A program made the translations under genes and the position numbers. DNA of 64,000 bases from a virus (taxonomy: Duplodnaviria; Caudoviricetes): positions 23,736 to 87,735 of the IMG/VR virus record IMGVR_UViG_2667527228_000001, one strand, 5' to 3'. Below, one piece after another: positions 1 through 64,000 of the stretch. Under the pieces are notes generated by a model. It had not been told where the DNA came from and did not search any database. It saw only the letters and a program-made list of their open reading frames with translations. Each line of letters opens with the position of its first letter. Position 1 is the stretch's first letter.

Positions 1-1
1 C

Positions 2-304
2 ATCACGCTGGCTGCCGACTACTGCGATCAGTGCAGCGACCTTGAGTTCTGTGCCCTGATCGAGCACGAGCTCTACCACATCGCCCAGGCGACGGATAAG
101 TACGGCCAGCCAGCTTTCACCGAGGAAGGCATGCCCAAGCTCAAGATACGTGGACACGACGTGGAAGAGTTCGTCGGAGTGGTTCGCCGCTACGGTGCGA
201 GTCATGACGTTCAAGCGTTGGTGGATGCAGCGAACAGTCCTGCCGAGGTGGGGAAATTGAACATTGCGAGGGCCTGCGGAACCTGCCTGCTGAAGCTGGC
301 CTGA
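2..304 (+). CDS. Phage putative metallopeptidase, 5'-truncated by window edge
   Basis: Manual translation ITLAADYC...EHELYHI...GHDVEEF...CGTCLLKLA*; HExxH motif; not in ORF track. Confidence 0.8.
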   Translation: MTLAADYCDQCSDLEFCALIEHELYHIAQATDKYGQPAFTEEGMPKLKIRGHDVEEFVGVVRRYGASHDVQALVDAANSPAEVGKLNIARACGTCLLKLA

Positions 305-335
305 TATCAGACAGGCATCGGACAGGTGAGAATCT

Positions 336-812
336 ATGGCAGTCCTCCAGCGTGAGGTGAAGGCTTTTATCGTTCAGGCCTTGGCGTGCTTCGACACACC
401 TTCCCAGGTGGCTGAGGCAGTCCAGAAAGAATTCGGCTTGACGATCACTCGGCAGCAGGTCGAATCACACGACCCGACGAAGACATCAGGGAAGTGCCTG
501 GCCAAGCGCTGGGTGACCCTGTTCCACGACACCCGCCAGCGATTCCGAGACGACACCGCAGACATACCGATTGCCAACCGGGCGTTCCGTCTGCGTGCCC
601 TTGGCCGAATGGCTGAACGCGCTGAAAGCATCAAGAACCTTGCACTGGCCGCACAACTCATGGAGCAGGCAGCCAAAGAGACTGGCGGGGCATACACGAA
701 CAAGCAACAGGTGGATTTGAGTTCCGCTGATGGCTCGATGAGTCCCAAGGCGGCGCCAACCGGAGTAGATGCGGCCCTCGTTAAGGCCCTGGTAGACAAG
801 CTGGTTGACTGA
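336..812 (+). CDS. terS: Terminase small subunit (DUF2280-like)
   Basis: Directly upstream of and overlapping terL; FIVQALACFDTPSQVA motif. Confidence 0.8.
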   Translation: MAVLQREVKAFIVQALACFDTPSQVAEAVQKEFGLTITRQQVESHDPTKTSGKCLAKRWVTLFHDTRQRFRDDTADIPIANRAFRLRALGRMAERAESIKNLALAAQLMEQAAKETGGAYTNKQQVDLSSADGSMSPKAAPTGVDAALVKALVDKLVD

Positions 813-2362
813 TGGCTATCAAACCGATCGAGTGGGACACGCTTTCCGTTGACGAGCGTGCCGCCTTGATCGCAGCGGGCGAGCATAGCCCTCTGGCCTT
901 CACCAGCCTCTGGTTCAACATCACCCAGGGCGACAGCTTCAGAACGAACTGGCACCACCACTACTTCGACTACGCCGCCCGTAAGATGCTTGCCGGCGAA
1001 GCGCAGAACATCGTCGTCAACATTCCACCAGGTGGCACCAAGACCGAGTTCTGGTCGGTGCACCTGCCGGTCTACACGATGGTCAAGCACCGCCGGGTGC
1101 GCATCCTCAACACCAGCTACTCCAAGAACCTGGTCGACGAGAACAGCGAGCGCAGTCGCGCCCTGGTCAAGTCCTCCGAGTTCCGCGAGTTCTACCCCTT
1201 CGACATCGAGAAGGACAAGGTAGACGACTGGACGCTGGCCAAGGATGGGAAGCGCGTACACCAACTGTTCAGCCGCTCGAGTGGCGGCCAGATCACGGGT
1301 GTCCGTGGCGGCTACATGGGCGACGGCTACACCGGCCACATCCAGGCGGATGACTGGGACAAGATCGACGACCTGTTCAGCGAGGCCAAGCGGCGCAAGT
1401 CTCACACGCGCTTGGTGAACACCCTGCGCAGCCGGAAGGCGCACAGCGGCACGCCATTCGTTGCGATCCAGCAGCGTGGACACGTCGATGACTCGACCGC
1501 GTTCCTGCTATCCGGCGGCATGGGCCTGAAGATCGATCTTCACATCAAGATCCCGGCCCTGGTCAATCAGGAGTACATCGATAGCCTGCCTGACGGCATC
1601 CGCGAGCGCTGCATCAAGTGCGTATGCGGATCGGAGCAGGTGGACGGCTACTGGTCGTACTGGCCGGCCAAGGAAAACGTTCACGACCTGATAGCGCTGC
1701 GCACGGCTCACCCGTACACGTTCAGCAGCCAGTACATGCAGAACCCCGACACGCTCGACGGCGGGATCTTCTCGGCTGAAGACTTCCAGTACTACGGCGA
1801 CGTAGATGCCGGGGCCGATCTGCCTCTGCCGGAGAAGTTCGACTATCGCTTCATCACCGCAGACACCGCCCAGAAGACCAATACTTGGAACGATTGGACT
1901 GTGTTCGGGGAGTGGGGCGTGGCCGAGGGACGCATCTACCGACTGAGCATGAAGCGCGGACGTATGGATGCGAAGACCCTGCGCCGCGAGTTCGAGGCAT
2001 TCGTCAAAGGTGCTTGGGCCAAGAACGGGAAAGCCAACGGCATCCTGCGTCGGGTCTACGTCGAGGACAAATCAAGCGGTACCGGCCTGATCCAGGAGAT
2101 GGAGAAGCGGCTGCCGCTCAAGGTGACGCCTGTCCCTCGGGATCGCGACAAGCTGACCCGCGCACTCGACGTGCAGGGCTTCCATGCTGCCAAGCTGGTC
2201 TGCCTTCCATACGACGACAGCCAAAACTACGAGTTCGTGTGTGAGGTCGCATCCTTCACTGCCGACGACAGCCACAAGTACGACGACCAGACCGACGTGA
2301 TGATCGACGCCTTGTCCGAGGTTTACATCAAAGGCAAGCGCTCAATCCGCGACCTCCTATAA
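812..2362 (+). CDS. terL: Terminase large subunit
   Basis: NIPPGGTKT Walker A variant, ADD Walker B, C-terminal nuclease with DTA...EDK...DDQTD. Confidence 0.92.
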   Translation: MAIKPIEWDTLSVDERAALIAAGEHSPLAFTSLWFNITQGDSFRTNWHHHYFDYAARKMLAGEAQNIVVNIPPGGTKTEFWSVHLPVYTMVKHRRVRILNTSYSKNLVDENSERSRALVKSSEFREFYPFDIEKDKVDDWTLAKDGKRVHQLFSRSSGGQITGVRGGYMGDGYTGHIQADDWDKIDDLFSEAKRRKSHTRLVNTLRSRKAHSGTPFVAIQQRGHVDDSTAFLLSGGMGLKIDLHIKIPALVNQEYIDSLPDGIRERCIKCVCGSEQVDGYWSYWPAKENVHDLIALRTAHPYTFSSQYMQNPDTLDGGIFSAEDFQYYGDVDAGADLPLPEKFDYRFITADTAQKTNTWNDWTVFGEWGVAEGRIYRLSMKRGRMDAKTLRREFEAFVKGAWAKNGKANGILRRVYVEDKSSGTGLIQEMEKRLPLKVTPVPRDRDKLTRALDVQGFHAAKLVCLPYDDSQNYEFVCEVASFTADDSHKYDDQTDVMIDALSEVYIKGKRSIRDLL

Positions 2363-2378
2363 CCCAATCGGTGACCCC

Positions 2379-3755
2379 ATGAGCAAGAAGGGCTTAGTGC
2401 CAGCAGACAAAAAGCTGGGCAAAGCCCTTGTTCGGGCTGCTCAGAAGTACGAGGCGCAGATCAAGTCGTCGAGTGACGGCCTGGTGAACGTCGTGTCGGG
2501 TCTCGGCACTCAGAAGGCAAAGCGCTCACACAACCAGTTCCAGTACGGATTCCTCAACGACTTCCAGCAGCTGGACGCGGCCTATCAGACGAGCTGGCTT
2601 GCTCGGGCGATCGTGGACTATCCAGCCGAGGACATGACCCGCGAGTGGCGCACCCTCAAGTGCGACGACGCGGATGTGATCCGGGCTGAAGAGGATCGCC
2701 TGAACCTGCCGGCCATGGTCAGCGAGGCAACCAGCTGGGCGCGCCTGTACGGTGGCGCTGGCATCCTCATGCTAACCAATCAGGACCTGACCAAGCCGCT
2801 CAAGCCGGAAAAGATCAAGAAGGGCGACCTGTACCGCCTGCTGGTGATCGACCGCTTCGACATGACGGCGATGGACCTGAACCAGACCAACATCCTGGCC
2901 GCGAACTATTTACAGCCGGAGTTCTACACCATTTCCGCAGGTGCACAGCAAATCCACTGGACGCACTTCGCCCGGTTCGCCGGTGCCAAGCTGCCACGTC
3001 GCCAGCGCGCACAGACGCAGGGGTGGGGCGACTCAGAGCTGCGCAAGTGCCTCGACGACGTCATGGACATCGTCGCCAGCAAGGACGGCATTGCCGAGCT
3101 GATGCAGGAGGCGAACGTCGACATCATCAAGCGTGTCGGACTCTCGGATGAGTTGGCCAGCGATCAGGACGAAGCCATCACGGCGCGCTACGCCCTGTTC
3201 AGCATGATGAAGTCCTCGATCAATTTGGCGCTTCTGGACGACGAAGAGACCTATGACCGCAAGACGCTTGACCTGTCCGGTGTGGCGCCGGTGCTCGACC
3301 TGCTGATGACGTGGATTGCTGGCGCTGCCGGCATCCCGGTGACTCGCCTGTTCGGCGAATCTGCGAAGGGCCTCGGCAACACCGGAGAGGGTGATGACAC
3401 CAACTACCACAACCAGCTGTCCTCGAAGCGCTTGACCCAGATCGACCCAGGTCTTCGCCAACTCGACGAAGTTCTGGTGCGCTCGGCTACCGGGCAGTGG
3501 ATCAACGACTTCAACTACGTCTGGAACCCGTTCAAGCAGCCCGACCTTGTCCAGATCGCCCAAGCCAACAAGGCCAAGGCCGAGACCGACATCCTGTACA
3601 AGGACGCCGCCATCGTCACCACCAGCCAGATTCAGCGCCGGCTGCAGGCCGAAGAGCTCTATCAGTTCGACGACGACAAGATCGCCGCCCTGGAAGAGGA
3701 CGAAGACCTGACCATGTTCAACGACCCGCCAAACGATGGCGATAAGGACGAATGA
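2379..3755 (+). CDS. Portal protein (DUF1073-like)
   Basis: Follows terL; WARLYGGA and GIPVTRLFG motifs. Confidence 0.85.
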   Translation: MSKKGLVPADKKLGKALVRAAQKYEAQIKSSSDGLVNVVSGLGTQKAKRSHNQFQYGFLNDFQQLDAAYQTSWLARAIVDYPAEDMTREWRTLKCDDADVIRAEEDRLNLPAMVSEATSWARLYGGAGILMLTNQDLTKPLKPEKIKKGDLYRLLVIDRFDMTAMDLNQTNILAANYLQPEFYTISAGAQQIHWTHFARFAGAKLPRRQRAQTQGWGDSELRKCLDDVMDIVASKDGIAELMQEANVDIIKRVGLSDELASDQDEAITARYALFSMMKSSINLALLDDEETYDRKTLDLSGVAPVLDLLMTWIAGAAGIPVTRLFGESAKGLGNTGEGDDTNYHNQLSSKRLTQIDPGLRQLDEVLVRSATGQWINDFNYVWNPFKQPDLVQIAQANKAKAETDILYKDAAIVTTSQIQRRLQAEELYQFDDDKIAALEEDEDLTMFNDPPNDGDKDE

Positions 3756-3758
3756 CGC

Positions 3759-4574
3759 ATGGACATGATCGGCATCCAGTACAACGCCAAGCTGCAGCGG
3801 CTGGTGAAGCAGGTAAAAGCCGATATCTCGGCCGAGATCATGCCTCTGGTCCGCCAGCTTGCCCCGGAGTATACGCAGGACGCAGTGGTCACGACTGATG
3901 CCTGGTCTGACCTAATCCTGAGTGCGATGTCCCGACTGATGCAGAAGTGGCAGTCGGAATGGGTCAGTGCTGGCGCAAACCGGATAGCCGCCGAGTTCGT
4001 CCAGTCGTCGCTGAAGAAGTCCGAACGAGACCTGAAGAAGTCGGCCGGCATCGACGTGTACAGCGGCAACAGCGCATTGCAGGACTACCTGAAGGCATCG
4101 GCCCAGCAGAACGCCCAGCTGATCAAATCCATCCCCGCCAAGTACCTGGAAGAGGTGCAGACGCTGGTGATGGCGAACATGCGCTCAGGCATGCGCCCCG
4201 GCTACATCGAGAAGGCGTTGCAGGAGCAGTTCGGGGTGACGCAGCGCCGGGCCAAGATGATCGCCCGCGACCAGACGTCCAAGATCCAGGGTGAGCTGGC
4301 CGAGAAGCAGCAGAAAGGCGCCGGCTTTGAGTACTTCCAGTGGATCGACTCCGACGACCGCCGTGTGCGTCACCGGCACCACGAAATCGCCAACAAGGTC
4401 ACCGCGTACGGTAAAGGGATCTACCGCTGGGACGACCTGCCGCTGAGTGACGACGGCAAGCCGATCAAACCCGGTTCCGACTATCAGTGCCGATGCATCG
4501 CGCGCCCAGTGAGCGCACGCGAGGTCAAGGCCAATCAAGACGCCGGACGCACAGCGCCTGGCGTACTTCGCTAA
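3759..4574 (+). CDS. Head morphogenesis protein (SPP1 gp7/Mu F-like)
   Basis: RAKMIARDQ, W...DDRRVRHRH, PG...CRC motifs. Confidence 0.88.
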   Translation: MDMIGIQYNAKLQRLVKQVKADISAEIMPLVRQLAPEYTQDAVVTTDAWSDLILSAMSRLMQKWQSEWVSAGANRIAAEFVQSSLKKSERDLKKSAGIDVYSGNSALQDYLKASAQQNAQLIKSIPAKYLEEVQTLVMANMRSGMRPGYIEKALQEQFGVTQRRAKMIARDQTSKIQGELAEKQQKGAGFEYFQWIDSDDRRVRHRHHEIANKVTAYGKGIYRWDDLPLSDDGKPIKPGSDYQCRCIARPVSAREVKANQDAGRTAPGVLR

Positions 4575-4599
4575 ATCATCCAATCCGCGAGGCCGCAAC

Positions 4600-5757
4600 A
4601 TGAAGTGCACGGTTTTCGACCGGGCTGGGTATCGCATCACCCAGCGAGAGTACACCGACGAGGGTTTTCTCAAGGTTCCGGGTCGGGTTGCCCGCACCGG
4701 CATTCAGGAGTACCTGGCCCGCGAGCTTGGGCTCGATGGCGACCCTAACCGCATTGTGCGCGTGTACAGACCGCCCGAAGAGGTTTTTGCGCCCGATTCG
4801 TTGAGCACCTACGACGCCAGCGACATCACCAACGACCACCCGAAAGAACTGGTCACGGCGCTCACTTACAAGGGCGTTGCGGTTGGTGTGGTTCGAGGGC
4901 CTGGGCGCCAAGACGGGGATTTTGTTGCTGCCGACCTGATCGTCAAAGACCAGAAGACCATCACCGACATTAATGCCGGCAAGTGCGAGATCTCCGCCGG
5001 CTACACCGCAATTTACGACGAAGCACCAGGCGTCACCGAAGACGGCCAGGCGTACCACTACATCCAACGTGAAATTCGAATCAACCACGTTGCGATCGTT
5101 GATAGAGCAAGGGCGGGCGCCAATGCCCGCGTTTTTGACCACAACCCAGGAGGCAACACAATGCCTGTACTTATCACCACCGATAGCGGGCGCAGCGTTG
5201 ATGTTGCTGATCCTGCGAACGCCCAAGTGGTCGCCGACTCGTTCGACCGACTGTTGAAGCGTGCAACCGATGCGGAATCCAAGGCTGATAAGGCCCAGGC
5301 TGCCGCTGACTCTGCCACTGAGAAACTCGGCGAGGCGGTCAAGGCTTCGAGCGACGAGGCCATCAAGGCTCGCGTCACCGCGATCTCCAGCACCCACGCA
5401 CTGGCCCGCAAGGTCGCTGGCGACAGCTTCACCTGCGACAGCCTCGACGTGATCGAGATCAAGCGCGCCGCGCTGGCCGTGGCCCTGCCGAAGCGCGACT
5501 GGTCGGACAAGTCCGCCGGCTACGTTGAAGCCGCCTTCGACGCTGAGTCCGACAAGGACGAGGAAGAAGAGGAAGACGACGACAAAGGCGAAAAGAAACC
5601 GAAAGCGCCAACCGGTGACACCGCCGCACTGTTCGCCCAGTTCGTTCAGCTGGCCAAGGACGGTGCAACCACCCCCGCGACCACCGATGCCGCACCGACC
5701 CCGTACCAGGCGCACAAGAAAAGCTTGTCCGGCGCCCACAAACAGAAAGGAGCCTAA
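4600..5757 (+). CDS. Capsid maturation protease/scaffold (DUF2213-like)
   Basis: ARTGIQEY, ITNDHP, EISAGY, NHVAIVDRARAG motifs; coiled C-terminal scaffold. Confidence 0.85.
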   Translation: MKCTVFDRAGYRITQREYTDEGFLKVPGRVARTGIQEYLARELGLDGDPNRIVRVYRPPEEVFAPDSLSTYDASDITNDHPKELVTALTYKGVAVGVVRGPGRQDGDFVAADLIVKDQKTITDINAGKCEISAGYTAIYDEAPGVTEDGQAYHYIQREIRINHVAIVDRARAGANARVFDHNPGGNTMPVLITTDSGRSVDVADPANAQVVADSFDRLLKRATDAESKADKAQAAADSATEKLGEAVKASSDEAIKARVTAISSTHALARKVAGDSFTCDSLDVIEIKRAALAVALPKRDWSDKSAGYVEAAFDAESDKDEEEEEDDDKGEKKPKAPTGDTAALFAQFVQLAKDGATTPATTDAAPTPYQAHKKSLSGAHKQKGA

Positions 5758-5759
5758 CC

Positions 5760-6272
5760 ATGCCAGTTCAAGGTGGTAACGCAATCAACCACGGCGTCGC
5801 GTACGCGGGCATGGTCGCTGATGGCGAAGTGTCCAACGGCGTCTCCAAGGTCAACAAAGGCACTGTCAACATCGCTTACGGCCTGGGCGTGGTGAGCGAC
5901 GGTGACGACGGCGCCAAGCTGCCTGTAGCCGCTTCGACCGCCGCTCAGTTCATCGGCGTCGTGAAGCGCGAGCTGAACCGTGCCTACACCCAGGCTGATG
6001 TCTTCGGCGCAGTCGCCAAGCGCGACATGACCGTCGAGACCATGGCGTCTATCTGGGTGACTGCTCGCGTAGCCGTTGCCAAGGATGACCCTGTGTACCT
6101 GGTCGTCGGCGACGGCACCGGCACCAACCAGGGCCAGTTCTCCAACGTGGTCGGCGCTGCCGCCACCCTGGCAGTCCTGATCCCGAACGCCAAATGGGTC
6201 AGCACCGCCGGCGCCGGCGCACTGGTTAAAATTTCTCTGAAGGTCGGGGCTAATCGACATGACTCAGCTTAA
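5760..6272 (+). CDS. Head decoration/cement protein
   Basis: Small Ala/Gly/Val-rich ORF between protease and major capsid genes. Confidence 0.7.
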   Translation: MPVQGGNAINHGVAYAGMVADGEVSNGVSKVNKGTVNIAYGLGVVSDGDDGAKLPVAASTAAQFIGVVKRELNRAYTQADVFGAVAKRDMTVETMASIWVTARVAVAKDDPVYLVVGDGTGTNQGQFSNVVGAAATLAVLIPNAKWVSTAGAGALVKISLKVGANRHDSA

Positions 6273-7287
6273 GAAAATCGTCGTAGCCATCGATGCCGCT
6301 ATCGCGCACCAGATCGGCCGCGATGCGTACCAAGTGACCTTCAACGACGGTCTGCCGACTCTCGATGACGGCCTGGCGTTCTACATCAGCCAGTTGGCTA
6401 GCCTGGAATCTCGTATCTACGAGGCCAAGTATGCCGCTATCAACTACATGGAGCTGATCCCGGTCGACACCTCTCTTCCTGAGTGGGTCGATCAGTGGGA
6501 CTACATCAGCTACGACGGCGTGACCATCGGCAAGTTCATCGGCGCCAGCGCTGACGACCTGCCCGATGTGACGGTCAACGCGAACAAGTCGGTTGTGCCG
6601 ATCGGCTACGCGGGAAACAAGTACAGCTACAGCCTGGATGAACTGCGCAAGTCGCAACAGCTTCGTATCCCGCTGGACACCACCAAGGCACGACTGGCCT
6701 TCCGTGGCGCCCAGGAGCACACCCAGCGCGTGGCTTACTTCGGTGACGCCGCTCGCGGCATGACCGGCCTGTTCAACAACCCGAACCTGGCACTGTCGAA
6801 CTCCACGCTGAACTGGTACGACCCAGCAACCACTGGTGACCAGATCGTCGCTGACCTGAATAAGATCCTGGTTGATGTCTACATCAATTCGGCCACCGTT
6901 CACGTCCCCGACACCATCATCTTGGATGCTGCCCGCTTCGCGTTCATCTCGAATAAGCGGATGGGCACCATCACCGACAAGACGATGCTGGAGTACTTCC
7001 GAACCAACAACCAGTTCACCGCTCTGACTGGTCGTCCGATCAACATCTTCAGCCGTCTGCAACTGTCCGCTGCCCAACTGGCCGCCGCCGGCGTGTCCAA
7101 CGGTAACAAGGACCGTATCGTCGCTTACGAGCTGAACGACGAGAACCTGGGCATGCAGGTGCCGATCCCGTGGCGCTCCCTGGCTCCGCAGATGTTGAAC
7201 CTTAAGGTCAACGTGCCGTGCGAATACAAGATCAGCGGCGTTGAATTCCGCTATCCGTTCTCTGGCGCATACCGCGACCAGTTCTAA
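6259..7287 (+). CDS. Major capsid protein (DUF2184-like)
   Basis: 342 aa, AYFGD...GLFNNPN motif, position in head module. Confidence 0.87.
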   Translation: MTQLKKIVVAIDAAIAHQIGRDAYQVTFNDGLPTLDDGLAFYISQLASLESRIYEAKYAAINYMELIPVDTSLPEWVDQWDYISYDGVTIGKFIGASADDLPDVTVNANKSVVPIGYAGNKYSYSLDELRKSQQLRIPLDTTKARLAFRGAQEHTQRVAYFGDAARGMTGLFNNPNLALSNSTLNWYDPATTGDQIVADLNKILVDVYINSATVHVPDTIILDAARFAFISNKRMGTITDKTMLEYFRTNNQFTALTGRPINIFSRLQLSAAQLAAAGVSNGNKDRIVAYELNDENLGMQVPIPWRSLAPQMLNLKVNVPCEYKISGVEFRYPFSGAYRDQF

Positions 7288-7355
7288 CCAGACGATCCAT
7301 GGCCGCCTCTGCTATGCCCGGGGCGGCGGCCAATGATTCCGGGCGAGGATTCGAC

Positions 7356-7685
7356 ATGTTCCTGAAGAACGAAGCAGCACGACTGATCACCATCAACCAC
7401 CTGGCGGATGGCGTTGAAACCAGCTACCCGATCCTGCCAGGTGAAAACCCGTCGGTCGAAGTGCCGGACGCAGTGGCCAAAATCGATTTCGTGAAGGCTC
7501 TGTTGAATAGCGGTGATCTGCGCCGCGTTGGCGCTGATGAGCTTGAAAGCGAAGATGATGATGAAGGCGACGACGACATCGAGGCGCTGCGCGAACAGGC
7601 AGGCCGAGCCGGCGTAAAGGTCAACAAGACCTGGGGCAAGGCTCGCCTGCTGGAAGAGATCGCCAAGGCCTCCAAGACCGAGTAA
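7356..7685 (+). CDS. Small virion-associated hypothetical protein with acidic linker and short helical C-terminus
   Basis: RBS GAGG before ATG 7356; follows capsid gene. Confidence 0.65.
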   Translation: MFLKNEAARLITINHLADGVETSYPILPGENPSVEVPDAVAKIDFVKALLNSGDLRRVGADELESEDDDEGDDDIEALREQAGRAGVKVNKTWGKARLLEEIAKASKTE

Positions 7686-7727
7686 TACCCGGGCGCCTGG
7701 CGCCCACCCATTCAAACCGGAGAGCCC

Positions 7728-8147
7728 ATGTTAATCACCCCCGAGATGATTGCGGCTTTTCGCAGCAATCCCGTGCTGAAGGCGTTCGCAGATCCCGCGA
7801 AGTGGCCAGACGAGTACATCGTCGAGGCCCTTTGTGAGGCTGGCACCGAAACCGGCTCAAGCCGCTGGGGTGCTCTCGAACTGACCTGCGACAACTTCAA
7901 GTGGCGCGGCATGCAGTACTTCGCCGCTCACTGGCTGGCTACCAACTTTTCCACCCTCGGCTCAACGGCACCGCCAGGCTCCGATGCGCGTCTCAACGTG
8001 GCCCAGAAGTCGGTCGGTGATGAATCGATTGCCTACCGCGTTCCGCAAATGATGGACGCTGGCACCGACTGGCTGACCTACACCAACTACGGCCAGCAGT
8101 TCTACAGGCTCAAGAAGCGCGCCGGGATGGGTGCCAAGGCGGTTTAG
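7728..8147 (+). CDS. Head-tail adaptor (DUF4054-like)
   Basis: KSVGDESIAY...TNYGQQF motif. Confidence 0.75.
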   Translation: MLITPEMIAAFRSNPVLKAFADPAKWPDEYIVEALCEAGTETGSSRWGALELTCDNFKWRGMQYFAAHWLATNFSTLGSTAPPGSDARLNVAQKSVGDESIAYRVPQMMDAGTDWLTYTNYGQQFYRLKKRAGMGAKAV

Positions 8148-8747
8148 ATGATTACTCTCGACATCCAGGGCTTTCAGGAACTGCAGGACGAGCTGGCGAA
8201 AGAGCTGGACGCGCTGAAGTCGAACAAGGTTGTCACCGTCGGCATCCATGAGGAAGCCGGCGACGTTGAGTCGGGCGACCTGACCATGGCCAGCCTTGGC
8301 GCGATCAACGAGTTCGGCGCCGACATAAAACACCCAGGCGGAACGTCCTACGGCTACGCCAGCAAGGCTGCTGCCGACCGCGATGAGGTTCGCTTCCTAA
8401 AGACCGGCAAGGGCTACATGGAACTGGGCATTACCCAAGCGCACACGATCAACATCCCGGCCAGGCCATGGCTTGAACCGGGGGTTGCGAGCGCAACGCC
8501 TGAGGTACTGCTGACCATCCAGGATGGCATGGAGGCCGGTCATTCGATGGATCAGATCCTTGAAGCGGTCGGCGTGGTAGCTGCGGGCAAAGTGAAGGTC
8601 TACATGACCGAACTGAAGACCCCACCCAACGCGGCCGCGACCATCCGTAAGAAAGGCAGCTCAAACCCGCTGATTGATACCGGCGCCATGCGCCAGTCGG
8701 TCACGCACAAAGTGTCTATTGGCCCGGCCGAGGAGGGATTAGATTGA
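8148..8747 (+). CDS. Neck/tail completion protein
   Basis: NEFG...IPARPWL and PNAAATIRKKGSSNPLIDTG motifs. Confidence 0.75.
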   Translation: MITLDIQGFQELQDELAKELDALKSNKVVTVGIHEEAGDVESGDLTMASLGAINEFGADIKHPGGTSYGYASKAAADRDEVRFLKTGKGYMELGITQAHTINIPARPWLEPGVASATPEVLLTIQDGMEAGHSMDQILEAVGVVAAGKVKVYMTELKTPPNAAATIRKKGSSNPLIDTGAMRQSVTHKVSIGPAEEGLD

Positions 8748-9115
8748 GCCTTTCAATGGAAGGCCACATTGATGACGTATTCGTCAGTGTTGCCGCAAGC
8801 CGCACTGTGGATATCGGTGGTGGCTGGGTAGATGGCATATGGACTCCTGGAGTGCCTGACACCAAGCCCTACGTCGTCAACATACAGGCCGCCAGTGACC
8901 GCGAAGTCGATTTCATCCGCCAGGGCGGCGAGCGGATCACCGACTTGCGCCGGATCTACATCAACCAGGGCGACATGCAGCTGATCGACCAGACCGGCAC
9001 CTGGACGTTCCTGGGCCAGCAGTGGAAGGTCGTCAAGTGCGACAACAGGTATTGGCGGAACTACTGCAAGGTTCTCGTTATGAGGATTGACGATCAGTCG
9101 GGCGGCCCAGCATGA
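8744..9115 (+). CDS. Head closure protein
   Basis: Size and position in neck module; TTG start overlapping upstream stop. Confidence 0.6.
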   Translation: MSLSMEGHIDDVFVSVAASRTVDIGGGWVDGIWTPGVPDTKPYVVNIQAASDREVDFIRQGGERITDLRRIYINQGDMQLIDQTGTWTFLGQQWKVVKCDNRYWRNYCKVLVMRIDDQSGGPA

Positions 9116-9657
9116 CCAACGAAGAGCTGTTCAAGAAGCTGCGACCGATTGTGATGCTGGCTACCGGCGTGCCCGAGTGCTTGCTGGCCGATCAGGTCGG
9201 TCCTGGCAGCATGCCTGCGCCAAAGGGTGCCTACGCCACGATCACGCCCAGGCAGTCCGTCAGCGAGCGCGGCCAGGCCAATATCGTTTCGCGCAACGTG
9301 CCTGGCGAATTGGTGGAGGTGGATGTGCGAGCGCAGATCATGTGCTCGGCCAGCGTCAACTTCTACCGCGGCGAGGCCCTGATGTACGCCGAGCGCCTAA
9401 AGCAGGCCAACAAGCGGCCCGACGTGAGCATGATGCTGTTCAAGTCCAAGATCGGCTGGAACAGCACGGACGCCGTCAACAACCTCACCAGTCTACAGTC
9501 GGCCAACTTCGAGCAGCGGGCGCAGATCACCATCCGCCTGATGTACGAAACCAGCAGCCTGCCGGTTGTGAACAACATCCAGAGTGTCGAAGTGGCGCTT
9601 GAGAACGAAAAGGCACGGGTCCTTGAGACCTTCACCGTCGAAATTGACCCCGCATAA
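9112..9657 (+). CDS. Tail terminator/neck protein
   Basis: Immediately before sheath gene; ATGA overlap. Confidence 0.6.
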   Translation: MTNEELFKKLRPIVMLATGVPECLLADQVGPGSMPAPKGAYATITPRQSVSERGQANIVSRNVPGELVEVDVRAQIMCSASVNFYRGEALMYAERLKQANKRPDVSMMLFKSKIGWNSTDAVNNLTSLQSANFEQRAQITIRLMYETSSLPVVNNIQSVEVALENEKARVLETFTVEIDPA

Positions 9658-9674
9658 CCATTGGAGCTCTCGAG

Positions 9675-10817
9675 ATGAGTTATCCCGCCTCAGAAATTAT
9701 TCGCATCAACGCAAGAATCAGCCCTGCCGGACTGGGCACTGCGAACTTCGCCAGCGCCATGCTGTTCGCGCCAGAAACCGAATTACCGGAAGGATTTGAT
9801 CCTGATACATACCGGACCTATTCAACGCTGGTAGCGCTGTCTACTGACTTCGCAGACACAACCGAGACCTACAAGGCGGCTCAGCGCTGGCTTGGCGGCA
9901 CACCGGCAACGCGCCAGATTCAGGTTTGGGGAACAGCAACAGCAGACGCAACCCGCGCCGCCACACTGAACAAAGCCCGCAACATGCTCTGGTGGTATTG
10001 GACCATGTGGACAGCAGATGTTCTTGCCGTGAAACTGGACGTTCTCGCGATCGCAAGCTGGTGTGATGAAAACACTAGCATGTTTATCGACAACCAGACC
10101 GGCGCTAATGTGGCTGAAATTCGCGACCCTGCCGAAGACGAAGATATCGCCAGCGGCCTAACGGCGCTAGGGTTCCGCCACGCTTACACCGCCGCACACG
10201 CCACCGACGCCTATTCCGGCTCGGCCCTGGCCAAGCACTTTGCAGCGGTGAACTACAGCGCCGATCGCTCGACCATCACTGGTGAGTTCAAGAAGTCGCC
10301 CGGTGTGCTCGCTGAATCTTTGACCGGTACCGCTTATGCGGCTATGCAGAGCGATACGAAGAAGGCCGTCTTCTACACCATAGTGGACAACCAAGGATCT
10401 ACTGATTCTGGCCGGTGGCTGAACACGCTCACGCACAGCTTTTACGGCGAGTTCATCGACGATGTGGTGAACCTTGATGCGTGCATCAACTTCCTGACCA
10501 CGTCGCTCTACGGCGCAGTCGCCAACCAGACCACCAAGCTTGCTCAGACCCCCGTCGGCCAAGCGGTACTGATCGGCGCTGCGCGGGCGACCATGCAGCA
10601 GTTCATCAGCAACGGCTACCTGGGTCCGCGGAACTACATCGACCCGGACGATGGATTGGAAAAATACACCGCCGGCTTCGAGATCCTGACCAAGCCTGAG
10701 GACATCCTCGACCTTTCGGACGCTGACCGTGACGCTCGCAAGTCCGCACCTCTGCGAATCCGACTGTTCCGCGCTGGCGCCATCCATGTGGTTGACGTTG
10801 ATCTCGACGTTTATTGA
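9675..10817 (+). CDS. Tail sheath protein (DUF3383-like)
   Basis: IIRINARISP N-terminus; RDARKSAP...AGAIHVV C-terminus. Confidence 0.82.
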   Translation: MSYPASEIIRINARISPAGLGTANFASAMLFAPETELPEGFDPDTYRTYSTLVALSTDFADTTETYKAAQRWLGGTPATRQIQVWGTATADATRAATLNKARNMLWWYWTMWTADVLAVKLDVLAIASWCDENTSMFIDNQTGANVAEIRDPAEDEDIASGLTALGFRHAYTAAHATDAYSGSALAKHFAAVNYSADRSTITGEFKKSPGVLAESLTGTAYAAMQSDTKKAVFYTIVDNQGSTDSGRWLNTLTHSFYGEFIDDVVNLDACINFLTTSLYGAVANQTTKLAQTPVGQAVLIGAARATMQQFISNGYLGPRNYIDPDDGLEKYTAGFEILTKPEDILDLSDADRDARKSAPLRIRLFRAGAIHVVDVDLDVY

Positions 10818-10829
10818 TAGGTGATCTGA

Positions 10830-11237
10830 ATGTCCCTGAATAATTTCTCTAACGACCTGACCGTCGTCACCATCAATGGCCGGCAAATCCAGGACTGGGG
10901 CGACACTGCCACCCCATACACAGATGCGCCGATCGATCCTCGCAGTCAGCTGCGCCGTGGCCAGGGCGGCAACGCTGTCCGTCTCGATCGCCAGAACCCA
11001 GGCCGTGAGGTGAACGTCTACCTCAATCCGGGCTCATCCGACTCAGCATACGTGCAGGGCCTGCTGAACTCGAACGCCAACATCACTCTGACCTTCACGC
11101 AGATCGGCACGCTCGAAACGGCCCTTGGCTCGGAAGGCGTGCTGGTGAACGACGGCCAGCGTGGTCGCGCCGGTTCAACCATCACGGACGATCAGTTCAC
11201 GATGCAGTTCAACATCTGGGAAGCGACAAGGGGCTAA
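10830..11237 (+). CDS. Tail tube protein
   Basis: 135-aa beta-rich ORF after sheath. Confidence 0.72.
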   Translation: MSLNNFSNDLTVVTINGRQIQDWGDTATPYTDAPIDPRSQLRRGQGGNAVRLDRQNPGREVNVYLNPGSSDSAYVQGLLNSNANITLTFTQIGTLETALGSEGVLVNDGQRGRAGSTITDDQFTMQFNIWEATRG

Positions 11238-11240
11238 TAG

Positions 11241-11642
11241 ATGAGCGTGAAACCATTCACCATTGGCGGTGTGCAGTACAACGCAGCCATGGCCAGCGCT
11301 GTCGATCAAGACCGGCTCATGTCCATGTTGTCCGGCGCCGTGCTTGAGCGATTTGCAACGGCGGCGCATGCCGGCTTGGAAGTTGACGGCCAGGTCCTCT
11401 GTGCGATGTTCATGTCGATGCGCCAGGACGTGAAGGCTCAGGTCTCGCAGATGCTCATGGGAAAAGTCCTCATCAACGGCACCGAGCGCCCGGTAACTGT
11501 CGCTGACTTCGGCGGCAGGATGGTGCAGTACAACCAGTTGCTCGCCGAACTGCTGCTATGGAACCTCTCCGATTTTTTCGACTGGCTGCCCAGCGGCGCA
11601 AAAGACGCTCGGCAGGACGAGGTGGTAGGCGCAGCGCAATAA
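11241..11642 (+). CDS. Tail assembly chaperone (G-like); -1 frameshift product extends to 11806
   Basis: Between tube and tape measure; T TTT TTC slippery site at 11573-11579 opens into ORF 11558..11806. Confidence 0.75.
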   Translation: MSVKPFTIGGVQYNAAMASAVDQDRLMSMLSGAVLERFATAAHAGLEVDGQVLCAMFMSMRQDVKAQVSQMLMGKVLINGTERPVTVADFGGRMVQYNQLLAELLLWNLSDFFDWLPSGAKDARQDEVVGAAQ

Positions 11643-11798
11643 ATTGGTTCCTGATGCGCCCATGCGTCGGTATTACCGGAATCTGCCCCCCACTGTGCAC
11701 ATGGTCCCAACTGGCTGATGGCTCTCTGTCTATCGCAGATGTGGAGCGATTTAACCAGGCCATGGACGAGATGTGGGATCAATACGAGGCTGTGAAGA

Positions 11799-13250
11799 AT
11801 GGCTAGTAAGGTTCTGAAGTCGTTCCTGATCGGCATCGGCTACGACACCAAAGCCCTGGATGCGGGCGACAAGAAGATTAACGCCAGCCTTAACGGGATC
11901 AAGTCCAACGCCCTCGGAATCTCAGCGGCACTGGTCGGAGCATTTGGGGCTGGCGCCGGGGCAATCGTCGGTGTAGCCAATCGCGTAGACAAGCTGGCCA
12001 TGTCCACACAGAACCTGCGCACCTCGCAGGCTGCCGTATACAACTATGGCAACGCCCTAAAGCTCATGGGTGGCGATGCAGCGGACGCTGTCGAGACCTT
12101 GGCGCATTTCGAAGAGATTCAAAATAATCTCCGACTCAAAGGTGATGCTGGTCCAATCAATGATTTGGCTACGGCTGGCATTGATGTCAGCTCGCTGTAT
12201 AAGACGAGCACTGGTGAAGAGTTCATGCGCGCCCTCGCAAGCATGATTCCAAACCTCGACGAAGGTCAGCGCGCACAAGTACAAAGCTCGCTCGGGCTAT
12301 CTGACGGTGTGTTCCGCTCGCTGGCCGGCGGGGTTGATAAGCTCGACGATGCGATGAAGCGCGCCAGCGGCCTCACTGGCAGTGTCGATCAGTTGACTGA
12401 CAATGCACGGAAGCTCGCGGAAAACTCCGCAGAGTTCAGCCTGATCCTGGAAGGCATCAACAATGAGCTTTCTGAGAAGTTCATGAAAAGCCTGGTTGGG
12501 GCTGGTAGTGCGCTGAACAACTTCCTCAAGGACCACCGCGAGAGCGTGAGCGGCGTTATTGATTACGCCTCAGACAATCCGGTCGCTACAGCGACATTGG
12601 GTACTTCCGCAGTTGCAGCCGTCGTTGGGGCAACATTTGCGAAACTTGGTCTTGCATCGATTGGCGGGCTGGTCAGCAAAACTGGAACCGCTGGCGTTGC
12701 CATCACCGGTGGCGCGATTGGGTCAAACCTGATCAACAGGTCTCTAAACGAATATGTGCCGGGTTACGGCGATGCTGCTCGCGGCTTTGATGAACTTCTC
12801 AAGGATGTGACCGGCTTAGATCGAATCAAAGGGCCGATGGAGCTTATGTATGGGGGGGATGGGAATGCAACCCAGAGTCGAAGCGATATCAGGTATGAAA
12901 AGCCGCAGGAATATACGGGGAAAGTAATCCGATCACAGAAAGACATCGACTATCTGAATCGACGAGACGAACCTCCGGTCGAGGTCTCTCGGCCCGCAGA
13001 GTCGGTCTACGGCGAAAGGTCAGCGGCAGACATCATCCCGCCGGCCGAAGCAACCAGTCGCGAAGATGAGCGAAATGCGAATGCCGATGCACTTGCAGGC
13101 GCGCTGAGTCGTACTCCGATCAAGGTGCAAAACCAGCTTGGCGTGACGCTTCAGTTGGACGGGCAGGCGCTTGAGTCGAAAATCACGCAGGTCAACGAGC
13201 GGCAAAACTACGAGACCCTTGGCGACCTGAAGACCACTACGGAGCGATAG
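11799..13250 (+). CDS. Tape measure protein
   Basis: FLIGIGYD N-terminus, Ala/Gly-rich helical, follows chaperones. Confidence 0.78.
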   Translation: MASKVLKSFLIGIGYDTKALDAGDKKINASLNGIKSNALGISAALVGAFGAGAGAIVGVANRVDKLAMSTQNLRTSQAAVYNYGNALKLMGGDAADAVETLAHFEEIQNNLRLKGDAGPINDLATAGIDVSSLYKTSTGEEFMRALASMIPNLDEGQRAQVQSSLGLSDGVFRSLAGGVDKLDDAMKRASGLTGSVDQLTDNARKLAENSAEFSLILEGINNELSEKFMKSLVGAGSALNNFLKDHRESVSGVIDYASDNPVATATLGTSAVAAVVGATFAKLGLASIGGLVSKTGTAGVAITGGAIGSNLINRSLNEYVPGYGDAARGFDELLKDVTGLDRIKGPMELMYGGDGNATQSRSDIRYEKPQEYTGKVIRSQKDIDYLNRRDEPPVEVSRPAESVYGERSAADIIPPAEATSREDERNANADALAGALSRTPIKVQNQLGVTLQLDGQALESKITQVNERQNYETLGDLKTTTER

Positions 13251-13252
13251 CC

Positions 13253-13909
13253 TTGAGCATCATCAACATCTTCACGCGCCAGGCTCCGACCATCGCGGGC
13301 TACTCGTTTGACGCGGTGCTGGAAGATACGTTCGAGGCCACGGTAAACATCACGTCCTTCCCGATTGAGTCAGGCGTGAGGATTTCGGATCACCGAATCC
13401 TTAACCCGTTCAAGTGGACAATGACCGGCGCAATCAGCAATAACCCGGTAAAGGTCCAGCTGACCGACTTTCTAGGTGGTGCACTCTCCAACCTCACCAG
13501 CAACCCGATCGTTTCAACGGTAGCCGGTCTTTCAGCCGGTTTCTTGGCAGGCAGCGATGAAACACGGGCAAGCTCTACGCTCGAGTTTCTTGTCTGGCTG
13601 ATGCAGTCCTATGACCCGTTCGATATTGATGCTGGCGACATCCTGCTCAAGAACATGGCGATCACGCGACTATCTCGAACCAAGGAGCCGCGGAACGAGG
13701 GTGGCCTTGAGTTCGTCGTGGAGCTTCAGGAAGTTATCGAACTGGACCGAATCGCCCGTGATGCAGAGTGCTCGATTCCTCAACTCCGGGATGGCGACCC
13801 GTCACAGAGTGCTCTTGCCCGTGCGATCAGGCGGGGGCAGGCCATTGCCAAGGAGGCAACGGATACTGTGGCGAGTGCAGTGAACAACGTTCTTGATGGG
13901 GTGGTTTGA
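13253..13909 (+). CDS. Baseplate/tube-initiator protein
   Basis: DAVLED...ITSFPIESG...ISDH motif after tape measure. Confidence 0.7.
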   Translation: MSIINIFTRQAPTIAGYSFDAVLEDTFEATVNITSFPIESGVRISDHRILNPFKWTMTGAISNNPVKVQLTDFLGGALSNLTSNPIVSTVAGLSAGFLAGSDETRASSTLEFLVWLMQSYDPFDIDAGDILLKNMAITRLSRTKEPRNEGGLEFVVELQEVIELDRIARDAECSIPQLRDGDPSQSALARAIRRGQAIAKEATDTVASAVNNVLDGVV

Positions 13910-14217
13910 TGTTCGTGATTCCGTTGCGCGCCGGCGCCGAAAATGCTCATCAGCGATTTGCTGTGCAGCTGGGTGACAACCTGATCGACTTCGAGGTGGA
14001 TTTCATCTCGTACCTTGATTATCCGGCCTGGTCGATGAACCTGGTGCGAGACGGAACCCGTCTTGTGGCAGGCGCAATGCTGGAGCCTGGTAGCGACGTG
14101 ATTCAGAGCTACCGGACCGCAATAGGCCAAATGGTTTTCACGGGTGCAGATGTCACGCTGGACAACCTGGGCGTCGAAAACTTTCTGGTCTGGATTCCCC
14201 CTACGGTGGACACATGA
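13906..14217 (+). CDS. Small baseplate protein
   Basis: Position and size; start may be ATG 13909. Confidence 0.6.
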   Translation: MMFVIPLRAGAENAHQRFAVQLGDNLIDFEVDFISYLDYPAWSMNLVRDGTRLVAGAMLEPGSDVIQSYRTAIGQMVFTGADVTLDNLGVENFLVWIPPTVDT

Positions 14218-15629
14218 GACAGCGAGTGTGGTCGGTCGACATAAACGGCAATCCATACATCAGCCAGCAGGCCGGGCAGCGTCAGTTCAGAATTCAATTC
14301 AACGTCGATATCTCGCCTGGTGATGCGGTCTCATTTGCCGACATCCGCCTCTACAACATGAACAAGAGATCAGCCATCGCCCAGCGATCCAGCATTGTTC
14401 TGCGTGCCGGATACAGCGACAACATCGATGCGATTTTCACAGGGTTTGTGACCAACACCCTGCGCGAGCGTGAGCCTGGATCGCCTGAGATCATTACCCG
14501 CCTGATTTGTCGCTCTGGGCAGCCAGCGACTGATCGATTATCTGCACAGCTTTCATTCGGGGTCGGCTCTCGTGTTGAAGAAGTGATTCGGGCTCTGGCA
14601 AGGGCGTGGCCCCTGCCGGTTGATATCGATAATGCTCAGTTCGCCGACACTCCAGCGCTGACATCAGGGTTGGTTGTTGATGGCGATATCCCTTCCGCCA
14701 TGGCTGATCTGGCTTATGCCTACAAGTTTGAATGGATGCAGGATCGTGGGCGGATCGTGGTTACCAAGCCAAATATGCCACGCTCAACCACCATCGTTCA
14801 GGTTGACCAGTTCAGCGGAATGATCGGTATTCCCGAGGTTTCTCGCGGTCCTGATGGGCTTGGCGTATTCGTGGCAGTCCAACTGAGCCCATCGCTGCGT
14901 ATCAACGGGAAAATCAACGTAGAGAGCGAGTTTGCGACGTTCAACACAGGGAATCTGTTCGTCTCCGAGCTGAGCGGTGACGCCACTGCGAACGGTGAGT
15001 ACAACGTGCTCGCAATGAAGCATTCCGGGGATTCGCATAGTGATCAGTGGCGCACGGAGATTGATGGCCTCCGGGCTGGTACGGCGCCAGCGGCTACCGA
15101 GGTCGCCACCTCCGAGAACGGGAAACTCATCTGGGGCGCCCGGGTAGAACAGGCGTTCCGGGTCAAGGTGCGGGAGATTTCCGGAAACTTGTCCATAGAT
15201 CCCAACTGGCTGATGGCCGTGATGGGGTTCGAAACCGGATACACGTTCAGTCCCGCCGCACGAAATCCAGGCAGCACAGCAACCGGGCTTATCCAGTTCG
15301 TTGAGTCGACGGCTAGGAGCCTTGGCACGTCCACAGCGCAACTAGCGCGTATGACCGCAGTGCGGCAGCTGGATTATGTTGAGGGCTATTACCGCCCATA
15401 TAACGGTCGCATCCGTAACCTTGGCGACGCCTATCTCGCTGTCCTGTGGCCGTCAGCGGTTGGCAGGCCGGATTCCTACGTGATGTGGGAGCGTGACTCC
15501 GGGCCTTACCAGCGCGAGTATGCCGCCAACTCCGGCCTCGATGTGAACCACGATGGTGTCATCACCCGTGGAGAGGCAGTCTCATCGGTGAACACGTCCT
15601 ACATGCGCGGACAGCAGTTCATGCGATAG
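14214..15629 (+). CDS. Baseplate hub protein fused to C-terminal lysozyme-like (SLT) peptidoglycan hydrolase
   Basis: N-terminal LRAGY...IFTG hub motif; C-terminal LMAVMGFETG, ATGLIQF, DAYLAVLWP and EF-hand-like DVNHDGVIT. Confidence 0.8.
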   Translation: MRQRVWSVDINGNPYISQQAGQRQFRIQFNVDISPGDAVSFADIRLYNMNKRSAIAQRSSIVLRAGYSDNIDAIFTGFVTNTLREREPGSPEIITRLICRSGQPATDRLSAQLSFGVGSRVEEVIRALARAWPLPVDIDNAQFADTPALTSGLVVDGDIPSAMADLAYAYKFEWMQDRGRIVVTKPNMPRSTTIVQVDQFSGMIGIPEVSRGPDGLGVFVAVQLSPSLRINGKINVESEFATFNTGNLFVSELSGDATANGEYNVLAMKHSGDSHSDQWRTEIDGLRAGTAPAATEVATSENGKLIWGARVEQAFRVKVREISGNLSIDPNWLMAVMGFETGYTFSPAARNPGSTATGLIQFVESTARSLGTSTAQLARMTAVRQLDYVEGYYRPYNGRIRNLGDAYLAVLWPSAVGRPDSYVMWERDSGPYQREYAANSGLDVNHDGVITRGEAVSSVNTSYMRGQQFMR

Positions 15630-15723
15630 GCCCTTGGTTGAGCTCAGACCAACTGATACATTTTTCACCTGAATTCAGCTTCTGTTTGGCTGATAATATG
15701 TTTTTAACCCGCGGACTGGTGCG

Positions 15724-16332
15724 ATGAAAAGTTATCTAGTGGCTTTGATTTTTTTGATAGTTACTCCGGCTATCGCAGCTTCCGATAATGCTAAAAATCA
15801 AATAGATTTTCTCGATACGCCCTACGCGGTAACGCACCTAAGTGATTTTGATATCGATTGCGTGTGGACAAAAGACGATCAAGGAAGGCTGAAAAGTGAG
15901 GCGATGGGGCCAGATGGTCCGGGCGTGTGCTGGGACAAAAAATCAGTTGATCAGGTTAGAAAACTGGATGAAGAGGGTAAGTTAACCTGGCATAACCCGA
16001 CCGGCAGCGACCATACAGGTGGAAATGAAAGTGAACGAAGGGTCGAGTTCGGCGGGTATGTTGCTACTAAAAATAATCTACTCGGATCCGTGTTGCTTGC
16101 CTGCTACACCGGCAGCTTAGACAGCGACGGCCTGCTGGTTTCTAAAGAAGAGCAAGAAAATAGATATATGGCTTTGCTGGGTTTATACGAAGGCGAGCCA
16201 TCGAGCATTAAAAAAGTAACTAATGCGTATAGTTTTGCACGCCGAAATCTTAGTGACCGTTACCCGCTAGATACAAGGGGTCAGTATCGCGCCGCTGTTT
16301 GCGATCAGATGGTAAAGAAGGGAAAGCTTTAA
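15724..16332 (+). CDS. Moron: secreted/periplasmic hypothetical protein
   Basis: Sec signal MKSYLVALIFLIVTPAIA; four Cys; AT-richer than flanks; own terminator. Confidence 0.8.
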   Translation: MKSYLVALIFLIVTPAIAASDNAKNQIDFLDTPYAVTHLSDFDIDCVWTKDDQGRLKSEAMGPDGPGVCWDKKSVDQVRKLDEEGKLTWHNPTGSDHTGGNESERRVEFGGYVATKNNLLGSVLLACYTGSLDSDGLLVSKEEQENRYMALLGLYEGEPSSIKKVTNAYSFARRNLSDRYPLDTRGQYRAAVCDQMVKKGKL

Positions 16333-16371
16333 AGATTCCCGTATGTGATAGATAACCATGAATTAATAAAC

Positions 16372-16394
16372 AAACCCGCTCCGGCGGGTTTTTT
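16372..16394 (+). terminator. Rho-independent terminator after moron
   Basis: AAACCCGC-TCCG-GCGGGTTTTTT. Confidence 0.85.
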
Positions 16395-16421
16395 ATTACC
16401 TGCGGTAAATGGAGAGCCTTA

Positions 16422-17129
16422 ATGCTTGAATCAGAAGGCCGCGCAAAGCAGGCGAAACTGATCCGCGATGCATTCCGCGAGGTCATGAAAGGTGTGAGTA
16501 CTTCGATACCTGGGCACGTTCTTACCTTCAGCCCGTTGACCCAGCTTGCTCAGGTACAGCCAGGCATTGCGCGGGTGGACATCAATGGAGCCGAGTTCAA
16601 GGTGCCACCAATCATCGAGGTTCCGGTCTATTTCCCGGGAGGTGACTTCTGTGTCGAGTATCAGATTGACCCCCAATGCGAGGGCGACATCCTGTTCTCT
16701 CAACGCTGCATCGATGGATGGATCCAGAGCGGCGGAATTGCTGCAAACCCGATCGGGCGTTTCCACAACATGCAGGACGCAATGTTCCTTCCTGGCTTCC
16801 GCTCGCAACCGAATGTGTTGCCGGAGTTCCAAAACAACGGCGTGCGCATGCGCAACAAGGCTGGCACGCAGTTCGTCTGGCTGAAGAACGACAACAGCAT
16901 CTCCATGGATAACGGGGTCGCGAAGTTTGACGTGCTGGCGGACGGCACAACTCTGATGCAAAACGGCGCTGGCAGCTTTCGGTTGCAGGCAGACGGATCG
17001 TTCCTGATCAACGGCCTGAAGATTACGCCTGACGGCGACGTGATCACGGCTACCGGCATTTCCCTCAAAAATCACAGAACGTCCGGTGTTACGCCTGGAT
17101 CTGGAACAAGTGGAGTGCCAGTTATATGA
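16422..17129 (+). CDS. Baseplate central spike (Gp138/gpV-like)
   Basis: VPVYFPGG, FSQRCID, RFHNMQDA motifs; C-terminal LKNHRTSGV. Confidence 0.82.
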   Translation: MLESEGRAKQAKLIRDAFREVMKGVSTSIPGHVLTFSPLTQLAQVQPGIARVDINGAEFKVPPIIEVPVYFPGGDFCVEYQIDPQCEGDILFSQRCIDGWIQSGGIAANPIGRFHNMQDAMFLPGFRSQPNVLPEFQNNGVRMRNKAGTQFVWLKNDNSISMDNGVAKFDVLADGTTLMQNGAGSFRLQADGSFLINGLKITPDGDVITATGISLKNHRTSGVTPGSGTSGVPVI

Positions 17130-17473
17130 CCGTGCGCAAATTGGACGACAACGGCGACATCGTGACTCGTGGCCAGCAGTTCCTAGGCGGAAAAGAAGAG
17201 ATCGCCCAGACGGTGATGACCAGGCTTCGGTTGTTCCTCGGCGAGTACTTTCGCGACATCACGGACGGCACGCCTTGGTACGAGCAGATCCTCGGCAAAT
17301 TCGCCAGCCTCTCTGCTGCCGAAGCCGCGCTAAGGGCAAGGATCGCCAACACTCCCGGCGTCATCCGCCTCACCAGCTTCTCCGCTGACTTCGACATCAA
17401 CGCCCGCCGTTACAGCGTGACCGCTGGAATTCTCACCGCGTTCGGCCTGGAAGAGGTAACACTGGATGGCTAG
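17126..17473 (+). CDS. Baseplate wedge protein (gp25/W-like)
   Basis: VRKLDDNGD, RLRLFLGEYF...GTPW motifs. Confidence 0.75.
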   Translation: MTVRKLDDNGDIVTRGQQFLGGKEEIAQTVMTRLRLFLGEYFRDITDGTPWYEQILGKFASLSAAEAALRARIANTPGVIRLTSFSADFDINARRYSVTAGILTAFGLEEVTLDG

Positions 17474-18686
17474 CCTGACCGCAAATGGCTACGTGCTGCA
17501 GACGCAAAATGACTGGTTCGCGCAGGAGCGGCAGTTCTACCTCGATATCGACCCGCTTTGGAATCTTGACCCTTCCACCCCTGACGGCTTGAAGATGGCG
17601 CATGACGCCGAGATCTTCTATTCGTTGGATGAGACCCTTCAGCAGGCCTACAACTCGAAAGACCCTAACAAGGCGAAGCGCACGGATCTGGATATCGTCT
17701 GCTCGCTGACAGGGACAACCCGCTCGAATGGTTCTGGTTCCAGCGTACAGCTGACACTAACGGCCACCGCAGGCACGGTGATATTCGCGGGAAACCGCTT
17801 TGAGTCAACCGTCACCGGTAGCCGCTGGACGACAGATCAGACGGTTACAGCGGACGTATCTGGTCTCGCCATTATCAATGCGACCTGCACCGTGGTCGGG
17901 CCAACGCAGGCCGATACGGGCACCATCACTCGCATCGTAGACGTGGTCGCTGGCCTGTCTGCCGTCACGAACGCGGCCCCAGCTACGCCAGGCATCGACG
18001 CGCAGACCGATGAGCAACTGCGCGTGACCAGGGCAACCGCCGTCGGCAGACCTGGCAACAACCAGATCGATTCGATGCTTGGTGAGATTTTCAGCGTCGC
18101 CGGCGTCCGAAGGGTAAAGGTCTACGAGAACGACACGAACAGCGCGGCGGTTTCTTCGGATAACCCATACGGGCTTCCGGCTCACTCTATTGCGCCGGTA
18201 ATCGACGGCGGTGTTGACGCTGATGTGGCCATGGCCATTTACCTGAAGAAGAACCCAGGTGCACTGCTTTTTCAGGCCGGCACCCCATTTTCGGTTCTGG
18301 TGACATCGCCGAAGTATCCCAGCAACAAGAAACTGATCAAGGCCAGTCGCCCGGTCTATGTCGACGCCATCCTGAATATCACCCTTGTCAACGACGGAAC
18401 GCTCCCGTCAACGATCATCCAGGAGATCAAGGACGCGGTTGTCGAGTTCGGTCAGGGCGAGCTCATTCCGGCAGATGTCGGATTCAAGATCACCGGCTTC
18501 GATATCGGCGAATCGGTCCCGTTCAGCACGGCACTTACGCCTGTCAACAAGGTGATCGGCTCGTACGGGAATAGCTACGTCAATATAGCCTCGTCGAACC
18601 TGAACGGATCCACAGGCACGCTGGCGATTGCCTACAACCAGATGTCGCGGTGGACCTTGGCCAACGTCAACGTGACGGTGACTTGA
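17466..18686 (+). CDS. Baseplate J-like protein
   Basis: TDEQLR, VKVYEN, LPAHSI motifs. Confidence 0.82.
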   Translation: MASLTANGYVLQTQNDWFAQERQFYLDIDPLWNLDPSTPDGLKMAHDAEIFYSLDETLQQAYNSKDPNKAKRTDLDIVCSLTGTTRSNGSGSSVQLTLTATAGTVIFAGNRFESTVTGSRWTTDQTVTADVSGLAIINATCTVVGPTQADTGTITRIVDVVAGLSAVTNAAPATPGIDAQTDEQLRVTRATAVGRPGNNQIDSMLGEIFSVAGVRRVKVYENDTNSAAVSSDNPYGLPAHSIAPVIDGGVDADVAMAIYLKKNPGALLFQAGTPFSVLVTSPKYPSNKKLIKASRPVYVDAILNITLVNDGTLPSTIIQEIKDAVVEFGQGELIPADVGFKITGFDIGESVPFSTALTPVNKVIGSYGNSYVNIASSNLNGSTGTLAIAYNQMSRWTLANVNVTVT

Positions 18687-19327
18687 TGAACATTCCAGAT
18701 CGGGTCTATGCCCAGTATCAGAACAAGCCGAAGGCGGTCGCGTGGTTCTCGATCGCTCGTTCACTCGGAGGCGATATCGAAGCCGCAACCGAAGCGGTCC
18801 GCAAAAGCTACGACATCGATAGCGCCGAAGGAGAGGTGCTCAACGTCATCGGGCGTATCGTGGTGGCCCCGCGCAGTTTCCTGGGCGCGGTCGATATGAA
18901 CCCCGGGTTTTTCGATCTTATAGACGGATCTGAGTTTGGCGACGAAGACGCGATGTTCAGCCCTCTGAGCATTGATCAGGACGGAAAGCTTTCCGATGAG
19001 CTCTACCGCTTGGTGATCAAAGCCAAGATCGTCAAGAACAATGGCGACGCGACAATAGAAAACATCCTTGAGGGGATAAATTTCCTTTTACCGAACGCCG
19101 ACGTGTTGCGCGTCACTGACGGTGAAGACATGTCGTTCAGCATCGAGTTCTATGGAGAGATTTCCGATCTTGAGCGATTTGCTCTGCTCAATGCCGGCCT
19201 TGTACCGAAGCCTCAGGCAGTCCAGTTCAATGGATTCCTTGAGGGATTCGGAATGTTCGAGTTCGGTGATACAGATGCCGAGTTCGGTGATGAAAGCGCA
19301 GAATTTGCAGGATACATAGGGGCTTAA
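18686..19327 (+). CDS. Baseplate wedge protein (DUF2612-like)
   Basis: LNVIGRIV, LSDELYRLVIKAKIVKN motifs. Confidence 0.78.
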   Translation: MNIPDRVYAQYQNKPKAVAWFSIARSLGGDIEAATEAVRKSYDIDSAEGEVLNVIGRIVVAPRSFLGAVDMNPGFFDLIDGSEFGDEDAMFSPLSIDQDGKLSDELYRLVIKAKIVKNNGDATIENILEGINFLLPNADVLRVTDGEDMSFSIEFYGEISDLERFALLNAGLVPKPQAVQFNGFLEGFGMFEFGDTDAEFGDESAEFAGYIGA

Positions 19328-19328
19328 C

Positions 19329-20624
19329 ATGTCACTGAAGCTTAACGAACGCTACCCGGGTCGATTCAACAACCCATCCGCTGACTACCCACAGGGCTAT
19401 TTCAAGAACAGAACAAGCCCCACCGCGAAGGACGGTTCGTATCTTGAGCAAGATTGGGCAAACGATAAGGAAGGTTTCTTTCAGTCCTTGATTTCTGTGG
19501 CAGGGTTAGTCCCAAACGGATTGGTCGACAAGGTCGGTGCATCTCAGTATTACGATGCCTTGCTGAACGTTCTGTACGCCGCAGCCCGGAAAACCCCTGT
19601 TCTAAACGACACCGGAACTGCTGGCGTCTACGCAGCCGCGAACACCCCGGCACTTACTGCATTGCCGGCCACCGGCTATATGCAACGGGTGAAGATCGCC
19701 AACCTTAACCCAGGGGCGTCCACCTACGCACCAGACGGCCTTGCCGCTAAACCGATTTATGGCCTTGGCCTTCAGCCACTTCAGGGCGGTGAGCTTCCCG
19801 CCGGTGTGGCAGTTCTTATGTACCTGGTGCAAGCCGGCGTAAACGGCGGTAACGGGGCGTGGATTATTATCGAGTCCCTTGGCGGGGCCCAACAAGTTGC
19901 GGCGGCTACCAAGTCCCAGCATGCCATGCAGTTCGGCCAAGCCACTGGACGGCTGTTGCGCACCACGATCTACATCAACAACGGCGGTACCCTGCAAGCA
20001 TCGGTCGATGGCGGTGCGTTCGCCAACGTCAGCTCAACCTTCACACCACACCCATTGGCGTTAACCGCCGAAGGTGAGGTCCAAGGGGGTGGTGGAGGTG
20101 GGGGGAATGCCGCATCCACTGGCGCTAGCCAAGTGTCCGCCGGAGCTGGCGGTGCCGCTGGAGGATACGCGCGAAAGCGTGGAGCGATCGCCTCATTCGC
20201 TGGACAGACTATTTCGGTTGGCGCCGGTGGCTCCGCATCAGTAGGCGGGTCCAGTGCTATCGGGTTATTGGTCTCCGCTTCAGGTGGCGGGCTTGGTCAA
20301 ACCGGCGCAGCAGGCTCAGCCACGAATAATCCCTTCGGCGGATCAAATGGAGGGGTTGGGACTGGCGGGGACTTAAACGCATTGGGTGGCGGTGGAATAT
20401 ACGCGCTCTATGCCACTGCTCCTATTAGCGGAAAGGGCGGGGCTTCTCTATTCGGTGATGGTGGCCCACCTACAGGCGGTCCGCCAACCACAGGCAGCCC
20501 AGGGAACGCAGCTGTAAGTTATGGCGCTGGTGGTTCTGGAGCGGCTAATGGTGCCTCAGTGGCCACGAATAGTTTTGGCGGTGCTGGAAAAGGTGGCTTA
20601 GTAATTATTCGGGAGTACGCATAA
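19329..20624 (+). CDS. Tail fibre with Gly-rich (polyglycine) C-terminal domain
   Basis: After baseplate genes; repeated GGGG/GAGG blocks ending GGLVIIREY. Confidence 0.82.
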   Translation: MSLKLNERYPGRFNNPSADYPQGYFKNRTSPTAKDGSYLEQDWANDKEGFFQSLISVAGLVPNGLVDKVGASQYYDALLNVLYAAARKTPVLNDTGTAGVYAAANTPALTALPATGYMQRVKIANLNPGASTYAPDGLAAKPIYGLGLQPLQGGELPAGVAVLMYLVQAGVNGGNGAWIIIESLGGAQQVAAATKSQHAMQFGQATGRLLRTTIYINNGGTLQASVDGGAFANVSSTFTPHPLALTAEGEVQGGGGGGGNAASTGASQVSAGAGGAAGGYARKRGAIASFAGQTISVGAGGSASVGGSSAIGLLVSASGGGLGQTGAAGSATNNPFGGSNGGVGTGGDLNALGGGGIYALYATAPISGKGGASLFGDGGPPTGGPPTTGSPGNAAVSYGAGGSGAANGASVATNSFGGAGKGGLVIIREYA

Positions 20625-21085
20625 TGTTTAAAATTTACGCGCGGATTGATAATGGTGTGTACGTGGAGTTCATCGCTCCAGCGGACCCATATGATACTGA
20701 GGCCCCGGACTGGGAAGAGGGTGAGCCAAGCCGGATAGGGACTGAGCGACCAATTGAAGTAAGGTTCCCGGCTGAAATCGTCGCGACCATGGTCGACATA
20801 ACAGGCATGGATCCCATGCCGCAGCCAGGTTGGACGTATAACGACGGCTTGTTCGCCGGTCCGGCAACACCAGTGATTGACTACACAGCAATAAATTCGG
20901 CATTCCTGCAGCAACTTAGCATGCAGGCTTCGCAGTCCATGACGCCTTATTTTTTGGCTTTGAACCTTGGAAACGCTACGGATGAAGAGACGTTGAAAGC
21001 CAAGGAATGGCAGATGTATTACCGAGATCTTCAGGTCGTTGATATCACCGAAGAGTCGCCGGCATGGCCTGTACCACCCACTTGA
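20624..21085 (+). CDS. Tail fibre assembly chaperone (Tfa-like)
   Basis: PQPGWTY, ATDEE...WQMY...WPVPP motifs. Confidence 0.82.
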   Translation: MFKIYARIDNGVYVEFIAPADPYDTEAPDWEEGEPSRIGTERPIEVRFPAEIVATMVDITGMDPMPQPGWTYNDGLFAGPATPVIDYTAINSAFLQQLSMQASQSMTPYFLALNLGNATDEETLKAKEWQMYYRDLQVVDITEESPAWPVPPT

Positions 21086-21101
21086 TGGAATAGCAGTATC
21101 T

Positions 21102-22232
21102 TCATTCCGCCACAGTTTTTGCCTTCTGAGTTCTGCCGATTCGAATTATTCCGTTCAGGTAATCACGGCAGGGCTTTTCTACGGCCAGATGTAATCCAAT
21201 CGACATCGTTATTATCAACCCAAGAAAAAACAATTCAAATGCTATGTTCGTTAAAAGTGAGCCGGTTACTTTGCTGTCGAATATCGGCCGTGCGATAAGA
21301 TGGATCATATAGAAAGCGAACGAAGATTCTCCCAGGAACACTATCTTTTTGTTGGAGAGCGCAAGGCTCATCAGGCTTTTCTGATCCATAGCCAACGAAA
21401 AAATAAGTAAGGCGAAAACCAAGGCGTAGGCAGCGTCCCAACTATAAGCAGAGTAGAAGAGATCCTTTGAGGTCATTATCAAAAAAACGGCAGCGATGCT
21501 TACTAGTGATATCAACCGCCATACTGGTTTTTTATCGCCAGACTTCGCGTGCCTGCAAAAAAATATGGCAGCAAGCACGCCGAGGCCAAAGTCAAATACT
21601 CGGAACAATGGAAAATTATAAAGCCAACGGTGTGCAGAGTCTGGATTGGAAATCGCAAGATCATTCCGCGGCGGTAATGACAGGTAGGCTGCAAGAGAAA
21701 ATTGAACAATCACAAACAGTATCGCAAGGCCAATTATTCTGAATTTAGATTTCATAATCCCTATTTTTGTAAAAAAAACCATGATAAATGGAAATGAAAT
21801 ATAAAGGAAAAACTCTACACTTATGCTCCACGCAGGGCTATTAAGACCGCCGATCACTGGTATGTCTGGGTGCCAAGCCTGTAATGCGAACAAGTAAATA
21901 AGGATTGGGCCGTCGGCACCTTGTAGAAACCAAACGAAAGCCATTGTTATAAAATATACTGGGTATACCCTGCTAAATCTCGCCCATAAATATTTCGGAG
22001 TTTCGGCTACTGGGCTGATTTCAAATCTATTTGAGTAGTTATAAGCAATGATGAAGCCAGACAGAACGAAAAAGAAAGTAACCCCAGAGTAGCCTGATGC
22101 AAAAAATATGCTGAAGCTGTCATTAACGCCGGCAATTGGATAGTGCGAAAAGAAAACCATCAATGCCGCGAAGAAGCGTAGGCCAGTAAGAGCCGGAATA
22201 GCTTCGATTCGGTTTAATGCTGTCGGCATCAT
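21102..22232 (-). CDS. Moron: acyltransferase-3 family membrane protein (probable O-antigen/surface glycan acetylase)
   Basis: LTGLRFFAA..H, FFVLSGF, RFSRVYP, WSISVEFFLY, GESSFAFYMIH, VEKP motifs; many TM segments; AT-rich; RBS AGGAGG. Confidence 0.9.
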   Translation of the reverse strand: MMPTALNRIEAIPALTGLRFFAALMVFFSHYPIAGVNDSFSIFFASGYSGVTFFFVLSGFIIAYNYSNRFEISPVAETPKYLWARFSRVYPVYFITMAFVWFLQGADGPILIYLFALQAWHPDIPVIGGLNSPAWSISVEFFLYISFPFIMVFFTKIGIMKSKFRIIGLAILFVIVQFSLAAYLSLPPRNDLAISNPDSAHRWLYNFPLFRVFDFGLGVLAAIFFCRHAKSGDKKPVWRLISLVSIAAVFLIMTSKDLFYSAYSWDAAYALVFALLIFSLAMDQKSLMSLALSNKKIVFLGESSFAFYMIHLIARPIFDSKVTGSLLTNIAFELFFLGLIITMSIGLHLAVEKPCRDYLNGIIRIGRTQKAKTVAE

Positions 22233-22291
22233 GCCCTCCTTATTTTCGCGGGATTCTACAGCAATTCGGATTTAACAAAACGGAGAACCGT

Positions 22292-22825
22292 ATGCCCATC
22301 AATGCGCAGCAGCTGCTTCAGATTCTCCCGAACGCCGGCGCCAAAGCCGGCGTTTTTGTTCCTTTCCTCAACACGGCAATGCAGCGGCACCAGATCGTCG
22401 GCAGCAAGCGCGTTGCCGCGTTCATTGCACAGATCGGCCATGAGTCCGGTCAGTTGCGCTACGTCCGTGAGATCTGGGGGCCGACCCCGGCCCAGACGAA
22501 GTACGAGGGGCGTGCGGACCTGGGCAACACAGTAATCGGCGATGGGTTCAAGTATCGCGGTCGCGGCCTGATCCAGGTGACGGGCCGGGCGAACTACGCC
22601 GCGTGCGGCGAGGCGCTGGGCGTGGACCTGGTCAAACAGCCTGAGCTGCTGGAGCAGCCGCAATACGCCTGTTTGTCGGCCGCTTGGTTCTGGGCGACGA
22701 AGGGGCTCAACACCCTGGCCGATGCCGGCGATTTCGAACGGATCACCCGACGTATCAACGGCGGGCTCAATGGACAGGCTGACAGGCTGGTTCTGTGGAA
22801 GAAAGCCACTGAGGTATTGGCATGA
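22292..22825 (+). CDS. Endolysin, glycoside hydrolase family 19
   Basis: FIAQIGHES, YRGRGLIQVTGRANY, INGGLNG motifs; RBS GGAG. Confidence 0.92.
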   Translation: MPINAQQLLQILPNAGAKAGVFVPFLNTAMQRHQIVGSKRVAAFIAQIGHESGQLRYVREIWGPTPAQTKYEGRADLGNTVIGDGFKYRGRGLIQVTGRANYAACGEALGVDLVKQPELLEQPQYACLSAAWFWATKGLNTLADAGDFERITRRINGGLNGQADRLVLWKKATEVLA

Positions 22826-23352
22826 CCTCGATCTGGCTGCGAGCCCTTCCTTATATAGTCGCGATCGCGTTGGTGCTTGGCGCGCTGTTTGCCGCCTATC
22901 AACACGGCGTGACGGTCACGGATAAGAGTTGGCAGGCCCAATGGAACGACCGCAACACCCTGGACGCCAAGGCACTCGCCGCGCGCGAGACGGCGGAGCG
23001 GGCAAAAGAGCAGGCCTACCAACAATCAATCAACAAGGCGGTACAGGATGGGCAACGCAACATCGATCAAGCGACGGCTGATGCAGCTACCGCTCGCGCT
23101 TCTGCTGACGGCCTGCGCGGGGCAGCAGACAACCTTGCCGCTCGGCTCGCAGCCAGTGAAGCCAGCGGTAATTCCTGCACTGCCGACGCAAGCAAGGCAG
23201 CTACCCGCGCCGCCGCAGTGCTCGCCGACGTGCTCAAGCGCGCTGATCAGCGAGCGGGCGATCTGGCTGCAATTGCTGACCAGGCCAGGGCCCGGGGAGT
23301 GACCTGCGAGCAGGCATATGATGGACTGATCCGTTCGTCAGCGCTTCATTGA
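22822..23352 (+). CDS. Rz: i-spanin (Rz-like)
   Basis: N-terminal TM plus coiled coil after endolysin. Confidence 0.82.
   Translation: MTSIWLRALPYIVAIALVLGALFAAYQHGVTVTDKSWQAQWNDRNTLDAKALAARETAERAKEQAYQQSINKAVQDGQRNIDQATADAATARASADGLRGAADNLAARLAASEASGNSCTADASKAATRAAAVLADVLKRADQRAGDLAAIADQARARGVTCEQAYDGLIRSSALH
23081..23302 (+). CDS. Rz1: o-spanin lipoprotein nested in Rz (+1 frame)
   Basis: Lipobox LLLTAC followed by Pro-rich chain. Confidence 0.75.
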   Translation: MQLPLALLLTACAGQQTTLPLGSQPVKPAVIPALPTQARQLPAPPQCSPTCSSALISERAIWLQLLTRPGPGE

Positions 23353-23375
23353 TCGGCTGCATATGGATTACGATA

Positions 23376-23391
23376 CTGTTTATTTATCCAG
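23376..23391. promoter_or_regulatory. LexA (SOS) box
   Basis: CTGTTTATTTATCCAG (CTG-N10-CAG) within palindrome CGATACTG..CAGTATCG, 13 nt before ATG 23405. Confidence 0.8.
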
Positions 23392-23404
23392 TATCGAGCG
23401 GGAC

Positions 23405-23704
23405 ATGTATTTCACCATTACGCGCATGAGAGACAAGGGTGTTGCCAGGGACTGGAAAGCGATCAAGCAGACGCCAGGCATCCGCGCCGACATCAACATC
23501 AGAAACGAGATGTGCGAACTTTTGAACCGAACCAGCGACATTGCCCGGCTTCGGCCGCAGGGAATGCCGCTCGACGCGGTCCCTATCCCGCCGCTGCTGG
23601 ATGCCCGAGTTTCAGGCATGGCAACCAACGCTTTCACGCTGAGCGGCCTTGAGGAAATCGACGGCTGCCTGTATGCGCAGTCGTGGTGGTGCAGGGATGT
23701 TTGA
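23405..23704 (+). CDS. Small hypothetical protein, probably SOS-inducible
   Basis: ORF behind LexA box; ends LSGLEEIDGCLYAQSWWC. Confidence 0.72.
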   Translation: MYFTITRMRDKGVARDWKAIKQTPGIRADINIRNEMCELLNRTSDIARLRPQGMPLDAVPIPPLLDARVSGMATNAFTLSGLEEIDGCLYAQSWWCRDV

Positions 23705-23727
23705 ATTTCGGCAGAACGCCGCAGGGC

Positions 23728-23761
23728 AGGGACTTTCTCGACGAAAGCCTGTAGGGACTTT
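23728..23761 (+). repeat. AGGGACTTT direct repeats, candidate integrase arm sites of prophage 1
   Basis: Copies at 23728-23736 and 23753-23761, about 100 bp left of att core. Confidence 0.5.
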
Positions 23762-23860
23762 TGCGGGGAAACGTGAAACAAAGCTGAACCACGTTGAGCA
23801 TCGATTGCAGTGGGCGCCCACGTAGAAGGTTGTTCTTTAAAGCATTTCAGCGCCCCTGCA

Positions 23861-23908
23861 AGCATGGGGTGCTAGGGGTCGAGTGTTCGAATCACTCCGT
23901 CCCGACCA
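23861..23908 (+). tRNA. 3' half of tRNA-Pro(GGG): att core (attR of prophage 1 / attL of prophage 2), not a full tRNA
   Basis: AGC-ATGGGGT-GCT anticodon arm, GAGTG-TTCGAAT-CACTC T arm, ends CCA; D arm and 5' acceptor strand absent. Confidence 0.9.
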
Positions 23909-23922
23909 TTATTCCTGAGCAA

Positions 23923-23935
23923 AATCAGACACTTA
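23923..23935 (+). promoter_or_regulatory. IHF consensus site in att arm
   Basis: AATCAGACACTTA matches WATCARNNNNTTR. Confidence 0.6.
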
Positions 23936-23961
23936 AGCCGATCAACTAGATCGGCTTTTTT
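23935..23961 (+). terminator. Terminator downstream of tRNA fragment / int
   Basis: AAGCCGATC-AACTA-GATCGGCTTTTTT. Confidence 0.8.
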
Positions 23962-23967
23962 GTGCCT

Positions 23968-23998
23968 GCGCAAAACCCGCGCAAAACTGGCGCAAAAC
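23968..23998 (+). repeat. Three GCGCAAAAC repeats at 11-bp period: integrase arm-type sites of prophage 2
   Basis: Copies start at 23968, 23979 and 23990, next to int stop codon. Confidence 0.75.
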
Positions 23999-25113
23999 TA
24001 CCCGGTGATTTCGCTGATATTCAGATCCGGAATTGCCTCGGACCAGATGACTTCTGCGTGGTCCCGCTGGTAGTTTTTGGTCATGCTCTCGCTGGCATGT
24101 CCGGCGATCTTCTGCCCGTCCTTTCCGGCTTTCTGATACAGGTGCAGCGACAATGCTCGCACTTCGTGGAAGCCCGGCATTTCTTCTTCCTTCCATCCCT
24201 TGTAACAATCCGCCGCCTCCCGAGCCTCTTTGAAGGCCCGTGTCAAATATCGCTCTTCAACCTGCGTCCAATGATCCTTCGTCTGCGCCTGTTTCTGTTT
24301 TTTGCGGTCAGGCCGGCGGTGGACCAGGTACGGGGAGACGATGTCATCCCGGCACCGGCTAATCACGGTCTGGAGTTCATCGGTCACTTTGAACCGTATC
24401 CACGCCGCATCACTGGCCTTGGCCGTCTTCTGCTGCACCACATACAGAAATCCCTCCCGAACCCCATCGAATCGCATGTTGAGGATATCTGTGCGGCGCT
24501 GCGCGGTGATCAGGGCCAGATCGATAGCGTTCTGCAGCCAGGCCGGCGACTTCTCCCGAATAGCTTTCAAGCCCTCGATGGTGTGCCGCTTGCGCTGCTT
24601 CTTCTCGATCCGGTTAATGGTGCTGGCAGCCGGGTTGTCTGGGCACAACCCCTTCGCTGCGGCATGGTTGAATATGTCGATCAGTAGGGCGCGGCACTGG
24701 TTCGCCGTGCGCGGGGTGAGGGCGTCCAGCATCTCCGCGATCATGCGGATCGTGATCTGGTCCACGGCCTTGCCTTCGAAGTGCTTCCGAAAGCGCCGGA
24801 AGTGCACCGCATACAAGCCCAAGGTGCCCTTGGCCAACTCCCGCGGCGGAAGGACGTCGCGCTCGTAAGTGTCGAGAAAACCGGTGAACAGGTCTGATGT
24901 GTTGCCCATCACAGAGCCAACCAGGTCGGCGCCACGCATGAATTCAAGATTCAGCTGTCTCGCGGCATCAATGGCTTTGAGGCGGTCGGCGCCGAACGGA
25001 AACCACTTCCCGTCGGTTGGCCGCCGGTAGCGATAGGTCGAGCGCCGCGCGTCGAAGTACAGATTCTGCGGAAGTCCCTTGTTCGCAGGGTTGCGCGGCC
25101 GTGGCACCATCAT
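23998..25113 (-). CDS. int: Tyrosine integrase (lambda-type, with N-terminal arm-binding domain)
   Basis: R (AQRRTD), K (QKT), HEVR, GH, Y catalytic residues; adjacent to att. Confidence 0.95.
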   Translation of the reverse strand: MMVPRPRNPANKGLPQNLYFDARRSTYRYRRPTDGKWFPFGADRLKAIDAARQLNLEFMRGADLVGSVMGNTSDLFTGFLDTYERDVLPPRELAKGTLGLYAVHFRRFRKHFEGKAVDQITIRMIAEMLDALTPRTANQCRALLIDIFNHAAAKGLCPDNPAASTINRIEKKQRKRHTIEGLKAIREKSPAWLQNAIDLALITAQRRTDILNMRFDGVREGFLYVVQQKTAKASDAAWIRFKVTDELQTVISRCRDDIVSPYLVHRRPDRKKQKQAQTKDHWTQVEERYLTRAFKEAREAADCYKGWKEEEMPGFHEVRALSLHLYQKAGKDGQKIAGHASESMTKNYQRDHAEVIWSEAIPDLNISEITG

Positions 25114-25322
25114 GCGGCTCCTTTCAATACCATTGCGACCAGGTCGTTGCCATTCGAGCGGCTGAATGCGTTCCAGTCAACGTACCAGAGTTTGCCGATC
25201 TGCTCGCCCGGCACCTGGCCGTTGCGTATGTGGTTGCGGATTGCCTGCGAGCAGAGCGGAGTGCCGCCTCTGCCCCAGCGCCGGCGTTGAAACTCGCTGA
25301 TCTTGATCAGTTCTTTTTTCAT
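25110..25322 (-). CDS. xis: Excisionase-like protein
   Basis: Small basic wHTH-like ORF (IRNHIRNGQVPGEQIGKLWYV) overlapping int start. Confidence 0.75.
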   Translation of the reverse strand: MKKELIKISEFQRRRWGRGGTPLCSQAIRNHIRNGQVPGEQIGKLWYVDWNAFSRSNGNDLVAMVLKGAA

Positions 25323-25358
25323 TGGGTGCTCCATGCCGCGCGTGGCGACAGTGGGTGG

Positions 25359-25976
25359 TTATTCGGTGGCTTTTGCGATCGCGGCCCGGGCTTTCGATAT
25401 CTCGGCGAGTTCGCGTTCATGCTCGGGGGTTGTGTACTTGAACTCGTTTGCCAGCAGAGTCCAACGCTCAATGGCGAACTCAAGGGCCGAGACAAGCTTT
25501 TCCCGTTGGTTCTCTAGTTTCTTCAGCGCCAGGCGGATCTGGTCGGCGTCTTCCGCCAATTCATAAGCCATGATTTCGAAGTGTTCGGCAGGCTCCCAAG
25601 GTGAGGGGATAACGTTCGTTACCCAGTCATGCCAGTGTTCAACGCTTTCACCTTGAGCGATCCGTTCCTGCTTTATACGCTCGCCCATATCGCGCAGCTC
25701 ATGTGCTCTCTGTTCGGCATCTTCCTTATTAAGGCAGGGGTACTCTTCACCCGGGCCGACGCTATGGATTGCCCAAAGCTCAACCTTCGGCTCCGCCAGT
25801 ACCTGTCGGAAAACGCAGACCTCCTGACAGAGTGAGGGGCCACCCTGGGCAATATCTGGATGGCTTTCCAGCAAGATCAGCGCCCGCTCGACACTGTTTC
25901 GGTCGAGGGTAATGACCTCGGCAGCCGGCGGAGGCGGTGCGGTCAAGGCTTCGATGATTCGTTCTATTCCGGACAT
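25359..25976 (-). CDS. Phage hypothetical protein (early-left operon)
   Basis: 205-aa ORF with RBS GAGG. Confidence 0.7.
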   Translation of the reverse strand: MSGIERIIEALTAPPPPAAEVITLDRNSVERALILLESHPDIAQGGPSLCQEVCVFRQVLAEPKVELWAIHSVGPGEEYPCLNKEDAEQRAHELRDMGERIKQERIAQGESVEHWHDWVTNVIPSPWEPAEHFEIMAYELAEDADQIRLALKKLENQREKLVSALEFAIERWTLLANEFKYTTPEHERELAEISKARAAIAKATE

Positions 25977-26107
25977 GCGAAATCCTCGCCCGCCTACACC
26001 GGCAGGCTCTTGTGTGGGGTAGGGGTTAGGCTGGGCGCTTAATTAAGATTGGGAGTTCTTTCACCATGCTACGCTCCATGAAAATAGAGAAAATTTGGGG
26101 TGGGGAT

Positions 26108-26692
26108 ATGGCCGGCCTAGAACTGACCATTTCGGATTGGATGATTGTTACCGCCACGTTGCTGGGGCCAATACTTGCGGTGCAAGCACAGAAGTGGATC
26201 GAAAGATCCAGAGAGAGCAGAGCTAGGAAACTTCAGGTATTCCATACGTTGATGGCGACGCGCGGCGCACGTCTTTCCGCCGATCATGTTCGGGGGCTGA
26301 ACATGATTGACCTGTCTTTTTACGGCTCTGTTCGATTGGGAAGGAGGTGGACCTCAAGCCGTGATCAATCCGTTCTCAATGCATGGAAGGAATATCACGA
26401 TCATCTAAGCGATTCTTCCAACCTGAATTTGAGTATGGAGGCACTTTGGGTTCAGCGCGATGAGCTGTTTGTGAACCTTCTTTTTGCGATGGGGCGGTCG
26501 CTTGGTTATCAGTTTGATCGGGTCCAATTGAAGAAGAGCTGGTACTCGCCAAACGCACATGTTCAAAACGAAGTTCGAATGGATAATCTTGTTACAGCCG
26601 CGACTGGAGTGCTTGAGGGCAGAACCCCGATACAGATTGTGCCAGGTAAATTGGAGCGCCCGAGTGGTGACGCGAATGCGACCACCCCTTGA
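26108..26692 (+). CDS. Moron: N-terminally membrane-anchored protein (DUF6680-like), antisense to PL operon
   Basis: ATLLGPILAVQ TM; VFHTLMATR...LNMIDLSF motif. Confidence 0.75.
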   Translation: MAGLELTISDWMIVTATLLGPILAVQAQKWIERSRESRARKLQVFHTLMATRGARLSADHVRGLNMIDLSFYGSVRLGRRWTSSRDQSVLNAWKEYHDHLSDSSNLNLSMEALWVQRDELFVNLLFAMGRSLGYQFDRVQLKKSWYSPNAHVQNEVRMDNLVTAATGVLEGRTPIQIVPGKLERPSGDANATTP

Positions 26693-26771
26693 CAGCCAGG
26701 GCGGCTGACTTTGAAGGGGGAGGGAGTAGAGTTGCGGGCGGAGTATAGATGTACTCCTATGCGGCTGGCGT

Positions 26772-27059
26772 TCACTTTTGCTCATGCTCCAGCTCAGAAG
26801 CGATCGCCGCTACCTCGGCGAACAGCTTCTGCTGCTTCAAGTTTCGCTCCTCGTAGATGGCTTTCAGGCTGCGATTCAAAGCGGCCAGTGCCGAAACGCG
26901 CGAGGTGTGAACCTGACTTTCATGGAGCATGTAGGTCCGGCCTGGGCCTTGGTAGCACTTCGGCCCTAAGCGGCGATTCTGATCGGCGCGTTGGTGCAAT
27001 CTGATTTCCTCGACTCGCCGCATCCGGACGTTGATCATCCAAAGCCCGGGGCTGCTCAC
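26772..27059 (-). CDS. Phage hypothetical protein
   Basis: Overlaps stop of 27056..27427; co-oriented with PL operon. Confidence 0.55.
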   Translation of the reverse strand: MSSPGLWMINVRMRRVEEIRLHQRADQNRRLGPKCYQGPGRTYMLHESQVHTSRVSALAALNRSLKAIYEERNLKQQKLFAEVAAIASELEHEQK

Positions 27060-27427
27060 GGCTTCACCATTTCGTCGGGATCGAATCCGAACCGCCGGCA
27101 GAGCGCATGCGCGACGCCGGATCCACAGCAGAAAGCGTCCTTCATCACTACCCAGCGCTGCGTGCCGCGCCGGCTGGTGCCGGTCACCATTCGAACGGCT
27201 GTACGGATAAGTTCGTGTTCGCTGAACTCGCAGCCCGACAGGGTGATTACGCGGCTTTCGGCTTGCTGCGAGGTCAGTTCATCAATCCGCTGATCCGCTG
27301 CGTTCAGGCGCAGTTGCAGGGCGTCATGCTCACGGATCGCCTGGGTATGCTTGTCTCGCCAGTACAACACCGCGTCGAGTTCTTCAGCCGCTGTGACTGG
27401 TGCTGCAGGTTTGTTTTCTGTGGGCAT
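27056..27427 (-). CDS. Phage hypothetical protein with short coiled coil
   Basis: RBS GAGG; LQLRLNAADQRIDEL motif. Confidence 0.7.
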   Translation of the reverse strand: MPTENKPAAPVTAAEELDAVLYWRDKHTQAIREHDALQLRLNAADQRIDELTSQQAESRVITLSGCEFSEHELIRTAVRMVTGTSRRGTQRWVVMKDAFCCGSGVAHALCRRFGFDPDEMVKP

Positions 27428-27474
27428 GTGATACCTCTGCGAGTATATTCGTGTCCCGACGTAGGGAGCTGTGT

Positions 27475-28110
27475 ATGGATCGAGTGATAGTTTCTGGTTG
27501 TGTTTTGTTGGTCATCTTCGGAGTTACACTCGGTGTTTCGATAAACTTTCAAAGTGGTGCAAGCGAAACAGTAAAAAGCATTTTGGATACAACCGCAGCT
27601 ATTGCAACGATAATTGCTGCAGGAGTGGCCGTATATGCTCTTACCTTGTGGAAATCAGAGTTCAGGCACGGTAAAAAATTTGAAGCCCTTGCAAGGCTTA
27701 AAGCTGCCGTTGATAGCCTAGGAGTCGCTCCGAGATTTATGCGCTACTCCATGATGCATGGCGTGCACAGTGCGAGAAGAAGAGCCCCGGAGTCACTTTT
27801 TCTAAATGAGGCTCTGAAAGGTGCTCGGGAAGCATGGAATTTAGCAGAGTCTGAATGTTTAGCTGCAATCGATGAATGCGAGTTCTTTATTGATGATTCA
27901 AAATTTCGTGAGCTTGTGATCCTGCAAATTGAACTGTATGGTTTGGTAGTCGGTTTTAAAGATGAGATGTTAGATTTAATGTTTCGAGAGGAAGAAATCG
28001 ATGAGGCTTCTATACGGCAGCAGTACGCTATTGCTGAAAAGGAGTGCAGTTTTCGCATTGAGTATTTACATGATCTTGTTAAGAGCTTGCGTGCGGGATT
28101 TCGCAAATAA
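27475..28110 (+). CDS. Moron: two-TM membrane protein with helical cytoplasmic domain
   Basis: RBS GGGAG; AT-rich; two hydrophobic N-terminal segments. Confidence 0.75.
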   Translation: MDRVIVSGCVLLVIFGVTLGVSINFQSGASETVKSILDTTAAIATIIAAGVAVYALTLWKSEFRHGKKFEALARLKAAVDSLGVAPRFMRYSMMHGVHSARRRAPESLFLNEALKGAREAWNLAESECLAAIDECEFFIDDSKFRELVILQIELYGLVVGFKDEMLDLMFREEEIDEASIRQQYAIAEKECSFRIEYLHDLVKSLRAGFRK

Positions 28111-28122
28111 GTTAGGTCAGAT

Positions 28123-29046
28123 TTACGCCGCTCGTATTAAAGCCTCAATTATCCGCTGCCCGGCTAACGGCGGAACCGCGTTCCCGGTCATGTGCATTGT
28201 CAGGCGGTGATTGTCCGGCCGAAGGGTATTGGCAGGAAAAGATTGAGCGGCCATCGCCTCGTTGGCAGTGATCATGCGCATCATGTCGCCGTCGACCACT
28301 GCCCAACGGTCCAGAGTGGTGATAGTGCCGATCGGGCGGTCAAGGCTGCGCCCGGTTAGTCCAGATCCTGAGCCGTAATAGGGCATGACGAAGCGTTCGC
28401 CGAAGCGTTCGCGACCATTCTTCACACGGGTCATCGTTGACGCGGCGCGGCCTGGTTTGTTGATCGGCGACCACTTACCGGCGTCGAAATCGATAATCTC
28501 GCGGGCTGGCACGTGTTGGAAGCGGGGCAATTGCAAGTGCAGCGGTGCCCTGCTGCGCGAGCAGACCATGAACAGGCGTACTCGGTGCTGCGGGACGCCA
28601 AGGTCAGCGCAATCCACTATGTGCGGGGCCAATGCGTAACCCAAGCGCTGCATCGCGTCTGCCCACGCTGGGTATAGAACCCAGTCCATGAACTCCGGAA
28701 CGTTCTCGATCACGGCGAACTCAGGCCGATTCACTTCGGCGTTCCCCACTGGGGCCCAAGCTGTCGATCGTGAGTTATCCCGTTTTGGGTCAGCTTGCGC
28801 CAGGCCGCGGGCCTTCGTGTGCCCTTGGCAGCATGGGGATGCCAGCATCACGTCATGTTTCGGCACTTGCGACCAGTCAGCCTGGTGGAGGTCCTGGCAC
28901 GCGTGAATGGTGTCCGGGTTGTTGCGGGTGTGCCACTCAACTGCCTCGGGCCAATGGTTTGCAGCCCAGAGAACATTGAGGCCTGCGTTGCGGCCGCCCT
29001 TAGTCCACCCGCCGAAGCCGGAGAACAAGTCGATTGCTGATTGCAT
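28123..29046 (-). CDS. DNA cytosine-5 methyltransferase (orphan)
   Basis: DLFSGFGG, SPCCQ, ENV, QHRVR, GNAV motifs. Confidence 0.92.
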   Translation of the reverse strand: MQSAIDLFSGFGGWTKGGRNAGLNVLWAANHWPEAVEWHTRNNPDTIHACQDLHQADWSQVPKHDVMLASPCCQGHTKARGLAQADPKRDNSRSTAWAPVGNAEVNRPEFAVIENVPEFMDWVLYPAWADAMQRLGYALAPHIVDCADLGVPQHRVRLFMVCSRSRAPLHLQLPRFQHVPAREIIDFDAGKWSPINKPGRAASTMTRVKNGRERFGERFVMPYYGSGSGLTGRSLDRPIGTITTLDRWAVVDGDMMRMITANEAMAAQSFPANTLRPDNHRLTMHMTGNAVPPLAGQRIIEALIRAA

Positions 29047-29093
29047 AGGGGATCCTCGCCGGTATAGTCACGGGTTTTAAATGGGGGTGGGTT

Positions 29094-29585
29094 GTGAGTT
29101 GGGAAACAGTTTCTTGCTGGATCGAAAGTCACCCAGGACTGGCATCATGGGTGCAAGCGGTGGGATCAATTTTGGCAATACTGGCAGCAATTTGGATCGC
29201 GAATAGGGATTCGAGATTCAGGCGAAATGCCGACAGAGAAGCAAGGCTCGGCGCTCTTGTCCGTGCTATAACCGCTGTAACAGATGCAAAAAAGCGAGTC
29301 GTAGCCGGATTTGAAGGGATGAAAGAAATAGGCCCGTCGCGGGAACTTGTTGCCGCTATCAAATCTGATCTCCAAAAATCTGAGGAGCACCTGAAAGAAG
29401 CCATGTCGATTCATGGGGTGGATTCAGAAATCTATGTACATCTCTATGATGCTAGGATTGCCGTCGAATCTTCGGCTCAGATGCTGTATCTCGTCTCTTC
29501 CGGGGGGACTACGGGTGAAATTACGCTCGCAGGCCTAGATGCAGCACTTGATTCCCTCAAAAAAATGCAAATCGCAAAAGGCTAA
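29094..29585 (+). CDS. Moron: single-TM membrane protein
   Basis: ASWVQAVGSILAILAAIWIA TM followed by basic residues. Confidence 0.72.
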   Translation: MSWETVSCWIESHPGLASWVQAVGSILAILAAIWIANRDSRFRRNADREARLGALVRAITAVTDAKKRVVAGFEGMKEIGPSRELVAAIKSDLQKSEEHLKEAMSIHGVDSEIYVHLYDARIAVESSAQMLYLVSSGGTTGEITLAGLDAALDSLKKMQIAKG

Positions 29586-29707
29586 ATCTACATTATTCTC
29601 AATGAAGCCGACGCCCGAAGTTTGGTGAGCCTGGCACCGATTGGCGTGATTCGTTGAAGTGGTGTATTTGTGTTCTGCCCGGCATGGGGCTAGTAAGGGG
29701 GAGTGTG

Positions 29708-30277
29708 GTGGATTTGATTAGTGGGTTTAGCTCTGTTTTAACAGCAGCGCTGGGCGGGTTGATATCGTCGGGCGTGATCACATATGTTTTAGGTGCTCGA
29801 CGGGCAGAGAGAGAAGTGCTTCGGGGTAAACTTGAGTCGTTGTATACAGAGTTGTCTAAAGATATGCGTCTAGTGCATGTTAGAGCCAACGCTTGCGTCG
29901 ACGATGTCCAGAAGTTAGAACAGGATCAGTCTATTGATTCAGATGTTCCGGATAGCGCAAAGAATACTGAAAGTCAGCTGCCTTTTGACAGGTATTCATC
30001 GCTCATTAATATTTATTTTCCTAGTGTTGTTCCTGCCTATCAGAATTTTTTTTCAGTGTACCAAGCCGTCAATGCGCTACACATTAGAACTCAGGTTGAT
30101 CTGTTGTTGAATGGAAAAACATCAGTATCTAGATTCGATGACATTCTAAAAAAAGCAAGTGAACTAGGTCCGTGTGCCATGGCCGTACATAGCGCGCTTC
30201 TATATGAGGCTGACAAAATTAATTGCCCATTATGGCGAAGACCATTTTTAAAGAAACGTCACGATCCGACCGTATGA
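29708..30277 (+). CDS. Moron: single-TM membrane protein
   Basis: RBS AAGGGGGAG, GTG start; N-terminal hydrophobic helix; AT-rich. Confidence 0.7.
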   Translation: MDLISGFSSVLTAALGGLISSGVITYVLGARRAEREVLRGKLESLYTELSKDMRLVHVRANACVDDVQKLEQDQSIDSDVPDSAKNTESQLPFDRYSSLINIYFPSVVPAYQNFFSVYQAVNALHIRTQVDLLLNGKTSVSRFDDILKKASELGPCAMAVHSALLYEADKINCPLWRRPFLKKRHDPTV

Positions 30278-30405
30278 CATTTAACAAACTCAACGGATCT
30301 TTCTTGGGGTGGAACTCCAAGGTAAGACCAGTTTGACGCGAATAACTTCGCCGATTGGCAGTGGGATACTCGCGGTAGAACAAGCCGGTCGCCCGGCCTG
30401 ATTAA

Positions 30406-31221
30406 TTACTTCGGATCGAACGCACCGAGGGAAAGCGATGCGTTGGTGCCAATCTTGTCCTGCAGCACTGTCTTGAACTCCTGCGCTATGTCTTCGCGCT
30501 GTACCTCTTCACCAACCCAGCGCAGCTTCAACGCCGGCACTGCGCCGCTGGTGATCACCGAAATGCGCAGATTGATCTGCTGCTCGGTCAAACCCTCGTA
30601 AGGGATGGTGCTGAACAACAGGGCCGCCGGCAGCGTTTCTTTGCTGCGAGCCTCAATCTGATCCATGGCGCTACGGCTGGCGCTGGTATCGCCGACGGTG
30701 GTTTCAGATTCGCTGGATGCTTTGACTGTGATGGTTCGCACCGCCGCGATGGCCTTTGCAACGGGAATCGCTTTGCCTTCGTCATCCACCGGCGTCAGGT
30801 ACTGGTGCCAGTCTTCGATCCAGTCGCTCAGATCCTTCTGCGTCATGGCCCGTCCGCCGATGGACTGCGCGGCTTTGTAGCCTGCTGATGCCTTCAGCTT
30901 CAGCACAGCGCGGTCGTCGGCATGGCCTGGCTCGGAATCGTCACCCAGATTGAACAGCAGGGTGCAGGTCATTTCGTCCTGGTCGATGAAGCCCTTGGCG
31001 GTGGCGATCGCCCGATCAGCGACGTAGGTGCTGAAGTCGGCCAGCGAATGGGTGGAGTAAATGCCGCGGAAGCGGCTGCGACCGGACTGCCATTTTTCCA
31101 GGCTGACAACCTGGCAACCTTCCGGCAGAACCACTGTCGGCGTCAGGGTGTCCAGCGGCTTGCCGCTCGCTTCGAGCGCAGTGTCGGTGATGAGCTGGAT
31201 CGCTTCTTTGGTCAGAGACAT
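30406..31221 (-). CDS. DUF2303/YfdQ-like phage protein
   Basis: RSRFRG, PGHADD, QKDLSDWIEDW motifs. Confidence 0.8.
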   Translation of the reverse strand: MSLTKEAIQLITDTALEASGKPLDTLTPTVVLPEGCQVVSLEKWQSGRSRFRGIYSTHSLADFSTYVADRAIATAKGFIDQDEMTCTLLFNLGDDSEPGHADDRAVLKLKASAGYKAAQSIGGRAMTQKDLSDWIEDWHQYLTPVDDEGKAIPVAKAIAAVRTITVKASSESETTVGDTSASRSAMDQIEARSKETLPAALLFSTIPYEGLTEQQINLRISVITSGAVPALKLRWVGEEVQREDIAQEFKTVLQDKIGTNASLSLGAFDPK

Positions 31222-31247
31222 TGTTTAGGTCCTTGGTGGTTAAGCGG

Positions 31248-31595
31248 TTAGGTGCGAGGGGTGATGGGAGCTTGTTCGCGGCTGAAAAGCTGGTCGTGTT
31301 TCTCCGCGAAGAGGGTGATCTTGCCGCCGGTACCAACGTGCATCGGCGTATCCAGGCTGGTGTTCTCGCTGCGGGTACCGCGCTTAGTCGGCACCTTGTA
31401 GTCGAGCTTGTGCTTGATCTTCACTTGGCTGGACTCGCCGATCTGGCTGAAGTCCAGGGTGATCACCAGCTTGCCGGTCTTGCCATGGTCAACAACCCCG
31501 GCGGCAACTTCGGAAAGGGCGTGGCCGATCTGGCTGGCAAATGCGCCGCCGTTCAGTTCTTCGAGAAACTCGGCGGTGTCGGTTGGGGTTGGCAT
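31248..31595 (-). CDS. YfdP-like phage protein
   Basis: FLEELNGG...TPMHVGTGG; usual partner of DUF2303. Confidence 0.72.
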   Translation of the reverse strand: MPTPTDTAEFLEELNGGAFASQIGHALSEVAAGVVDHGKTGKLVITLDFSQIGESSQVKIKHKLDYKVPTKRGTRSENTSLDTPMHVGTGGKITLFAEKHDQLFSREQAPITPRT

Positions 31596-31686
31596 GGCTG
31601 TTTCTCCGGGATGGCCAAGAGGCCGCTGGGGGGAAGGTTGAATTGCGACTGGCGAAGGCGCTGGCGCACCTGGGTATTGATTCGTT

Positions 31687-32148
31687 TCACGCGGCGACCT
31701 TCACTTGGTGCCAGGCGCCGGCGGCGTAGAACAGCTTCGCGGCCTGTGCCTCGTCGAGCGATACCTCGGCAGGAACGGCGATCCAGCCCGACGCCACCAG
31801 GTGGTTCGGGTTGCAGCTGTCTCGCAGCTCCAGGTAGTAATGCTCGATGGCATCTGTCAGGCGCTCGACCTTGTAGATGCCCTCGGGCGAGATCTCTACC
31901 GACTTGACGTACTCGACGCCGCGATCATCGCGGCACATGGCGCTGAGGTAGATCGTCCAGCGGTAGGAGAAGTCGAACAGCGCGTTTGCGATGGCCAGGC
32001 TTCGGATCTGCCGGCAGCTCTTCCAGTTGGCCATGATCTGCGCGCCGCTGGGGTCAATGTTCACGACGGCGACGTGATTGGTCCTGAGCAACGCCCGGCA
32101 GTTTCGTTCGGCACGGGCGAAGCCATTGTTCGGCTTGCGCTTGCTCAT
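31687..32148 (-). CDS. Phage hypothetical protein
   Basis: Co-oriented, overlapping start/stop with upstream ORF. Confidence 0.7.
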   Translation of the reverse strand: MSKRKPNNGFARAERNCRALLRTNHVAVVNIDPSGAQIMANWKSCRQIRSLAIANALFDFSYRWTIYLSAMCRDDRGVEYVKSVEISPEGIYKVERLTDAIEHYYLELRDSCNPNHLVASGWIAVPAEVSLDEAQAAKLFYAAGAWHQVKVAA

Positions 32149-32378
32149 AGCGCCTCCGTGATTCGTCGCAGTGCGATCCGTTCGGCGTGGGATGGGGAAG
32201 GCCGCCGGCGTTTCAGTACGGTGTCCGGGTCGATCTTGTTGGAGCGGGAAGGGCGGGGCTCAGGCCTGAAGGCCGCTGCGGCTTCAGCCTTCCCACCGGC
32301 ACCGAAGAACTCGGCGATTTTGCGTTCGATTTCGGTCAGTACCGCGGTGCGCGGGTCTGGCAGAGGACCGGTGTTCAT
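32145..32378 (-). CDS. Phage hypothetical protein
   Basis: IAEFFGAGG motif; ATGA coupling. Confidence 0.65.
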   Translation of the reverse strand: MNTGPLPDPRTAVLTEIERKIAEFFGAGGKAEAAAAFRPEPRPSRSNKIDPDTVLKRRRPSPSHAERIALRRITEAL

Positions 32379-32737
32379 CGTGAGACTCCCATGAAGGCGA
32401 ATCCGGCGAGCATGACGGCGGACACGAATGCCCAACGGGTCATCAAGCGCGCCACGTAAGCGACGGTGCGCTGCGTAGTTTTGGTAGCGCGAGCCGCGCT
32501 TTCGAAATCCTCAGCCGACCGGCAGGCATTGAGGTGTCCGGCGATTTCGGCACGCTCGGTACCGGTCTGGCGATCAACTACGCCAAACAGATTGTTACCG
32601 TGTGGCACTACGGTGAAGCGCGGCGAAGCCACGGCGGCTGTAATCCCTGCCTTTTGGTAGAACTCGGCGGTGGCCAGGGTGGCGCGTTGACGCAGTCCGT
32701 CAAGGATGGCTCGGCTCAGTTGGATTGTCGGGTTCAT
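32375..32737 (-). CDS. Phage hypothetical protein with C-terminal TM
   Basis: RBS GAGGAAAGG; hydrophobic C-terminus. Confidence 0.65.
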   Translation of the reverse strand: MNPTIQLSRAILDGLRQRATLATAEFYQKAGITAAVASPRFTVVPHGNNLFGVVDRQTGTERAEIAGHLNACRSAEDFESAARATKTTQRTVAYVARLMTRWAFVSAVMLAGFAFMGVSR

Positions 32738-32812
32738 GTCCTTTCCTCAGTTCATTCGACAGGAAAAACTTTTCCGGTTAGGTGCAAAATGTTTCCGATG
32801 TGCTTACACCAC

Positions 32813-33196
32813 CTATGCATGGAGGTCGTAGGCCTCGGCGCGTTTCGCCGTCCGTACCTGGGCGATTCGACGTTCAGGGACTCGGCGATCACGTCGCATG
32901 GAATCGCCATCAAGCATTGCGTGCATGGCGATCAGCGCTGCCAGCACGAAGCACATCGGGGAAATGATTTGCCGGCGCATCGCCTCGGCTACCAATGCGG
33001 CGCGGCGGGTGACGCCGAGCTTGAACATTGCATTGGTGAGGCGTTTCGCGACGGTGGCCGGTGAAATGCCGACCTCTCGCGCGATTTCCTTGGCGGTCAG
33101 CCCGAGGGCTACCCACAGAAGGAACTGAAGCTCTCGCGGCGCCAGGCCACGACCGAGGTGACCCTTCCATGTGCCATTTACGATTTCTGTTTCCAT
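32813..33196 (-). CDS. LuxR-type HTH regulator, first gene of PL operon
   Basis: LAPRELQFL...GLTAKEIAREVGISPATV...KLGV motif. Confidence 0.85.
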   Translation of the reverse strand: METEIVNGTWKGHLGRGLAPRELQFLLWVALGLTAKEIAREVGISPATVAKRLTNAMFKLGVTRRAALVAEAMRRQIISPMCFVLAALIAMHAMLDGDSMRRDRRVPERRIAQVRTAKRAEAYDLHA

Positions 33197-33328
33197 CGCG
33201 TTGACTCCCGGTTGTTTTCCCAATGCACCCGGGTAAGCAGGTGCATCAGTGAAAAACTCTGTGTCCCTTCGGCGCTGCTGGCGCGGTACGGGCTCAATCA
33301 AGTTGTTCGTCCGACCGCGACTCAGTCC

Positions 33329-33440
33329 GCCGGATAACTGTTTGCGGTGCTTTACGCTGCACACCTGGGTCAGTTGCCAACCCTCTGAACCATTGAGGCT
33401 GGTTCATCGCTGCCTTTCATATGGCCGGTTGTTATCCGGC
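33329..33440 (-). ncRNA. Candidate structured leader RNA at 5' end of PL transcript
   Basis: 10-bp closing stem GCCGGATAAC/GTTATCCGGC enclosing 3-4 hairpins including a GCAA tetraloop. Confidence 0.55.
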
Positions 33441-33449
33441 AATGATGCA

Positions 33450-33493
33450 ACATTACCCATGGGTAACATTATTGGTCAATACCTGTAGGTAAT
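33450..33493 (-). promoter_or_regulatory. PL promoter with two OL operators
   Basis: -35 TTGACC (33479-33474), -10 TAATGT (33455-33450); palindromes ATTACCCATGGGTAAC and AATACCTGTAGGTAAT. Confidence 0.78.
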
Positions 33494-33509
33494 TATTTTT
33501 CTCGCGGGC

Positions 33510-33541
33510 GAAAAAAAACCCGCTGGAAAGGCGGGTTTTTT
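33510..33541. terminator. Bidirectional terminator after cI
   Basis: A-tract-CCCGC-TGGAAAG-GCGGG-T-tract. Confidence 0.85.
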
Positions 33542-33558
33542 GAGTGGCTTGATAGCGA

Positions 33559-34296
33559 TTAGAGAAGAACTGAGTACCAGAAGACCTTACCGATCACGAT
33601 GATGTCTTTTTTTAGCATTTCCTCTGCGCTGTATTCTTCGTCCGGATGCTCGTCTCTGTTGTAGCTGCGCATTCTGATGCCGCCGCCAGGTGCGCGGTAC
33701 AGGGTCTTCACCCTGAGTTGGCCTCCGTGATTCAAGGCGTACATTTTTCCATCAGTTATCGATGTGCAACCCTGGTCAACGCCAACAGTACTTCCATGAG
33801 GCAGCACCGGCTCCATGCTGTTTCCGGCCACGGAAACACATACCGCTTCGCTCGGCTGCACGTTCTGTCTACGAAGTGTTTGCTTGCCAAAACGCAGCTT
33901 TTGCTTATGCGATGGCTCTACCACGGTCTTTCCGCTACCTGCGGATAGTTCTACTTCCTTGAGGAACGGCACGTACACCTCATCATCATCCAGCGGTGTG
34001 TCATCGTCCCAAACCGAGAATTGGCCCAGGTATTCGGCGTTGCTCTCAACTTTCTCCGCAGGTTGCATGCCCTGACGGTCAAGCTGATAACGCTCTAGGT
34101 TGAGCTTCGTCTCAATGTCCCGAGCGAAGTCTTCCCCGATGTTTTTGCTACCGGCTGAGGATGGCGCAGTCGAGAGGCAGCGGGATATGTAGTTGGCACT
34201 CTTTCCCAAAGCATCGGCCAACCTGGCCTGCTTTCCGTCAAAGCGCTGCTTCATGAGTGCCCGCAAATTTTCGCGGCGAATATCTGAAATTTCCAT
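33559..34296 (-). CDS. cI: CI-like repressor (HTH + S24 autopeptidase)
   Basis: N-terminal HTH; LSAG cleavage site, GNSMEP Ser, VKTL Lys; start may be 34311. Confidence 0.93.
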   Translation of the reverse strand: MEISDIRRENLRALMKQRFDGKQARLADALGKSANYISRCLSTAPSSAGSKNIGEDFARDIETKLNLERYQLDRQGMQPAEKVESNAEYLGQFSVWDDDTPLDDDEVYVPFLKEVELSAGSGKTVVEPSHKQKLRFGKQTLRRQNVQPSEAVCVSVAGNSMEPVLPHGSTVGVDQGCTSITDGKMYALNHGGQLRVKTLYRAPGGGIRMRSYNRDEHPDEEYSAEEMLKKDIIVIGKVFWYSVLL

Positions 34297-34315
34297 CCGC
34301 AAATCATCCATCACG

Positions 34316-34373
34316 GTTACCAATAGGTAAATTCCCTGTGGGTATTGCTTTGAGATTACCTAGAGGTAATACT
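34316..34373. promoter_or_regulatory. OR region: three TTACC-N4-GGTAA-type operators with PR/PRM
   Basis: GTTACCAATAGGTAAA, ATTCCCTGTGGGTATT, ATTACCTAGAGGTAAT; same motif as OL. Confidence 0.8.
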
Positions 34374-34398
34374 TTCTACGTCTACAAGGAGGGCCCGC

Positions 34399-34629
34399 AT
34401 GCGGACCAAAAAACCACAACTTCTCGTGTGGCTGAAAACTGCAAGTGACGCGGACGTCCTCAGTACTGGGACTAGTCGCGCCTATTTGCGCCTGATCGCC
34501 TACGGCCATAAGACCGCTTCAGCCGAAATAGCTGCTCGCACTGAGTCAGCTACAGGGGGAAAGGTAACCAGAAAGGACCTTCGACCCGATGACTGGCAAC
34601 AAATCTGGCCAGAGCTTTCTGGGGCTTGA
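34399..34629 (+). CDS. cro: Cro-like repressor (YdaS-like)
   Basis: Divergent from cI; GTSRAYL...TGGKVTRKDLRPDDW..IWPEL. Confidence 0.85.
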   Translation: MRTKKPQLLVWLKTASDADVLSTGTSRAYLRLIAYGHKTASAEIAARTESATGGKVTRKDLRPDDWQQIWPELSGA

Positions 34630-34702
34630 GCGTGCATCGATTCCCGTTTCGTTGAACCAATTATTCGGGAATTTGCATTTTGAAGCAGTACACCGTGCAT
34701 AG

Positions 34703-34718
34703 CTGTTCATTTATACAG
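34703..34718. promoter_or_regulatory. LexA (SOS) box
   Basis: CTGTTCATTTATACAG = CTGT-N8-ACAG with AT-rich spacer. Confidence 0.72.
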
Positions 34719-34828
34719 CGCATAGGACATGGAGGCAGAAGGACGATGAAATCTAAAAGTGGCAACTCGCCGGAAAAACGCCTTGGTCACCTCAAGGCAT
34801 CGCCGGTTTCTGTCCAGGATGTTTCCGT

Positions 34829-35530
34829 ATGAGCACCGTCATCATGAGCGCGTGCTGGCCACTGCTCGGCATGAGCCCGGCTCAGAAGGCAGTCCTGATC
34901 TCTTTGGCCGACAACGCCAATGACGAGGGCGTTTGCTGGCCTTCCATTGCGACAATTGGAGTGCGCACTTGCCTGTCTGAGCGTGCGGTTCGCAACGCCT
35001 TGCGTTGGCTGGAGGAGGCGGGCGTGTTGGCGAGTAACCAACGTTTTGGCCGTTCGACCTGGTATTCAATCACCCCGGCAGGATATGCCCCCGGCAGCAA
35101 ATGCCCCCCGGCACCAGATGCCCCATCACCCCGGCAGGATATGCCGGACACCCCGGCACCAGATGCCCCCAGAACCGTAAGGGAACCGTCAATTGAACCG
35201 TCACAGGGTGGCAATCGCGTTCCGCGCTCGCCGTCTTGCCCGGTTCAGGACATCGTTGATTTGTTCAACCGACTGCTCACACCAGCTCTACCGACCGTAG
35301 TTCTCGTCTCCGAGGCACGCAAAAAGCAAATCCGTGCACGCTGGAACCAGAGCGACGTTCACCAGAATCTTGAGTTCTGGACGGAGTACTTCGCCACGGT
35401 CGCCCAGTCCGATTTCCTGATGGGCCGTGCTTCGGGTAAAAACGGCGGCGCACCTTTCCGGGCCAGCTTCGACTGGCTGATCGCCCCGAGCAACTTCGTC
35501 AAGGTTGTGGAGGGCAATTACAGTGCGTGA
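34829..35530 (+). CDS. Replication initiator (O-like, N-terminal HTH)
   Basis: KAVLISLADNANDEGVCWPS; FDWLI...KVVEGNY C-terminus. Confidence 0.87.
   Translation: MSTVIMSACWPLLGMSPAQKAVLISLADNANDEGVCWPSIATIGVRTCLSERAVRNALRWLEEAGVLASNQRFGRSTWYSITPAGYAPGSKCPPAPDAPSPRQDMPDTPAPDAPRTVREPSIEPSQGGNRVPRSPSCPVQDIVDLFNRLLTPALPTVVLVSEARKKQIRARWNQSDVHQNLEFWTEYFATVAQSDFLMGRASGKNGGAPFRASFDWLIAPSNFVKVVEGNYSA
35071..35170 (+). repeat. Replication origin iterons inside initiator gene
   Basis: CACCCCGGCAGGATATGCC twice, CCCCGGCACCAGATGCCCC twice, plus one variant. Confidence 0.8.
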
Positions 35531-36902
35531 GCCCTACAGCATCGAGGCCGAGCACGGCCTGCTGGGCGCGATGATGCAGCGTCCTGAACTGATCGACTCC
35601 CTGAGCGACGACCTGTCCCCCGAATCGTTTTACTTTCCAGCAAACGCCGAGGTGTATCGGGGGATTCTCGCGGTTCGCGATGCGGGTAAGTCTGTCGACT
35701 TTCTCACCGTGGGTAATCACGTTGGCAATTTGGCTGATGGCTCGCCAGCTTTCGCCTACTGCGCCGAGATCGTCCACGGTACGCCCAGTGTTGCCAGTGC
35801 GAAGACCTATGCGGGCATCGTGCGTGAAAGGGCTATCGAACGTTCCCTGTTTGAGCTTGGCACCCAGGCCATGGATATCGCGCACAGCGATCAGGACGTG
35901 CAGGCGAAAATCGCCGCCGTCCAAGCCGCTGCCATGGCGATTGATTGCGGTGCGGGTGATGACGACATCGTCAAAGTGGGTGACGTGCTGGCCGATCAAC
36001 TGGAGGTTTGGCAGGAGCGCCACGATCGCCATGCCCGTGGTGAAACGCTGATCGGCCTATCCACCGGCCTGAAAGACCTGGACGAGAAACTGGGCGGCTT
36101 GCAGCCGGATCACCTGTACATCGTTGCCGGCCGGCCCGCCATGGGCAAAACCACGCTCGCCATGGGCTTCGTCATCGACGCAGCGGTGCGCCAGTGCAAG
36201 TCAGCGCTCGTCATCAGCCTGGAGATGAACAAAGGCCAGCTGCTCGACCGGGCGATAGCATCCGAGGGGCGTGTCCCGCTCACGTTGGTGAAAAACGGCA
36301 CGGCGTGCCAGAGCCACGGCGCGGAGCTTTCTGCTGCGGCCGGGATCCTGCGGCGCGCACCGCTTTACATCGCTGACCGAGCGGGTTCGTCGATTGGTCG
36401 CATCCGCTCCCTGGCCCGTCGCCACAAGATGCGTTACGGCCTGGACCTGCTGATGATCGATTACCTGCAATTGCTGGAAGGCGAGGGCGGTAACCGTACC
36501 GAAGAGGTCAGCAGCATCAGCCGGGGTTGCAAGCTGCTCGCCAAGGAGTTGGGCATTCCTGTCGTGTTGCTGAGCCAGCTTTCGCGCAAATGCGAAGAGC
36601 GCCCGAACAAGCGGCCTATCCCTTCCGATTTGCGGGAGTCCGGGGCCATCGAGCAGGACGCCGACGTGATCCTGTTCGTGTACCGCGACGAGGTCTACCA
36701 CGAAAACACTGATGCCAAAGGCATTGCCGAAATCATCATCGGCAAGGGGCGCGACATCGAAAAGGGCACCGTCCGTACAGCCTTCCTTGGGCAGTACAAC
36801 CGTTTTGAAAACCTTGCTGCGGGGTGGAAGCCAGAGCCTGTCGAGCAGCCGGAGAAAGTCACCAGTCTGGCCAGCCGTTACCGTCAAAAGGAAAAATTCT
36901 GA
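35523..36902 (+). CDS. dnaB: Replicative DNA helicase (phage DnaB-like)
   Basis: AGRPAMGKT, SLEM, IDYLQL, LSQLSR, DLRESGAIEQDAD. Confidence 0.95.
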   Translation: MREPYSIEAEHGLLGAMMQRPELIDSLSDDLSPESFYFPANAEVYRGILAVRDAGKSVDFLTVGNHVGNLADGSPAFAYCAEIVHGTPSVASAKTYAGIVRERAIERSLFELGTQAMDIAHSDQDVQAKIAAVQAAAMAIDCGAGDDDIVKVGDVLADQLEVWQERHDRHARGETLIGLSTGLKDLDEKLGGLQPDHLYIVAGRPAMGKTTLAMGFVIDAAVRQCKSALVISLEMNKGQLLDRAIASEGRVPLTLVKNGTACQSHGAELSAAAGILRRAPLYIADRAGSSIGRIRSLARRHKMRYGLDLLMIDYLQLLEGEGGNRTEEVSSISRGCKLLAKELGIPVVLLSQLSRKCEERPNKRPIPSDLRESGAIEQDADVILFVYRDEVYHENTDAKGIAEIIIGKGRDIEKGTVRTAFLGQYNRFENLAAGWKPEPVEQPEKVTSLASRYRQKEKF

Positions 36903-37111
36903 TGGATATTCAGCGACTCGCTGCACCCGCGTCATCGAACTACCGCTACGCGGTGTTTTGCTGCTCATTCAAATGGGAGCTGGGAAGTACCCCGGACCAT
37001 GCAATGGCTTTGTTTGCCGACGAGGCCATGGCCAGGCGGTACGGCGCGTTGATGTGGCCCTCAACCTTCGAGGTGGTGGATCGTTTTGCCCTGGCGGAGA
37101 TGAAGGATTGA
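36902..37111 (+). CDS. Small phage hypothetical protein
   Basis: TGATG coupling to dnaB; YRYAVF...MWPSTFEVVD. Confidence 0.65.
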   Translation: MDIQRLAAPASSNYRYAVFCCSFKWELGSTPDHAMALFADEAMARRYGALMWPSTFEVVDRFALAEMKD

Positions 37112-38403
37112 GCGCCCTGATCAAGACCTTGACCGTAAAGCTGTCCGACGCCGAAATTCTGCGTAACGCCAAGCTAGAGCATGTGCGCGATCTGCGCGAT
37201 GCCAGTCATCCCGCGCTGCACTTTCGCTTCGCGAAGAATCGCACGCACGGGTCGTGGTACCTGCTTAACAAGCGGCAGTGGCACCGCATCGGCGCCTTTC
37301 CCGCACTGTCCACCAAGCAAGTCATTGCGGCCCTGCCGGCGGTGCGTCTGCGGGTCGCGGCTGATGGTGCTGCCAGCGTTTCGGGTTGGGTGACCGTCGG
37401 CGAGTTGCTGGACTGGTTTGCCGATCGCATGGCCCGTTCGCGTGCGCTCTCGACCAAACGGCGCTCGGCCGGCAAGTCGGCAATCAGCTGCCAGCTCAAG
37501 CCGCGTCTGGATGATTTGCTGCTTCGCGACGTGAATGCCCAGACCCTAGACCAGCTGCTGATGTGGCCGGCACAAGAAGAGTTGTCACTGTCCTACGTCC
37601 AGCAGCTCTACCGACTGCTCGCGGTGGCCTTTCGTCAGGCCCGTAAATTGGACCTGATCCCGGTCAACCCGATGGCCGAGCTCAAGTTCATCAACTTCAC
37701 GACGGCCCGCATCCTGCCAAAGCCGGCACGTCTGCGCGATGTTCAGTTGCCCGAGTTGGTCGAGCAACTGACCGAGCAGTTTGACCGTTCGCCAGCTGAC
37801 GCGATGCTGGCCCTGATGATGCTCTGCCACGGCACTCGCATCGGAGAAACCCGACAGGCACGTTGGGCCGATATCGCGTTGGCCGAGCGTGAGTGGTTCC
37901 TGCCGGCCGATCACACGAAGAGCAAAGCCGAGCTCCGGGTGCCGCTGACCGACCAGGTGTGCGCATTGTTGCGCCGGTACCGGGATCGCCAAACAGCCAC
38001 CGGTTACGAAGGTGCATTTCTGTTCCCGTCACGCCGAGGGAAAGCATTGAGCGATAACCAGGCCAGTGCCGTGTTCACCCGATTGGGGCAGGGCGCCTGG
38101 ACCAGTCACGACCTGCGCAAAGTGGCGCGTACTGCCTGGACTGACCTCGGCGTCGACGGCCACATCGGCGAGATGTTGCTGAACCACTCGTTGGGAAAGA
38201 TCGCCTCGACCTACATCAACACCCAGGCCAAAGAACAGCGCCGGTTGGCTTTGGTGAAGTGGCACAACTGGTTAGATGAACGCGGCTTCAAGGCGATCCA
38301 TCAGCAGACAGGCGCTAGATATGAAGATTCGCAAAACCTCGTAGACGCCTTGAATAGCGCGGCCTGCGAGTCACTTCCGCAATTTGTTAAGGGCGAGGTT
38401 TAA
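37108..38403 (+). CDS. Second tyrosine recombinase (integrase-like with arm-binding N-terminus) in the nin region
   Basis: TTG start; HGTRIGE, TK, HDLRK, LNH, STY catalytic set. Confidence 0.88.
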   Translation: MSALIKTLTVKLSDAEILRNAKLEHVRDLRDASHPALHFRFAKNRTHGSWYLLNKRQWHRIGAFPALSTKQVIAALPAVRLRVAADGAASVSGWVTVGELLDWFADRMARSRALSTKRRSAGKSAISCQLKPRLDDLLLRDVNAQTLDQLLMWPAQEELSLSYVQQLYRLLAVAFRQARKLDLIPVNPMAELKFINFTTARILPKPARLRDVQLPELVEQLTEQFDRSPADAMLALMMLCHGTRIGETRQARWADIALAEREWFLPADHTKSKAELRVPLTDQVCALLRRYRDRQTATGYEGAFLFPSRRGKALSDNQASAVFTRLGQGAWTSHDLRKVARTAWTDLGVDGHIGEMLLNHSLGKIASTYINTQAKEQRRLALVKWHNWLDERGFKAIHQQTGARYEDSQNLVDALNSAACESLPQFVKGEV

Positions 38404-38405
38404 AA

Positions 38406-38612
38406 ATGATGATTTTGGTCGATCCCCGCTGCAGGTTGGCGGTGCAGGCAAGCGATATCAGTTCCATGCAGTTGGTTCTGAAGCCTGGCGGAAGCTGTTC
38501 TCTGGTACTTCACATGACGTCCGGCCGTGAGATCGATATCCCGTCCTGGAACGATTCGGGCTTCCTCGACCTGAGCGCCGTTCATGCCAAGATCATGGGA
38601 GCCGGCAAATGA
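38406..38612 (+). CDS. Small phage hypothetical protein
   Basis: RBS GAGG; coupled to next ORF. Confidence 0.55.
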   Translation: MMILVDPRCRLAVQASDISSMQLVLKPGGSCSLVLHMTSGREIDIPSWNDSGFLDLSAVHAKIMGAGK

Positions 38613-38920
38613 AGAAGAACCATGGTCCGGGTTTTGTGCGCTGCTTGATCCCGCTCACCGACTGCCCGTCGTGTGCCGGCAAGGGGATCATCCAAGGCGT
38701 GTTTCATCAGCTCGACTGCATTGGTTGCCATGCCTCCGGCCAGGTCCATGCGGTGACGTTGGAACCGCTGCCGGTGGAAGACCTGGTGGTGCAGTTGGGC
38801 ATGCTGCTGCGTCGGGAGCGTCACCTCGCCACCCTGGCACCGTCGGCGAACGACACCGCCACGCAGTACCAGCAGAACAACAGTCGCGGCGCCGGCCGCT
38901 CGTCTTTCAAGGGGGATTGA
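38609..38920 (+). CDS. Zinc-ribbon phage protein
   Basis: CPSCAGKG...CIGC. Confidence 0.68.
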   Translation: MKKNHGPGFVRCLIPLTDCPSCAGKGIIQGVFHQLDCIGCHASGQVHAVTLEPLPVEDLVVQLGMLLRRERHLATLAPSANDTATQYQQNNSRGAGRSSFKGD

Positions 38921-38923
38921 TTC

Positions 38924-39277
38924 ATGGCGAGAACAAAGAACTTCACCGAGCGGACTGCTGAAGACCTGCTGGAGCATTGGGGTCGCTGGGTCGTGTTGGG
39001 CTCTGGCGTGTCCTGCTGTGCGTCCCGGGAGAACACGCTGCACACTCCGATGATCACCGACGACGACGCGCTGATGATCGATGGTTTGATGGGTCGACTG
39101 CTCAAGCGGTACCCGGAGTGCGGCAACGTGCTGATGAAGTACTACACCGCCCGCGACAAGGCGCTGGTCGATGTCGGCAAGAAACTCGGCTTCGGGGAAG
39201 AGAAAACTCGGCAGCTGTGGAAGGCCGGAATTGCCTGGATCGATGGTGCTTTAGATATTCGTCGCGAAGCTGCTTAA
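38924..39277 (+). CDS. Late antiterminator Q-like protein
   Basis: LEHWGRW, ITDDDALMID, C-terminal HTH; precedes PR'. Confidence 0.82.
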   Translation: MARTKNFTERTAEDLLEHWGRWVVLGSGVSCCASRENTLHTPMITDDDALMIDGLMGRLLKRYPECGNVLMKYYTARDKALVDVGKKLGFGEEKTRQLWKAGIAWIDGALDIRREAA

Positions 39278-39347
39278 CGTCTTTGAGCTATTATCTGAAG
39301 ACTCGATCAATTCACTTTAGTTGGTGGGCTAGATGTCCAATTCCAGC

Positions 39348-39725
39348 ATGGATTCGAAAAAATACAGATGGTGGTTCGCAGGCATCTTTGCCGTTTCTCT
39401 TCTTGTTTTTTTGGCGGGTCAGGTTTGGGAGTTTGCTGCACCGTCGATCCAGTCAGCACCGCCTTCGCACGGTAATAACCAACCCTCGGATGGCATAAGT
39501 GCATTGAACCTTGTGTCCATCGCATCCCTCGCAACTTCGATTGCGTCCTTCTTCGGGTTTCTGATCACGACCCGCATAGCTTGGCGCAAAGAGAGGCGCG
39601 AAGGAGAGTTTGCCGATCTCGATTTAGAAAGGAAGAAGTTGGAGCTTGAGTCACTGCGGCTCGATATGGAAAAAAAACGCAAGGAAGCGTCGTCTCGAAC
39701 TGGAGGGCCGGATATTTCGCCATGA
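39348..39725 (+). CDS. Moron: two-TM protein with charged coiled C-terminus
   Basis: Two hydrophobic segments; lies between Q and PR'. Confidence 0.65.
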   Translation: MDSKKYRWWFAGIFAVSLLVFLAGQVWEFAAPSIQSAPPSHGNNQPSDGISALNLVSIASLATSIASFFGFLITTRIAWRKERREGEFADLDLERKKLELESLRLDMEKKRKEASSRTGGPDISP

Positions 39726-39758
39726 TCCGCTAGTGCAAAAATAGTTCTCAGGTGAGTG

Positions 39759-39787
39759 TTGACACGCCCGGGCCTGATCTATAGATT
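39759..39787 (+). promoter_or_regulatory. Late promoter PR'
   Basis: TTGACA-17 bp-TAGATT followed by a terminator. Confidence 0.78.
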
Positions 39788-39817
39788 TCTCGTTACTTTG
39801 CGGTTTTTCCGCGAGCA

Positions 39818-39845
39818 AAGCCCGACTCTGAAGTTGGGCTTTTTT
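39818..39845 (+). terminator. tR'-like terminator
   Basis: AAGCCCGAC-TCTGAA-GTTGGGCTTTTTT. Confidence 0.82.
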
Positions 39846-39881
39846 GTTTTCTGTGGTTCAGACAACAAGCTGGAGTTTTCA

Positions 39882-40565
39882 GTGACACTGAAGTCGATTT
39901 GGAGAAGGGAGAGTGCCAAGCGTTCCCGATTTGCCAAAGAAAGGGAGCGATGTGATCGTAACTGGCCTTTCCATAAAGAAAGGGCTCGCGCAGTTTTCGA
40001 GGAGCTCACTTCTCTTTCAGATGACTTTCTAATCATCGATCATGAGCAGCAGATGAACGACCAGCGCGACTCGTTTCCGGCGCATTGGGGACAGGACAGC
40101 ATCGCAATCTACGAGATTGCTCGCCTTACTGGTCAGCGAACTGTGTATACGAATGGAACCTCGGTTCACATCGATCACATGCGTGAGAGTGGAGGAGGCT
40201 TAGTAATCCACTATGGTTACGAGACTGCGCTTATCCAGATTTTTCTGGCCCCACCAAAAACTAGTAAGTCATTGATCAAGAAAAATGATGTGCTCATTTT
40301 CTCTGGCTTCAACACTGATGTTTTGACAAGCGATTTTATTAGAACCTTGGTCGCGAAATACTTAATTTTTATTCGAGTAGAAAGTGTTCTCCATAGAAGC
40401 ACCTTCCTCGAAAGCTATCGAGTGCGATTCTGGCGCTTCATTGATGCAAGAAATACGCGGCAGATATTCGACAAGCCGTACATATTTCTGAATCAATGGG
40501 AGCTTTCTCTCGCTGTTGGTTTGTTGGCCGTGATCAGCTTGGTTGTGTCGATTCTAAAGCCTTGA
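39882..40565 (+). CDS. Moron: hypothetical protein with C-terminal TM anchor
   Basis: RBS GGAG, GTG start; AT-rich; ends LAVGLLAVISLVVSILKP. Confidence 0.68.
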   Translation: MTLKSIWRRESAKRSRFAKERERCDRNWPFHKERARAVFEELTSLSDDFLIIDHEQQMNDQRDSFPAHWGQDSIAIYEIARLTGQRTVYTNGTSVHIDHMRESGGGLVIHYGYETALIQIFLAPPKTSKSLIKKNDVLIFSGFNTDVLTSDFIRTLVAKYLIFIRVESVLHRSTFLESYRVRFWRFIDARNTRQIFDKPYIFLNQWELSLAVGLLAVISLVVSILKP

Positions 40566-40580
40566 ACGTTTTTACTTACG

Positions 40581-40607
40581 AAGCCCCGCCATTGTGCGGG
40601 GCTTTTT
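40581..40607 (+). terminator. Terminator after moron
   Basis: AAGCCCCGC-CATTGT-GCGGGGCTTTTT. Confidence 0.82.
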
Positions 40608-40695
40608 CGTTTTCGGCTCCACCACGCCCATCGCTCCGAGCTGGGAGTGCTGTTGGGGCCGACCTATTCAGCTCCCCGAGAGGGAGGAATCCGAG

Positions 40696-41025
40696 ATGCC
40701 TTCGATGCCAGATAAGCCAGACACCTGGGTGATTGCACTCGCTTGGCTGAGCCAGCACTCACCGACGATCTATGCAGCAGCGGCCTCGGCTGTAATGGCT
40801 GCACTGCGGATTATCTACGGCGGCGGCACTCGGCAGCAGGCGTTGCTTGAAGCCACGATTTGCATGCTGTTAACCACCAGCTTGATCGCGGTGTTGGAGT
40901 ACTTCGGATTGCCCTCCAGCCTGGCTACACCAGCAGGCATTTGGACCGGCTTCTTGGGCGTGAAGAAGATCGCCGATATTGCTGACCGATTCACAGACTT
41001 CAAATTGCCAAAGCGGCAGGAGTAA
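40696..41025 (+). CDS. Holin (lambda family)
   Basis: MPDKPDTW...ALRIIYGGG...GFLGVKKI; three TM. Confidence 0.85.
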   Translation: MPSMPDKPDTWVIALAWLSQHSPTIYAAAASAVMAALRIIYGGGTRQQALLEATICMLLTTSLIAVLEYFGLPSSLATPAGIWTGFLGVKKIADIADRFTDFKLPKRQE

Positions 41026-41027
41026 CC

Positions 41028-41240
41028 ATGCGTCTGATCGAAAACTGGAAACAAGCGCTGAGCATGACCAGCGTACAGGCAGGCGGTGCCATCGCAGTGC
41101 TGGGCGTGGCTGAACAGTTGATGCCGTCCTTGCAAGCCGTGCTGCCGCCGATTGCCTATGGTGCGCTGGGCCTGTTGGTGATGATCGCTCGCGTGATCGT
41201 CCAGAAGAAACTTGCCGGTTCCGCCAAGCAGGCGAGCTGA
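41028..41240 (+). CDS. Small two-TM holin-like membrane protein
   Basis: LIENWKQA..SVQ...IARVIVQ. Confidence 0.6.
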   Translation: MRLIENWKQALSMTSVQAGGAIAVLGVAEQLMPSLQAVLPPIAYGALGLLVMIARVIVQKKLAGSAKQAS

Positions 41241-41578
41241 TGGTCAGGCTAAAGACGCTTGGTTCTCGGATCAAAGAAAGTTCGGGCTCCAGGGTCAAAG
41301 TCGTGACTCCAGGCAGTTGGCGGAGCGGGATGACCAGCTCGCAACGTGGCTACGATTACAAGTGGCAGAAGGCGCGAGCGCGATACCTGCGTGACCATCC
41401 GCTGTGCATCTACTGCGAACGGTATGGTCTGACTGCCGCATCCAGCGTGGTCGACCACAAGGTTCCGCATCGAGGCGATCAGGATCTGTTCTGGAACGAG
41501 GACAACTGGCAAGCGCTCTGTAAGACGTGTCACGACTCGGTCAAGCAGGCCGAGGAAGCGGCCGGGCTCGCGGGTTGA
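41240..41578 (+). CDS. HNH endonuclease (HK97 gp74-like packaging cofactor)
   Basis: HPLCIYC...VDHKVPH...NWQALCKTCHD next to terS. Confidence 0.9.
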   Translation: MVRLKTLGSRIKESSGSRVKVVTPGSWRSGMTSSQRGYDYKWQKARARYLRDHPLCIYCERYGLTAASSVVDHKVPHRGDQDLFWNEDNWQALCKTCHDSVKQAEEAAGLAG

Positions 41579-41708
41579 GACGCGCCACCGTGGCCTGACG
41601 CGCTCCTAGGGGCAGGCCAGGGGGGGGTGAAAAACCTGGCTTCGGCCGTGGACTAGACCGCCCTCGACCCCACGCACACATTTTTTCCCAAGCAAGGAAA
41701 AGTTAACC
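41579..41708. other. Probable cos/packaging region
   Basis: Intergenic gap between HNH and terS with G-run; position inferred from HK97-like layout. Confidence 0.45.
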
Positions 41709-42185
41709 ATGGCTTTAACCGACAAAAAGCGACGGTTTGCTGACGCTTTGCAGTCGGGCGCCTCAAAAAAAGATGCCGCAATTGCAGCAGGATATTCAGA
41801 GAAAACCGCGCCGCAAGCGGGCTCCCGGCTCGCGAAGGACCCTGATGTCATCGCTGCTATCTCCCGCAAGACACGAGCGAAGAATGCTACCCCGGCTGAA
41901 GTTAAAGCCGCGGGAAAAGTTAACTCACCTCGTGACGTTGAGACGCCCGAGTCTGGTTTGGATCTGGCCGAGTTCGACGACCCTCGCGACTTCCTCAAGG
42001 CCGTCATGAATCAACAGGAAGTAGAGCCAAGGCTACGGGTTGACGCAGCCAAGGCACTGATGCCCTACATCCACGGCAAGGTTGCCGATCAGGGAAAAAA
42101 AGAAGCTGTTGCCGACGCCGCGAAACAGGCGGGGAAGGGCAGGTACGCACAGGGCAAACCGCCCCTTTCAATCGTCAAGGGGTGA
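41709..42185 (+). CDS. terS: Terminase small subunit
   Basis: AAIAAGYS..TA..GSRL HTH; DAAKALMPYIH. Confidence 0.88.
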   Translation: MALTDKKRRFADALQSGASKKDAAIAAGYSEKTAPQAGSRLAKDPDVIAAISRKTRAKNATPAEVKAAGKVNSPRDVETPESGLDLAEFDDPRDFLKAVMNQQEVEPRLRVDAAKALMPYIHGKVADQGKKEAVADAAKQAGKGRYAQGKPPLSIVKG

Positions 42186-42188
42186 CTT

Positions 42189-43868
42189 ATGCAGTGGACT
42201 ACCGCCTGCCCGGACTGGTGGCGGCGGCTTTCTGTGGGCGAGTCCATCATCCCGCTGCCGCTGTTTCCATCCGAGGCTGAAGAAAGCCTCGAAGTATTCA
42301 AGGGCCTGAAGATTGTCGATGCGCCTGGTAGCCCAACTATTGAGTCTGCATGTGCGCCTTGGGTCCTGGCGTTTGCCGGTGCTGTGTTCGGTAGCTACAA
42401 CAGCGAAACCGGTGAGCGACTGATTCGGGAGTTCATGCTGTGTATCCCGAAGAAGAACAGCAAGTCGACCATCGCGGCAGCGATCATGCTGACCGCCTTG
42501 GTACGCAACTGGCGGCTGTCGGCTGAGTTCATCATCTTGGCCCCGACCAAGGAAATTGCCGATAACGCCTTCGTTCCGGCCAAGGATATGGTCAACAACG
42601 ACGATGAGCTGAAAACCCTCCTGCATGTTCAGCCACACCTGCGGCTCATTACCCATCGCGAAACGGGTGCCACGCTGAAGGTCGTGGCTGCGGACAGCGA
42701 TGTGGTCGGCGGTAAGAAGGCCGTCGGCGTTCTGATTGATGAAACCTGGCTGTTCGGCAAGAACCCGAAAGCAGCGGACATGATCCGCGAGGCAACGGGC
42801 GGTCTGCTGTCCAGGCCGGAAGGCTTCATCATCTGGCTGACGACGCAATCGAACGAACCACCGGCCGGTGTCTTTCGCTCCAAACTGAACTATGCCCGTG
42901 GCGTGCGTGATGGTCGGATCAATGACAACCGTTTCCTGCCGATCATCTACGAATTTTCGCCGGAGATGATCAAAAGCGGCGACGCGCGCAAGCCTGAAAA
43001 CTTCCACCTGGTTAACCCGAACATCAACTATTCGGTCGACCGGCCGACGCTTGAGCGCCTGTTTATGCAGGCGGAGATCGACGGCGAGGCTGAGGTGCGC
43101 GGCTTCCTGGCCAAGCACCTCAACATCGAGATTGGCCTGGCGTTGATGTCCGATAACTGGGTCGGCGCTGAGTTCTGGGAGCCTCAAGCCAAGGAAGGCA
43201 TGAGGCTGGACGACTTGCTCGAGCAATGCGAGGTCATTGTGGTGGGCGGCGATGGCGGTGGTCTGGATGACCTGCTCGGTCTGTCGGCGATCGGTCGAGT
43301 TCGCGAGTCGCGCATTTGGCTGCACTGGGCGCACGCCTGGGCACATCCTTCCGTGCTGGAGCGGCGCAAGTCCGAGGCTCCACGCCTATTGGACCTGCAG
43401 GCCACTGGCGACCTGACCATCGTGGACAAGATCGGCGATGACGTCGATCAGTTCGCCGCCATCGTTGCGCGGATCAATGAGTCTGGATTGCTGGACAAGG
43501 TCGGCCTCGATCCGGCCGGCATCGGTGCCGTGCTGGATGCCCTGGCGGATGTCGGCATCGACGAAGAGCAGATCGTTGGTATCTCGCAGGGCTGGAAGCT
43601 CACCGGAGCAATCAAGACCACCGAACGCCGGCTCGCTGATGGCTCGCTGTTCCATTGCGGACAACCATTGATGGCCTGGGCCTGCGGTAACGCCAAGGGC
43701 GTGCCTTCGGCCAACGCCTTTCTGATTACCAAGCAGGCCTCTGGCACAGCAAAGATCGACCCGCTCATGGCCACCTTCAACGCCGTGTCGCTGATGGCCC
43801 TCAATCCAGAGGCCCGAGGTGGCCTGGACGATTACCTCAATAACGGATTTTTCGGACTAGTAGGCTGA
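42189..43868 (+). CDS. terL: Terminase large subunit
   Basis: IPKKNSKST Walker A variant, LIDE, DGGGLDD, KIDP. Confidence 0.93.
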   Translation: MQWTTACPDWWRRLSVGESIIPLPLFPSEAEESLEVFKGLKIVDAPGSPTIESACAPWVLAFAGAVFGSYNSETGERLIREFMLCIPKKNSKSTIAAAIMLTALVRNWRLSAEFIILAPTKEIADNAFVPAKDMVNNDDELKTLLHVQPHLRLITHRETGATLKVVAADSDVVGGKKAVGVLIDETWLFGKNPKAADMIREATGGLLSRPEGFIIWLTTQSNEPPAGVFRSKLNYARGVRDGRINDNRFLPIIYEFSPEMIKSGDARKPENFHLVNPNINYSVDRPTLERLFMQAEIDGEAEVRGFLAKHLNIEIGLALMSDNWVGAEFWEPQAKEGMRLDDLLEQCEVIVVGGDGGGLDDLLGLSAIGRVRESRIWLHWAHAWAHPSVLERRKSEAPRLLDLQATGDLTIVDKIGDDVDQFAAIVARINESGLLDKVGLDPAGIGAVLDALADVGIDEEQIVGISQGWKLTGAIKTTERRLADGSLFHCGQPLMAWACGNAKGVPSANAFLITKQASGTAKIDPLMATFNAVSLMALNPEARGGLDDYLNNGFFGLVG

Positions 43869-43870
43869 CC

Positions 43871-45085
43871 ATGGCATTCACCTGGTACAACCCGCGCTCA
43901 TGGCGCTTCTTTGGCTACAACGATCCGAACACGGGCGACTACGTCGAAGTTGACCTTGAAGTCGGCGGCAAGCAGACCAAGGCCGGCGTTACCATCACGT
44001 CCAGGACCGCGCTGTCGATCAGCATGGTTTGGTCGTGCGTGAAGATCCTGTCGGAGTCGCTGAGCGGCCTGCCGCTGAAACTTTACGAGGACAAGGATAA
44101 GGGCCGAGCCCTGGTGCCCCGTGGCGATCGGGCGCTGAAGCTGCTGCGCAAGCCAAACCCCTTCATGACCATGTTGAACTTTCTCAAGTTCGTGGTCGTG
44201 AACATGGCGTTACGCGGCAACGCTTTCGCATTGATCGAACGCAACCGGAATGGCGAACCCATTGGGTTGGTACCGCTGAACGGGGACATTGTCACCATCG
44301 ACTCCGACGAGGACCTGATTTACTGGGTTTCGCCTAAGGACCGTGACGGATTCCCGGTGTCGCCAGAGAACATGCTGCATTTCAAGCTGTTCAGTTACGA
44401 CGGCATCGTCGGCCTCTCACCCATTGAACACCAGGCCGAAACAATGGGACTCGCCAAGGCTGGCCAGCAGTGGTCCGCACGCTTCATGCGTAAGGGTGGA
44501 TTCACAGGCGGGTACGTCATCTATGAGCAGTTCCTCACCAAGGCCCAGCAGGTCCAGGTGATGGAGAAATTTCCAGACGTGCGAAAAGGCGATGTCGACG
44601 ACATCGGCAAGATGGCCATCCTTCAGGGCAACCCCAAGATCGTTCCGGCCGGCATCAGTCAGAAGGATGCCCAGTTCATCGAGTCCCAGCAGTTTCAGGA
44701 GGAGGCTTTGGCGGGGATCTATGGCGTACCGCTGTGGTTGGCCAACCGGGCCGGAAAGACCTCGATTATGGGCTCGAACCTCGAGCAGCAGCTTACGGGC
44801 TATATCACCTTCGGTTTGAAGCCATTCATTGATGCCGTCGAAGACGAGCTGAACGACAAAATTTATCGGTCCACCTCTCGCTTCGTTGAGTTCGCCGTCG
44901 AGGGTCTGCTGCGTGCGGATAGCGCAGGGCGCGCTTCCTATTATCAGGCCGCCTTGGGTGGTTCGGGCGGTTCTGGCTGGATGGGTATCAACGAAGTCCG
45001 CGAAAAGGAAAACCTGCCTCCCCTGGAAGGCGAGGAATACAACCGGGTTACCCGATGGGAGATGGAAAAAAATGGCGAGTCTTGA
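43871..45085 (+). CDS. Portal protein (HK97 family)
   Basis: VWSCVKILSE, GNAF, GLSPI, NEVREKENLPP. Confidence 0.93.
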   Translation: MAFTWYNPRSWRFFGYNDPNTGDYVEVDLEVGGKQTKAGVTITSRTALSISMVWSCVKILSESLSGLPLKLYEDKDKGRALVPRGDRALKLLRKPNPFMTMLNFLKFVVVNMALRGNAFALIERNRNGEPIGLVPLNGDIVTIDSDEDLIYWVSPKDRDGFPVSPENMLHFKLFSYDGIVGLSPIEHQAETMGLAKAGQQWSARFMRKGGFTGGYVIYEQFLTKAQQVQVMEKFPDVRKGDVDDIGKMAILQGNPKIVPAGISQKDAQFIESQQFQEEALAGIYGVPLWLANRAGKTSIMGSNLEQQLTGYITFGLKPFIDAVEDELNDKIYRSTSRFVEFAVEGLLRADSAGRASYYQAALGGSGGSGWMGINEVREKENLPPLEGEEYNRVTRWEMEKNGES

Positions 45086-45713
45086 AGTCCCGTTTGAACT
45101 CAAGTCCGTTGATGACGCTGGCAACTTCGAAGGTTACGCGGCGGTTTTCAACAACGTAGACCTGGGCGATGACGTCATCTTGCCGGGTGCCTTTACCCGG
45201 GTGAAAACCACTCGAGGTGGCAAGCTGAAGCTGGCGCTCTATCACGACCTCACTCGGCTGGTTGGGGTGGCTGATTACAGCCAGGACGACCACGGCCTGC
45301 TGGTTAAGGGCAAGGTCAATCTGGCCGTGAGCTATGCACGCGATGCCTACGAGCTCATGAAGGCCGAAATTCTCGACAGCATGTCGATCGGCTTCAACAC
45401 CATCAACGAAGCATTCGAAGAGCGCGCCGGCCGACGTGTTCGAATTATCAAGGAGGCCGAGCTTTGGGAAGCCTCCTTCGTCCCGTTCGGCATGAACCCC
45501 AAGGCGCAAGTACTCAGCGTCAAGTCAGATATCAGGCTTTTCGAGAACGCCCTGCGCGAACGCATGGGCCTCTCGCAAAAGGAAGCGGCGGCAGTCGCTT
45601 CGCTCGGCTACTCCGCACTACGCCGTGACGGCGGCAGTGAGGCCACGGTGATCGTGGATGAGCTGAAAGACATATCCACCTTGTTCACACACCATTTCGG
45701 AGTATCACCATGA
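45072..45713 (+). CDS. Prohead protease (HK97 family)
   Basis: FEGYAAVF, H, SIGF, LWEASFV. Confidence 0.92.
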   Translation: MASLEVPFELKSVDDAGNFEGYAAVFNNVDLGDDVILPGAFTRVKTTRGGKLKLALYHDLTRLVGVADYSQDDHGLLVKGKVNLAVSYARDAYELMKAEILDSMSIGFNTINEAFEERAGRRVRIIKEAELWEASFVPFGMNPKAQVLSVKSDIRLFENALRERMGLSQKEAAAVASLGYSALRRDGGSEATVIVDELKDISTLFTHHFGVSP

Positions 45714-46912
45714 GCGAAGTAAAGGAACTGAAGGACTCGTTGGAGCTGCAGCTGAAAAGCGGCTTCGAAGGGCTTCAAAAGAAGTACGACGCAGCCATTG
45801 CTGAAGTCGAGAAAGGCAACAAGGTCACCACTGATCTGAAAAGCCAAATCGATAATCAGAAGGGCGAGCTGCAACGTGTCATCGACCAAGTCCAGGACCT
45901 GGAGCAAAAGGGGGTCAAGCTGCGGGGGCTGCCAGGCGAGGGCAAGAGCTTCATCGACCTCGTCAACGGTCATGAAAACTACAAGGGCCTGCAGCAGAAG
46001 AGCGTCAGCACCGCCGAGATCGAAGTGACGAAGTCCGACCTGGCCAGCATGAAGGAAATGAAAGTCTCCAGTGCCGGCATTGTCGCCCCTACCTACGATC
46101 CGGTGATCCAGCCTGGTATTCGCCAGGAGCTACGCATCCGCGACCTGCTGACCACAATTCCGGTCACCGGGCAAAACTACACCTACTTCCGTGAAAACGT
46201 GCACACCCGAGGTGCGGCGCCGGTCGCGGAAGGTGGCTTGAAGCCCACCAGCAACGTGACCTTCACCACCGAAACCGACCGCGTGAAGAAGATCGCGGTC
46301 TGGATGCCGGCCACGGACGAGGTGCTGTCCGACGTGCCGCAAATGTTCGCCTATCTGCAGCAGCTTCTGCGTTACGACCTGAAGCTCGAAGAGGAAGCGC
46401 AGATCCTCAAGGGTGACGGTACTGGCGAAAACCTGAATGGTTTGATGACCCAGGCGACGAGCTATGACGCCCGCCTGAGCAAGGCAGGTGACACCGCTAT
46501 CGACCTAGTGCGGCGTGCGATCTACCAAGTGCGCAAGCAGTCGAAAATGTCCGCCGATGGCGTGACCATGACTGAACTTGACTGGATGAACATCGAACTG
46601 CAGAAGGATGGCGAGAATCGCTATCTGTTCGCCAACCTGCAGGGCCTGGTCACCCCAATCCTGTGGGGGCGTCCAGTCATCACCTCGGACAGCATGGACG
46701 AAGGCGACGAAGACACTGGTGGCGAATTCCTGGTGGCCAACTTCGCTCGTTCGACAACCCTGTTCGACCGCATGTCGTTCCAGTTCAAGATGGGTTTGAT
46801 CAACGATCAGTTCATCCGAAACGAGGTTGCCCTTCTGGTCGAAGAGCGCTTGGGCCTCGGTGTACGCCGTAAGGAAGCGCTGGTCAAAGGCCGGTTCCCA
46901 ACCGCGCCGTAA
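45710..46912 (+). CDS. Major capsid protein (HK97 fold)
   Basis: Coiled delta domain; ILKGDGTGENLNGL; LWGRPV. Confidence 0.93.
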   Translation: MSEVKELKDSLELQLKSGFEGLQKKYDAAIAEVEKGNKVTTDLKSQIDNQKGELQRVIDQVQDLEQKGVKLRGLPGEGKSFIDLVNGHENYKGLQQKSVSTAEIEVTKSDLASMKEMKVSSAGIVAPTYDPVIQPGIRQELRIRDLLTTIPVTGQNYTYFRENVHTRGAAPVAEGGLKPTSNVTFTTETDRVKKIAVWMPATDEVLSDVPQMFAYLQQLLRYDLKLEEEAQILKGDGTGENLNGLMTQATSYDARLSKAGDTAIDLVRRAIYQVRKQSKMSADGVTMTELDWMNIELQKDGENRYLFANLQGLVTPILWGRPVITSDSMDEGDEDTGGEFLVANFARSTTLFDRMSFQFKMGLINDQFIRNEVALLVEERLGLGVRRKEALVKGRFPTAP

Positions 46913-46964
46913 CCCACCCCACGAAGGCCGGCGCATCGCCGGCCTTTGCGTATCAGGAGGCAGC

Positions 46965-47183
46965 ATGAAAATCAAAATTCTGTGGGGCTTTGTCGGCAAT
47001 GGGCAACTGTTGGGAGCCGACTCGAACAAAGTGAAAGCCGGGGCGGTTTTCGAGGAACCAGATGACGAATATGCCCACACGTTAATCGGGAAGGGGCTCG
47101 CCGTCGAACTCGACGCCAATGGCAAGCCTCGTGTAGCGAAGCCAAAAAACACCAAGCCGGCTGAACCGTCCGAGGACAAGTAA
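46965..47183 (+). CDS. Small virion-region hypothetical protein
   Basis: RBS AGGAGG; LIGKGLA motif. Confidence 0.65.
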   Translation: MKIKILWGFVGNGQLLGADSNKVKAGAVFEEPDDEYAHTLIGKGLAVELDANGKPRVAKPKNTKPAEPSEDK

Positions 47184-47483
47184 ATGATCGACTTGGCCAA
47201 CGTGAAGATGCACCTGCGGGTCGACGGCGATGAAGAAGACGCCCTGATTGGCGGTTACATCGAGGCGGCCAAGGCCCACGTCGAGCAACACTGTGACCGA
47301 AAGCTTGTTGATGGCGACCCGGCTGAACCAGCAGAGATGGGCCTGACACGGGATGTCGAGCAGGCCATTCTGCTGCTGGTCGGTCACTGGTACGCCAACC
47401 GCGAGGCGGTCGCCGTCGGCACCATCGCCACTGCCATGCCCCTCGCAGTCGAACGGCTGCTCTGGTACAGGAAGCAATTCTGA
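47184..47483 (+). CDS. Head-tail connector (gp6-like)
   Basis: KMHLRVD, AILLLVGHWYANRE. Confidence 0.9.
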   Translation: MIDLANVKMHLRVDGDEEDALIGGYIEAAKAHVEQHCDRKLVDGDPAEPAEMGLTRDVEQAILLLVGHWYANREAVAVGTIATAMPLAVERLLWYRKQF

Positions 47484-47815
47484 TGAGAGCCGGCCCACTG
47501 CGTCACCGATGTGCGCTCCAAGAGGCGGTTCGAGTGAAAAATCGAACCGGTGGCTTCGATGTGACATGGACAGAAATCGGCAAACCGTGGGCGGAGATCA
47601 CTCTACCCACCGGACGCATCGCACCCGTTGCCGAACAGCTCTCAGCGCTTGTCACTGTCGAAATCCGTATCCGCCCAAGGGCCGACGCGGTAGCCGGTAA
47701 CCGGATGGTCCATACCGAGAAGGGCATGACCAGCACTTACCTGATCGAAGCCGCGTTGCTCAACAACGAGCGGGACATGCTCCGTCTGCTCTGCTCAAAC
47801 GTCCCCAATCCATAG
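47483..47815 (+). CDS. Head closure protein
   Basis: MRAGPLRHR N-terminus. Confidence 0.85.
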   Translation: MRAGPLRHRCALQEAVRVKNRTGGFDVTWTEIGKPWAEITLPTGRIAPVAEQLSALVTVEIRIRPRADAVAGNRMVHTEKGMTSTYLIEAALLNNERDMLRLLCSNVPNP

Positions 47816-47824
47816 AGGTGAACC

Positions 47825-47995
47825 ATGAAAGTAACTGCCCTGGGCAATTTGTCCGGCGCCACTGGTGACCGGGAGAAAGGTGAGGAATTCACCGTTGATG
47901 CCAAACTTGGTGAGGAGTTGGTTTTGCGCAAGCTGGTTGTGCCCGTTGCCGAAACCGCTGCCCCCGCTGAAAAACCGGCCAAGGCCAAGGAGTAA
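47825..47995 (+). CDS. 56-aa hypothetical protein (below ORF-track cutoff)
   Basis: RBS GAGG; MKVTALGNLSG...KGEEFTVD...AKE*; fills the gap. Confidence 0.65.
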   Translation: MKVTALGNLSGATGDREKGEEFTVDAKLGEELVLRKLVVPVAETAAPAEKPAKAKE

Positions 47996-47998
47996 TCC

Positions 47999-48577
47999 AT
48001 GGCGGCCCGCCGCTCCCGGATGTCGGGAGACTTCAAGCTTCGACGGACGCTGCGCAACATCCACACGACGATGGATAACGAGTTGGTCGGTGTCATGCAG
48101 CAGAGCGCAGACCGGGTCCTGGCCACGATGCGGCAGCTCATCCCCAAAGATACCGGTGCGGCATCGGCAGCCCTGAAGGTGTTCGTTTCCAAGAGCGGCC
48201 TGAACGCCGAAATAGGCATTCGAGGCAAGCGCGATAACGAGCGGTTTTTCTACCTGCGCTTCCTGGAGTACGGCACCAAGGGTTACAGCGGCACCCTGTA
48301 TCGGCGGGCTGATCGAAACTCCATCGGTGGTGAGCACACCAACAACCGCGACAAATCGAAGCTGTCCGGACGTCGCAACGTGTTGCGTGCGCGGGACACC
48401 AAGAACAAATCGGACGGTGCACACTTTTTTGGCAAGTACCCGGATATTCCGGCCCGGCCGGCTCATCCCTGGCTTCGTCCTGCCAAGGATGTGAACCGGG
48501 AGTTTGTGCTGGCGAACATACGTGCAGCGGTTGCCGAAACGCTGCGTAAAGCGAGCGAGGGCTTGAGCAATGGCTGA
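47999..48577 (+). CDS. HK97 gp10-like tail completion protein
   Basis: PKDTG, FLEYGT, PAHPWLRPA. Confidence 0.87.
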   Translation: MAARRSRMSGDFKLRRTLRNIHTTMDNELVGVMQQSADRVLATMRQLIPKDTGAASAALKVFVSKSGLNAEIGIRGKRDNERFFYLRFLEYGTKGYSGTLYRRADRNSIGGEHTNNRDKSKLSGRRNVLRARDTKNKSDGAHFFGKYPDIPARPAHPWLRPAKDVNREFVLANIRAAVAETLRKASEGLSNG

Positions 48578-48956
48578 TCCGTCTGTTGCATTGCAGGAGG
48601 CCTTGCTTGAAAGGCTCGAGGCTGAGGTGTCATGCCCGGTCTACGACGGCGCACCGATGGACTCGGATATGCCATATGTCTCGATTGATCGGGAGATCTC
48701 CAACAACATCTCGCCCATCGCCGGCAGAAAGCGGCAGCAACGCCTGATTTACCTGTCTGTTTGGTCTGACGCCCATGGCCAGGCTGAAGTGAAGCGAATC
48801 CTCGGTGAGGTCGTAGCCGCTCTGGACGAGCGCCGACTACCGCTCGCGGTTGGCCGAGCCGTATCGGTCAGGGTCGAGCAGGCTGATGCCCAGCGCGATG
48901 CTGACGGTGTCACCTACCAAGGCTCGATCACGGTCCGCGTCATCACCACTCACTAA
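48570..48956 (+). CDS. Tail terminator (DUF3168-like)
   Basis: VYDGAP...PYV, LSVWS motifs. Confidence 0.82.
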   Translation: MADPSVALQEALLERLEAEVSCPVYDGAPMDSDMPYVSIDREISNNISPIAGRKRQQRLIYLSVWSDAHGQAEVKRILGEVVAALDERRLPLAVGRAVSVRVEQADAQRDADGVTYQGSITVRVITTH

Positions 48957-49011
48957 ATCCACACACCGGCCGCTCTGCGGCTTTATCCAATGTGCCTTTG
49001 GAGGATCCCTC

Positions 49012-49512
49012 ATGGCCGATGACAACCTCAACACAGCCGCCGGCTGCCGATTTTCAATCGGTACGAAGTCCGGCGCAGACACCGAAGCGCTCTACAAGGC
49101 CGACGTCTATGTCGAAGTCGGCGAGATCGAAGACCTGGGCGAGTTCGGCGACACCTTCAGTTCGGTGACTTTCACGTCCCTGCGTGATGGTCGGGTGCGT
49201 AAATACAAGGGCACCGCTGATGCCGGCGACTTGACCCTGACCGTGGGCCTGGATAACGGCGACGCTGGCCAGGCGTCGCTGAAGGTAGCGCACAAGGACC
49301 GCAGCAAGGGTGATTACAACATCAAGATCACCCTCAATGACGGTGACACCGATGCGGTCCCGCCAGTCCTGCCGACCACGTTCTACATGCGCGGCAAGGT
49401 CATGAACAACACCGTCGCCGCAGGCGCCGCTGACAACGTGGTGCGCCGCAATGTCACGATCGGCATCAACTCCGACATCCTGGAAGTTCTCCCGGCGCCG
49501 GTCACCCCTTAA
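49012..49512 (+). CDS. Major tail (tube) protein
   Basis: GEFGD...RKYKGTADAG motif. Confidence 0.85.
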   Translation: MADDNLNTAAGCRFSIGTKSGADTEALYKADVYVEVGEIEDLGEFGDTFSSVTFTSLRDGRVRKYKGTADAGDLTLTVGLDNGDAGQASLKVAHKDRSKGDYNIKITLNDGDTDAVPPVLPTTFYMRGKVMNNTVAAGAADNVVRRNVTIGINSDILEVLPAPVTP

Positions 49513-49552
49513 CCTGCGGGGCTTCGGCCCCGCGTCCAAAGGATCATCTCCC

Positions 49553-49882
49553 ATGAATCAAACGCTTTATGGCACCGTCCAGATCGATCTGGATGGTGAG
49601 GCGTACACCCTGAAGCCCACGCTTGGCGCGGTACGGGCCATCGAGTCTCATTTCGGTGGGCTGCGCGGCGCGTCCCAAGCGATCAATGCGCTGAGTGTCG
49701 ATGGTTGCGCGGTCATCATCGCCAGCGGTGCCGGGCTGACCGGCAAGGCCGCTGAGGGGGTCGCGGAGCAGGTTTGGCAGACCGGCGTCCTCAAAGTCTC
49801 GGTACAGCTGAACGCTTACCTTGTCGCGCTTTACAACCCGAAGGGTCCGGATTCGGGAAAGGATCAGCCAGCGGCGGCGTAA
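49553..49882 (+). CDS. Tail assembly chaperone G; -1 frameshift gives GT ending at 50130
   Basis: G GGA AAG slippery heptamer 49855-49861 into ORF 49774..50130. Confidence 0.85.
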   Translation: MNQTLYGTVQIDLDGEAYTLKPTLGAVRAIESHFGGLRGASQAINALSVDGCAVIIASGAGLTGKAAEGVAEQVWQTGVLKVSVQLNAYLVALYNPKGPDSGKDQPAAA

Positions 49883-50187
49883 GTGCAGTAGAGGACGGCA
49901 GCTACGTTGATCGGCTGTACTCGATAGCCGTTGGCTGGCTTGGATGGCCGCCCGACCTCGCTTGGCGAACACCGCTGCCGGAGTTGTTCTTGGCAGTAGA
50001 CGCACGTATTGAGTGGGCACAAATGACAAACCCCTTCGGTACCAAGGGAGGGGTTCAGAAGGAAAAACCCAAGCCTTCGACTGTTGCCGAGAAGCTGCGG
50101 CAAGTGCTAACAGGCAAGCGTGCAGCTTGAGTCGTGTCTCGACTGAAACGAACAGTCCGAATTCATAGATGCAGTAATGATTGTGCG

Positions 50188-50214
50188 AAGCCCGGCCAAG
50201 CGCTGGGCTTTTTT
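50188..50214 (+). terminator. Terminator-like hairpin before tape measure gene
   Basis: AAGCCCGGC-CAAGC-GCTGGGCTTTTTT. Confidence 0.72.
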
Positions 50215-50230
50215 GTGCCCGGAGAAACGC

Positions 50231-53200
50231 ATGGCAGACACCGATGTTCAGGGGATGTTGGTTCGCATCGAGGCGACCACTGCGCAACTGCGGCAGGAAA
50301 TGGCCCGTGCTGACTCCAGCGTTTCGCAGGCCTCAGGAAAAATCGACAAAAGCCTTGGTCGTGTGGATGAGGCGTTCGACCGTGCCGGAGACAGCGCTCA
50401 GGACGCTGCCGGGCTGATTAAGGGTGCACTGGCAGCAGCAGTCGGCGCGGCCTCCATCAGCAAGATCATTGCGACAGCCGACTCCTTCGGGCAAATGTCA
50501 GACCGGATCGGCATGGCCACCGGTAGCGTGGGCGAATACAACGAAGTCCAGGACCGCTTGCTGGAGACCGCTCAGCGAACCTACCGTCCATTAAGTGAAG
50601 CCCAGGAGCTGTACATCAGGACAGCGGACAGCTTGAAGTCCATGGGTTACAACACCGGCCAAGCGCTGGATGTAATGGACAGTTTTAGCTTTCTGCTGGT
50701 GACCAACTCAGCGACGGCCGACAAGGCGAGCTCCGCGATCGATGCCTACTCGAAGGCGCTTCAGACCGGTAAGGTCGAGGCGGATGGCTGGCAATCGATT
50801 CTTGCCGCGATGCCGAGCGTGGTCGACACCATTGCCAAGGCAACAGGCCAATCTGCTGAAGAAATTCGCAGTCTTGGCGCCCAGGGTAAGCTGAGCCTCG
50901 ATGTGCTGACCGAAGGCTTGCAAAAGTCTGCCGTTGCGAATGGCGTTCTGGCCGACAGCATGAGCGTGTCGGTGCATGATGCACTGCAAAGTCTGTCGAA
51001 TGCCTTTGGCGTGTACATCAATCACCTGAATGAAACCAGCGACTTCACCGGCGTGCTGGCTAGCGGGATCGTCGGGCTGGGTGAGAATCTGGGAACGTTG
51101 GCCGATGTCGCCATTGTCGCCGCCATTGCAGCCCTCACTCGTTACGGTGCCAGCGCTGTTGGTTCCGCCGCGCTCGCGGCGCGTTCCGCGTACAAGGACG
51201 TCGTCGCACGGAAGGCCCAGGCAATCGCCGTCTTGTTGGCGGCACAAGCTGAACAACAGAAAGCACAAACCACGGTCTTTCTGGCAGAAAAGGAAGCCAT
51301 TGCAGCCCGCGGGACCGCCGTACAGACGCAGATGTCGTTGCAACTCGCCGAAGCCAGAATGGTCGAGACACGGGCAACCAACGCAGTAGCAGCCGCTCAG
51401 CAGGGCGTCAGCCGAGCCGGTGTCAGTTTGCTTGGCATATTGGGTGGGCCGGTCGGTGTGGCCACGCTCGCCCTCGGCGCCGCGACCGCCTTCCTGACGC
51501 TTCGCGACAACAGCAGTGTTCTGGAGCAGAAGCTTGGGGACCTCAGTGACCCACTCGATACGCTGACCGAGCGCTTCAACAAACTCAACCGGGCTACCCA
51601 GTCGGTCACGTTGCGCGAGCTGCGTGCCGAAGTCGATAGCACCCAGCAGAAGCTGGGCCAGATGGCAGAAGGGATCGCCGACAAGTTCGAAAACGACCTG
51701 CGCAACATGGGCGCGGCCGGTGCTGACGGCTTGATGGCGGGGCTGGTACCGCTGCCGGCATCAGCTCAAGCGGCTTTGGAGTTGGTGCGCCAAGCATCGA
51801 AAGACCAGGCGTCCGGCATTGCGGTTGATTGGAAAAATGTTGCTGATCGGCTGCGAGAGTATCCAGAAGTCACAGAGGAAATGGCCAGGGCCGTGGAGTC
51901 TGGCCAGATCAAAGTTTCTGATCTGAGCGCGGTGCTGAAAAAGCAGCAGGACACGGTTGCCGAGCTCACCGGTGTAGTTGATGAAAACACACGGGCTGAG
52001 CGTGAGAACGCCGCTGCCAAGGCGAAGGCCGCCGGCATCGGTCAGGCCTACCTCGATCAGTTGCAAAAGCAATTGGCCGCGGCCCAGGACAAAACGGCAC
52101 TGGAAGCCGCCAACCGGTTCATCGCCGAGAACAAAGACCTCACCGAAGGGATGGTCGTAGCCATTCGTTCGGCTGCCGCTGCTAAGGACGCGCAGAAGGC
52201 GTCCGACGACGCGGCAACCAAGGCCACGAAAAAGAACACCAGCGAGACGGAATCGGCCGCCAAACTTCAGTTGAAGGCGTTCGAGTCGACCGAGGAAGGC
52301 TACAAACGCCAGATCGAGCTGATCAACACCACCGGCGACAAGCAGAAGGATGCCACCGAGGTCGCGAAGCTTTCGTTTGAACTTCAGGAAGGCAAGCTCG
52401 GCAAACTGTCTGAGGCACAGAAAAAACGCCTGCTGGGCATGGCCGCCGAACTTGATGCGCTGAACAAAATCAAGAAGGCGAACGAGGACGAGCTGAAGCT
52501 GACGGCCTTCAAAAATGCCCAGGCTGTCGGCACGCAAACCGCACAGGACGGATTTGACCAGGACCTGGCCGGCATCGGCCTGGGTGACAAAGCCCGGGAT
52601 CGGATGCGGGCTGACCTGGCCCTTCGGCAGAAATACGCCACCGACCTGGCCAGCTTGAACGAGCAACGCAACACCGGGCAGATTTCGCCTGAGCTGTACG
52701 CCAATGAAACCACCGTGCTGGAAGAGGAACTGGCCAAACGCCTGTTGGCTCAGCAGAGCTATTACACCCAGCTCGATGAATACCAATCGAACTGGATGAA
52801 TGGTGTCAACGAAGCCTGGGCCAATTACGCCGATGCGGCACAGAACTCCATGCAGATTGCCTCCGACTTCACCGCGGGCACTCTGGGCAGTGCGCGGAGT
52901 GAGCTGGGCAACTTCTTTTCGGACGTGGCCACCGGGGCCAAAGATGCTGACGATGCATTTGGCGACATGGTGGGCAACTTCGCCAAGTCGCTGGTCAATG
53001 CGCTGGCGGACATGGCGGCACAGTGGCTGATTTATCAAGGCGTGCAGATGCTGGTGGGCAAGACCACACAAGTCAGTGCGGCCGCAACCATGGGCGCCAA
53101 TGCTCAGGCAACGGCGTTGCAGGCTGGTCTAGCTGCGTTCGCGTCGACGGCCGCGATCCCCATCGTTGGTCCTGTGCTGGCTCCCGCTGCCATGGCGACG

Positions 53201-53662
53201 GCGCTGTCTATCACCAGCCCGCTTGCGGCTGCCGTGGGCATGACCGCCATGGCGGGTGCTGGCTTCATGGAGGGCGGCTACACCGGCAACGGTCGGCGCG
53301 ATGAAATTGCCGGTCCTGTTCACCGCGGTGAGTACGTTTTCGATGCTGAAGCCACCGCGCGCATCGGCGTGGGCAAGTTGGAGGCGTTGAGCGATGGCAG
53401 AACGTCGATGATCGGCCAACAGGGTGCTGCGCTCGTTACCGGCTCTCAAGGCGGTGGCCAGGGCAGCAATGACAGCGGCATGAACGTCGAGATCCACAAC
53501 TATGGTGCAAGTCAGGTCCAGACCAGGCGCGGTGACAAAGGGCAACTGCAGGTCATCATCGACGCCGTGCGCGAGGACTTCCAGCAAGGCGTGGCTTCCG
53601 GTGACTCGCCGTATTCCCGGGCAATCGAAGGCACCTATCACGGGATGAGGAGGGGGGCATGA
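50231..53662 (+). CDS. Tape measure protein
   Basis: About 1140 aa, Ala-rich helical; GGYTG...AGPVHRGEYV near C-terminus. Confidence 0.92.
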   Translation: MADTDVQGMLVRIEATTAQLRQEMARADSSVSQASGKIDKSLGRVDEAFDRAGDSAQDAAGLIKGALAAAVGAASISKIIATADSFGQMSDRIGMATGSVGEYNEVQDRLLETAQRTYRPLSEAQELYIRTADSLKSMGYNTGQALDVMDSFSFLLVTNSATADKASSAIDAYSKALQTGKVEADGWQSILAAMPSVVDTIAKATGQSAEEIRSLGAQGKLSLDVLTEGLQKSAVANGVLADSMSVSVHDALQSLSNAFGVYINHLNETSDFTGVLASGIVGLGENLGTLADVAIVAAIAALTRYGASAVGSAALAARSAYKDVVARKAQAIAVLLAAQAEQQKAQTTVFLAEKEAIAARGTAVQTQMSLQLAEARMVETRATNAVAAAQQGVSRAGVSLLGILGGPVGVATLALGAATAFLTLRDNSSVLEQKLGDLSDPLDTLTERFNKLNRATQSVTLRELRAEVDSTQQKLGQMAEGIADKFENDLRNMGAAGADGLMAGLVPLPASAQAALELVRQASKDQASGIAVDWKNVADRLREYPEVTEEMARAVESGQIKVSDLSAVLKKQQDTVAELTGVVDENTRAERENAAAKAKAAGIGQAYLDQLQKQLAAAQDKTALEAANRFIAENKDLTEGMVVAIRSAAAAKDAQKASDDAATKATKKNTSETESAAKLQLKAFESTEEGYKRQIELINTTGDKQKDATEVAKLSFELQEGKLGKLSEAQKKRLLGMAAELDALNKIKKANEDELKLTAFKNAQAVGTQTAQDGFDQDLAGIGLGDKARDRMRADLALRQKYATDLASLNEQRNTGQISPELYANETTVLEEELAKRLLAQQSYYTQLDEYQSNWMNGVNEAWANYADAAQNSMQIASDFTAGTLGSARSELGNFFSDVATGAKDADDAFGDMVGNFAKSLVNALADMAAQWLIYQGVQMLVGKTTQVSAAATMGANAQATALQAGLAAFASTAAIPIVGPVLAPAAMATALSITSPLAAAVGMTAMAGAGFMEGGYTGNGRRDEIAGPVHRGEYVFDAEATARIGVGKLEALSDGRTSMIGQQGAALVTGSQGGGQGSNDSGMNVEIHNYGASQVQTRRGDKGQLQVIIDAVREDFQQGVASGDSPYSRAIEGTYHGMRRGA

Positions 53663-54141
53663 GTATCATCGAGCGGGTGTATGCCTCAGGTGGTGACGTG
53701 ATCATCGACACCTTCGAACTCACCTGTCCGGCCTGGTCGGAACCGGTGCTGATCTGTGGTGGTTTTGATGATCATGCCTGCCGCACCGAGGACGGCCGCA
53801 TTCTGACGTTCTTGGCGGCCGGCATTGATGTTTCGTTGCCCAGGAAGAGCAACAGTGCCAGCCAGACGCTGAACTTTGCGATCGATAACGTCATCGGCGA
53901 GGCCCAGCAAAAAATGGATCAGGCCAAGGCGGCGGGGCAACAGATCAACCAGACCTATCGCCGTTACCTGGCGAGCGATCTGTCCGCACCCGCCGAGCCC
54001 CCTTATCGAATGACTGCCCTCGGTGCGTCGATTGAGGGCACGACGGTGCAGATCAGCGCCGGATATGCCGATCTGATCAATCGGGCGTTCCCTCGCGACA
54101 AGCTCACCACACTCAATGCCCCGTGCATGAAGTACCTGTAG
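53659..54141 (+). CDS. Tail tip protein (DUF1833/gpL-like)
   Basis: LNFAIDNV, YRRYLASDLSAP. Confidence 0.78.
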   Translation: MSIIERVYASGGDVIIDTFELTCPAWSEPVLICGGFDDHACRTEDGRILTFLAAGIDVSLPRKSNSASQTLNFAIDNVIGEAQQKMDQAKAAGQQINQTYRRYLASDLSAPAEPPYRMTALGASIEGTTVQISAGYADLINRAFPRDKLTTLNAPCMKYL

Positions 54142-54152
54142 CGGACCAAACC

Positions 54153-54587
54153 ATGCTCACCAAATACCTACTTGCCCCCTACAAAGACGGCGGACGGGGT
54201 CCGGCTGCCTTCGATTGCTGGGGGCTGTGCATCGCTGTGCGACATGAGGTGTTCGGCTTGCCGTTGCTGCCGGAACTGGGCGGCGTTGGCAGAAGCAAAC
54301 CGAGGGAGTGCACCCAGGCGTATCGCATGCTTTCTCAGGTCATGGAGGTCTGTGAGCCGGAACCTGGTGCCATCGCTGCGGTGTTCCGCGGTGAGCTGTG
54401 CATTCACGTCGGCGTGGTGATCAACGCCGATGATCGCCTCGCCGTGCTGGAGACCAACCCGGGCGCCGGCGCCCGCTGGTTGCGTATTTCCGACTTCAAC
54501 GCCACCTACCTAAAGGTTGTTTACTATCGTGATCAGCGTATTCCCGAACAAGCTGGACGGCGTTGCCTTCGAAACCCACAAGACTGA
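54153..54587 (+). CDS. NlpC/P60 tail assembly protein (gpK-like)
   Basis: GRG...DCWGL, HVGV. Confidence 0.85.
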   Translation: MLTKYLLAPYKDGGRGPAAFDCWGLCIAVRHEVFGLPLLPELGGVGRSKPRECTQAYRMLSQVMEVCEPEPGAIAAVFRGELCIHVGVVINADDRLAVLETNPGAGARWLRISDFNATYLKVVYYRDQRIPEQAGRRCLRNPQD

Positions 54588-57567
54588 ACGGCGCATGACG
54601 CTGGCGGCGTGGCTGAAATCTATTGCCCCGAGTTATGAACCCCGCGAGTCGCCGCCGGTGAGCATCACCGTGAATGGTGAAGTCATTGATGCGACGCGCT
54701 GGGCGCACTTTGAGTTCGCTCCTACGGATGACGTGGAAGTTCGCGTTGAGCCCAAGGGTGCCGCAGCCATCTTCGGCGCCATTCTTGTTGCGGTGCTCGC
54801 GGTCGCGGTATCGCGGGCGATGGCGCCGAAAATCCCTGGTACGTCGACGTCACCCAATGGTGGCGAGTCGTTGGCCGAGGCATCTGCCAAGGGCAACAAG
54901 ATCAAACTGGGCGAGATCATTCGCGAGATCGCCGGCCACCAGCGGGTTTACCCCAGCTACCTGACGCCACCGGTGCGACGTTTCTCCGCGCCGCGCGAGC
55001 AGTGGGTCGAGATGCTGCTGTGCGTGGGCAAGGGCAGATATCAGATCCCCACCAGCAAGATCAAAGTGGGCGAAACGCCCCTGATCAGCCTGGGTGCTGA
55101 CGCCCAGTTCGCCGTTTACAACCCGGGTGACAATCTGTCGGGGCAGAGCGCGGCGCAGTGGTGGCACAGCGCGACGGAAGTCGGATCGAGTGCCAATGGC
55201 TCGGCCGGTCTTGAGCTGACGCTGTCCACTGATTTGACTCAATCGTCTCCGGCGTCGGCGCTGCAGTTCAATGGCTCCAGCATTTCGATCCCTGCCGGTG
55301 GCGGTTCGTTTCCGGCGGATTGGTCCAGCGGCCTGATTATCCGGCTGCTGTCGCCTTACCTGTACACCGTGGTCGACGTAGGTGCCGGGCGCGATATCTT
55401 ACGAGGTGATCTCGCCATGCTCGCGCCGTATGTGGGAATGCCAATCGAGGTGATCGGCGCTAACCAAGGCCTTTATGAGGTTCACTCTTATACGCCATTT
55501 GCTCCCGCAATCCCGCCCGCACCGGGAGTCGCCTCGACGCTGACAGCCTCCTCCGTGCCAAGTCGTTATAACTTTGACGTGACGCCGCTGACGTTCACGG
55601 TGTCCCGCGGCGGGGCGCCGTACACCGCGACCTTGAACACTGCAACAACGGATCTGGCAAGCCTGGTCGCCGCAATCAATACAGCGAAAGGCGGTGCACC
55701 TTACACCGCCATCGCGTCAGGCGGCCGTGTACGGCTCCTCGAAACAGCGCCTTATTCTGGGCAAACGCTTGCGGTTAGTTCGGCTTCTGAGGTTTTTGGG
55801 GTTGCTCCTACGGGCACCATCGGTACACCCACCACGAGCGGCACCCCAGAACAACCGGCCCAGATGACACTCAATTTTGAAGGTGGAACTCCGGCCGTTG
55901 GATTGATCCCTGGCGTGGGGCTCGCCACCATCGGCCCGCGAGGCCTGCGATACCGGATCACTTCCTACAGCGCAACCATGCTTGCCGTGGAGCGCCTGAC
56001 CGCCAGTGGGGCCCCCGATACATCGTGGCCTGGTTTCAGCTACATGGAGACCATGAATGGTGTGGTCATGCTCGACGCATCGAACCTGCAGGGCGGATAT
56101 CGAGGGCCTTTCGCCTGCTGCCCTGAAGGCGAGCGAGTGACGGAAATCGAATGGGACGTGTTGTTCCCGCAAGGCTTGTGCGGTGTCGGGCGGGAAGGGC
56201 AGATCTACCCGGTCAATGCCTACCACACCTTCGAATACCGTGACATGGCGCTGTCCGGAGCGTGGACAGTGATCGATATGCAGCACAACGGCGGCTCGCT
56301 GGATGCTCAGGGCTTTACCAGCAAAGTGGTACTGCCCTATGCCATGCGGCCCGAAGCGCGGATCAAACAGCGATTCGTACACCAGCCTGGGCGTATCGAC
56401 AACGAGAAGCGCGACGACACCGTGTGGTACGGCCTGCGCGGCAAGATGGTCGGGGCGCCGCTGCGCTACGACGGCATGACCACCATCGCCGTGCGCGTGC
56501 GAAACGGCGATCGGCTGTCGGCACAGTCGGAAAACCTGGTCAGTGTCGAAGCGACCCGGGTGCTGCCGGTGCGTTCCGGTGGTGGCTGGGTCGGCGAGGC
56601 GCCGACGCGCGACATCGTGCCGTGGTTTATGTACGTCGCCAAGTCCGCCGGCTACACCGATGCGGACATCGATCTCGCCGAGCTGGATCGACTCCACGAG
56701 GTGTTTCGCGCCCGGGGCGACTGCTTCGACATGACTATCGATGACGTCAGCACGATCAAGGACGCTCTGAACGACGTGTTGGCGGCCGGGTTTTCCGAGC
56801 TGACGGTCAGCCGCGGCCTGTTGCGCCCAGTGCGCGACGAACCGCGCTCGGTGTTTGAGCAGATGTACACCCCGCAGAACATGACCAAAGCGCTGAAACG
56901 GCGAATCATCTTTCCGTCACCGGATGACTTTGATGGGGTCGACGTTGAATACGTCAGCGCCCTGACCTGGCAGGCGGAGACCGTTGAATGCCGGTGGCCG
57001 GGGGATCTGGGGTTGAAGGTCGAGAAAATCAAAATCCCCGGTGTGTCTGATCGCAACAAGGCCTATCAGATCGGCATGCGCCGGCGCGGGCATCAGAAGT
57101 TTCGCGGCGACTCGTTCAGTTGGGAGACCGAATTGGATGCGCTCAACTCTAACTACTTGAGCTACGTGGCCGCCGCGGATGACATCCCCGGGTACGGCCA
57201 AAGCTCAATCCTCATGTCGATAACACCCAGTGCCGGCTCGCTGGTGTTGGAAAGCTCGGAACCGTTGCCCTGGAAGGACGGCGCCGCGCACGTGGTCGGA
57301 CTTCGCCGGCCGGACGGCACGCTCAGCGGTCCCTGGCCAGCCGCCCGGGTCGATGAGTACCGGCTGGCTGTGCCGACTTTGGATTTTGTGCCGGACCTGT
57401 CGTGGGACATCGAGCCGCCGCACCTGCTGTTCGGGGAAAGCACCCGTTGGTGCTACCCCGTACTGATGACCGTGGCCAACCCTTCGAGCGAAGGGCGGGT
57501 GTCGGTTGAAGCGATTCCCTACGACGCCCGGGTCTATCTGTACGACAACAGCGCTGCACCGGCATAA
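54529..57567 (+). CDS. Central tail tip / host specificity protein (gpI-J-like)
   Basis: About 1010 aa; ubiquitin-like N-terminus, DGVDVEY motif. Confidence 0.85.
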   Translation: MISVFPNKLDGVAFETHKTERRMTLAAWLKSIAPSYEPRESPPVSITVNGEVIDATRWAHFEFAPTDDVEVRVEPKGAAAIFGAILVAVLAVAVSRAMAPKIPGTSTSPNGGESLAEASAKGNKIKLGEIIREIAGHQRVYPSYLTPPVRRFSAPREQWVEMLLCVGKGRYQIPTSKIKVGETPLISLGADAQFAVYNPGDNLSGQSAAQWWHSATEVGSSANGSAGLELTLSTDLTQSSPASALQFNGSSISIPAGGGSFPADWSSGLIIRLLSPYLYTVVDVGAGRDILRGDLAMLAPYVGMPIEVIGANQGLYEVHSYTPFAPAIPPAPGVASTLTASSVPSRYNFDVTPLTFTVSRGGAPYTATLNTATTDLASLVAAINTAKGGAPYTAIASGGRVRLLETAPYSGQTLAVSSASEVFGVAPTGTIGTPTTSGTPEQPAQMTLNFEGGTPAVGLIPGVGLATIGPRGLRYRITSYSATMLAVERLTASGAPDTSWPGFSYMETMNGVVMLDASNLQGGYRGPFACCPEGERVTEIEWDVLFPQGLCGVGREGQIYPVNAYHTFEYRDMALSGAWTVIDMQHNGGSLDAQGFTSKVVLPYAMRPEARIKQRFVHQPGRIDNEKRDDTVWYGLRGKMVGAPLRYDGMTTIAVRVRNGDRLSAQSENLVSVEATRVLPVRSGGGWVGEAPTRDIVPWFMYVAKSAGYTDADIDLAELDRLHEVFRARGDCFDMTIDDVSTIKDALNDVLAAGFSELTVSRGLLRPVRDEPRSVFEQMYTPQNMTKALKRRIIFPSPDDFDGVDVEYVSALTWQAETVECRWPGDLGLKVEKIKIPGVSDRNKAYQIGMRRRGHQKFRGDSFSWETELDALNSNYLSYVAAADDIPGYGQSSILMSITPSAGSLVLESSEPLPWKDGAAHVVGLRRPDGTLSGPWPAARVDEYRLAVPTLDFVPDLSWDIEPPHLLFGESTRWCYPVLMTVANPSSEGRVSVEAIPYDARVYLYDNSAAPA

Positions 57568-57579
57568 GGACACGACGTA

Positions 57580-58044
57580 ATGATTTCATACCCAGAGGGT
57601 CTGCCGCTGCCGCAGCGGGACGGCTACGGGTTCCAGTCGGTCAGCCCCATGGTCCGATCGGAACTGCAAAGCGGGCGCTCCAGGCAGCGGCGCCGATACA
57701 CCTCGGTGCCTACAACCGCTTCCGTGACGTGGCTGCTGGACGATGCCGAGAGCCAACTGTTTGAAGGGTGGTTCGAGTACGTGCTGATGTCCGGTACGTT
57801 GTCCTTTGAGTGCCCGCTGAAAACGCCGCTGGGGCTGGAGACCTATCAGGCCCGGTTCACCGATATCTATAGCGGCCCGACGTTGGTGGGCGACAGTTTC
57901 TGGCGTTTCACCGCGAACCTGGAACTGCTGAAGCGGCCGTTGTTGGACCCTGAATGGATCCTGATCCTGCCGGAATACGTCCTTATGTCGGACATCTTCG
58001 ACAGGGCAGTGAATCTGGAGTGGCCCCGCCACTTCGACGAATAA
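57580..58044 (+). CDS. Distal-tail-like (gpM/Dit-like) minor tail protein
   Basis: YPEGLPLP...SGRSRQRRRY...FEGWF. Confidence 0.68.
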   Translation: MISYPEGLPLPQRDGYGFQSVSPMVRSELQSGRSRQRRRYTSVPTTASVTWLLDDAESQLFEGWFEYVLMSGTLSFECPLKTPLGLETYQARFTDIYSGPTLVGDSFWRFTANLELLKRPLLDPEWILILPEYVLMSDIFDRAVNLEWPRHFDE

Positions 58045-58133
58045 CACACAGTGTCGGCCTGCTCAGACCTGCACGAACTTATGACATCCCACCGGTATAC
58101 TGCCGGCCTTTCCCGTTCCCAGGTTTGGTCGTC

Positions 58134-60401
58134 ATGGTTAATCGCCGGCAATTACTACAAATCAGCGCTCTCGGTACCGCCTCTTTCGCGGCGCCGTTGG
58201 CGTATTCTGCGAGCTCGATAACCATGGCCTACAACACCGGTAACCCGATCGGATCGACCTCTCCGAAGGATCTGTCTGATAACGCCCGTAACCTCGACTA
58301 TTTCGTCAACGGCCAAGAGGCGTCTTACCCCGATCGAAAGGGGGTTCCACGGAAGTCCTGGAAGGGGATGGAGGCGGAACATAACGTCGACCAGGTGCGA
58401 CGTGAGTCAGAGTTTGACGCCGCCCAAGTACACCGGACGGAAGTTTTTGATGCTACACAAGGGAATCGTGAAGACCAATTCAACACTTGGCTGGACGGGT
58501 CTGGCTTTGAGAATGACCCACTTGTCTACGTAGACGGCTCGCCACTCCGGGTTGATCGCGTTACGCAGCTGGTAGATCGCGGGGGGAGCCTGTACACCGT
58601 TAAACGTCCCGCCTCATTCCCATACGGCCTTACAGGGGAGTGGGCCACCGACGCAACTCACCTTGTCCTGCGAAATGATCAAAGCATTCGGCAGGACTTG
58701 GCGGAACCCACTGGTGCAGGTCGGGTCGGCTGGACCCGGCGACCCACCCTCGCGGCGGAGTCGTCGGTCGATTACATTCTTTCGTTGCAGCCAATCAACA
58801 TTTGGGAAAATGAGTTCACCTCTCTAATCACGGAGAAGCCGGATGCACATGCCCCTCAAACGTGGGACTGGGCCCCGGCAATTCAGGCGGCTAACGATCT
58901 GATTCGCACGCGATTCAACACATATGGCCCTGGGATTCAGAATGTAATTCAATTTCCCGGCTCCATATACAAAGTAAAATCTAAGATCACTCTGTCTGCT
59001 TTCGTCAAAATAAAATCTGTCGGTATGGTCGTATTTCAGACCGAAGTTGCAAATGACTCTGCATTCCACTTCACTGCTGCTACTGGAGACTATTCGTCGA
59101 ATACTGCGGTGATTAACAAGCAGCAATGGATGCGCGGTCCCTTCATTAATGGTGCCGACGGTGGTTTTACCTTCCATAACATGCTGGGCAGAGCGGGCTG
59201 TATCGGCTTGGAAATTGGTTCACGGACGGACCTTGGCGAACTCAGCCCCACTGCACGGTATACGTCCTGTGAATATAATATCGAGGGGTATGCCATTGCG
59301 ATTAAGTTTAATCGGTTTCGAAACTATATCGCGACGTTTGAAAAGGTTCACTTAGAGCTTAACGATGAGCTTGTGGTTTTTGGCGAGCCGTCGATGGCTA
59401 ACGTTCTAGATTCTGGCGAAAATATTCATTTTATTGGATGTACTTTTGCCAACTGTACTACTGCTTTTCGGTGGTACTGCGACGGTTTTGATGTGAACTT
59501 AACTAACTGCTCCTATGACTACATAGGGACAGTTTTCCGCCTACACCGTTTGTACAAGAAAATTACCGTACACGGTGGGCATATGGAAGGTATTGGCGGT
59601 GTGCGTGCTCATGATGGTGTCGGCGGCATTTTGCTTGAGGAGTCGGCGAGCTCTGCGGACACCGGTACACAGTGCCTAGTCCAATTTATCGGGGTATCTG
59701 CGGTAACTCCGCCAGGAAACGTATTTCGGGGATCAAGTAAGGTCCAACTGGAGCTGGATTACGAGTATCGCAAAATCGGTACGGATAACACTCCAGCAAA
59801 ATTGTTTCTAGTAGACCCACGTATAACGCTCCGGCGAAAGGCAATTGTCAACCAGCACCGGGCCACTCTGCCTAGTTGGGCGGTGAACCATCAGCGCAAT
59901 CCGACATTTACTTTGGACGCTGAAGGCTCAACAGCCGCTCCGACCGGATATACACGCGTTGCTGGCGGAGCGCCAAGTGTTATCGAGGCTGCGTCGGCAT
60001 CTGTTTTGGGGGGTAAAGCGATCAAGATCACAGGTGCAGCAAGTGGTAGTTATTACATTCTTGACGCCAATGATAAAACTCCATGCGCCCCAGGTGATGT
60101 CGTATTGGCGAACCTATTTGCTAAATTTCCGGCTGACGTAACTGCCGCCCAGTGTTCGATTACATGCCGACTCCAGTTCTTCAGTTCTGCGGATGAGGTG
60201 TTGCTCACAACAAGTGAGGTATCAAACGACTATGGTAATAGTGAGTTGATTATGGGCGAGTGGAGCGCACACGTTTGGGCTAGGCAAGCAGTAGCGCCGG
60301 CGGGTACTGCTTACTACAAGGCCCGGTTCGGCGTAACTGGTATCGGGATGAACAGCCGGATAACGTACATTACGGGCCTGTACTCAACAATTCTCAAATA
60401 G
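58134..60401 (+). CDS. Tailspike/depolymerase (virion anchor + beta-helix + CBM-like domain) with an upstream in-frame Tat-type signal; probable virion start at 58224
   Basis: MAYNTGNPIGS anchor; DWAPAIQAA...FPGSIY beta-helix cap; MVNRRQLL...AYSA leader. Confidence 0.85.
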   Translation: MVNRRQLLQISALGTASFAAPLAYSASSITMAYNTGNPIGSTSPKDLSDNARNLDYFVNGQEASYPDRKGVPRKSWKGMEAEHNVDQVRRESEFDAAQVHRTEVFDATQGNREDQFNTWLDGSGFENDPLVYVDGSPLRVDRVTQLVDRGGSLYTVKRPASFPYGLTGEWATDATHLVLRNDQSIRQDLAEPTGAGRVGWTRRPTLAAESSVDYILSLQPINIWENEFTSLITEKPDAHAPQTWDWAPAIQAANDLIRTRFNTYGPGIQNVIQFPGSIYKVKSKITLSAFVKIKSVGMVVFQTEVANDSAFHFTAATGDYSSNTAVINKQQWMRGPFINGADGGFTFHNMLGRAGCIGLEIGSRTDLGELSPTARYTSCEYNIEGYAIAIKFNRFRNYIATFEKVHLELNDELVVFGEPSMANVLDSGENIHFIGCTFANCTTAFRWYCDGFDVNLTNCSYDYIGTVFRLHRLYKKITVHGGHMEGIGGVRAHDGVGGILLEESASSADTGTQCLVQFIGVSAVTPPGNVFRGSSKVQLELDYEYRKIGTDNTPAKLFLVDPRITLRRKAIVNQHRATLPSWAVNHQRNPTFTLDAEGSTAAPTGYTRVAGGAPSVIEAASASVLGGKAIKITGAASGSYYILDANDKTPCAPGDVVLANLFAKFPADVTAAQCSITCRLQFFSSADEVLLTTSEVSNDYGNSELIMGEWSAHVWARQAVAPAGTAYYKARFGVTGIGMNSRITYITGLYSTILK

Positions 60402-60412
60402 CAATTGCAAGT

Positions 60413-60434
60413 GCCCGCCCCGTGCGGGCTTTTT
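60413..60434 (+). terminator. Terminator after tailspike
   Basis: GCCCGC-CCCGT-GCGGGCTTTTT. Confidence 0.8.
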
Positions 60435-60481
60435 CATGCCTCGGAGAAATATGCCAATCAAATGTTTTGCGTGATGGGTTG

Positions 60482-61501
60482 TTAAGTCCATTCATCTGGA
60501 TTGTTTTTTTTCCAATCCGATAAGGCTGACTCCAATGTATATTCATACGAATAGCCATTTTCTAAAAGAAAGGTTGGTAAGATGTTGTTAGATTTTACTA
60601 GTTTTTTCACTCTGGTCGGTTTGAAAGGGTGCTGTATTCCCAGTGGTGTCGCAATTGCATCAATGCAATGAGAAGCTGACAATAATAATGTGAATGGCAC
60701 CGAGGGTACTCGTCTTTTTATTTTGGCAACTATGCAGACTGATTTCACGTACTCCTCGATGGAGGGGCCTGGATTCATAGTCATGTTGAATAGTGAGAGG
60801 TTGGACTTGTTGGCATGCTGCTTTTTCAGAACCCACAACATTGCTATACAAAGCTCTTTCACGTATGTGCCGGCTTTTCTGGTTTCACGATTGCCGGTGT
60901 AAAAAAAGTATCGGTTCAAAACCGACTTGATTAATCGAGATACGTTGCCTCCCTCACTTGGACCGAATACCACGCCGGGGCGAGCAATAACTAAGTGCCG
61001 TGTTTTCTGATCGGCAGCAAGCCACATCTGATGAATTTTTTCGGCGGCGAGTTTCGAGCCACCGTAAGCCGTGGTTGGCGATGGAGTAGAGCGCTCGTCT
61101 TTAGCTTGATCGCTTGGACCGTATGGGGAAATGGAACTGGTGAAAATTATATTGCTGCAATTTATCTGCTCGGCCCATGCGCATACATGCTCAGCACCTA
61201 GTAGATTGGTTTCGTAATATTCAAAATCTTCATGCCCGGGCTCTCTGTGAACAGCGGCGAAATTTGCTACCAGATAAACACTTTCTTGTGGAGTCCACAC
61301 TATAGGTTTTCGAACGTCGCCATTTACTTCTTTGATGTTTGAAGTCTGAGTAATCAAAGCTTCTCTATAGGGAAAAGGCTTTTGGCCTACCTGCTCTTTA
61401 TCGTACAAATAAACCACGTCAACTGTTTTCGATTCGATTAGGTGTTTGGCAAAGAAGGTGCCAATAAAACCGGAACCTCCAAAGATCACAGCGCAGTTCA
61501 T
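60482..61501 (-). CDS. Moron: NAD-dependent epimerase (extended SDR), Gnu-like
   Basis: GGSGFIG, AAVHRE, FTSS, YGGSK, RPGVVFG; AT-rich; RBS AAGGA. Confidence 0.88.
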   Translation of the reverse strand: MNCAVIFGGSGFIGTFFAKHLIESKTVDVVYLYDKEQVGQKPFPYREALITQTSNIKEVNGDVRKPIVWTPQESVYLVANFAAVHREPGHEDFEYYETNLLGAEHVCAWAEQINCSNIIFTSSISPYGPSDQAKDERSTPSPTTAYGGSKLAAEKIHQMWLAADQKTRHLVIARPGVVFGPSEGGNVSRLIKSVLNRYFFYTGNRETRKAGTYVKELCIAMLWVLKKQHANKSNLSLFNMTMNPGPSIEEYVKSVCIVAKIKRRVPSVPFTLLLSASHCIDAIATPLGIQHPFKPTRVKKLVKSNNILPTFLLENGYSYEYTLESALSDWKKNNPDEWT

Positions 61502-61652
61502 ATTTGTCCTTAAATAGCTTCAGCCTGAAATTTTTAATACATAAATTTTTTCCTAATTCTACCAGCTACATGACTGTTGTGGCCTGAGTGAATCCACAGA
61601 TCAAAAAAAATTAGCACCGCCTGGTGCGGAATTGTTACGCCTGGAGAAACGC

Positions 61653-62078
61653 ATGACTGAAACTGAAAAAGATCGCGATATTCTTGCCCGCACCTTGTGG
61701 GGCGAGGCTCGTGGCGAATCGTTGGCTGGCCAGATCGCCGTAGCCTGGACTATCCGCAACCGCGTAAATGACGGCAAGCCCAAGTCATGGTGGGGCGAAG
61801 GCTACATCGGCGTGTGCCAGAAGCCGTACCAGTTCAGTTGCTGGAACAAGAGCGACCCGAACTTCCCCTTCCTGAGCGGCGCAAGAGCGATCCCGTTCCG
61901 CGAATTTGCCCAGGCACAGATCGCGGCTGAGCAGGTGATGGCCGGCAAGGTGCCTGATCCCACCGGTGGGGCCACGCATTACTACGCGATCGCCATGAAG
62001 ACACCGCCAGTTTGGGCAGCCAAGGCGAAGCAGACCCTCAAACTTGGCGGGCACGTCTTCTTCAAGGACGTCCCATGA
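61653..62078 (+). CDS. Endolysin, SleB/Hydrolase_2 cell-wall hydrolase family
   Basis: LARTLWGEARGE, YQFSCWN, DPTGGATHYY, GHVFF. Confidence 0.9.
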   Translation: MTETEKDRDILARTLWGEARGESLAGQIAVAWTIRNRVNDGKPKSWWGEGYIGVCQKPYQFSCWNKSDPNFPFLSGARAIPFREFAQAQIAAEQVMAGKVPDPTGGATHYYAIAMKTPPVWAAKAKQTLKLGGHVFFKDVP

Positions 62079-62596
62079 ATCCCGCAACGCTGAAGTTCGT
62101 ACTGATCGGCGTGTTGGTGTTGCTGCTCATAACCACCGGCGCCACCTGGAAGGTTCAGGACTGGCGCTATGGCAAGCAGCTGGCCGAGCAATCCGATCTG
62201 CACAAAGACGATTTATCCATGATCAGCAACGCAGCCGCGGCCAAGGTCCGCGCCGATCAAGACAAACGTCTGGTGCTTGAGCAGCGCTTGGAAGCCATCG
62301 ACCAAACCCATTACAAGGAACTGAGCGATGCTCAAACGAAACAGGATCACGTGCGTGACCGCCTTGCTACTGCTGAGCTCAGGCTGTCAGTCCTTCTCGA
62401 CGCCGCAGATTCAGCCAGTGGCTATTCAGTGCCAGCCTATACCGGCGCCGGCGGCATGGTTCATGGAGGAACGCGCGCCCGACTTGACCCAGCGCATGCT
62501 CAACGAATTGTCTCCATCACCGACGAAGGTGACCGGGGATTGATTGCCTTACGCGCATGCCAAGACTACGTGCGGAACATAAGGTCAACAAATTAA
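62075..62596 (+). CDS. Rz: i-spanin
   Basis: N-terminal TM, coiled coil, ARLDPAHAQR...ACQDYV. Confidence 0.87.
   Translation: MNPATLKFVLIGVLVLLLITTGATWKVQDWRYGKQLAEQSDLHKDDLSMISNAAAAKVRADQDKRLVLEQRLEAIDQTHYKELSDAQTKQDHVRDRLATAELRLSVLLDAADSASGYSVPAYTGAGGMVHGGTRARLDPAHAQRIVSITDEGDRGLIALRACQDYVRNIRSTN
62328..62543 (+). CDS. Rz1: o-spanin lipoprotein nested in Rz
   Basis: Lipobox LSSGC; PIPAPAAW. Confidence 0.8.
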   Translation: MLKRNRITCVTALLLLSSGCQSFSTPQIQPVAIQCQPIPAPAAWFMEERAPDLTQRMLNELSPSPTKVTGD

Positions 62597-62645
62597 TAAG
62601 CTGATGGATAAGTGTCATCAGCTCATCAAAAAATATCACTGGGTT

Positions 62646-63365
62646 TTAAAATGCATGTGGCTTAAATGTAGTCGTTTCAGTGCTTCTAAGTGAGACGAAG
62701 TAAGGGTTGCTTCTGGTGGAAATTACGGCGTCATAATCTGCACTACAGCCTTCGGCAACCAGGCTTACTTTTTCAAATGCAATATCAAGCCATTCTAGAA
62801 TTTCATCTACGTTTGCACCATTTGTAACGCGCTCAATAAAAGAATTGATTTCATCAATGCCGATTGTATTTTCAAAGCTGGAGCTGCCAGTTCCTAAATG
62901 TAGGAGGATCGGCTGAGGGTTAGCTCTGCGAACGTTTATAGTATTGTAGTTACTAAATTTCGTGTAAATGTGGAGAGTGGTGAAGAATGAGCTGGTTTTT
63001 TCATCAAAGAATGAAACTATTGTTTGGTTTTCCATTTGAGGTAAAGCGTTAACTAGTTCGTCTCTGGCATCGAAGTTGAAATGATTTTCTGCGCATGATC
63101 TAACTATGTTTATGACTTCGGATGGGTCCGATAAGTCTTTTATTTGATCGAGATAGAGGTGCTCGTTTGTGGTTCCGGCAGCACTCACTGCTACATTATT
63201 GTTTTTGTTTAGCTTGGTTTTTTTAAATCCGTCTATCGTTCCTCCACCGTTAGTGGTAATGGATAAATTTCCAACTGTCATCGTTATCGATTCAGGTGCA
63301 TTACCCCTGCGGTCGCTAGCAATAAGAGTGAAATCCTTGTGTAGAATATTTAAAACGAATGTCAT
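62646..63365 (-). CDS. Moron: proteasome-beta/HslV-like Ntn-hydrolase fold protein
   Basis: Thr1, ASDRR (D17/R19), K..G spacing and LGTG motif; very AT-rich; RBS AGGGAG. Confidence 0.68.
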   Translation of the reverse strand: MTFVLNILHKDFTLIASDRRGNAPESITMTVGNLSITTNGGGTIDGFKKTKLNKNNNVAVSAAGTTNEHLYLDQIKDLSDPSEVINIVRSCAENHFNFDARDELVNALPQMENQTIVSFFDEKTSSFFTTLHIYTKFSNYNTINVRRANPQPILLHLGTGSSSFENTIGIDEINSFIERVTNGANVDEILEWLDIAFEKVSLVAEGCSADYDAVISTRSNPYFVSLRSTETTTFKPHAF

Positions 63366-63419
63366 TGCTTGCTTCTCCCTTTAAGTGCCACTAAGTCACT
63401 CCGGCTTCAATACCACCGA

Positions 63420-63590
63420 GAGCGTAGTTTTGATAATTCCTTCATTACGCTAGGTGCTTGCAACGCTCTTCGAACATTCCTACGAACTCAAGCACATAGC
63501 GTTGAGCAGCTCAGAGAGTAAGCTCCATGATGGCAGCCTCAAGGGCAAGCTGAATTTGGTATCTCCTGTTAAGCAGTGAGATGCAGGTGG
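63420..63590 (-). pseudogene. Decayed paralog of ORF 63791..64000
   Basis: QLALEAAIMELTL* then NVRRALQA..NEGIIKTTL versus QLALEAAIMELSNW..NVRGALEA..NEEFIKMTL. Confidence 0.7.
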
Positions 63591-63790
63591 CCTGAGTTGT
63601 GTAGGAGTCGATGCTCGATAAAAGAGAAAGGTGTAGCGGTCGGAGGCGGGAGGGTGATTTCTCGTACCACTTTTTGTACCAATCCAGCGTTTTTTAGGGG
63701 CATTGGGGGGTGAAACACCCCCTGAAGCCCATTTAAAGCCCCGGACCAAAAACTCCAGACAATCCTCACAACATCACTCGATGTCTGTGG

Positions 63791-64000
63791 TTACTCAGGC
63801 GTCATCATCACCGCGAGCGTCATCTTGATGAACTCTTCATTCTTGTCGATGGCTTCCAGGGCGCCGCGCACATTGTCGGCGACATCGGCGGAGCCACGGG
63901 CTTCGACCCAGTTGGAAAGCTCCATGATGGCGGCTTCCAGGGCGAGCTGGTTTTCATTGATTTTGAAGAGAAGGGAAGGGAGCAGGTCTGAGTGTGGCAT
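63791..64000 (-). CDS. Small hypothetical protein of the kind seen at Pseudomonas prophage ends
   Basis: 69-aa helical ORF. Confidence 0.7.
   Translation of the reverse strand: MPHSDLLPSLLFKINENQLALEAAIMELSNWVEARGSADVADNVRGALEAIDKNEEFIKMTLAVMMTPE

Follow-up and report, generated by a model that had tools for sequence, protein, structure and literature searches.

The general assumption is that virion proteins remain cytoplasmic and carry no signal peptide. Some phage depolymerase genes yield two forms, one bound to the virion and one free and soluble, the latter arising through an internal start or proteolysis and being released by lysis. Among the muralytic lysis proteins, there are phage endolysins that use the Sec pathway, either with a Sec signal peptide or with a signal-anchor-release (SAR) domain, an N-terminal, weakly hydrophobic segment rich in Ala, Gly, Ser and Thr that is Sec-dependent and remains uncleaved. 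Signals for the twin-arginine (Tat) pathway follow the consensus [ST]-R-R-x-F-L-K at the boundary of the n- and h-regions; their h-region has about 12-20 residues, carries no charge and is weakly hydrophobic, and a helix breaker and a small-x-small peptidase site come after it. Prophages may also contain morons, self-contained units of promoter, gene and terminator.

The closest described system is bacterial. WceF of Pantoea stewartii, with homologues in Erwinia and Pantoea, is a trimeric right-handed beta-helix enzyme of ~80 kDa whose substrate is the exopolysaccharide of the cell itself, and it has an N-terminal Tat-type signal of ~28 residues; according to its authors, export of WceF still awaits experimental demonstration (PMC7949094). 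For phages, a preprint figure legend gives the P22 tailspike as a cytoplasmic virion protein with no signal peptide, and a 2026 screen for Tat motifs in Klebsiella phage proteins reports none (PMC13412088). Our literature search, supplements apart, found no paper on a Tat or other signal peptide of a phage tailspike or tail fibre. Serotype-converting morons of temperate phages are associated with acetylation-based exclusion (PMC13123978).

The DNA analyzed here (the window) is a stretch of 64,000 nt from a D3-like Pseudomonas prophage. Its genes are ordered as terminase, portal, tape measure, minor tail proteins, a J-like central tail protein (phrog_469; 54517..57567, + strand), a virion structural protein of 154 aa (phrog_384; 57580..58044, +) and the spike, the last two tail proteins before the spike being assigned from the ORF list and PHROG profiles. 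Given the J-like protein, the spike sits at the end of a tail module of the siphovirus kind, of which it is the last gene, the distal position taken as characteristic of tailspikes. Of 26 distinct loci with the leader, 20 also have a phrog_384 homologue directly 5' of it. In the window this neighbor ends at 58044, leaving a gap of 89 nt to ATG 58134. From this ATG the ORF list and translation give a single frame of 755 aa plus stop (58134..60401, +), which starts MVNRRQLLQISALGTASFAAPLAYSASSIT and continues from M31 as AYNTGNPIGS. A still longer in-frame ORF from ATG 57954 was rejected, as it overlaps the 5' gene and homologues have a stop just before the conserved GLVV reading. Twelve nucleotides 3' of the spike stop codon, a sequence scan found an intrinsic-terminator-like hairpin with a T run (60413..60429, +), so that the gene is flanked by a conserved -10-like box on its 5' side and a terminator on its 3' side. 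Glycan-modifying genes adjoin the spike directly downstream; by context annotation, a low-GC nucleotide-sugar epimerase gene (60482..61501, − strand) lies between the spike and the lysis genes.

That the gene product is a tailspike, as the preliminary description of the locus had it, is borne out by a PHROG-matched anchor and a right-handed parallel beta-helix predicted by AlphaFold2 and Foldseek. The virion-anchor domain (residues 31-181; 58224..58676, +) matches PHROG tail protein and tail fibre families, with phrog_34100 (1.3e-46) and 11 others, and shares homology with the N-terminal parts of D3 orf27 and of many spikes from Pseudomonas, Klebsiella and Aeromonas phages; tblastn gave hits in 139 phage records. 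Residues 240-755 (58851..60398, +) are modelled as a catalytic beta-helix followed by a C-terminal beta-sandwich resembling carbohydrate-binding modules. The AlphaFold2 model has a mean pLDDT of 76.7, which is high from about residue 220. The best Foldseek matches were Klebsiella K2-2 TSP (8iq5, E 1.7e-15), CBA120 TSP4 (5w6h) and Kp7 gp52, with 7xyc and HK620 TSP also found and CBM4/16 modules matching the C-terminal end. Neither a Pfam search of the spike (E<=0.01) nor a PDB sequence search with P0001 (E<=1) returned a domain or a chain. In 17 homologues, this catalytic module is combined with a different anchor. By its fold, the spike is a putative depolymerase.

ATG 58134 opens an extension of 30 codons in frame with ATG 58224, and the elements first noticed there (an RRxLL motif, a weakly hydrophobic h-region, a Pro and A-Y-S) are all present in the translation. 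The proposed signal peptide comprises residues 1-25 (58134..58208, +), with MVNRR as n-region, QLLQISALGTASFAAP as h-region and LAYS as c-region; its limits, including cleavage after A-Y-S, were read from the sequence. In the same reading, QLLQISALGTASFAAP is an uncharged, weakly hydrophobic segment with a helix breaker, and the L-A-Y-S that follows supplies a small-x-small site. Residues 26-30 (ASSIT; 58209..58223, +) lie between the proposed cleavage site and M31, and their DNA includes the GCGAG 5' of the internal ATG. Among 20 aligned proteins, M1, V2, R4, R5, L7, S11, F18, P21, A23 and Y24 are invariant. AlphaFold2 gave pLDDT values below 50 over residues 1-34, which puts the leader outside the fold. 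A search of the ESM Atlas with residues 1-30 gave no usable match by features; by structure, it gave only short matches, at the N-terminal ends of proteins of the periplasm (FtsP, multicopper oxidases, TctC/Bug binding proteins and others), a lead at most, since matches so short mean little.

The leader stands at the start of 81 of the 120 listed homologue representatives, with RR in every one of the 81. When the 30 leader residues alone were searched with phmmer against 1.84 billion representatives, 31 matches at E<=0.001 were obtained, all at target residues 1-30. At the DNA level, 32 of the 174 loci compared carry it, representing 27 distinct sequences from non-aeruginosa Pseudomonas prophages and metagenomes. 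Across 24 distinct sequences, the sense frame has a dN/dS of about 0.19 and no stops (0/24). Third codon positions vary most (entropy 0.28, 0.16 and 0.66 by codon position), and 13 of the 30 codons show synonymous variation only; the 60 nt 5' of the leader had no codon-type periodicity in the same comparison. All other frames contain stops or have a higher dN/dS, above 2 in four of them. The wobble-sharing antisense ORF (58079-58225) was considered as the selected frame and dismissed (dN/dS 0.47, stops in 5/24). The sense-frame dN/dS and the absence of stops rule out chance or mis-framing as the origin of the leader. These comparisons support a leader that is translated in the frame of ATG 58134 and is under purifying selection. 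It is also kept across homologues with different catalytic domains, so that the non-conservation or interruption by stops that would have spoken against the initial proposal was not found within the leader-bearing clade.

Not all of this conservation need come from selection on the protein. The dS in the leader is 0.43 against 1.9 in the adjoining anchor, four to five times lower, indicating that conservation is partly due to recent recombinational spread or to constraint on the DNA or RNA. The leader cassette is rare, occurring in three of 401 sampled genomes of the genus, and by tree comparison it moves between anchor subtypes. A quick tree gave a patchy distribution, with at least four changes forced by well-supported branches; it shows no more than patchiness, as the anchor domain is recombinant.

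Loss, divergence and transfer of the leader can each be seen among relatives. In six distinct related loci (labelled 'DEGEN'), one common 43-nt deletion removed the Shine-Dalgarno (SD) sequence, the ATG and the first leader codons, and half of the -10-like hexamer is deleted as well. There, the sole available start is preceded by CTGCGAG-N9/10-ATG, the same context as that of the internal ATG in the window. The persistence of these loci shows the leader to be a dispensable, accessory feature. In three other loci (L046, L047 and L121), which have a different anchor subtype, the leader has diverged by many residue changes, and it keeps RRQ.IK, a small/hydrophobic h-region, the Pro and A-H-A at the aligned site. 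Finally, in two metagenomic proteins, P0143 (complete, 542 aa) and P0138 (a fragment), the leader is joined directly to the neck and the catalytic part, anchor residues 52-181 or so being absent; a search of viral contigs for the genomic locus of P0143 found none. P. aeruginosa phages such as D3 do not have the leader, and neither do the Klebsiella phages that were checked. In phage records (among them D3, PMG1, PP9W and Klebsiella phages), tblastn alignments extended as far as query residue 2 or 13, but a leader there was rejected: in the three records inspected individually (D3, Kp4882-1 and 5 LV-2017), the upstream frames are unrelated or have stops.

The preliminary description had also pointed out a -10-like hexamer, TATACT (58096..58101, +), 32 nt 5' of ATG 58134 and lacking a clear -35. 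The hexamer is indeed kept in all 27 distinct leader-bearing loci as TA[TC]A[CA]T (CATACT in one locus), 28-36 nt 5' of the leader ATG; no -35 was found near it, and a sigma-70 consensus scan of 57500-60700 found no promoter. Set against the layout of a moron, the spike gene shows the conserved -10-like hexamer and the terminator-like hairpin, and neither a -35 nor a consensus promoter. The judgment in the preliminary description that both ribosome binding sites are weak applies to the internal ATG but not to the leader ATG. Alignment places an SD-like AGGT (58121..58124, +) at a 9-nt spacing from the leader ATG, and this element is conserved as (G/T/C)AGGT or AGGA (also given as AGGT/GAGGT) 9 nt from the start. 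The anti-SD duplex is -4.2 kcal/mol in the window, within a range of -4.1 to -10.0 (mean -5.85) across 26 loci. Consensus and alignment further give a near-invariant 12-nt stretch, GGTTTGGTCGTC (58122..58133, +), directly 5' of the start codon. At the internal ATG (M31; 58224..58226, +), the duplex is -2.2 in the window and -2.74 on average, against a background mean of -2.79. This ATG is nevertheless the usual tail-fibre start, as first suggested: five PHROG tail-fibre profiles begin aligning at residues 29-37, leaderless relatives such as phage D3 orf27 begin at the position of M31, and the database gene call for the window locus is the 725-aa form from M31 (P0002). Met occupies this position in 77 of the 81 leader-bearing proteins and is missing from four; in L103/L104 the codon is ACG. 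In several Pseudomonas genomes, NCBI gene calls use the leader ATG as the start.

The Tat-signal models PF10518 (cut-off 22.7 bits) and TIGR01409 (cut-off 16.7) are the sole Pfam or NCBIfam families that match the N-terminus, with weaker matches listed to E<=10. PF10518 matched the window protein below its cut-off (12.1 bits, E 0.2, residues 1-19), and TIGR01409 gave no match to it at E<=10. In the family, 14 of 20 members match PF10518 at E<=10 (best E 0.0091) and eight of 20 match TIGR01409 (best E 0.056); the best PF10518 score belongs to P0138 (18.6 bits, E 0.0018). Both models thus stay below their curated cut-offs. The motif is N-R-R-Q-L-L-Q in the window and [NS]-R-R-x-L-L-K in 80 of 81 homologues, which we counted as a Tat motif, though L stands for the consensus F and, in the window, Q for K. 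The host genome, which carries an identical spike copy (L001/G001), has adjacent tatA, tatB and tatC ORFs, with TatC scoring 242 bits. It also encodes 17 similarly built Tat signals that pass the threshold; the leader itself is not among its 26 TIGR01409 matches. The Tat-leader interpretation proposed at the outset is supported in part: the leader, the selection on it, the signal parts, TatABC, the conserved hexamer and the tailspike fold speak for it, but the Tat HMM scores are sub-threshold.

With moderate confidence, we favor a real Tat-type signal that would export part of the depolymerase. Its strongest competitor, which we consider unlikely, is that the extension, although translated and under selection, does not direct export and acts instead in the cytoplasm as a docking or chaperone-binding tag, as a membrane tether for tail assembly or as an N-terminal piece of the spike used at infection. 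As part of the virion, the spike has to be assembled in the cytoplasm, and the better SD sequence of the form with the leader probably makes that form the main product; the proteins lacking Met31 and the sub-threshold HMM scores point the same way. A cytoplasmic role does not readily explain why the layout of n-region, h-region, Pro and small-x-small site survives the divergence of its residues, or why the leader is found on proteins without an anchor domain; its location outside the predicted fold and the six deletion derivatives that do without it also count against such a role. Export could instead proceed through Sec, with a cleavable signal or one of the SAR type found in some phage endolysins, and the RR would then be mere n-region charge. 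The short n-region, the h-region rich in Ala, Gly, Ser and Thr and the failure of both Tat models to reach threshold could be accommodated in this way. We rate Sec export as rather improbable, given that RR is invariant in 81/81 proteins, that the motif agrees with the Tat consensus in 80/81, that Tat-signal models are the only Pfam and NCBIfam models to match the N-terminus and that the cargo is a large trimeric beta-helix of the type that Tat would carry in WceF. Although a SAR composition fits the leader, the RR..K motif and the small-x-small site would suit a cleaved Tat signal better.

Two further readings can be given very little weight. One holds that the leader region is untranslated, being conserved as DNA or RNA (a promoter, a 5' UTR or a recombination joint for swapping spike modules), with the protein made from ATG 58224. 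The low leader dS, the almost invariant 12 nt 5' of the ATG, the movement of the cassette between anchor subtypes, the window's gene call at M31 and the use of the equivalent ATG by the leader-deleted relatives would all agree with this, but the codon-position variation is confined to the sense frame, and neither the four frames with dN/dS >2 nor the antisense frame shows comparable constraint. No structured RNA emerged either: an Rfam search of the leader region gave no match at E<=1, folding of the single sequence gave a z-score of -1.08 and the alignment fold had a covariation term of -0.17. In a long-range helix between the pre-ATG1 spacer and GCGAGCAA before ATG2, 96.6% of cells can pair, and it was discarded as a conserved RNA element when 468 of 500 shuffles reached the observed covariation score. 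The other reading, equally improbable, is that the family leader is functional while the window copy is weakened or decaying and no longer exports. Position 9, four residues after the RR, is K in 80 of 81 leader-bearing proteins and Q in the window, the SD energy is at the weak end of the range and the Tat HMMs score the window protein lower. Against decay, the reading frame is uninterrupted, none of the RR, h-region, Pro and A-Y-S is missing, and P0007, the single listed homologue without the K, also has Q.

On the favored Tat reading, the tailspike gene would start at ATG 58134, and its first 25 or so residues would form a twin-arginine-type signal peptide composed of N-R-R-Q-L-L, a weakly hydrophobic h-region with much Ala, Gly, Ser and Thr, then a Pro and A-Y-S as the peptidase site. 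This leader is part of a portable cassette (-10-like box, AGGT Shine-Dalgarno and leader) placed before an ordinary virion-anchor domain. TatABC would carry the folded, trimeric leader-bearing depolymerase to the periplasm, with cleavage after residue 25, and virions would receive the spike protein that escapes export, either because ATG 58224 supports some weak initiation or because docking of the anchor on tails outpaces Tat. We infer both the two-start mechanism and a function in the lysogen. What counts against the favored reading is that a virion protein must stay cytoplasmic, yet the internal ATG has background SD pairing and is replaced by a non-Met codon in 4/81 proteins. More speculatively, the -10-like box might let the lysogen make the exported enzyme, which might trim the cell's own O-antigen or EPS from the periplasmic side. 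The broadest version, which we put forward as a doubtful but possible extension, is that a portable cassette recombines onto tailspike genes to yield a Tat-exported depolymerase made in the living lysogen, cutting the receptor glycan from the periplasm, which would amount to lysogenic conversion, or exclusion of superinfection, by a new and enzymatic route, and that anchor-less forms of the P0143 type are intermediates toward bacterial Tat-exported enzymes like WceF.

If the Tat reading is correct, a phage structural enzyme gains a second role as an exported remodeller of the host surface, phage spikes become linked to bacterial enzymes such as WceF, and naturally exportable depolymerases become available for study. 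The database entry for this locus and 37 of the 120 listed relatives start at the internal Met, and such inconsistent start calls would hide the leader from signal-peptide surveys.

Compared with the known systems, the locus combines features found separately elsewhere. The preliminary description knew of no equivalent, which holds for phages, where we found no case, but not for bacteria, in which the glycanase WceF combines a tailspike fold with a Tat signal (PMC7949094). What the two proteins would share is a Tat-type signal before a tailspike-fold, glycan-targeting enzyme. They differ in setting, WceF lying in an EPS biosynthesis cluster, whereas the window spike lies in a prophage tail module and retains a virion-anchor domain. 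No PDB match was found for P0001 (E<=1), and no WceF chain appeared in the profile search or the Foldseek rows listed. The absence of a sequence match and the tail-module location make the likeness one of design, not of membership.

Among phage proteins, D3 orf27 and related P. aeruginosa siphophage spikes are the nearest, with a homologous anchor (39-45% identity over about 170-200 residues) and the same position after a J-like protein, glycan-modifying genes following directly downstream (in D3, iap and an O-antigen acetylase). They differ in lacking the leader: in D3 the ATG is immediately preceded by a terminator and GGAG, and what lies upstream in the same frame bears no relation to the leader. 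Dual-form depolymerases resemble the proposal made here in that one spike gene would give two forms with two destinations, but here the longer form would bear an export signal and pass through the inner membrane while the cell is alive. Sec and SAR endolysins are likewise phage envelope-degrading enzymes that use an N-terminal hydrophobic segment and a host export pathway; they are muralytic and use Sec, whereas the window cargo would be a structural depolymerase of the virion and the motif is twin-arginine. Serotype-converting morons (D3 iap, O-acetylase) share the neighborhood of the window spike and its presumed target, the receptor surface glycan. Where those morons alter the synthesis of the glycan, the enzyme proposed here would be an exported, receptor-destroying one that cuts it.

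The spike gene is a 755-codon frame opened by ATG 58134, and its product begins with MVNRRQLLQISALGTASFAAPLAYSASSIT before running into M31 (ATG 58224), which continues AYNTGNPIGS. The preliminary description had reported both in-frame start codons (the second giving MAYNTGNPIGS) and the TATACT hexamer at 58096-58101 accurately. Its view of ATG 58224 as the usual start also held, with alignments to PHROG tail-fibre profiles starting from residues 29-37. Relatives from P. aeruginosa (phage D3 orf27 among them), Azotobacter and Klebsiella begin at this canonical Met, and what precedes their start is either unrelated sequence or a terminator together with GGAG. The database gene call at the window locus is likewise the 725-aa form starting at M31. 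Start-codon calls are inconsistent across the spike family: the 755-aa form is present in the ESM Atlas, and the ATG of the 30-codon extension, or leader, is called by NCBI in several Pseudomonas genomes.

The distal part of the window is a siphovirus-type prophage. It comes from an IMG/VR provirus record 87,735 bases long, and the spike has an identical copy on a contig labelled Pseudomonas vancouverensis strain Dha-51. The large terminase (42189) and portal (43871) are followed by the tape measure (50177-53662) with minor tail proteins next to it, a J-like protein (54517-57567) and, directly before the spike gene, a 154-aa virion structural protein (57580-58044). A homologue of this last protein is found directly 5' of the leader in 20 of 26 distinct leader-bearing loci, with a J-like match also present in 14 of these 26 within the upstream DNA available. 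On the opposite strand 3' of the spike is a low-GC nucleotide-sugar epimerase gene (60482-61501, minus strand), after which come the endolysin and Rz. These lysis genes (61632-62596), in which a Hydrolase_2/SleB-type endolysin overlaps an Rz-family gene, are located 3' of the tail genes and epimerase, not 5' of the head genes; no holin was identified. Beyond Rz, in a stretch of GC ~0.40, a 239-aa ORF (62646-63365, minus strand) has no match in Pfam, PHROG or PADLOC, and may be prophage-end cargo of unknown kind.

By structure prediction, the window protein is a tailspike. An AlphaFold2 model based on an alignment of 18 catalytic-part homologues had a mean pLDDT of 76.7, with high confidence from about residue 220 and residues 1-34 unstructured. 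Its best Foldseek matches were Klebsiella K2-2 TSP (8iq5, E 1.7e-15), CBA120 TSP4 and Kp7 gp52, and the C-terminal end matches carbohydrate-binding modules. In 17 homologues, including two with the leader, the same catalytic module is joined to clearly different N-terminal anchors. This module (58851-60398) shows 38-74% identity across at least five unrelated anchors (homologues P0122-P0134), one of which is the T7-type tail fibre N-terminus (PF03906 in P0132). Its distribution reads as a clear case of spike module shuffling. The GC content drops inside the spike gene, from ~0.57 to 0.45-0.55.

The leader is conserved and, judging from its pattern of substitution, translated. A search seeded with residues 1-260 retrieved 258 proteins at E<=0.001; among the 120 listed, 81 start with the leader, 37 at the canonical Met and 2 otherwise, and some of the 37 "leaderless" entries may be short start calls. 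The RR pair proposed as a twin-arginine motif is present in 81/81 of the leader-bearing proteins among those listed, with K at position 9 in 80/81 and Met at position 31 in 77/81. At the DNA level, 174 anchor-encoding loci were fetched from genome, viral and metagenome collections, and 32 of them carry the leader, representing 27 distinct sequences. Selection was analyzed on 24 distinct sequences, leaving out the diverged L047 and L121, with the likewise diverged L046 outside the set. Codons 2-27 have a dN/dS of 0.18-0.19, the entropies at the three codon positions are 0.28, 0.16 and 0.66, and variation is purely synonymous at 13 of the 30 leader codons; in the same analysis, the 60 nt upstream showed no codon periodicity. 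An antisense ORF of 48 codons (58079-58225, minus strand) exactly spans the leader and has common wobble positions, so codon periodicity alone cannot separate the two. As a candidate for the selected frame it was rejected, with a dN/dS of 0.47 and stops in 5/24 sequences, and four of the five other frames have dN/dS >2, with 11 to 24 of the 24 sequences interrupted by stops. Since all five other frames have stops and higher dN/dS, the sense frame is evidently the one under selection. Pointing in the opposite direction, the dS in the leader is 0.43 versus ~1.9 in the next 26-44 codons, so that either recombination has spread the leader DNA more recently or a further constraint acts on it.

The leader behaves as a cassette. 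A hexamer of the form TA[TC]A[CA]T (CATACT once) lies 28-36 nt 5' of the leader ATG in 27/27 distinct loci, and an AGGT-type Shine-Dalgarno sequence is found 9 nt before that ATG in the leader-bearing loci (27 distinct). The diverged leader of L046, L047 and L121 (e.g. MINRRQMIKISALGIASSAVPAAHAMS) has the same flanking DNA motifs and precedes a different anchor subtype, the nearest relatives of which are without any leader. On the anchor-domain tree, the leader state requires at least four changes on well-supported branches; this is a quick tree, the careful search being unfinished, and it holds 143 distinct rows out of 174 loci after removal of L077, L162, duplicates and any rows that were short or interrupted. 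Between the Shine-Dalgarno and the leader ATG, 12 nt (58122-58133, GGTTTGGTCGTC) are almost invariant in 26 loci, far beyond the needs of a spacer. They can pair with GCGAGCAA just 5' of the internal ATG, with 96.6% of cells paired, and covariation in this helix was not above shuffles in the 26-locus alignment. About 25-45 nt 5' of the -10-like box there is also a near-perfect inverted repeat, ATGGCCAG-N2-3-CTGGCCAT, located after the upstream gene's stop codon in many homologous loci (L006, L022, L023, L101, L102, L118 and others). It is present in some leader-deleted loci and degenerate in the window (~58050-58075), and might function as a hairpin or as an operator or activator site.

Natural deletions bear on which start codons are usable. 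Six distinct Pseudomonas-type loci (L005, L020, L025, L030, L035 and L037) have one common 43-nt gap. Lost with it are the Shine-Dalgarno, the leader ATG with the codons just after it, and half of the -10-like box. Both flanks of the gap align with leader-bearing loci (11 loci of our choosing were aligned), the residual leader DNA carries small frame-breaking indels, and the six nest among leader-bearing rows in the anchor-domain tree. These loci show that the spike works without the leader, and that the ATG equivalent to 58224, after the same CTGCGAG context, can act as a start. The mean anti-SD duplex energy is -5.85 kcal/mol at the leader ATG (-4.2 in the window) and -2.74 at the internal ATG (-2.2 in the window; background mean -2.79), with the start of the leader-deleted derivatives also weak at -3.0. 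Because this energy favours the leader ATG, the long form is probably the main product. Initiation at the internal ATG, as the preliminary description envisaged, is possible, its only support being that this ATG is conserved and that the deletion derivatives start there. Alternatively, and with no need for a second start, the anchor may dock on tails before Tat acts.

The Tat reading itself drew evidence of both kinds. The tripartite layout survives in the diverged leaders, and tatABC is encoded in the host genome, where 17 comparably built Tat signals score above threshold; no Pfam or NCBIfam model touches the N-terminus other than those for Tat signals. However, every Tat-model score of the leaders was below the curated cut-off: with PF10518 the window protein reached 12.1 bits against 22.7, TIGR01409 gave no match to it at E<=10, and the leader was not in the host-genome TIGR01409 match list. 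The motif deviates from the Tat consensus in having L for F, and the window leader has Q where 80/81 homologues have K. In favour of an export signal, residues 1-34 lack structure in the model, and all 31 matches of a phmmer search with the 30 leader residues fall at residues 1-30 of their targets. Two proteins found with the leader alone have it fused to the neck and catalytic part with the anchor missing: P0143, complete at 542 aa, in which residues 48-119 align with window residues 182-253, and the fragment P0138. An anchorless protein that retains the leader and is unable to attach to the virion would be consistent with an exported enzyme. We conclude that the leader is a real, selected and mobile N-terminal module with Tat-signal anatomy. 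That it exports the protein by some route, Tat or other, seems fairly likely, and towards the Tat reading we lean only slightly.

The -10-like box on one side and a terminator (60413-60429) on the other flank the spike gene. The gene 3' of it in the window, the epimerase, is glycan-modifying, and similar genes were found in five of the seven downstream ORFs that we picked from other leader-bearing loci: Acyl_transf_3 in L023 (5523-6557), Bac_transf in L118 (2637-3404), hexapeptide transferases in L003 (4872-5297) and L021 (5692-6285), and a weak MORN match in L018, with no match for the ORFs of L106 and L002. Phage D3 (L014, 6456-8504) has the same arrangement without the leader, with iap and an O-antigen acetylase after the spike. 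The slot 3' of the spike appears to be a hot spot for cargo of the serotype-conversion type. This arrangement would agree with a surface-glycan receptor and lysogenic conversion, and is not specific to leader-bearing phages. A cellular function for the leader-bearing spike, such as the proposed trimming of the lysogen's own receptor, is one we infer.

The named sources of the leader are all non-aeruginosa Pseudomonas. Of 401 genomes sampled from the genus, three, counting the host, contain the exact start-region pattern (reversed-pattern control, 0), as do six IMG/VR contigs; among 50,697 phage records, no leader match survived inspection (D3 and two Klebsiella phages were inspected). The preliminary description knew of no equivalent. 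For phage spikes this stands, in that we found nothing in the full-text literature on a signal peptide of a phage tailspike or tail fibre, and where phages come up in the passages found of a 2026 Tat review (PMC13673990), the context is a different one. However, WceF of Pantoea stewartii comes close: this trimeric glycanase has a tailspike fold and a Tat signal of 28 residues, and its gene sits in an EPS cluster; the enzyme's localisation had not yet been measured, according to that report (PMC7949094). WceF is the nearest described system, having a Tat signal on a tailspike-fold enzyme, but it belongs to an EPS cluster, whereas the window gene is in a prophage tail module. What would be new here is the combination of a putative Tat signal and a tailspike depolymerase in such a module, both being of known kinds.
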